From Chiloscyllium plagiosum (taxonomy: Eukaryota), in contig NC_057719.1 of the NCBI RefSeq assembly GCF_004010195.1, forward strand, positions 48,668,085-48,708,014: a stretch of DNA of 39,930 bases, read 5' to 3'. Positions 1-39,930 of the stretch are shown one piece after another. Made by a program: the position numbers and the translations under genes. Position 1 is the stretch's first letter. Each line of letters begins with the position of its first letter. Below the pieces are notes generated by a model. That model saw nothing but the letters and a program-made list of their open reading frames with translations, was not told the DNA's origin and ran no database searches.

Positions 1-170
1 CAGCACTGCCTTCTTGACCTGCAATCTTCTTCCCGACCTCTCCGCCCCCACCCCCTCTCTGGCCTATCACCCTCACCTTACCTTCCTTCCACCTATCGTA
101 TTCCCAATGCCCCTCCCCCAAGTCCTTCCTCCCTACCTTTTATCTTAGCCTGCTTGGCACACCCTCCTCA
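1..170 (+). mobile_element. Penelope-like element 3' region fragment (shark family), cut by the window start
   Basis: Pyrimidine-rich 3' UTR ending ...ccttttatcttagcctgcttggcacaccctcctca. This matches my recollection of the common shark PLE terminus just upstream of its hammerhead motif. Confidence 0.6.
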
Positions 171-664
171 GTCTAACAGGTTATTCAGTAATCTACGGTG
201 GAAAATGGACCATGAATAAATATGAGCAGAAGAAGCACCTGTCTTTCAAAACAAGATGTGGTTTATTACATAACACTAACCACATGCAGGTTACATCAGC
301 TATCATGACTACTCACAATTACTAACATGGGTAGAGAAGACCTTTGTATACTGGAGTCCAACTGGTTCTCCACATTGAGGCCATATGACATCATTAGACT
401 GGATGGAGCTCAGCATAGCTAAAACATTAACTCTTTCAGAACCATTCCCTATCTGAGAAGATTGTGCAGACTGAGATGCCACTCCAAGCTACCATTTCTA
501 CCATTCTTTCTAAACCATCCCACAAAACCTCAAATGTCAGACTGCAACATTGAATCAAATGAATGGGCAATACATAAGATTGTGTTAGTCGTATAACTTT
601 ACTTTGATTCATTCACAGGAAGGTGGAATTACAGGCAATGTCCCAACACTTTTGTTTTAGAATA

Positions 665-2250
665 ATTTATCGGAAATGGATACTGCAGGCCAGACCAACA
701 TTTATTGTCCATCCCTAGTTCCCTTGGAGAAGATAGTGGTGAGTTCACTTGTTGTAGGTACACCCACAATGCTGTTAGGGAGAGGGTTCCAGGACTTTCA
801 CCTTGCAATACTGGAGGAACAGTACTATATTCCCAAGTCAGAATGGTGAGTGGTTTGGAGAGGGACTTTGAGATGGTGATGTTCCCTTGTATTTGCTTCC
901 CTTGTGCTTCCAGATTTTAGTGACTTTTGGAAGATGCTGTTTAAGGAGACTTGTTGGATTTCGGCTTTGCATCATGTAAATGGTACACACCCTTCTCCTG
1001 TTTAGGTGTGAAGCGATTAAATATTGAATATGGTAGATGTGGAGGGAGGCAGGTGGAGAGTGCTCTTAAGTAGGTTGCTTTATCTTGGATGATATCAAGC
1101 TTCTTGAGTATAGTTGGAGCTGCACCCATCCAAGCAAGTGTAGAGTGTTCCATCACAGCCCTAGCTTGTGCTTTGTAGATGGCAAACAGACTTTGGGGAG
1201 TCAGGCATTGAGTTACTCACTGTTGTTACAACATGGCAGTGAACCTCTGTATTAATAAACTAAGCACCCAGAAAAGCTCACCTTGCCTCGTAACCTGATA
1301 AAATATTAATGACAGAGAACTCCAAAATTCTACTATTTAAAGAAAATAATATCAATTTACTCTTTAACTCCAAAAGTAAACATTAAACAACAACTATTCA
1401 CAACTCTAAGCCCCCCCTTCTCTTAGCTGCTTATTACCTGCATCCAACTGTATAAGAATATACTGTTCCAATAAACACTTATTAAAATTACATCAACTTC
1501 ATTTCAAAACCACACAGCAGCTGTTGTTGTTGGTGTTTTTCTTCTTCTGACTGAAGATCTCCCTGGATTGTCTTTCTTTTTACTATGAAAATGTTTCATA
1601 TGAAAACGTATTTTTGATAGGGAATGTTTCAATGTCTTGGGCCTCTCTCTCTCTATGGCAGTTGCTCCATCTGATTTTCAAAATGCTTGCCTTTTTTATA
1701 TCCCCAATATTTGATTATCTCATTTGTTCGATGTTGGCAAAACAATAAATTCCAACTCAATTGGGTTTTAGTATTCTGGGGCATAATTTAAACTGGTTAA
1801 ATTCAAATTGTTGTCAAAACAACAACCAACTCAGGTCTCTATTTCACAGACAAATGTTATATATTTTCAAATTTCCAGTACACTCTGAGACTGCTCTTGT
1901 AAGCTCTCAGTGCAGAACAGCATTCACACTTTCTTAAAGGTACACTACGTGCCTTCAACTTCATAAACTGTAGTATTTCTAATTTCTTAATTGCTTTTGT
2001 ATGTATATTCATTTATATGGTATTTATGTGGCTAGTCTAAATTAGTTTCTGGTCAATGCTAACCCTTAGGATGTTGACATTAAGGGATTCAGTGACGGTA
2101 ATGCCATTCAATGTCAAGGGGAAATGGTTAGATTCTTTCTTCTTGGAGATGTCTGGGACTTATGTGGCACAAATATTACTTGCAACTTGTCAACTCACAT
2201 CTGAATATTTACCAAGTCATGCTGCATTTGGACGTGAACTGCTTCAGTGT
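665..2250 (-). mobile_element. 3' part of a CR1/L2-group LINE ('SINE-headed' family), interrupted by a solo LTR at 1224-1967
   Basis: Reverse complement gives the tail ...caagggaactagggatggacaataaatgttggtctggcc, shared with 23830-23960 and 34190-34295. The minus ORF 941-1156 (AWMGAAPTILKKLDIIQDKA) is the post-RT C-terminal region, also seen at 19872-20300 and 33820-33870. Confidence 0.8.
1224..1967. mobile_element. Solo LTR (Gypsy/ERV-like)
   Basis: Starts tgttacaa and ends ttcataaa (degenerate TG..CA short inverted termini). Flanked by ctgt at 1220-1223 and 1968-1971. The host LINE reads through when it is removed. Confidence 0.7.
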
Positions 2251-2271
2251 TGTTAGGGAATCTTGGTGGTA

Positions 2272-2410
2272 CATCTGAATGAGTTATTTTATCACTTCAG
2301 AGATGTCAGTCAACCACATTTGTGTGAAACTATAGTCCCGCACAGGATAGACTTGGTAAACGCAGCAGTGCTTTTTCTTTGAAGATCATTGATGAATAAT
2401 TTGGTTCACT
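2272..2410 (-). mobile_element. Diverged MetaSINE-like central domain
   Basis: Aligns by eye, in reverse, to 28340-28478 (gtcaaccacatt...acttggtaaacgcagcag...gatcattgatgaa). Confidence 0.6.
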
Positions 2411-3547
2411 AATTCTGACAAGTCATTTTTACTGGTGTCATTGTATTATGTGTAATGAATATTTCAGCCCAGTATATGTAAATTAACAAAACAGAATCAA
2501 GCAATGAATGCCTCGATCTGTTTTATGCATAATTTGTAGGCTAAGATGAATGAAAATTCACATCTTATCTTAATGCTTGATTATGATCATTTTCACGTAT
2601 TCTTCATTGATACTTCTGTGATTCTGTTTTTATTATAATTAATGTACATTTATCTGATATTGATCCATCCTGCGAGTGCAATGCATATGCTGATGTCAGT
2701 GAATTCATATTCAGATGAATTTTTGTTCCATAAATACATCTGCTAGAATTATAAAGTCCCTGCACCTGTGTTTATATACAGCTCAATGCCACATCAGCAA
2801 ACTATCATCAGGACAAGCTAAACAGCAGTGTTTTAGCACAAGGTGCAATTAGTATGTCAGTAGATGACATGGGTCTCTTAATTGCGCTAAGTGTAATTCA
2901 GATGCATGTCAGATACAGAAGGGTTGTGTATACCCAATGCTTGTTAAGCTTGAAGCTTTGAAGGAACAGATCTTTCCTCAGCAGTGTTGAAGCCACTCAG
3001 TGGAAAGTATGTATTTTTCCATTTTCAAAAAGAAAATTGCATAGTATAAAGAAATATTCTCATGCAAAAATTGGGAACAAAGTTTTGGAGTCCAAATGTG
3101 GGCATTTGTAAACCAAATCAATCTATTTCCACAACTGTATTGAATAACCTTAGGTTGCACATGGTATTAGCAAGATCATAGTTGCTGTTTAATATAGCAA
3201 AGTGTAACTTTAACTGTTGTATAACATTTTTAAATTATCTTTCACTTCTGCTCCTGCTGGTGTCCCAAAGTTAATCATACTTTTAAGGCTCGTTCAGCAT
3301 CTTCACCCATAAAACTGGACAAAGCAGGTTAGGCACGTGGTCCATTCATTTGGTTCTGTCCATCCAGTGAGGTTACCATCACATATTAAACAGTAAATGG
3401 TACACTGTTACTTCCATGTCTCTTTCACCCTGTTTACTCTAAATAGTCTTAAGTTATATTCCACCTCTGTGTAGCTATGTTGCTGTGAAGAAACACCAGT
3501 GTTAACAGTGGTATAAATGGAATCTAATTGATAATTTTTAAGTGAAT

Positions 3548-3790
3548 TGTTGACATATCAAGTATACGGACCACTGCAACAAACCAGAACTGGCCACTGG
3601 AAACAACGGAAATGAAACCAAATAAATTCCAACCAACACAGTAGACCAGCGCTTCACAGGAGGCTCCACAGCACTGAGGATGTCACCGAGAGAGGGGATG
3701 AAATGTCTGCAAACCAACTTCCCAGCTTGGCAAACATACTTAACAACTGCAACAGGTACTGAGCTACAAATCTTTACACATTACCTTGAA
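3548..3790 (+). mobile_element. Penelope-like element 3' end (pLTR) with degenerate hammerhead
   Basis: Homologous to 6045-6250 and to the tail at 5282-5310 (gcgcttcacaggaggctcc...cactgaggatgtcacc...gagctacaaatctt). Confidence 0.8.
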
Positions 3791-3943
3791 TAGAACGTAG
3801 AATGTAGAACATAGAATAATACAGTGCAGTTGCAGTGCAGGACAGCCCCATTGGCCCTCCATGTTGCGCCGACCTGTGAAACCAATCTAAAGCCCGTCTA
3901 ACCTATACTATTCCATTTTCATCCATATGTTTATCCAATGACC
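3791..3943 (-). mobile_element. CR1 LINE 3' tail, (TTCTATG)n-type subfamily
   Basis: tagaacatagaa repeat followed by ggccctccatgttgcgccgacctgtgaa; homologous to 38100-38225 and 32624-32683. Confidence 0.8.
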
Positions 3944-4615
3944 AGGTAGACAGGATAGTGAAGAAGGCATTTGGTATGCTTTCCTTTATTGGTCAGAGTA
4001 TTGAGTACAGGAGTGGGGAGGTCATGTTGCGGCTATACAAGACATTGGTTAGGCCACTGTTGGAATATTGTGTGCAATTCTGGTCTCCATCCTATCAGAA
4101 AGATGTTGTGAAACTTGAAAGGGTTCAGAAAAGATTTACAAGGATATTGCCAGGGTTGGAGGATTTGAGCTATAGGGAGAGGCTGAACAGAATGGGGCTG
4201 CTTTCCCTGGAGCGTCGGAGGTTGAGGGGTGACCTTATAGAGGTTTACAAAATTATGAGGGACATGGATAGGATAAATAGACAAAGTATTTTCCCTGGGG
4301 TTGGGGCGGTCCAGAACTAGAGGGCATATGTTTAGGGTGAGAGGGAAAAGATATAAAAGAGACCTAAGGGGCAACTTTTTCATGCAGAAAGTGGTATGTG
4401 TATGGAATGAGCTGCCAGAGGAAGTGGTGGAGGCTGGTACAATTGCAAAGTTTGAGAGGCATTTGGATGGGTATATGAATAGGAAGGGTTTGGAGGGATA
4501 TGGGCCGGGTGCTGGCAGGAGGGACTAGATTAGGTTGGGATATCTGGTCGGCATGGACGGGTTGGATGGAAGGGTCTGTTTCCATGCCGTACATCTCTAT
4601 GACTCTATGACTATG
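3944..4615 (+). mobile_element. HER1/CR1 LINE, 5'-truncated
   Basis: ORF2 C-terminus (LYKTLVRPLLEYCVQFWSP...LERRRLRGDLIEVYKIM, then a frameshift to RGNFF..VWNELPEEVVEA) and a (TCTATGAC)n tail. Confidence 0.93.
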
Positions 4616-5049
4616 TGACAGCACAGAGGGAGCTGTGAGGGAGTTGCCCTGGGAGTCCTCAACATTGACTCTGGATCCTATGAAGCTCATGACTTCAGGT
4701 TAAACATGGACAAGGAAACCTTTTGTTGATTACCATTTATGTCCCCCTGTGGCTGATGAACCAGTACTCCTCCATGTTGAACTGCACTTGGAGGAAGCGC
4801 TGAAGGTGGCAAGGACGCAAATGTGTTTAATGTCCACCGCCAAGAGTGGCTCAGCAACAGCACTACTGATGGAGCTGGTCGGGTACTAAAGGGCATAGCT
4901 GCTAGACTGGTTCTGCGGCAGCTGGTGAGGGTACCAACAAGAGGGAAAATATATTTGACCTCATCCTTACCAAGCTGCAGAACTATCTGTCCATGACAGG
5001 ATCAGTAAGAGTGGCCAGCATATGTCCTTGTGGAGATGAAGTCCTGAGT

Positions 5050-5200
5050 TCTGAGTTCCTCAATTCTGAGGCAGCCTCACCAGGCCTGAAACATTAACTT
5101 TGATTTCTTTTTATAGATGCTGCCAGACCTGTTGAGCTTTACCAGCAACTTCTGTTTTTGCTTCTGCTTTACAGCATCCACAGTTCTTTCAGTTTTTATT
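5050..5200 (+). mobile_element. Short PLE terminal fragment, second family, with decayed hammerhead
   Basis: ttctgaggcagcctcaccaggcctgaaacattaact...gatgctgccagacctgttgagctttaccagcaacttctgtttttg; related in reverse to 31560-31655. Confidence 0.65.
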
Positions 5201-5350
5201 TTGTCTTGCTTGAGACTAATCTTTGAGAATAAACATTGAGAATAATCTCCACACTGCTAAATAGGATAGACTTTGAACAGAGTTTGTGAGAAGATTTGTA
5301 GCTCGGGTGCTTGTTGTTGTGGTTCTGTTCGCCGAGCTAGGAATTTGTGT

Positions 5351-5391
5351 TGCAGACTTTTCGTCCCCTGTCTAGGTGACATCCTCAGTGC
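5351..5391 (-). ncRNA. Minimal type I hammerhead ribozyme motif (inverted pLTR copy)
   Basis: Reverse complement reads gca-CTGAGGA-tgtcacctagacaggggac-GAAA-ag-TC-tgc; the stem III palindrome is mutated. Confidence 0.6.
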
Positions 5392-6174
5392 TTGGGAGCA
5401 TCCTGTGAAGCACTTCTGTGATCTTTCCTCCGGCATTTGTAGTGGTTTGAATCTGCCACTTCCGGTTGTCAGTTCCAGCTGTCCGCTGCAGTGGTCGGTA
5501 TATTGGGTCCAGGTCGATATGCTTATTGATTGAATCTGTGGATGAGTACCATGCCTCTAGGAATTCCCTGGCTGTTCTCTGTTTGGCTTGTCCTATAATA
5601 GTAGTGTTGTCCCAGTCGAATTCATGTGCACCAGAACTGCAAAAAGAGGAAGAACACCTCTACAATGTATTCGCCAAAAAAGGATCCCCACGCAATTTCA
5701 TCAACGATGCCTAAGGGAAAGACAACGGATTGAGGACATGCCGCAACCCAAAGGACTAGCCACACTACCATACATCAAGAGCATTTCCGAACTGACAGCC
5801 AGACTACTGCGACCACTAGGACTCATAACAGCACACAAACCAACAGCCACTCTCAGACAACAACTCACCAGAATGAAGGACCCAATACCGGATAGTTGGT
5901 CCAGCTATCCTTAGTAGCCACACACTCAGATGACAAGCAACATGAGTTCGACTGGGACAACACTACTATTATAGGACAAGCCAAACAGAGAACAGCCAGG
6001 GAATTCTAGAGGCATGGCACTCATCCACAGATTCAATGAATAAGCACATCGACCTGGACCCAATATACCGGCCACTGCAGCGGACAGCTGGAGCTGACAA
6101 CCGGAAGTGGCAGATTCAAACCACTACAAATGCCGGAGGAAACATCACAGAAGCGCTTCACAGGAGGCTCCCAA

Positions 6175-6214
6175 GCACTGAGGATGTCACCTAGACAGGG
6201 GACGAAACGTCTGC
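6175..6214 (+). ncRNA. Minimal type I hammerhead ribozyme motif
   Basis: gca-CTGAGGA-t-gtc(a)cct-agac-agg(g)gac-GAAA-cg-TC-tgc: intact CUGANGA/GAAA/UH core, stem II, short stem I and palindromic ACGT stem III, as described for PLE hammerheads. Confidence 0.75.
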
Positions 6215-6364
6215 AACACAAATTCCCAGCTCGGCGAACAGAACCACAACAGACTTTGAACAGATCTAGCAACTAAAGATTGGGCATCCATGATGCACGG
6301 TGAGCCATCAACAGCAGCAGAATTGTACATCAGCACAACCTGCAATCTCATGGCCTGGCATATC

Positions 6365-7146
6365 TGAAATAACTGCACCGAGGCCAGTATCCCATCACCA
6401 AGTTACTGTTTATTTAAATGTATTTAGTACTCAGGCTATGGCCAGCCAGCTCGGAGTCAGTTCCTGAAGTGAGGAGACTCTGAATCCCCTGTTTATCTTT
6501 TTTCCGCCGCATTACCAATGTACAGCAGTAGTGCTTATTTTCCCCACATCACATATGGTGGTGTGTGCAGCGTCCCTGTAAAAAAGATGCCATTGTCTAA
6601 GAACTCTATTCAATATTTCCACCATGAAAAACACTCACATGGCCAGTGAAACATCAACAAGCAAAGCCTGATAAGGCTAATGTCTATGTGGCAAAAGTAA
6701 AAGTGGAGCGTCTAAATCAAAATAAAGTTGGAGAGGAAAATAATCTGGTGTCTTATTTTTTAGCAGCCATGTTGTGTGTGTGCAGCTGTGAGACACAGTG
6801 AAAAACAACGAGTGTATAAATCTTCATTCATTTTCCACCCCCAGGAAGAAAGGAAACACCTGAGTGTCCAGTGAAAAGCAGTGCCCTTCTTATCAAAGGG
6901 CAATACTGCATGATCAAAATGCGAAAGCGGAGGGCAGGGACTAAATCAAAATAGAGTTGGAGGGAAAATAAAGCACTCCACACCCTGCAGTGCCCACCTC
7001 TCCCTGAAAACCTTGAGTGCGTTGGTGTACTTCTCCAAGGACACCCGGGCATGGAACTGGTCTGTTTTTTTTCATGGAGACATTGATTAATCAATTAATG
7101 ACCATCACCAGTTTCCCTCAGGCTTTAATTATTTCTTATATTAACA
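6365..7146 (-). mobile_element. Gypsy-type solo LTR, split by a Tx1-like insertion
   Basis: The minus strand begins tgttaat and ends ...aaataaacagtaacttggtgatgggatactggcctcggtgcagttatttca (AATAAA, U5, CA end). No matching TSD seen. Confidence 0.6.
6498..7057 (-). mobile_element. Tx1/L1-clade LINE 3' end with tandemly duplicated 3' region
   Basis: Minus translation HARVSLEKYTNALKVFRERWALQGVECFI resembles the Tx1 ORF2 C-terminus. Short poly(A) at 6498-6503. Repeat ctaaatcaaaata(a/g)agttggag at about 6712 and 6941. Confidence 0.7.
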
Positions 7147-7209
7147 GAATTGTCTCTTCTCTTTCAGTATATTTTCCAATGTAGAAACAAAAAGAACTAG
7201 TGCAATGAA

Positions 7210-7416
7210 TCTGGGGAAATCTTTATTGCAGAGGGCTGTTGAGACTGGGTCTGACTATTCCAAGGCTGAGATAGACATATTTTTAATCAGGAAGGGTTAT
7301 GCAGATATGGCAGACAAGTGAAGTTGAGGTTTATCAGATCAGCCATAATCTCAGAGAATGGCAGAGCAAACATGTAACCAAATGGCCTATTTTTGCACCT
7401 ACATTTTATGGTCTTA
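7210..7416 (+). mobile_element. Old CR1 LINE 3' end (third subfamily)
   Basis: aaggctgagatagacatatttttaat...gatcagccataatctc...gaatggcagagca...aaatggccta...ttatggtctta tail. Confidence 0.75.
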
Positions 7417-7659
7417 AAATATCCAGCAGATTAAAGGCGCAGAGCGCCTGTCAGCTTGTGTGAAATCAGCAGACAGCAGTAGCAGCATCAATGATGACTG
7501 TTAAAAACTCAAATCAGCCAGAATCAATGAAAACGTTTGTGAGGACCTGGTCTCACCAAAATTGGAAGGGAAAGAAAACATCTGGATCATAATCACATAA
7601 TACCACAGTTGACACCCAATATGAATTATGTCCCTTTGAGAATGGATGAAATAGTTTGT

Positions 7660-8237
7660 ATTTGAAACAAAAATTCTAGGCTACAAAGCTAAAAGAAGCC
7701 TTCAACATTATAGTAAGCGAACAAACATTGATATGATTATTTTCAAAATTGGTAAAAGCTATGTGAAAAATCTTTGCAAAACCAGGACACTTGTTTAAAA
7801 AAAAGGGGCAAATAACAATATAAATTCACTAATGAGTATGGAAAACTCGAAGGTTGTAAAAGAATTTATTAAAAACAATGTTTTGAAGCGGAAACCAAAT
7901 TTTTATTGTTCAATTGAAAATATTTCTTTAACAAGCATTGTCAGGCTGACACAAGTTTTTTCAATGTTAATTGGCACATAAAGCCCAGCCAGGAATTCTC
8001 CAAAGTGCCAAAATGTGTGTGAAAATTACAATGGGGGGAAAATGGCAGAAAAAAATTAAGTTTTCTCCATTTTGTGTAAAATTTTAAAATGCAGTATTTC
8101 TTTAAATTAAAGTATTTTATCAATTTTTTTACAAAGATGAGGATAATTCTGCAACATTCAGAAGTTTTTCAATTTCATTTAATTGGAATTTTTGAAGATC
8201 TTTGAAAAAAGAATATAAAGGAGAAGTTAAAATTTGA
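7660..8237 (+). pseudogene. Highly decayed hAT transposase, N-terminal/central part (continues after 14458)
   Basis: Stop-poor frame in AT-rich DNA. KCQNVCENYNGGKMAEKN..CSISLN resembles hAT 'CRGQxYDNGANMAGK..CxxHSLNL', and IQKFFNF resembles 'IQKLYNFF'. Confidence 0.45.
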
Positions 8238-8567
8238 CAGATGTACCATTTTGCATACTGTTGGGGGAGATGGCTGTGCAGGGGAAAGCAGTGGGAACCA
8301 ATTGCATAGAACCAATTGCATGTATGCTGTGTATAAGGGGTGGAAGAAGCATGGCAGGGCTATAGCAGTAGAGAATTCAATTGTAAGGGGAAGGGACAGG
8401 TCTTTCTGCTGCCACAAATGAAACTCCAAGATAGTACATTGCCTCCCTGGTGCCAGTGTCAGGGATGTCACTGAATGGCTGTAGGGCACTTGGAAAAGGA
8501 AGGGCAAACTGACAAGAGATTGTAGTGCCAATGACATAGGTAGAAAATGAATGAGGCCCTACAAGCA

Positions 8568-8780
8568 TTATTTATTTGATTGATTTATTATTGTACCTAA
8601 GTACAATGAAAAGTTTTATTTTGCATGCAGTACAGACAGAACATGACTTAAAAAGATCATAGGGTCATCGAACAGAGCGAGGAATACAAGGTTACAAAGA
8701 AGATGCACAAAAAGCAAGATCAACATTAGATTTGAAATTTGAGAGGTCCATTCAGAAGTCTAAAAAGAGCGGGGGGAAAG
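8568..8780 (-). mobile_element. LINE 3' UTR fragment (Rex1/Babar-like) inserted in CR1 ORF1
   Basis: Interrupts the esterase remnant. (TTTA/TTGA)n tail followed by ttgtacctaagtacaatgaaaagtt, similar in reverse to 31175-31225. Confidence 0.5.
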
Positions 8781-10132
8781 GAGCTGGAATGTAGATTAAA
8801 GAACAGGGCCGAAAAGGTAATCTCGGGGTTACTTCCAGTGTCACTTGCTAGTGAGTGTAGAAATAGAAGTTGGTGCAGATGATTGTGTGGCTGGACAGAT
8901 GGTGCAGTAGGGAGGGATTTAGATTTCTGGGACATTGGGATTATTTTTGGGGGGTGATGCTTGTGCAAGGCAGATGGGTTGTATCTGACCCAGAATGGAA
9001 CCAGCATCCTGACTGGGAGGTTTGCTGGTGCTTTTGGGAGGGTTTAAATTGACATGGCAGGGAGATGGTATCCAGAGATAATGGTCAGCAGAGGGGCATG
9101 AACAGCCAAAATGAGAAGGCACAACAAGTGATACAAGAAGGCATAAAAATTGCAAACATTTAAGTCACAAGGAAATTTGGAAAAGTTAGGTGGTTTTTAT
9201 TTTATTGCTAGGAGTCTGATGAACAAGGCAGATGAGTTGGAGCACAAATTAAAACATTGGGGTATGGTGTCACTGAGATAATTTGAAGGGGGGAGCTGAA
9301 TTGGCTGCTCAATATTTCAGGATATGGGGTCTTCAGATGAGACAAGCAACAAGGTAAAAGAGGAGCGGATGTTGCAATATTGAGCAGGGAATCAATTACA
9401 GCATTAAAGAAAAATGGCATCTTAAAAAGCTCCTCAAATTAAGCCACATGGGTAGAAATAACAAACAAAAAGGAGCATTCACATTGCTGGGAGTGAATCC
9501 TCTAACAGTCCAAAAGAAATAGATGAGCAGGCATTTAAGCAAATTTCAGAGAAGTGGAAAAGTAGTAGGGTAGTGATAGAGAAGATTTACCCAAAATTAA
9601 CTGGGATAGTAATAGTGTGAAAGGTTTAGACGGAGTAGAATTCATAAAATGAATCCACGAGAGCTTTTTGAGCCAAAACATAGACTCCTGGACTTAATAT
9701 TTGGACTTGAATTATAAGCTGTGCAGAAGGGGCCTCATTCCTTTACTCTGCATTCAGGCTGGCGTCTGGGGTTCGCCAATTACTGTGGTGGTCTCTCTCC
9801 AGCAGGGTGTCAAACTTGAAAGACCCGGAATGCCGCACTAGGGCAATTTGGCTGAACAGAGAGCACTGAACTGAACTCACTGTTTATAGCTTGACCAGCA
9901 AATCAGAACTTATCTCCACACAGTAATCATCACGACCGCCACCAATGCCTGGGCGATTCTCTCTCTTGTTGGTGAAACAATGGCCACTTGTACCTACCCA
10001 CTCGGGCAGTATCCCCAAGAGAGAAAAAGAGAGATCAAGCTGCTTATCCTGGCCAGCACTCCTCCTTGACTGGGCAATTGAATCGCCCCGATCACCCTTC
10101 GGTCCTTGACACTGGAATTATAGTTTGGTATC

Positions 10133-10736
10133 TGCTGTGAACTCAGCCAGAATTGGTGTACCAGAAGGAGCACAGATGGACTCCAATGTGAGTTCAAAAT
10201 TACCAGTGAACATTATTACAGAAAAAAATTCAACTTGCCCAATCTGGACAATACTGCGATGAAACTTATACTCTATACTATGATATAAAATATAAGAAAA
10301 CTGGAGCGGACACAATGTAAATCTTTAACCGTACACAATTTATAGGGTTCTTACAGTTTAAGAATTACACAACCACCCTCCCCCCAATGCCTAACCAACT
10401 ACTCCAGTGTCCCAGACCTGTAAAGGGTTCTTACGGTCTCAGAGGGACTTGTTGCTGGTCCGGTGAGGCTCCCTCTCTGCCTCAGCTGTTGTTGCGGACT
10501 TCTGAAGTCTGAAGTCACAGGCAGGGTCGATGTCTTCAGCCCCAAAGGGTTGGTGTCCACGGACACAGTGAGCTCAGAGGGAGGAGAGTGAAAAGGAAAA
10601 GAGCCCCGACAGCAGGCCCGGCTGCCCCCCTCCGCCACTGCCCAACCCACCCCACCCCCACACTTTGCCCTTGTGATTTCAAAGGGCCAGCCGGCTCTGC
10701 CCCTCGGATAATTCTATTTGACAAAGCATCTCAACA
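10133..10736 (-). mobile_element. Possible second solo LTR nested in the 9722-11403 LTR
   Basis: Termini tgctgtga...tctcaaca are TG..CA imperfect inverted repeats. Only a 3-bp flanking duplication (atc) is seen. Confidence 0.4.
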
Positions 10737-10905
10737 ATCGTGGAAACAAAGGACTTCATAGAACCTTCCAAACTGTTTTTGGATTAGAGTAAATCATTAT
10801 CCCATTAATTAGATACGCTCCATTGTTCACAGTTTCAGAGTTCATTACCATTTCTATGCCTATCCCTTGATATGATGTCTGGCGGGTGCTGTTTTGTTGG
10901 TCGAA

Positions 10906-11223
10906 TTAGATTAGATTAGATTATTTACAGTGTGGAAACAGGCCCTTCGGCCCAACAAGTCCACACCGCCCCGCCGAAGCGCAACCCACCCGTACCCCTA
11001 CATTAACCCCTTACCTAACACTACGGGCAATTTAGTATAGCCAATTCACCTGGTCCTGCACATCTTTGGACTGTGGGAGGAAACCAGATCACCCGGAGGA
11101 AACCCACGCAGACACGGGGAGAATGTGCAAACTCCACACAGTCAGTCGCCTGAGGCGGGAATTGAACCCGGGTCTCTGGCGCTGTGAGGCAGCAGTGCTA
11201 ACCACTGTGCCACCGTGCCGCCC
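10906..11223 (-). mobile_element. HE1 SINE (tRNA-derived V-SINE), full length, young
   Basis: Minus strand: A box tggcacagtgg, B box ggttcaattcc, V-domain gtgtggagtttgcacattctccccgtgtctgcgtgggtttcctcc, HER1-like 3' end and (AATCT)n tail. CpGs retained. Confidence 0.95.
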
Positions 11224-13574
11224 ACCAATGAGAATTGTCTCATACTTCTGAGGATCTCTGTTCCCAGAAGAAGGTGTCCTTATCCCGGTAGTCCTGCTGG
11301 GAAATCCTGCCTGCACAGATTCCAGGTTGACCAGTTTCTCACAAAAGGCCATTTTCTTTCAGTCTTTCCTTTTAAAACTGGGGATTGCCCTGAAACTGCT
11401 ACGGCTGGGCAAGTAGTTGAAGTGTCAGTGGGGAAGGATTTTGCAGACAGTGATCACAACTCCATTCAATTCATGGATTGTAATGGACAAAAGTAATAAT
11501 GGGCCTAAAATTAAAGTTCTCATCTGGGGGAAAAGAGTGATTTTAATAAGATCAGATATGATTTAGCCAGAGTTGACGAGGAGCAGATAATTTTAGGTAA
11601 ATCTGTGACAGAGCAATGTTATACATTCAAGAAGGAAATAGGGAGATTACATGACCAGCATGTTCCAATAAAGATAAATGGTGGGACGAACAAATCCAGT
11701 GAACCCTGGATGTCAAGGGATAAGGAGATATAGAAAGGTTTATGGTAGATAGCAAGGTCTCAAAATAGCAGAAGCCCTAGAAGAGTACAAAATGTGTAAG
11801 TGGAAACTTAATAAAGAAATTAGGAGAGCAAAAAGGGGACATGAAAGAATAATGGCTGGCAAAATATTTTAAAAATTCCTTAGTTACTTTGCAAGTACAT
11901 TAAAGGTAAAAGGCTACCTAGGGGAAGAGTTGGGCCCGTTAAGGACCACAGTGGAATTCATGCATGGAGCCAGGGGACGTTGGTAAGATTCTAACTGAAT
12001 TTCAGAATAAACATTTGTGTCACTGTTCTCTAGTGAGAGGGATGATTTAAGTCTATAAATCAGGGAAAAGAAATGTGAGACAATTAAATAAATTAGCATG
12101 GATAGTGACAAGGTTCGGGCTGGTCTGGCAGGCTAAAAAGTACATAAATCTCCAGGGCCAAATGAAATGCATCCCAAGCACTTGAGTGAGGCAAGGGACG
12201 AAATAGCAGAAGCGCTGGCAATAATTTTCAATTCTGCTCTGGCCACAGGAGAAGTGCCAGAGGGATGGCAGCCAGCCAATGTGCTATTGTTATTTAAGAA
12301 GGGAGGAAATGGGTTAAACAGGTCAGTCAGTCTAACCTCAGTGATAGGGAAATTATTGGAAGTAATTTTGAGACAATTAATCTGCACTTGGAGAGGCATG
12401 GATTAATCAATAACAGTCAGCATGGTTTTACTAAGTGGTGGTCATGTCTAGCCAATTTGATTGAATTTTTCAAAGTGGTAACTAGGTATGGAGATAATAG
12501 CAAGCACCTGCACTTCAGGAGGTTTTGATAAAGTCCAACATATGAGATTGATGAAAAAAGTAAAGGCCCATGCAATCTAAGGACATTTGACTAATTGGAT
12601 TCAGAATTGGCCGAGTGGCAGGAAGCAGAGGGTGATGATGGAGGGTGTTTTGTGATTGAAGTCTGTGTCCAGTGTGGTTCCGAAGGGATTAATGTTGGGG
12701 CTCTTGCAATATATATAAACAAGTTAGACTTGAATGTAGGAGGATTGATCCATACGTTCGTGAAAATTAATGGGGAGGTAAATAATGAGGAAGATAACCT
12801 GAGAATACACGAGGATATAAATGATCTGTTCAGATCGGCTAATCAGTGGCAGATTGAATTCCATGTGGATAAATGTGAGGTTCTGCACGTTTGGGCATGA
12901 TAAACAATGCAAGAGAATACATGATGAATGGTAGGGAACACCAGCAAAGGAGATACCTATTGGTAGCTAGACAGGTGGATTAGACAAGTAATTAAGAAGG
13001 CATATGTGAAACTTGCCTTTATTAGACAAGGTAGACAATTTAAGATTAGGGAGGTTAGGTTGAAAGTATATGAAATCCATATTATCGGGGGATGTGATTG
13101 CACTAGGAAGGATGCAAAAGAGATTTACCAGGATGTAGCCTGGGTTGGCAAGTTTTAGTTAAGAAGTGAGTTTGAATAGATAGGGGTTGTTTTCTTTGGA
13201 GTAGGGGCAGGCATCATTGATATGTATAAAGTTGTGAAAAGCATAGTCATGGTCGACAGGAAGGAACTTTACCCTTTGATGGAGGGATCAATAACCATGT
13301 GGCATAATATAAGGTGAGGGCCAGAGGTTTACAAGGAATGAGAGGAATACTTTTTCACTTGGGATGGTGGAAATCTGGAACTCACCGCCTGTAAGGTTGG
13401 GAGAGATAGGAACATTCATAAGATTTAAGAAGTATTTTGATGCACACTTGTGATTCCAAGGTATACAAGTCATAGGACAAGTGTTGGGAAATGGAATTAG
13501 AATAGCTAGGTAAATATTTTTGACTGGCACAGACTTGATGGTCAAAGAGCATTTTTCTATTTTGCAGACTTCTA

Positions 13575-14448
13575 TGTGATGATGCTGCTCCTTTAACAAA
13601 GTTGTGTTCGATTAGATTAGCTTACTTACAGTGTGGAAACAGGCCCGTTGGCCCAACAAGTCCATACCAATGCTCTGAAGAGCAACCCACCCAGTCCCAT
13701 TCCCCTACATTTATCTCTTCACCTAACACTACGGGCAATTTAGCATAGCCAATTCACCTAACCTACACATTTTTGGACTGTGGGAGGAAACCAGAGGAAA
13801 CCCGCGCAGACACGGGGAGAATGTACAAACTCCACACAGGCAGTTGCCCGAGGCAGGAAACTTTTTCTTCAGAGAGGTCATAAAGCAGAGGTTCTGATAT
13901 ATCCGGAAATGTCTATTAGATAAAGCTTTTAAGTGTTTTTTTTTAAAGAAACACTAGTTTAATGAAAGGGAAGTGGCCAGTTCTCCAGTTCAGGGTTTGA
14001 TTTGGTTTTGTTTTACCAAGCTGTTTCGTTTGCAGCTGCTGGTCACGTTTTAGCTAGAAACCAGAGAGGCTGCTGGGGACCCAAAGAAGCTGTTCCATGT
14101 CGATCCTCTCTCTCTGACATCTCTCCTATAAGAACCTGTGTTTGATTTTACCTTTTTTGCCAAGGGGGTGTTTATGGGGATGTTGCAAGTATTTGGAACA
14201 GCATCATTAAGTTGCGATAGAGTTGATTGGGTTTTCAGATCGGGTAAGTTATTATAAATTCAGTTCTCTCTTGTACATGTTTTGTTCCATAGTCTGTAAA
14301 TAAATTCTGTTTTGTTTAAAATGGAGTGGTTGGGCCAGCTGCATCACTCCTGGAATATTCATGTTACACCTGTTTAAAACAACCAGCAAAGTTAGGGTCT
14401 CAGCTACTTTCTTGAGGTGCTTGAGAGAGTCTGGCACCATCCATAACA
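13575..14448 (+). mobile_element. Solo LTR inserted in the CR1 tail repeat
   Basis: tgtgatga...ccataaca termini. Perfect TSD tcta at 13571-13574 and 14449-14452. AATAAA at about 14299. Confidence 0.85.
13611..13860 (-). mobile_element. HE1 SINE, 5'-truncated, nested in LTR
   Basis: Matches 10906-11160 and lacks the tRNA A-box end. Confidence 0.93.
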
Positions 14449-14458
14449 TCTATGACTC

Positions 14459-15335
14459 AAAACTTTATTGGCAAGTCATCATTAGCAATTCATCTCTTTA
14501 TCCAGTAATTAAAGAATTATTTACAATCTTTGGAAAACCTGTTGAAGAAGATTCACTATTTAGTACAATTGAAGTGACTGAATAATTTAAAACACTGAGC
14601 ATTAAAATCAGCAACACCTAAAAAATATCCTGCAACAGCTTTCAAGTAAATCAATCTTGTAACAGGAACTGCAAGTTCCAGGTAGAACATTGCTCAATGC
14701 AAAAGGAATTTTGTGAATACTCTTAAAATACAGAGACCATTACTACTTGAAACAGATCTATGTCATCGGAAACTAATACTTCTGAGCAGATTTCATGCTT
14801 CCACTGTTAAAATTCTAAAGCATGCCAAATAAACTCAATCAGCTCAGAACCCAAATGCCAGTGATCAGCATAACTCTCCACAACAAGAGGATAACTCCGT
14901 AGTCCTCAAATCTGTGTGCTGAACCTTAGCCACTTCAGATTAATTACATAGGTATCCAACAATTTTTCATGACTGAATAATTCCTCCAAAGCAATAAAAT
15001 CAACACTATCTTTTGATCACTCAGTCATTTTCGAATCACATGCATCTTCAGAATCTGATTAGTGGATACTCTTGACACCAGAACCAGCAGAAGTTAGTGG
15101 TAAACTCCTGATACAGTTAATTCAGCTGTTTAGAAGACATAGTAAAAAAAAAAAGCACAGTCAGTTTTACTGTCTATGATTGAACCTGACAAAATGATGA
15201 GGTTATTCAAAAAGAATACAAGTAAGGCTAACATGTTCAAGTACTTCATCACAGTATTGAAAGAAGATTAATTCTTTCAGACACACAATTGTCTTCTCTG
15301 ATACAATGTATGAAAATGAAAGATTCCCCAAGGGA
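14459..15335 (+). pseudogene. Highly decayed hAT transposase, C-terminal part
   Basis: With frameshifts: FK*INLVT-ELQVPGR-IAQCKRNFVNTLKIQR (about 14640-14737) resembles 'INLVSKELQ..D....L....R'. SIERR and DTMYENERF (15255-15326) resemble the dimerisation motifs 'SAERSF' and 'STMSQERL'. Confidence 0.5.
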
Positions 15336-16214
15336 AACAAATGTTCAGCAGTGAACATCAACACTAGAACACATGCTCAGCAAAGAGCATCCCGGAAATA
15401 AAAGCTGCACCAAAATTCCAGTCTGGCAACAAACTGAACCTGAATGTTTCATCTGCAAGCAGCAGACTTTCAACCCAACCAAGCTGTCAATCTTTTTTAA
15501 TACCAAAAGCTCTGGGGGAAATGGGCTTGTGATAAAACTACTTATTTGAAACAATTGTATCAAGATTTTAAAAACCGGAAAAAAACTTGGGGGAGATGTT
15601 GTCTTAGGCAATTCGGATCTGAGTGGGTTTACTGGCATCATGAGATTAGCTCCACCCAATAGCTCATAAATGATTGTTCCTAATGAGAGCTAGCAAGAGT
15701 TGTTAGAGATCTCTGCTTATTTTCAGTAGTGTGTGAGAATCCTTTTACAGCAGTAATGCAAGTTTCTTTTAAGCCTGATGTCTCATGTGAAACTGTCATG
15801 TATCTCAGATGTAATAGAACTAGCTACTAATTAATACGGGACAAACCTAATACATTTAATCAAGATTGACCCTATCTTGTTCCGAAAATGTCATGAGGAT
15901 ATCATTCTCCACCACAGTATAAATAGCCCAGACTAATACCAAAAAGAAAGATTGTTGGCAGTGAATCTACCTGAGACATTCCAGTTGATTCAAGCATAAA
16001 TTAGCATATATAAGACTGAATGCCTCCGAGTTTAATTTGGGGACTGGCTTAGCTACACATGTATAGGTAGATTCCTTCACTATGATGAAACAGCACAGTC
16101 CCATTAATCCTGGACCTTCTAGTCTTGGCTATTCTCATGAAATATGAAATTATTTATACTCATTCCTCACAGGACACAGAGCTGCAGAGATCCACCTTTT
16201 GCAAAAGATCATCA

Positions 16215-17373
16215 GACTTCAGTAAGGCATTCGACAAGTTTCCTCATGGAAGGCTGATTAGCAAGGCTACATCACATGGAATACAGGGAGAACTAGCCAT
16301 TTGGATACTGAATTGGCTTGAAGGTAGAAGGTGGTGGTGGAAGGTTGCTTTTCAGACTGGAAGCCTGTGACCAGTGGTGTGCCACAAGGATCGGTGCTGA
16401 GTCCACTGTTTTTCATCATTTATATAAATGATTTGGATGTGAACATAGGAAGTATGGTTAGTAAGTTTGCAGATGACACCAAATTTGGAGCTGTAGTGGA
16501 CAGCATAGAAGGTTACCTCAGAGTGCAACAGTACTTTGATCAGATGGGCTAATGGACCGAGGAGTGGCAAATGGAGTTTAATTTAGATTAATGTGAGGTC
16601 TGAGTTTTGGAAAAGCAAATCAAGCAGGACTTATATACTTAATGGTAAGATCCTGGAGAGTGTTGCTGAACAAAGAGACCTTGGAGTGTAGGTTGATAGT
16701 TGCTTGAAAGTAGGATAGTGAAGAAGGCAGTTGGTATGCTTGCTTTATTGGTCAGAGTACTGAGTATAGGAGTTGAGAGGTCATATTGTGGCTGTACAGG
16801 ACACTGTTAGAACACTTTTAGAATACTGTGTGTAATTCTGGTCTCCGTCTTAATGGAAGGATGTTGCAAAACTTGAAAGGGTTCAGAAAAGATTTAGAAG
16901 GATGTTGTTAGGGTTGGAGTTTTGAGTTAAACAGAGAGGGTGAATCGGCTGGGGCTGCTTTCCCTGAAGCATTGGATGGTGAAGGGTGACCTTGTTACGG
17001 TTTATAAAATCATAAGGGGCATGGGTAAGGTGAATAGTCAAGACCTTTTCCCAGGTTAGGGGAGTCCAAAACTAGATGGCATAGGCTTTAGGTGAGAAGA
17101 CAAAAACTTTAAAAGGGATCTAAGGGGCAACTTTTTCATACAGAGGGTGGTGCACGTATGGAGTGAGCTACCAGAGGAAGTGGTGGAGGCTGGTACAATT
17201 ACAACATTTAGAAGGCATCTGGATGGGTGTATGAATAAGAAGAGATTAGAGGGATATGGGCCAAATTCTGGGAAGTGGGACGAGATTAATTTAGGATATC
17301 TGGTCAGCATCAATGAGTTGGACCAAAGATTCTATTTCTATGCTGTACAGCTCTATTACTCTATGACTCTATG
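16215..17373 (+). mobile_element. HER1/CR1 LINE, 5'-truncated in RT
   Basis: DFSKAFDK, GVPQGSVLSP, SKFADDTK and VWSELPEEVVEAG motifs; tail actctatgactctatg; many frameshifts. Confidence 0.95.
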
Positions 17374-17469
17374 TGACAGCTTGGAAGGTTCCAGTTGGAG
17401 AAAAATTAAGCTCTATTCTGGCTGTGACTGCCACAGGGAACACAGTCTAGACTATGCTACGAGAGCACA

Positions 17470-17576
17470 GCAATTCAGGCAGCATCCAACGTCGGATGCT
17501 GCCTGAATTGCTGTGCTCTTCCAGCACCACTGATCCAGAATCTGGTTTCCAGCATCTGCAGTCATTGTTTTTACCC
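17470..17576 (+). mobile_element. Micro-PLE insertion with 5' inversion and 18-bp TSD
   Basis: PLE terminal sequence ggatgctgcctgaattgctgtgctcttccagcacc...ccagcatctgcagtc preceded by its own inverted copy. ctatgctaYgagagcaca at 17452-17469 and 17577-17594. Confidence 0.8.
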
Positions 17577-19293
17577 CTATGCTATGAGAGCACACATCAT
17601 TGTAATGACCTCCTTTATAAAGCACCTCTTCCACATGTACTCTTCATGCCAGGAGAGTGCTCTGAAGACCTAGAATGGATTAAGCCTTATCATAGCTCTC
17701 CTGACCTCCAATCCTGCAGCAACTACTCTGCGCCAGCATTCCCTTATCTACTTCAATTCCTCGGCCAAACCAAAGGAAATTCTCAGTGATGACCAGTATT
17801 CCCTTTCTTCTGGTAACTCTTATAAGATGTTCAATAGTATTAGGCAGTATTAAATAGAATTGCCTCCATTGTGTTAGAATGTTTATAATCTTAGATGTGG
17901 AATCTATTCAAGCTCTCTTAAAATAGGTGCAATCTGTAATTTTTCAACTCACTGAGCCAAAATCTCTCTTTTGAATGCCTACTAATTCTGTATTTATGTG
18001 GGAATGTTCATTCTCGGGGACTACCTTATGTTTTAGTGGCCTATTCAGAACAGGACATCTTGTAACTGTGTTACCATTTTTCTATATGTGGTTTTTGCAT
18101 TACAATGACCAGATATAGTTGGTTGAATGATTCGCCTCTACAGTAGAGGCAAATAACACTATTGAGCAGCATTTCTGCTATTGACATTAATTGTTAGAAA
18201 TTGTGAATATCTTTGTGAGCAACTTGCTCACCAAGCTTCTCTAAAATTAGCACAAATTGAACTTGCAAAGATGTACTTAGAGGAGTTTCCTCAAATCTGT
18301 TTCTGGGCTCCAGTTCCCAGCTTTGGCAATGGGCCAACGCTTTGATGACAGGTTAACTCAGCAATTTAACTGTTGTCTTTTTTGTAATTTTATATTGCCA
18401 AAGAATAGCATGACAATTAGGCTGTATCTCTTGGATCCTACTTTTGTTGGATTCATTATTTTCCTGACTGCTGGACAGCCTAACTCTCCCTGACAAATGA
18501 TTTGATTCTGCAAAGGTTTTTCCACATTAAATTCAATACTAAGGTGCCAAAGCCAGCAATAGGATAATGGATTGTGACTCATTCCAACCAGTTTATTTTT
18601 ATTTATGATACCCACAGAGAATTGTATAGCATCATTATCTGTAAATCAAAATGGCATCTTGCAGAACCATCCAGAATGATGAATAATACTTTTGTGTAAC
18701 TATTTGTTGTATGCTGTGATTTGAGAATCAATGTTGAAGGGAATAATTGGTAAAGCATTTTTCCTATTGTCCCTTAGGATGAGTCACGAGATAAGTGAGC
18801 TTGCATTTGAATTATACCGACATCAATGTGATACAACAGTGCAAGGTGCTCATATCAGGTGTTTCTGGAACTAATGCTGGAAATCTGAACTGAAAATTGA
18901 TTGAATTGAATTTATTAGCTGTAAATTCATTGTGTAGGTAGATGTTCTCCACATTTATGCATGCCATGATTTTAAATTGTCATGGTTTATCTTGACAAAG
19001 ATGTCTGAGGAATTGAATGGTGTTGACATATTACTCATCAGATTGCATGAAAGTTGAGTTTGTTTACTCTTCCTGTGCTGGGCCGTTGATGAATACTGTC
19101 CAGGTTATTTTGAGAAGAAGTAAAACTGACACCATGTGAGTATTATGCTATAACCCCTAGTTTGGTTTCATACTGCAATCTTGAATTACTGACTACCTGC
19201 ACAATGATTTGAATACACTGTGAAATGCTAAAAGGAATCCTGCAGGTTTAGGACTCAAGTGCTGATTCGGAGCAATTTTCCTAAAGTGAAATG

Positions 19294-19899
19294 GTGACAA
19301 TACTATGGCTTTAAGAGATGTATTTTGTCCTGGTTGTCTTTATGAAAAGAGGTTGAGACAGAGGTACTGAGCGGTCTGTTCCAACCAATAAAGTTAACAG
19401 CTTGTGAGGCATTGGGGTTTTTTTAAAGTTGGAATGATGAAACAGCATGAAGGGGTTGGGGTCAAGGTCCTGTAGAACCAGGATTTTAGTTTAACTTTCA
19501 GTAGTTGTTGATGTTTGAAAGTTGCTATACATCTCTCCCTGCTATAGCAAAATGCTTGAATTCTCTCTCTCTCAGAATTTTCTCTTGATGTTTTTTCCTC
19601 CTGGACTGGAGAAACATTGCATGTGAGACAATCTATTTTACTGAATTTACCTCTGTCAAGTTTGCGTTAATGGGATGTTACTACAGCGGAACAGTTGCTG
19701 TTCAGTAAGTAAATAATCTATTATTCTATGAAGTTTTCCAATAAAGTTAAGTCATTCCAATTCTTCTTTATTTTGTTTGTTTCTTAGCTATAGTGTAAGA
19801 ATAAAGTGTGTTTTGCTTCAGATCTAGTAGTTTGACCAATCCAATAACATCCGGAACACAATACCTTACACTTGACTTTAAAAATAAGAAAACATTGGG
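19294..19899 (+). mobile_element. Solo LTR, 3'-truncated, related to 13575-14448
   Basis: Collinear similarity to the 13575 LTR at the 5' end (ctttaa..gt.tt..agagg..agagg) and around AATAAA (aataaagtgtgttttgcttca vs aataaattctgttttgtttaa). Confidence 0.65.
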
Positions 19900-20442
19900 C
19901 AGAAACTGAACTGGATTGGCAACATAAATGCTATAGTTACAAAAATCGGCCAGATGTTGGGAATATTGCAGTGAGTAATTTACCTCCTTTCTCTCCAGTG
20001 CCTGTACACCAGCTACAATGTACAAGTCAGCAATATAATGGAATGGTCTCCACTTGTCTGGATGTGCGCAACTCAATCAATGCTACGAAATTCAACAACA
20101 TCCAGGACAAAGCCATCTGCTTGATTGGCACCACATTCACCACCTTCAATGTTCACTCCTTCCACCACCATTGTGTGTACCATCTACAAGGTGCACTGAA
20201 ACAACTCATGACATGTCATTCCACAGCACTTTCTAAACTCTTGACCTCAACCACCGAGAAGGCCAATGGGATGCAGATGCATGGAAACATTATCATCTGA
20301 AAGTAACCCTTTAAAACAAAACACTATCCTGACCTACAATTATGTCACTGTTCCTTCACTGTCACTGGTTTGAAATCTGGGAACTTCCTTCCTAACAGCT
20401 AGCCGAACCAGTGAAACCCACTTCCCATGAATGAATTCAAAA
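19900..20442 (+). mobile_element. 3' end of the SINE-headed CR1/L2-group LINE
   Basis: KFNNIQDKAICLIGT..NVHSFHH translation and tail cccacttcccatgaatgaatt. Confidence 0.8.
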
Positions 20443-20443
20443 A

Positions 20444-20677
20444 GGTCACATGTAGGCTAGACCTGGTAAGGACAACAGATTTTCTTGTCTACAGGACGTT
20501 AATGAACCAAATGATAGTTTTATGGTCACCATTGTTGTCTTTATATTTCCGATTTATTAACTAAATTCAAATTCCACTAAATACTAGGATAGGAGTTTTA
20601 CTCATGTCCCCAGAATTTTTGTCTGGGCCTCTCAATTACTCATTCAGTGACATTGTCACTCGACCATGGCTTCCCCC
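20444..20677 (-). mobile_element. tRNA-derived head plus Meta-like domain
   Basis: Reverse complement aligns with 28174-28410 (tggttcattaacgtcctgtagacaagaaaatctgttgtccttaccaggtctagcctacatgtgac). Confidence 0.75.
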
Positions 20678-20895
20678 GAAAGTGGGTGCTGCTTTGTTTG
20701 CTCTCATTTTCTTGTTGTGTCATCCCTCCTCCAGACCACTAATTACTAACACAGTTTATTGAATAATACAAAATATAAAAGTTGGAACATATTATAAAAC
20801 AAAATCTCTGACAGAATCAGAAGAAGCACATGAATTTACAGGATGGCAGTCGGCCCTTTGGCTCATTGTGTCCAGGTTGGGCTGATGAGGAGCCA

Positions 20896-20994
20896 AGAGA
20901 AAATCAGGACTACAAATGCTGGAGATCAGAAACAAAATGTGTGGAAAAAGCACAGCAGGTCAGGCAGCATCCAAGGAGCAGGATCCAGGAGCAG
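20896..20994 (-). mobile_element. Micro-PLE terminal fragment with 12-bp TSD
   Basis: Reverse of ctcctgctccttggatgctgcctgacctgctgtgcttttt..ctgatctccagcattt. gatRaggagcca at 20884-20895 and 20995-21006. Confidence 0.75.
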
Positions 20995-21274
20995 GATAAG
21001 GAGCCATCCAGTCTTAACCCCACTTACCAGTCCTCGGTCTGTAGCTTTGTGAGTTACAGCACTTTAAGAGTATATCTAAAATAAATACTATCAGGATTTC
21101 TGCCACTCTTATCTTTTCAGGTGGTAAGTTCCAGATACCCACCTGAGCACCCTCTGGTGATTTTGCTGTTCCTCAGATCCCTTTTAATTCCCCTACCATA
21201 AATCCATATCCCTGGTTATTGACCACTAACTAAGAAGAATAGGGCAATTCATTCTATTTTTTTCTTGATCATCT

Positions 21275-21592
21275 TTCCATGCCTAGAGATGCACGACACA
21301 GACAAAACACAAGCTTACAATTGTCTCCATATCTTGTTTCCTCCGGAACAAATTGCTAGTTTGTCACCAGGGATTACAGTTTGAGGGCCAGCACTCCACA
21401 TGGAGCATGATCAATCAGGAGGCTCTCCTGGCACCTGTAATCAAGTACAGTGGAAGGATTTACAAAGAAAAAATGACCATCAATCTGATTGTCTGCATTA
21501 TGAATGAACCTTTTGTGGCCATCAAGTTCTTTGGTGATGTTTAAACCCAGACTCAGAGGTCAGGACACTACCCATTCTGTCACAGGATCTTC
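21275..21592 (-). mobile_element. Unclassified old insertion, probably a tRNA-derived SINE
   Basis: Interrupts the CR1. Its right end (tttaaacccagactcagaggtcaggacactacccattctgtcaca) resembles a reversed tRNA head. Confidence 0.4.
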
Positions 21593-22231
21593 CCTGTGCT
21601 ATTTATACCCTTGTAATTTTATACACATCAATTAGGGCTCTCTTCAGCCTTCTCTGTTTCAAAGGAAATAACCCTAGCCTGTTTATAAACATAAACTGAT
21701 TTTGTTGTTATCCAATCTTCCCTCATAACTAACATTTTCCAGTCCAGTAAAGATTCTCGTAAATCACTCCTGCACCCTCTCAAGTGTGTTTGCATCTTTC
21801 CTGGTGACCGAAAATACACAAAATATTCCAACTGTGGTCTAACTATTTTTGTACAGGTCCAGCTAAATCTCTCAGCTCTGATAATCTATGCCTCACCTGT
21901 GTAAAGTAATCATCCCATATACCATCTTGACTATCTTAGGTACTTGTCCAGCTATCTACAGGAATCTATGAACATGCATTCCAAGGTCTTTCTGTTCTTC
22001 TACACTTCTGAGTATCCTATTGTTCATTGTGGATATTGCTTTGTCTTTGTGCCTTTCCGAAAAGCATTAACATTCTTTGAATTAAATTCCCTGAACCTCT
22101 TTGTTTTGGAGTAGAATTCATTTAGCAATGCAAAACTCGATTAATTATTGTCCATTTTCCTCTGCCTTCCAAACATGCTTACTGATTTCAACTTTACTTT
22201 CTCTTTTGAATCTCCTATAAGGTTTCCATCC

Positions 22232-22400
22232 TTCACTAGATTAAATTACTCCCCCTCCCCCCACCACCACCCCCGCCAACAGCACTAGCGAAGCCCTCTG
22301 AAAGGACATTAGTCTTGGTCCCGTTGAAATGCAATTGATCTGACTTATAGAGGTCCCACCTTCTCGAGGATCAGTCCCATTCCCTCAAGAATCCAAAGAC
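22232..22400 (-). mobile_element. CR1 ORF1 esterase C-terminal fragment
   Basis: Minus translation FGFLREWD*..RWDLYKSDQLHFNGTKTNVLSEGFASAVG contains the SGNH DxxH block. Confidence 0.75.
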
Positions 22401-23831
22401 CTATTAGAAGAAAGGTAAGTCGTTATATGAGAGAATAAATTAAAGGAGATTGTATCTTAACAGGTTAAGTTTCTTTAGTCAAAAGGACAGTTTTGCTTGT
22501 TTTAAATTTTCAGAAAAATATATCATCTTAAGCAGGTAAACTGAGTTTTTTTAAGTGGGCTCGCAAACTAGATAGATTTTAAATAATTTGCTTGGCTATT
22601 CTGACAATTGTAAAAGTTTATAGACTCTTGAAAAGCGAACTACTTTCTCTGACTTGTATTTATAGGGCACCTATCATAACAATAAGATATTTCAAATGAC
22701 CATTGAAACATTAACAGCAAAAGGAGTTTTGCCTTTGGAGTTACCAGGTCTATGGTTTACAGTGAATATCTGAGGAGTTTTCCTTGTTGTGAATCATTTT
22801 AAATTATCTGGTAAAATGTATCTGTTAAACCTATATATGCCTTCATTAGAATATTTTGTAAAATCATGGTAGATAAGAGCTTACCTATTAGGAAAGTGAT
22901 GCATTAAAGAACAGGCCTGGTATTAATCTGCGTACTTACAGCTTAACAGCCCTCTTTGTCAGTTAAATTACTATTAGTTGAAAGCAATCTTATTGCTTAT
23001 TCTGTTCACCTCTTCCTAACATTTTTAAAGACTTTCATGAGGTAAAATTTTGAGGACTGCGGACAGAAATAAAATGAATGAAATAAACCAGTTAACATAA
23101 TGGTTAAACCACTTACTTCACAGCCCGAACATTCAGTAATTCTGAACATTGTTTCAAGGTGCAAGCCATGTTTATCTATTCTGATAAAGCAACAGAATTA
23201 GAGTTAGAGAAACAGGTTTGAAGACTATGACATTTTTATTGGGGTAAGACTTTTTGAGTTGCAATCCAATCTTTGGCTGAGAAACTGTTTGGTTAATTGC
23301 CCACATATGTTTTCCAAGATTATTTTTGAACAGACTGCTTAACATACAAGTAGGACTGGCAGTGAATATCCAAATGATGAGTTGGTTCCTTCCTGTAAGA
23401 AGTGAATGTGTTAAGTTGCCCTTCCTCATAGCATTCTGTGCTCTGCATTTCCCATCACAGCTCCACTCTTGCAGTTGTACATTTAATATGGCAGCCTGAA
23501 TAACAATATTTGGTTATGTTTGCATAGTACATCAACTAGATGTCTTTTTGAGATGAGTTGAAGCAGATTTGTATGAACAGATGCTATGGATAATTAAATA
23601 TATTTCACAAATTCTCATATCATTTTCATGTAATGTAGCCAGTATGAAGGGGTTAAATATGAACTGCTTTTTGCACCATCTTTTCACCCAATGGAAATAC
23701 AGTTAAGCAATGGTTTTGATGGTTGTAATTACTTAATAATTACAGATTGTGCTATTTATGCCTAAGATCAGTGCATACACTTGGATCTGTATTTAGCTAG
23801 CACTGGAACTGCTATGGGTTGACCAACATTT

Positions 23832-23962
23832 TAGGTCAATCCACAGCAGATGGATAGCAGCAGTTCAAGAAGACAGCTCACCACCATCTTGTCAAGGGCA
23901 ACTGGGAAGGGGAAATTAATGCTGGCCAGCCAGCAAAGCCTACATCCCATGAATAAATAAAT
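23832..23962 (+). mobile_element. Short 3' tail of the SINE-headed LINE family (or its partner SINE)
   Basis: cagttcaagaagacagctcaccaccatcttgtcaagggcaact...atgctggccagccagcaaagcctacatcccatgaataaa. Confidence 0.8.
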
Positions 23963-24724
23963 AGAAATTTCTGAGTCGGCTACTATGATAATATATATCA
24001 CACATTAAAGTAGTTTGAATTGGCTGAATAATGAAAAGAAATGATTCAAAAGAAAGGTTAACTTTTGATTTAATGTTACCTTCATTCTAGTTATATGGAG
24101 GGCAATAAACTCCACAGCAACAAGACAAGTGCTTGAAATTTTTATGCTTTCATCTGTTCCAAATCTGTAACTGGTGGAAAGACTGTCTACCTGCTAAAAG
24201 CTATCATTTTGCCTCCAGATGTTCCCAGGAGGTAATAAGAATAGACTTCCCTCTTGTGGAAAAATGACGACTATAGTATTCCAAATTATTCCGCAGGTGT
24301 CTTAATATAGGGCTATCATGATCTTAACCTGCCAACATAACTTCGACAGAATTTCTGCTCAAACAAGATTTCAACTGAGAATGGTGAAACACAGTTTCTT
24401 CCACAATTGCAAAATGTCCTTAATTCCCCATAAATGTCAATGCATGTAAAACCTTGAGACATTTCAGTAATTCTCTGACTAAGCTAGTCTCAATACATAA
24501 CTGTTATGCACACCAGAACTGAAATGTGTCACCCTTGTTCTCTCATAAAGTCTTAGTGGCAATCAAATTGCCCAGTAAAGTTGCAAATGTAATGAAAAGC
24601 CTTTCTGTTTGCCCATGAAGCTCTTTTATATCCTGTCCATACCTTCAGCAGGTTTCGGGTTCTCTCATTAGCAACAGTGCTTCCTGGTTAAAATTCCACC
24701 CACAGAATATTCTGATATATCTTC

Positions 24725-25258
24725 ATAAAACACTGATGTAGCCCTCTGCTGGAGTATTGTGTCCAATTCTGGACTTTAGCTTGTAGAGATGTTAGAGAGG
24801 GTGGAGAAAACATTTACACATTTGGCTCATGGATGACGCATTTCAGTTATAAGAATATATAGGAGATACTAGAGTTATTCTCCTTAGCTACAGGAAAGTT
24901 GGGAGGAGATGGGAGGGGTAAACATAGGTAGATGGGGCAAAACTATTTTGTTAGTAGAAGTGTCAAGAACCAGAGGGCACTATTTAAGGTGCTTAGCAAA
25001 AGAAGCAACAGTGACACACAAACAGAAGCTTTTATTTTACTAGTAAATAATCAGGATGTGAAATGTACTGCCTGCAGGTGTGGTGAAGCAAATTTAATTG
25101 TGATTATCAAAGTCAATAAATACCTAAACAAAAAAAGTGCTAGACTTCAGAAAAAGAGTGGGATTCACATAATTGCTTTGGTAGAGAGCAGGTCCAGACA
25201 CAATGGATAAAATAGCCACAATCTATCGAATAACCATTCTATGAATCCATGAATCTAT
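24725..25258 (+). mobile_element. Old CR1 LINE 3' end
   Basis: PLLEYCVQFW remnant at about 24743-24772 and tail ttctatgaatccatgaatctat. Confidence 0.75.
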
Positions 25259-26619
25259 ACTTCAAGAAAATTAAACCTTTCTGCCTTAGGAAAAGGGATA
25301 CAACAGCACAGGAAGTGCGTAGCAGGAAATGCTCCATTACTCTGCCCAATGATGTTGTAAAACAATGTCTGGCAACAGTTCTGAGATTTTGTGGAATTTT
25401 AGAATATATTGGTGCAAATAAGAAATGCTCAAAGCCAAAAGTCTCCTTCTCTCACACCTTCTGAGGGCTTCTCAAGGTAAAAGGGCAACTTCTCACAGGT
25501 ACTTATAAGACGTCCAAAAAATTGTTACTTCTCCCTTAGTGAGCTGGCTAACAAATGATATTCTAATCCAAAAGTGCCAGTTATGAAAAAAAAATATGAT
25601 TAGCTCTGATCTATATGGGTTGTTTGCACCTATAGCTTTCTATCAAGAGTGCAATCTCAACAAGATTTCAATTTGTTTAAATTAATATTGGTTCTGTCAA
25701 TTGAAACTGAAGATGACATGTCAAACCACAGGATATGATCACATTGCTACCTCGACTTTAAAACATCGCAGAAAATTAACAGTTATCTGTTAGAGGATGC
25801 TGGCATTTGCTATTGATTGCTTCCATCAGCAACATTAATTCCATAAATAGCAATCCGATTGTGTTCCTTATGTCAGAGAGTTGGGTATGCTGTACATAGC
25901 CACTGTGACCTTACTACCAATAGCCGCTCCTGTAAACACTAACCTCTTGAATTCAAATTTAAATTCAATTCAATTTAGAACCTTCACCTGAATCCTATCA
26001 TTACTTCTTTTCTCCCCTCCTACTAAATTGCCTTAAAATGCACTTCTTTGATTCAGCTTTCAAATTTTAACAGCTTTGACCCTTGCCACCTCCTTCTCAA
26101 TGCTCTCCAAATCCCTTCTCTAAAGTACACAGAAATATTTTATGTTAGGCATATTGGAAAAAAAATGCAAATTCTTTATGTTGAATTTCTACTAGAATGC
26201 TGAACTGCTTTATTCTTTACTAACCCTTTTCCTCCCCCCGTTATCTGCACACTCCTTCTCCAATATCTGAAGATGTTCATTCACTGCTGAATTACTGATG
26301 CGTGAATATACAGTATTCAGGAATTTTTCCTAGTAGCTACTGTTCATGAGTGATCCTTGATTGCGATATCTGTGAGAATATCAAAACTAAAATATAACAC
26401 TTAAATTGAAAAATTTCCAGAAGGAATCAGAGCATAGTGGTCAGGAATGGGAAACACATTGCCTGATAAAACTATTGATTATACCTTCTGAAGTCAGCTA
26501 ACTGAGAACAGAGTGTGGCTCAAACCTGGATTCCTTTCAATCATATAGCTCAGTCACTTGCAAGATAATCTAGCTGACAAACTGCATTCCCAGCTTGATG
26601 CAACAAAAAAAGGGAAGAT

Positions 26620-27130
26620 TGGAACTTAATATGGTATCTTCATGTGCTCGTGATTTCCAAAGCATTTTACAACCAATGAAGTATATTTGAAGTGTCAGTC
26701 GTTATGCAGCAAACATAGCAGACAACTTTCCAACATATATAGCCCTGTGATAATCTGCTTTTGTGATGTTGATTGAAGGATACATTAGTTGTTTGTCGAC
26801 ATCCTTTACATGCACCTGAAAAAGCAGAAGGCAATTAGTTTGAAAAATGGCATCTCCAACATTGCAGCACGCCCTCAGCAGTGTTCCCTCTAATTTTCTT
26901 ACCGACTACGCAGTTTCCCAGGTCTGAGTGTGGCAGTGACTTCTGGAACTGGAGGTCAATGCTGCAATTGACGTGCCAATGCCAAGCACCATGCACAGAG
27001 ATACAAAGACCATCTGTACACACATGCATTAAAGCAGTTTAAAGGGTATGTTGCCCCTCAGTACTACAACGAAGCATGAGGCTCTGAAGTGAGATTTGAT
27101 CTCACAAATCTTCTCTCAGAACCAATATGA
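26620..27130 (-). mobile_element. SacSINE1-like DeuSINE, split by a hAT MITE
   Basis: Reverse of the Deu-domain (ctgagggcgtgctgcaatgttggagatgccattttt) and L2-like tail (acttcattggttgtaaaatgctttgg). Decayed tRNA head at 27080-27130. Confidence 0.7.
26879..27053. mobile_element. hAT-superfamily MITE (175 bp)
   Basis: Left TIR cagtgttccctctaa, decayed right TIR ttaaagggtatgttg. 8-bp TSD gccctcag (26871-26878) / cccctcag (27054-27061). Confidence 0.7.
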
Positions 27131-27234
27131 AGTATATCAGATCAGCTACATTTGACACATTATTGCCAATATGGCATGTCATGTCTGATAAAAGTAACTG
27201 TATTTCAAGAATACTGAACCAAAATATGTACTGT

Positions 27235-27405
27235 TGTGATGCCAATAGCGTGAGTTTCAATTGCTGTACAGGCTGAGTACCATGAAGGACTCTCCTTCTC
27301 ATCCTCTCCACTCATCTGAGACATGATAATCCTTAGGTTAAATCACCATCAGTCGTCTCTCTCTAATGGGAGTGCATCCCTGTTGTAAAAACTAATATGA
27401 AAGTC
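27235..27405 (+). mobile_element. Unclassified shark tRNA-derived SINE remnant
   Basis: B-box-like gagtttcaattgc followed by atgaaggactctccttctc...ggttaaatcaccatcagtcgtctctctctaatg, which I recall as an elasmobranch repeat. Confidence 0.45.
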
Positions 27406-27944
27406 AAATTCGATATACTCTGCCCATGAACCATTTATGCAGCCTTCCATATTTAGAAGAATATTGTCACATGAACGTATATGAGTGGCACAAAAATAGA
27501 TCAGATCTCTACATTTCAAAGAAATAACGAGGCTGTTGGACAAAAATCACAGCATGATCTTAAGCCTGTGAGGTTTCTTTGGATATACTATTAAATATTA
27601 ATGGAACATTTGTAAATGCTCTAGGAAAGATCAATAGGATTTATTTACACAACACAAACCAGATGGAAACATTAAGTACATGAGTGTAAAGAATGGTTTC
27701 TAAGAAATTTGTAAGGTAAAAAATGAATTGATAGAATAGAATGTTTTAATGGTATTGTTGGATTGTGAAATTGGGTATTTTATCTTACTCAGGAATAAAG
27801 GGATACATTTTTTGTGAATCTGCAAGGGTTATCAAAGGAATCTACAACAAAGAATTACAAGTAGGTTACATAAAACAAGTAGGTTATCAAACAGCATGAT
27901 TATGGAGCTCCAAATAACCGTGTGATACATTATATTAGCATTAT

Positions 27945-28173
27945 GGGTCGAATTTTCTCATTTTCAGTTAAAGTGTTTTATCGAGAGAGATTTTTGTCAG
28001 TTGGTCCACCATAGCTTGGAGCGATTTTTATCTCACAATTTTCTGCTCTTCATCTCATTAATTCAGCAACAGCAGACAGGTTTTTGGGTGCCTTTCTCGG
28101 GGAATCACGGAGCTGCAATGGCAGAAGTGTTCACACCTTCTTGCTTTCACATCCCTAGCACTATACCTATTAA
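27945..28173. mobile_element. Possible PIF/Harbinger terminal fragment
   Basis: Begins gggtcgaattttc after tat, resembling the GGGCGGAATTTT termini of shark Harbinger elements. No partner TIR found. Confidence 0.35.
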
Positions 28174-28661
28174 GGGAAGGCAGTGGAGCAGTGGTATTGT
28201 CGCTGGACTAGCAATCTAGAGAGCTAGGTAATGTGCCACACACCAGGTTTGAATCCAACATGGCAGATGATGGGATTTGAATTGAATAAAAATCTGGAAT
28301 TAAAAATGAAATGATGACTGTGAAACCCAAAGTCATAAAAGCCCATCGGATTCACTGAGGTCTTTTATGAAGGAAAACTGCTGTCCTTATCTGATTTGGC
28401 CTACACGTGACTCCATATCTACAGCAATGCGATTGACTTGTAATGCCCTCTGAAATAGTCCAGCAAGCCATTCAATTGCACCAACTACTAAAAGGAAATA
28501 AATAAAATCAAACAGACCATTTGGCATTGACTAAGAAATTTGAATAGGCGATGGCAAATTCAGTCCTGCCAACCCTGCAAAGTCCTATTTGCCAACATCT
28601 GGGGATTAGTGCCAAAACTAAGAGACCTCTCCTGCAATAGCCTGACAAACTCATACTCACG
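28174..28661 (+). mobile_element. 5' end of a LINE: tRNA-derived Pol III head + Meta-like domain + start of AP endonuclease
   Basis: A box tggagcagtgg 28184-28194, B box ggtttgaatcc 28246-28256, conserved domain 28337-28478, then VLFANIWGLVPKL..(frameshift)PDKLILT, matching APE motifs I and II. Confidence 0.75.
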
Positions 28662-31131
28662 GGATGGTGAGAAAAGAGATAAATCTAAGGCTGGTATAGT
28701 TGAGAAGAGGAACAAACCAAGTAGTCAAGGCAGGCAAGAGTAAGGCATTAAACTGAATTTATTTCAATGCAAGAGGCCTGACAGGTAAGGCAGATGAACT
28801 CAGGGCATGTTTGGGAACATGGGAATGGGATATCACAGCTATTATAGAAACATTGCTCAGGGAAGGTCTAGACTGGCAGCTTAATGTTCTGAGTATAGAT
28901 GCCAAAGAATGGATAGAAAGAGGGGTATGAAAGAGGGGTAAGTGACATCTTTGGTTAGGGATGAAAGTACAGCTGTACTTAGGGAGGATATTCCTGGGAG
29001 TACATTTAGTGAAGCTATTTGGGTGGATGATCACTCTATTGGGATTGTACTTTAAGGACCTCCCCCCCCACCAAATAGTCAGCGGGAAGTTGAGAGAAAA
29101 AGAATCTCAGATATCAGTAAGAATAAAAGAGTTCTAATGGGGGTTTTAATTTTCCAAACATAAACTGTGACTGCCATAGTGTTAAGGGCTTAGATGGAGA
29201 GAAATTTGTTGAGTGTGTACAAGAAAATTTTCTTATTCCGTATGTGGATGAACATTGCAGAAAATGAGCAAAACTTGACCTTCTCTTGGAAAATAAGGCA
29301 GGGCAAGTGGTTGAGGTGTCAGTGGTGGAGCACTTTGGGGAAAGTGATCATAATTCTATTAGTTCTAAAATAGTTATGGAAAAGGATATACCCAATCTAA
29401 AAGTTAAAGTTATAAACTTGAGTAAGGCCAATTTTGATAGTTTTAGGTAAGAACTTTCAAAGTTGATTGGGAGAAACTATTTGCAGGTAAAGGGATGGTT
29501 GGAAAGTGGGAGGCCTTCAAAAATGAGATAACTAAAGTCCAGAGACAGTATGTCTTAAAATGCATAAAGGTGGATAAATCCCCAGGACCTGATCAGGTGT
29601 GTCCCAGAACTTTGTGGGAAGCTAGGGAAGTACTTGCCAGGCTCCTTGCTGAAATATTTGTATCATCGGTAGCCACGAGTGATATGCTGGAAGACTGAAG
29701 GTTGGCTAATGTGGTGCCATTATTTAAGAAAGGTGGTAAGGAAAAGACCCAGAACCAAAGACCAATGATGCTGATGTCAGTGGTGGGTAAGTTATTGGAG
29801 GGGATTCTGAGTGACAGGATTTATATCTATTTAGAAAGGCAACAACAGATTAGGAATAGGTAACATTGTTTTGTGCATGGGAAATCATGTTTCACTAACT
29901 TGATTGAGGTTTTTGAACAAGTGACAAAGAAGATTGATGAAGGTAAAGCAGTGAATGTTGTCTGTATGGACTTCAGCAAGGCTTTTGACAAGGTCTCGCA
30001 TGGTAGACTGGTTAACAAGATTAGATCACATGGAATCCAGGAAGAGCTAGCCATTTGGGTACAAAATTGACTTGAAGGTACGAGACAGAGGGTAGTGGGG
30101 GTGGGCTGTTTTTCAGACTGGAGGCCTATGACCAGTACTGTGCCACAAAGATCAGTATTGGATCCATTGCTTTCCGTCATTTATATAAATGATTTGGATG
30201 TGAATGTAGGAGGAATAGTTAGTGAGTTTTCTGATGACACCAAAATTGGTATAGTGGATAATAAAGAAGATTATCTCATGGTACAACAGGACCTTGATCA
30301 GATGGGAAGATGGGCTGAGGAGTGGCAAATGGAGTTTAATTTAGATAAAATGAGATGTTGCATTTTTGTAAGGCAAAGCAGGGCGAGGTTTCTACTCTTA
30401 ATGGTAGGGTCTTGTGGAGTGTTGCTGAACAATGAGACATTGGAGTGCAAGTTCATAACTCCTCGAAAAGGAATTTGCAGGCAGACAGAGTAGTAAAGAA
30501 GGCATTTGGTACACTTGCCTTTATTGAGCAGTACATTAAGTATAGGAGTTGAGATGTCATGTTATGGCTTTATAGGATATTGGTTAGGCCACTTTTGGAA
30601 TGCTGCATTCAGTTCTGGTCTCCCAGTTATAGGAAATATGTTGTTAAACTTGAAAGGATTCAGGAAAGACTTATAAGGCTGTTGACGTGGTTGGAGGGCT
30701 TGAACTAGAGGAAGAGGCTGGGATTATTTTCTCTGGAGCATTGGAGGCTCAGGGGTGACGTTAAAGAAGTTTATAAAATCATGGTGGTCATGGATAAGGT
30801 GAATAGCCAAGGTCTTTATCCCAGGGTATGGGGAGTCCAAATCTAGAGGGCATAGGTTTAAGCTGAGAGGGGAAACATTTAAAAGGGACCTAAGGGGCAA
30901 CTTTTTCACACAGAGGGTGGGGAATGTATGAAATGAGCTGCCATTGGAAATAGTGGATGCAGACAATTCCAATATTTAAAAGGTATCTGGATGGGTATAT
31001 GAATACAAAGGGTTTAGAGGTACATGGGCCAAATGCTGGCAAATGGGACTAGGTCATATTGGGATGTCTAGTTGGCACGGCCAAGTTAGACTGAAGGATC
31101 TGTTTCTGTGCTGTATGACTCTATGGCTCTT
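28662..31131 (+). mobile_element. HER1/CR1 LINE ORF2 region with internal deletion at about 29551
   Basis: YFNARGLTGKADELRA APE start at about 28760, KSPGPDQVCPRTLWEAR, MDFSKAFDKV, FSDDTK, tail tatgactctatggctct. Confidence 0.95.
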
Positions 31132-31134
31132 GAT

Positions 31135-31232
31135 GAGGTACCTTGGTACCTAAGATGGCACCGTTAGTGGCAACTTGTAAACTTTCCACTGTGCTCAAGT
31201 GAGTACATGTGACAATAAAGGTAATTGAATGT
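31135..31232 (+). mobile_element. Rex1-like 3' tail fragment
   Basis: aaactttccactgtgctcaagtgagtacatgtgacaataaa terminal motif. Confidence 0.45.
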
Positions 31233-31559
31233 CATGATAATAAAGGAAATGTCTGAGGGTCCTGTGTGTCTCTCGTGCTCTAGTGAGTGCCTACTAGCAC
31301 CACCCAGTCTCCCGGAGAAGAAGGGGCACCTGGAGTGAAACAGAATCTCTCCTCCTCCTCTCCTCACCTTGACCGTGATGCTTAGCATCTTATGGTAGAT
31401 TAGCTGAGTCTAGAAACGTGGCCTCCTTTTTCGGTCAGCAGGAAAAAAATGCTATCCTCTCCACCACAAAGTTTATGGATACTTCATAAAGTAGTGAGTT
31501 ATCTTTAGTCTGGGCAATTTCCTCTGGTATAACACTGGAACACCATAGTGTGAGCTCAC

Positions 31560-32055
31560 TGAAACAGAAACTAAAATTGCTAGTGAAACTTAGCAGTATG
31601 TGTGGGAGAAAGTAGAGTTAATACTTTGAGTCTGGTGACTCTTTATCAGAACTGATAGCAGCTAGGAAAAAGTGGATTTTTGCTGTAGATCAGGTTGTGG
31701 GTGTTTAGGGGATGGGAGGTGAGAGGATAGGTGGTGATGGAGCCCAGCGACACAGAGAGATATGAAAGGGGTAAGCAGACAGGGAATTATTGATGGTAAG
31801 CCAGCACAGAAGAGAAGCTGATTAAGTGATAATGAGAGCTGGGAGTGGGTGAAAATGGGTTGGCTGTGACAAAAGCAACCCATGTCATGACAGAATCAAG
31901 TGTGGGTGTTACTGAAAATCATGGAAGGATGGAAATAGTCTTTAAAGTTACTGAACTCTATGTTGAGTCCTAGAGGCTGCAGGTTCCCCAAGTGGAAAAT
32001 GAGATGCCATTATTTGGGCTTGTGCTGCTGGTGGCTAGAACACTGCAGCAGGCTT
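31560..32055 (-). mobile_element. Penelope-like element 3' end (GIY-YIG C-terminus plus pLTR with decayed hammerhead)
   Basis: Minus translation HLIFHLGNLQPLGLNIEFSNF at about 31942-32008. Hammerhead-like agttCTGATAAagagtc-acca-gactcAAAGtattaact at 31615-31653. Confidence 0.8.
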
Positions 32056-32554
32056 GCGAACATGGTAGTACGTTTCTGTGGTAGTACGTAGTACGTGGTC
32101 TGAAAGGAAGGTATCCAGCAAGACTGCTGATGCATGAGTTTGAGAAACAACTATTAAGCAGTGAGTGATTTGTGTTAGTAGATTGTTTAAGGTTCTCATA
32201 AAGAAGATAGCATCAAATGAATACAGAAGTTTACATTAAAAAAACAAGTACAGCTGTAACAACTGAAAAGGAACTTTAAAGTGGAAACAGATTGACCCTT
32301 GAATGAGGTTTGAGTATCTGTAAAAACATTGCTGAGGTTAAGAATTTCTTTATTTCTAATTTTTGTATCAGATCACTTCAAATAGTTCTTATAAAGTATT
32401 TAAAAATGCTTTCTTTCCTCATGTGTGGAATAAACATTGATGTTATCTTATTACATATTTTGACCCCCTCTTGTAAATATGTTCAGTGACTGACCACCAT
32501 GATATTTTGCAACAATAAAACTTCTGGTCAATCAAGCCAGGTTTCACTCTAGAT

Positions 32555-34297
32555 TCACACTTGTCTGGTATTGTCATCAATTAGGATCATAGCACTGCAT
32601 CCCTAAACAAGCTGTTCCAGTATATAGAACATAGAACATAGAAGAATACAGCGCAGTACAGGCCCTTTGGCCCTCGATGTTGCTCAGTCTTTCCTCATAC
32701 GATTTTCCTTTCATACCAGGCAACATCCTGGTAAACCTCCTCTGCACCCGTTCCAGTGCCTCCACATCCTTCCTATAGTATGGCGACCAAAACTGCACAC
32801 AATATTCCAGATGCGGCCGCACCAGAGTCTTATACAACTGCAACATGACCTCAGGGCTCCGGAACTCAATTCCTCTACCAATAAAAGCCAGTACGCCATA
32901 TGCCTTCCTCACCGCACTATTTACCTGGGTGGCAACTTTCAGAGATCTGTGTACATGGACACCAAGATCCCTCTGCTCATCGAACTGTACAACACTGACA
33001 TGTAACCAGCAATATGGAAAACTATAACATTAATTGCTAAAAGCAGGATAAATCCAATTTGGCCAATGGCCACTCTATCAGTCCACACTTGACCATGTAA
33101 AGTGATGGAAGGGATTGTTGACCGTGCTGTCAAGCAGCACTTTCTCAACAAAAATCTGCTCACTGTGTTCTGACAGGGCCACTCAGCTCCTGACCTCATT
33201 ACAACCTTGGTCCAAATATGGACAAAAGGGCTGAGATCATGAGATGAGGCGAGGTCACGTGCACTCAGCATCAAGACTGCATTTGTCTGAAGGCTGTGGT
33301 TCTTGGAAGTATATGAACTCAGTCCCCGAACATCTCTGTTGGAATTCTTCAGCGTAGTATCCTATGCCCACTATTTCAGCTTCTTCTTCACTGATCTTCC
33401 CTCCATCTGCAGGTCAGAAGTGAGGAATTTGGCTGATAACTGCACAACAATTAATACTAGTTGTGATTTCTCAGATAATGAGCAGCCTGTGGCCATGTAC
33501 AGGAAGACCTGGTCAAAATCCAGGTTTGAATAGAAAGTGTCAAGTAACATTCATGCCACTCAGGTACCAGGCAATGACCATCTCCAATAAGAGAGAATCT
33601 AACCATCTTTTGTTTCATATTCCAAGGTATTACCAACATTGAAATCCCCAATTATCAACATCCTGGAGGTTACCATTGTCCAGAAACTGAAGAGAATCAG
33701 CCAGATAAATAAACGTGAGCAGGTCAGAAGCTAGGAATCACGTAGTGGGTAACTCAGATCCTGTCTCTGAGTGCCAGTCCACTATCTAGAAGGCACATGT
33801 CAAATATCTTCTATTTGCATGGATGGATGCAGCTCCAACAACTCTAAAGAAGCTCAACACCATCCAAGATGAAGCATTCCATCTGACAAGCTCCCCATCC
33901 ACCACTTTCAACATTCACTCTCTCCACAATTGAGACAAAGTGGCTGCAGTATGCGTCATTTCAAAGGTCACTGCAGTAATGCATTCAGGCTCCTCCCACA
34001 GCACCTTCCAAACGTGCAATCGGTATCATCTTGAAAGGTAAAGACAACAAATCCATGGGAATGCCACCACCTGCAAGTTCCCCTCCAATCTAGAAATCAT
34101 TGAAGCCTTATTGCTGCTTTTTCACCATTGATGGTTCAAACTTCTGAAAATCCCACATAGAATCAGTTTGGATGCTCCTATTCGAGGGACTGCAATGGTT
34201 CAAGAAGGCAACTAATCACTACCTTCTCAAGGTCAATTAGAAATAGGCAATAAATACTGGCTTAGCCAACAGTACCCACATCTTATGAATGAATAAT
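32555..34297 (+). mobile_element. RT-to-3'-end portion of the SINE-headed CR1/L2-group LINE, interrupted at 32624-32981
   Basis: Decayed RT motifs (ALSIKTAFV for ALDIKAAFD, LADNC for FADDC), AWMDAAPTTLKKLNTIQD, tail ggcaataaatactggcttagccaacagtacccacatcttatgaatgaat. Confidence 0.8.
32624..32981 (-). mobile_element. Young CR1 3' fragment with internal deletion
   Basis: ORF 32577-32912 (LYKTLVRPHLEYCVQFWSPYYRKDVEALERVQRRF..SYEERL) is joined directly to the terminal 60 bp and (TTCTATG)n tail. Confidence 0.92.
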
Positions 34298-34344
34298 ACT
34301 GTAAAGGTATCTATGTTGGTTGAGGGATGAATGGAGCCAAAGGT

Positions 34345-34425
34345 CAGTGCTTCAGAATATTATGGGATATTTTATGTCCATTTGTGTCAGGCAGACCCTG
34401 GCCTTGGGTTGCACTATGCATCTAC
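34345..34425 (-). mobile_element. Deu-domain fragment
   Basis: atgggatattttatgtccatttgtgtcaggcagaccctggccttgggtt resembles the reversed DeuSINE core. Confidence 0.4.
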
Positions 34426-34704
34426 ACAGGACCTCACTTTTGTTTCCTGCCATTGGGAATGGCAAGAAAATCAGGCAAGTTCCTTGTGCAGGTTGGTGCT
34501 TTGACCTCTCAGCCTTACAATATTCTCTGTGCCTAAGAAGTTAATTCTATCCAAAGATAAGTTGTTAGAATGTTCACCTTGGAATATAATTGTTTTCTGT
34601 TAATCTCCAGCCACAAACTAGTACAATCAGGCAGAGTTCTAAAGCTAATTTGTCTCAACCACCTCATCCTCCTAAGTTACTAACCTTTCCACTATACAGG
34701 AGGT

Positions 34705-35016
34705 GGGGTGTCATGGTGGCACAGTGGTTAGCACTGCTGCATCATAGTACCAGAGACCTGGGTTCAATTCCTGCCTCAGGCAACTGACTGTGTGGAGTTT
34801 GCACATTCTCCCTGTGTCTGCGTGGGTTTCCTCCAGGTGCTCTGGTTTCCTCCCACAGTCCAAAAATGTGCAGGTTAGGTGAATTGGCCATGCTAAAATT
34901 GCCCGTAGTGTTAGGTGAAGGGGTAAATGTAGGGGAGTGGGTCTGGGTGGGTTGCGGGTTGGTGTGGACTTGTTGGGCCGAAGGGCCTGTTTCCACACTG
35001 TAAGTAATCTAATCTA
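34705..35016 (+). mobile_element. HE1 SINE, full length
   Basis: A box tggcacagtgg, B box ggttcaattcc, V-domain and taagtaatctaatcta tail. Confidence 0.95.
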
Positions 35017-35029
35017 CATAGACATTATG

Positions 35030-35187
35030 TGAAACTCCAAGGATACCTTTTTGACCAAGCTTCTGTTCCTCCCTATTGAAGTCCTTTTCTTTGACTAGGT
35101 TTCATTATTTATGTCTGAATTTGTTCCTGTGAAGTACCTTGGGAAATTTCAGTGGTGTTAAAGCTGCTATATAAGTACAAGTTGTTA
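35030..35187 (+). mobile_element. L2-type 3' tail remnant
   Basis: ctttttgaccaagcttctg...ctgtgaagtaccttggga...gttaaagctgctatataagtacaagttgtt. Confidence 0.55.
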
Positions 35188-37454
35188 ATTGATTCATTGT
35201 TTGATTTAAAAAAAAAACAGGGTAGTGGTGAAGTGTTCAATCTTTGAACTGAAAAATCAAAATTTTTGCAACAACGTTTTCAAGAGGCATGATGCATCAG
35301 TGCTTCCTAGTTGTGAAATTCTGCCCACGTAGTACTACCTTCTGCCAGCAAATGGAGCTGTTGCACTTTATAAATGAATAATTCAGTGCAGAACTTTAGT
35401 GGGGGTGTGGGACACCTACTGTTCCCTGTGAATGGCATGACAGAGTCAATCTGTTTTTGCTCAACCCCCGTATGAAGTTTCATGTTCATTGGTTAAACGA
35501 AAGTACCTGGGTTATGAGCAAAATTTAGTAACTTGCAGTTTTGTTATAAATATTGATTCCTAATTTGTTTAGTTTCCAACATAGTTCTCACTAATTTATG
35601 TCAATTTATTCAACAAATTTATTGTGTACTTAACACAAGTAATTAGTGAAATTTTAAATGCAAGTATATTTAACTCTTGCCTTCTGAATAAAGAGGAGCT
35701 CCAAATGATTGACACCACAATTGCCATGACTTGCAGATAAGCTTTAAAATATTAATAAAACAACAAATGATAGATTAAATTTCTGCATGCAATGCATCAC
35801 ATCATTAAGTCTGAAATTACCAGTAATTTAATCTTTAAAGGAATTATACTCATGGGGGTTCCTTATATGAAAAACATATAATGTTTTTATGCAAAATATT
35901 GTCTGCCTTGTACAATTAACCACTGTTTTGAGCTGCAAATGACTGCTATTCATCATCCTCTGGAGATGTTGTCTCACAGTTGTCACTGCCCATATTTAGA
36001 AGTAATTGGTTTATTTGTTTCTGGATAATTTCTCTCCTGCAGTCCCAGATAGGCATTTGGAAATTGTGTTTTAATTTTCTGGCAACTTTCAGGTGACAGT
36101 GACCAAATGATTTTTCACATGATTAAACTGCTGGGAATTCCATTTCAGTGAGTCAATTGGAGGAGTGAATTAAACAACAAAATGGTTTTCATGGTAAATG
36201 ATAATTACAGTAGTGTTAAGACTGCTGCAATTCAATGTGAATATCCAATGTTTCATTTACAATTGAATAAGCTTCTTTGAAAGCATGAAAATTACTTCAT
36301 CATCTTCAAGCCTGAGGAACAATTTATGCTTGTAATTGCAAACCATTATGTGCTATTAATTTTTAAATTTTAAAATATTTCTTCCATTCATTAGTTTTTC
36401 TATTTTCTTGTTTTGCTGTTTCTAATGACCTGATGGCACCTGTAATTATGACTTTTGTATGTGCCTTGAATGATTTAATGATTTTGCAAATTAAATAAAT
36501 CAATGATATAATGTACCTTTTGTCTAAGGAACTGAAAATCAAATCATTAATGGACCTTAAGTCTGGAACAATGTAAGGATTAATTGGTTAACCTCTTCTG
36601 GTCACATAATTAGCTGTTAAACTGCTTTTTTTTAATTGATGTTTTTGAAGCCGCAGTATTTTACTGTATCAGAAAACATACCACATTTTGAATTTATTCA
36701 ATAAGAAAGCTGAATTCAGAAACATTTCACATATGTAATGGTTTTACCAGTTTATTTTATTTCATTTCACTCGGTACAGAAGTGTATGGGCCCACATTCT
36801 CCAGGAAACACTGCCTTGTCCTCAATAAATAGGCAATAGCATGAGACTGATTGTTAAACAAAGTCTCATAAATCAACCCTTGCTGAAGCCTATGAACAGC
36901 TGGTACTCTCGGCACTGAGCCTATAGAAATTACAATTTAAAAATATAAACAGAGAAACCATTAGAGATAGATCCCACGTAAAAAAATGTTAACATTTGAG
37001 GAACAAATCCTTTGTTAAAACTGATCCAATAAAGCTTAAAATAATAATATCTATATTATTATTATTATAAACCTTATAAATCAGACAAACTTTTCTCCTT
37101 TCACGTGTTTACATGTTTGGTGTGTACTTCTAGCCTTTTTGATCATTTCAGACATCTCATATTTGTTGTTTTTTACCATTATCTGTATGATGTGATTTTA
37201 GACTCAATGAAGAAAAATATAAGCTTAGTGTGCCAAAAGGACAGAAGAGTAATGTCACAGGTTGTGTCATTTGTCATGGTTCTTTTTCAGGATTTTGATC
37301 AGGAATTGTCAAACTGTAGGATGTTATAATTTCTTGGAATATGATTCATGACAAAAATAAAGAAAAACTATTGCCCACATTTGCACTGTGAATAGAATAG
37401 TCGTAACAGTTGTGGCAGTGTGCTTCTCCTTTCCTAGCTGGGGAAAGGTAACAT

Positions 37455-38099
37455 TTCTAATATACAAGGCATTAAGTTCAAGACCCTTCCAGGATCTGAG
37501 CACAGAAATCAAGACTGACACTCCAATGTAGCACTGAGGGATTGTTGCACTATCAGAAATGTTGTCTTTTGGGTGAGATAGAAATCAAGGTCTTCATAGA
37601 ATCCCTACAGTGTGCTAACAGGCAGTAGAGGTCAACAGACCCTCCGAAAAGTATCCCACCCAAACCCACTCCTCATTACTCTACATTTACACCTGATTAA
37701 TGCACCTAGCCTATACATCCCTGAACACTATGGGCAATTTAGCATGACCAATTCACCTAACCTGCACATCTTTGGATTGTGGGAGGAAACTGGAGCATCT
37801 GAAGGAAACCCACACAGACACGGGGAGAATGTGCGAACTCCACATAGACTGTCACTCAAAGCTGGAATTGAACTCGGGTCCCTGGCACTGTGAGCCACCA
37901 TGCCGCCCCAAAGATCAACCAGTTATCTGCCCATTTGATTTACCCCATGTCTCCATTTCTTTAAGAAGTGCAAGGGTTATCCCTGGTGTCGAGCCATTGA
38001 GGATAACTAATGTCACCAAAATGGATGAGCTGTTTATTACTACATTGCTGTCATAGCAGTTTTCTGTGTACAAATTCTTTGTATACTGTTGTATATTAC
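37455..38099 (+). mobile_element. SacSINE1-like DeuSINE, split by an HE1 SINE and truncated by CR1
   Basis: B-box-like agttcaagacc and Deu-domain ctgacactccaatgtagcactgaggggattgttgcactatcagaaatgttgtcttttgggtgagat. Resumes at about 37925-38075. Confidence 0.7.
37594..37908 (-). mobile_element. HE1 SINE, older subfamily (GATTCTAT tail)
   Basis: V-domain and tRNA head in reverse, with small internal deletions. Confidence 0.92.
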
Positions 38100-39930
38100 A
38101 ACATAGAACATAGGACAATACAGTGCAGAACAGCCCTTCAGCCCTCGATGTTGCGACGACCTGTGAACTATTCTCAGCTCGTGCCCCTACACTATCCCAA
38201 AATCATCCATGTGCTTATCTAAGGATTGTTTAAATCTCCCTAATGTGGCTGAGTTGACTACATTAGCAGGTAGGGCATTCCACACCCTTACCACTTTCTG
38301 CGTAAAGAACCTGCCTCTGACAGCTGTCTTAAATCTATCACCCCTCAATTTGTAGTTATGCTCCCTCGTACAAGCTGACGTCATCATCCTAGGAAAAAAT
38401 CTTTCACTGTCTACCCTATCTAATCCTCTGATCATTTTGTATGCCTCTATCAAATCCCCCCTTAGTCTTCTTTTTTTCAATGAGAACAGACCCAAGTCTC
38501 TCACCCTTTCCTCATAAGATCTTCCCTCCAGACCAGGCACCATCCTGGCAAATCTCCTCTGCACCTTTTCCAGTGCTTCCACATCCTTCCTGTAATGGGG
38601 CGACCAGAACTGTACACAATATTCCAAGTGTGGCCGCACCGACGTTTTGTATAGTTGCAGCATGATATTGCGGTTCCGGAACTCAATCCCTCTATCAATG
38701 AAACCTAACACATCATATACCTTCTTAACAGCACCTGGGTAGCAACTTTCAGGGATCTATGCACATGGACTCCAAGATCCCTCTGCACATCCACATTACC
38801 AAGAATCTTTCCATCGACCCAGTACTCTGCCTTCCTGTTATTCTTCCCAAAGTGCATCACCTCACATTTGGCTGCATTGAACTCCATTTGCCACATCTCA
38901 GCCCAATTCTGCAGTTTACACAAGTCCCCCTGCAACCTGTAACATTCTTCCAAACTGTCCACTACTCCACCGACTTTAGTGTCGTCTGCAAATTTACTAA
39001 TCCATCCACCTATTCCTGCGTCAAAGTCATTTATAAAAATGAAAAACAGCATTGGTCCCAAAACAGATTCTTGTGACACACCACTAGTAACTGGACTCCA
39101 GACTGAATATTTTCCATCAACCACCACTCGCTGCCTTCTTTCAGAAAGCCAGTTTCTAATCCAAACTGCTAAATCACCCTTAATTCTATGCCTCTGCATT
39201 TTCTCCATCAGCCTACCATATGGAACCTTATCAAAGGCTTTACTGAAGTCCATGTATACCATGTCAACTGTCCTACCCTCATCTACATGCTTGGTTATCT
39301 TCTCAAAAAACTCAATGAGATTTGTGAGACATGATCTGCCCTTGACGAAACCATGTTGACTATCTGAAATCAAATTGTTGCTTGCTAGATGATTATAAAT
39401 CTTATCTCTTATAATCCTTTCCAACAACAGAAGTAAGGCTCACTAGTCAATAATTACCTGGGTCATCTCTGCTGCCCTTCTTGAACAAGGGCACAACGTT
39501 TGCAATCCTCCAGTCCTCAGGTACTAAACCTGTAGACAATGACAACTCAAAGCTCAAAGCCAAAGGCTCTGCTATCTCCTCCCTAGCTTCCCAGAGAATC
39601 CTTGGATAAATCCATCCGGCCCGGGGACCTGTCTACTTTCACTCCTTCTAGAATTGATAACACCTGTGCGTAACTAACTTCGATCCTTTCTAGTCTAATA
39701 TCTCGTACCTCATTCTTCTCCTCTACAATATTCTCCTTTTCCTGAGTGAACACCGATGAGAAATATTCGTTTAACATCTCTCCGATCTCTACAGAGTCCA
39801 TACTGAACATCCCACTTCTGTCTTTGATTGGCCCTATTTCTACCCTAATCATCCTTTTATTCCTCACATAACTATAGAAAGCTTTAGGGTTCTCCTTTAT
39901 TCTATTTGCTAAAGACTGCTCATGTCCTCT
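38100..39930 (-). mobile_element. Relatively young CR1 LINE, ORF2 linker-RT-C-terminus, continuing past the window end
   Basis: ORFs 39583-39867, 38705-39427 (QHGFVKGRSCLTNL, YMDFSKAFDKV, GVSQESVLGP, KFADDTK) and 38187-38711 are consecutive pieces broken by small deletions; tail at 38100-38115. Confidence 0.96.

Follow-up and report, generated by a model that had tools for sequence, protein, structure and literature searches.

A tRNA-derived head at the 5′ end of an elasmobranch Zenon LINE and its possible role as an internal Pol III promoter

Positions 28174–28661 (+) of the 39,930-nucleotide stretch of Chiloscyllium plagiosum DNA analyzed here (the window) are the old, dead 5′ end of an elasmobranch Zenon LINE, and it is nearly certain that in this structure a tRNA-derived head is joined to the Zenon endonuclease ORF. 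In the usual working division LINEs are autonomous coding elements transcribed by Pol II, and SINEs are non-coding and transcribed by Pol III; that division is broken by a vertebrate LINE family that is abundant and has, in sharks and a ray, a tRNA promoter at its head. Sequence comparisons place the element in elasmobranch Zenon, a family of the CR1 group about 3.3 kb long with one APE-RT frame. The family and its missing ORF1 are already published (Stuart et al. 2026, PMC13343379), and the tRNA head is apparently unremarked there, the words ‘tRNA’ and ‘promoter’ being absent from the main text. The best explanation as a whole, to which we give a probability of about 0.5, is that the head is an internal type-2 promoter and that the element would be read by Pol III.

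Anatomy of the head-to-endonuclease junction

The element opens with a tRNA-derived head (28174–28262, +) that includes a long variable-arm region and whose 5′ end is marked by the sequence, the contig depth and the starts of the published consensuses. Within it are the A box of a type-2 Pol III promoter (TGGAGCAGTGG, 28184–28194, +), an anticodon-arm-like hairpin (CTGGA, a 7-nt loop and TCYAG; 28203–28219, +) that pairs in paralogues, and a B box (GGTTTGAATCC, 28246–28256, +) that is also seen in the loose-end consensus of paralogues from three organisms. The conserved body (28262–28483, +) corresponds to the LINE 5′ UTR; it matches CarCar_Zenon-1 by eye, has two further copies in the window, and contains an AATAAA (28285–28290, +) that is covered by reads of RNA run X21 and present, by eye, in six of the seven elasmobranch consensuses. 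A spacer of ~95 nt (28484–28578, +), with an A-rich stretch and a decayed AUG after which the frame is Arg-rich in the consensuses, leads to APE endonuclease motif I (KVLFANIWGL, 28579–28608, +), which is recognized from paralogous depth and from its DNA match to HypSab_Zenon-1 and SquAca_Zenon-3. APE motif II (PDKLILT, 28641–28661, +), identified by translation, is the last part of the element, and a CR1 LINE piece (28662–31130, +; depth step at 28658 and CR1 comparison) interrupts the Zenon copy and lies outside it. The sequence-only reading had named the two boxes, a conserved domain, a spacer and both APE motifs, and all are found in the sequence.

The B box has one mismatch to GGTTCRANTCC, and the paralogous contigs read GGTTC(A/G)AATCC. 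Alone it is at chance level in a scan of the window (4 matches against 3.68 expected). The paired A-B pattern, which was picked after the locus had been inspected, has three matches in the window, two of them at the 28174 head, against 0.45 expected, and none of 100 shuffles reaches three. By eye, the A and B boxes are retained in all seven elasmobranch consensuses over their first 400 letters, with the A box form TGG-NNN-AGTGG kept in 7/7 and the letters of the B box varying. The T at 28217 is C in most paralogous depth, by which pairing of the hairpin is regained. We presume the parent tRNA to have been Leu or Thr: the CTGGA/TCCAG stem, long variable region and T-arm are what we take to fit a class II tRNA-Leu, and the hairpin loop presumably carries AGT (Thr). 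ARAGORN reports no tRNA in the head, and Rfam gives nothing at gathering score and a single chance snoRNA match (E 4.3). The fold of the decayed head is no better than that of shuffles (z 1.11), and likewise that of the body (z −1.09).

Motifs I and II are in different frames and are separated by 47 nt here and 60 nt in a related protein (P0039), which indicates a frameshifting deletion in this copy. The endonuclease is recognized from agreement of the DNA with the published consensuses (28573–28598 matches HypSab_Zenon-1 at 22 of 26 letters, counted by eye) and not from protein-level tests; Pfam finds no family in any of the seven decayed frames, and BLASTP against P0039 left motif I unaligned. 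As had been claimed, neither a SINE tail nor a target site duplication separates head from endonuclease: there is no A-tail or microsatellite tail between body and endonuclease, and the direct repeats within 28100–28760 are short, with none flanking the head. Set against the definition of a SINE2, the copy has the tRNA-derived head with its A and B boxes, and it is not a short non-coding unit with its own tail and target site duplication, since it enters an endonuclease frame. Contigs of three organisms contain this locus together with its CR1 piece, and show 1, 8 and 12 differences; we note that the orthologous contigs of organisms B and C have four extra letters in the A-rich spacer at 28494–28495.

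The central domain had also been likened to the core of MetaSINEs, with SlmI as the example, and here the sequence-only reading is not upheld. MetaSINEs are defined by a 66-bp Meta domain directly 3′ of the tRNA head (Nishihara et al. 2016, PMC4824008). A motif taken from BivaMD-SINE1 has 0 matches at 3 mismatches, and by eye the body does not resemble the bivalve BivaMeta-SINE1 or BivaMD-SINE1 of the supplement to that paper, the bivalve Meta sequences being those compared; we therefore rejected its identification as a Meta domain. The word SlmI does not occur in PMC4824008; a table in PMC3747384 assigns this SINE a head from tRNA-Leu and a tail from RSg-1, the description on which it is compared with Zenon here.

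The elasmobranch Zenon family

Zenon LINEs of five elasmobranchs, a coelacanth and hagfish have been described as lacking ORF1 and ending in a poly(A) tail, and a published tree puts these consensuses in Zenon (PMC13343379). Over the first 400 of about 3,300 letters of each, the head opens all seven elasmobranch consensuses (CarCar_Zenon-1, RhiTyp_Zenon-1, ScyCan_Zenon-1, HypSab_Zenon-1 and SquAca_Zenon-1/2/3; 2,886–3,314 letters) and none of the other three (two hagfish, one coelacanth); from the name codes, the species are white shark, whale shark, catshark, Atlantic stingray and spiny dogfish (three consensuses). By eye the window is colinear with these consensuses from position 1 to motif I. 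Counted by eye, it matches CarCar_Zenon-1 at 41 of 44 letters (28262–28305) and 50 of 60 letters (28370–28429). Motif I DNA is visible in two of the seven within the first 400 letters, and lies about 405–420 nt from the 5′ end both in the window and in HypSab_Zenon-1. This agrees with two claims made for the locus beforehand, that it is a single-ORF LINE starting with a tRNA-derived head and that it has no ORF1. The published elements and the window copy belong to the same family, with a DNA match through head, body, spacer and motif I, a single ORF and an A-rich 3′ end; no structural difference is seen, and the main text of PMC13343379 is silent on the head, the scarcity of T-runs and the start codon.

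The junction is not unique to this locus, the case that the sequence-only reading had set as its refutation, as it is present in all seven elasmobranch consensuses and in paralogous contigs. When such contigs were aligned at 80% identity, with joint sides of 21–29 nt, six of the 15 joints listed (with 30 more beyond the list) link the APE start with the head or the body. In run X1 the contig depth climbs from 13.8 in the flank to 500–880 at 28175–28220, and the paralogous depth at motif I is 1,500–2,000. Summed depth in X1 is ~30-fold greater on the body than on the APE start, and it also drops ~15-fold within the body, where the window copy is more decayed; the excess of head over APE was rejected as proof or as a copy count because it is confounded by this decay. 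Where legible, Table S3 of PMC13343379 gives 59 to 2,313 copies per consensus. Intact ORFs among near-full-length copies number 3/612, 1/1,419 and 1/294, with none in three other consensuses (one of them 0/2,313), so the family may be largely inactive.

A HMMER search with the window RT frame (32991–33530, stops as X) found 38 proteins, of which 37 are fragments of this RT. The best preserved of these fragments (P0003) matches eight longer proteins, including P0039 (1,054 aa, APE and RT, 42%), none of which is a full-length shark ORF. Two of the eight are gene models, from Mobula birostris and Scyliorhinus torazame, in which pieces of the RT are present, and on sequence these matches point to sharks and rays. 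Five ray or shark gene models (P0042, P0043, P0016, P0013 and P0038) contain pieces of Zenon RT, e.g. a cystathionine beta-synthase-like isoform, by exonization or mis-prediction. In a FastTree tree of 15 RT sequences (two of eight loci omitted as too short), P0003 groups with P0039–41 and the metagenome loci L001 and L003 (support 0.99), apart from the CR1 of the window. The RT phylogeny that had been proposed as a check therefore separates the window RT from CR1, its nearest sequences being those five; no named Zenon protein is among the sequences in the tree.

Other searches were less productive. A word-based protein search with the decayed RT frame retained 0 of 148 candidates, DNA motif scans found nothing in viral contigs, metagenome contigs or prokaryote genomes, and an RT search of viral contigs found none. 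Twenty-nine metagenome loci are distant LINEs, the closest of which, L001 and L003, are matched only from beyond the APE. ARAGORN gave no tRNA in any of 18 metagenome loci scanned, which carries little weight since it misses the 28174 head too. One metagenome LINE (L002, 1–140) has the sequence CGDVERNPGP, which we take to be a 2A-like peptide, directly before endonuclease motif I.

Transcription and translation of the element

On the reading we prefer, the original LINE 5′ end was swapped in a shark/ray ancestor for a tRNA-derived head, probably by template switching, and the new arrangement would then have been fixed as the family form. The head may have come from an earlier SINE, or SINE-like copies may instead have sprung from the LINE. 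TFIIIC would bind the A and B boxes and Pol III would start just upstream, so that each full-length insertion would carry its promoter with it. The polymerase would traverse a coding strand in which T4 terminators would have been kept scarce, and the element’s own APE-RT would copy the RNA from its 3′ tail, as is established for the group. In the step we consider weakest, an uncapped RNA without an in-frame AUG would be translated from a non-standard start (a non-AUG codon, frameshift or read-through), perhaps aided by the body. Internal deletions would give rise to head-plus-tail copies with SINE anatomy, one of which is seen in the window. We put the odds that Pol III transcribes the full element at about even. 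Rather more tentative, and somewhat short of even odds, is the proposal in its entirety: Zenon would be an autonomous coding retrotransposon made end to end by Pol III from a captured tRNA promoter, with a 3.3-kb coding strand purged of terminators, a body-assisted, AUG-less start of the APE-RT, deletion copies that are ready-made SINEs, and a ‘SINE body’ that is the LINE 5′ UTR.

Pol III terminates at runs of four or more T. The Zenon pieces of the window contain four such runs (T4+) on the sense strand in 4,228 bp against 12.4 expected (P 0.006), whereas the CR1 pieces have 36 in 6,530 bp against 26.7 expected; the two rates differ with P 4e-5 for all pieces and 0.016 for non-overlapping ones. 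A4+ runs are not depleted in the Zenon pieces (26 against 29.5 expected). Three of the four Zenon T4+ runs are missing from other copies (position 28363 is C in most paralogous depth, and the sites at 33608 and about 34118 differ in overlapping copies), and the fourth is without a second copy. Over the first 400 letters, TTTT is found by eye in none of the seven headed consensuses and in all three headless ones. With non-overlapping Zenon pieces the comparison with base composition gives 4 against 6.8 (P 0.19), and dinucleotide-preserving shuffles give 5 against 8.6 (P 0.108, one piece drawn wider). The closest metagenome relatives, L001 and L003, are not T4-depleted (O/E 1.10 and 2.01), and two of nine metagenome LINE loci are likewise below expectation (L008 0.76 and L010 0.62). 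The terminator check proposed beforehand thus has a divided outcome: T4+ runs are scarce relative to CR1 and to base composition, and not significantly so relative to dinucleotide shuffles.

RNA run X21 is poly(A)-primed and single-cell, and 132 reads from ~2% of the run were aligned. None of the 132 has ≥95% identity to the locus, depth is zero from 28474 on with no read over the spacer or the APE start, and no transcript of the full Zenon element is seen in this ~2% of the run. Thirty-four of the reads switch to poly(A) at 28300–28303 plus a few letters, in the element sense and past the AATAAA; they fall in two loose-end groups (28300 and 28303), stem from other copies, and may derive from few loci or from priming at genomic A-runs. 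This suggests that a Pol II transcript running in from upstream is cleaved after the AATAAA of the head, and it speaks against full-length RNA being supplied by host read-through. The scarcity of T-runs and this polyadenylation would both fit transcription by Pol III. As a separate matter, the heads of other copies appear to act as polyadenylation sites, and thousands of head copies with such a site may shape host mRNA 3′ ends.

The alternative that survives best, which we nonetheless consider unlikely, is that the head belongs to the family and that Pol II makes the full-length RNA, starting either at a promoter inside the head or body or in host genes as read-through, with the tRNA part a relic or a factor-binding site. 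LINEs are as a rule Pol II transcripts, and Kojima notes that the requirements of a LINE and of a Pol III promoter may conflict (PMC5786205). A capped RNA would be translatable by ordinary means, 39% of the whale shark Zenon-like copies reported in 10.1101/443036 are intronic so that read-through is available, and stricter nulls leave the T4 deficit weak. Harder to reconcile with a Pol II transcript are the persistence of both boxes in consensuses from sharks and a ray (over their first 400 letters), the scarcity of T4+ runs relative to CR1 of the same genome, and a sense AATAAA ~110 nt into the element that is apparently used for polyadenylation. If the head is a relic, the finding amounts to a detail in the annotation of a family described recently.

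The start of translation bears on a further alternative. In HypSab_Zenon-1 the AUG nearest to motif I is, by eye, 92 nt 5′ of the motif I Asn codon and out of frame; at the same 92-nt offset the window has ATA (28502–28504), also out of frame. From this AUG onward the visible parts of the consensuses of five species stay in register by eye, and the APE frame beyond it is open, Arg-rich and without an AUG. Farther upstream, three of the five species have (by eye) an AUG GCC UAG CAA whose phase is that of the APE frame. With no in-frame AUG ahead of motif I, translation would have to begin at a non-AUG codon or by way of a frameshift or read-through, unless one error is common to the consensuses. 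In P0039 motif I is preceded by 116 residues that begin at an AUG and are missing from the shark element, which fits replacement of an ancestral 5′ end. It is conceivable, although improbable, that labor is divided, with Pol III making the full-length RNA that is copied, and infrequent capped Pol II transcripts of genic copies supplying the protein in trans. This would explain the scarcity of T-runs and the kept boxes without translation of an uncapped RNA, and the 3′ tail recognition of the group permits action in trans, at least as described for lepidopteran Zenon (PMC6740152); however, with a weak cis preference, selection would hardly keep the ORF linked to the head, and the missing in-frame AUG remains unexplained.

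Still less probable is that the tRNA-like head is a processing signal that excises the element RNA from a host transcript, in the manner of the 5′ ribozymes of R2, RTE and Ingi LINEs. Self-cleaving 5′ ends are reported in six LINE clades (PMC5786205) and the 5′ boundary of the element is sharp, but the head has no Rfam match, its T-arm is just partly paired by eye in the first 400 letters of the consensuses, and the scarcity of T4+ runs would be left unexplained. The reading of the junction as a SINE that happens to abut a truncated LINE, or as an artefact of how the consensuses were extended, is already largely refuted. Even though the extension was automatic and followed by curation (PMC13343379) and heads seem far commoner than APE starts in a summed depth confounded by identity differences, the same junction and spacing occur in a genomic copy, in separately built consensuses of five species and in the paralogous contigs of three organisms, and the legible part of Table S3 lists hundreds to thousands of copies for each consensus.

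If Pol III does make the Zenon RNA, as in the reading we prefer, then this RNA would be a natural example of a messenger several kilobases long made by that polymerase, and would offer a system in which to test translation that uses neither a cap nor an in-frame AUG.

Related elements and other repeats in the window

The nearest published counterparts share parts of this organization. Lepidopteran Zenon (Wang et al. 2019, PMC6740152) is likewise of the Zenon clade, ~3.3 kb in length and with a single ORF, and has head-plus-tail deletion copies; one of them, Persaeus, is described there as carrying the Zenon 5′ end without tRNA homology or a Pol III promoter. Unlike Persaeus, a deletion copy of shark Zenon would at once have the anatomy of a SINE. 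Bov-tA and SINE2-1_ACar (PMC4494074; PMC5786205) similarly consist, as described, of a tRNA head joined to LINE 5′ and 3′ parts, but in elements of the Bov-tA type the head was added once the coding part had been lost, whereas in shark Zenon it is on a coding element. RTE-1_DAn and elements related to it are LINEs of another clade with tRNA-like sequence, and are mentioned in one sentence without position or function (PMC5786205). A tRNA head on Zenon is unreported in the literature searched, to which subscription journals and Repbase entries mostly did not belong, and it is not described in the parts consulted of PMC4494074, PMC11481361, PMC5499810, PMC10294476, PMC13295347, PMC6036668, PMC3531059 or 10.1101/443036. 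Kojima proposed that conserved SINE bodies derive from LINE 5′ ends and found no LINE matching a conserved body (PMC5786205), and the Zenon head and body bear on that origin.

Several further Zenon pieces are present in the window, and most of those assigned to the family beforehand are confirmed. An APE fragment at 4616–5047 (+) is a separate copy (tblastn with P0022 at 4631–4726, E 0.001, and with P0039 at 4826–4942, E 0.003). Another separate copy has RT and 3′ end at 32982–34297 (+), from its RT frame and from protein and repeat comparisons; the segment 32620–32981, which had been included with it, is an antisense CR1 piece with a few more Zenon codons ahead of it. The other assignments that stand are a 3′ part with tail at 19900–20442 (+; repeat and protein comparisons), the piece at 665–2254 and a 3′ tail fragment at 23832–23962 (+; repeat comparison). 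The possibility that the head copy and 32982–34297 form one insertion was rejected, as there is no Zenon sequence between them and no target site duplication. The (GAAT)n tail proposed for the family does not describe the four decayed 3′ ends, which have just one or two GAAT units followed by short A-rich sequence.

Two copies include parts of the head or body. One is a second head with part of the body at 20445–20675 (−), recognized by alignment to the head copy (20675–20445; 151 of 246 columns identical, score 91, null maximum 39) and cut by the tail of the 19900–20442 copy. The plus-strand Zenon tail adjoins the minus-strand head mid-body at 20442–20445, and the remainder of this head copy is not seen on the far side of the 19900–20442 piece. 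The other is an internally deleted copy at 665–2431 (−), with body (2431–2267), 13 bp, the C-terminal part of the RT (2254–2020), another insertion and the 3′ end (1250–665). It was identified by alignments and by tblastn with P0003 from 2254; 109 of the 188 body columns match, with a score of 52 that exceeds the null maximum (46 of 200), and the RT part matches in 157 of 221. It bears out the suggestion that internal deletion can occur, as one case and not a family.

Two other repeats are of note. A Penelope-like element lies within the Zenon APE piece (5285–5627 and 5940–6251) and has a 313-bp inverted copy that is 96% identical; a frame in the element resembles what we take to be a GIY-YIG endonuclease. 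A repeat of ~300 bp is present in four copies (10906–11223, 13607–13859, 34706–35016 and 37724–37900) that are 82–89% identical, two of which contain a perfect B box (11158–11168 and 34761–34771), and this is probably a separate tRNA SINE family.
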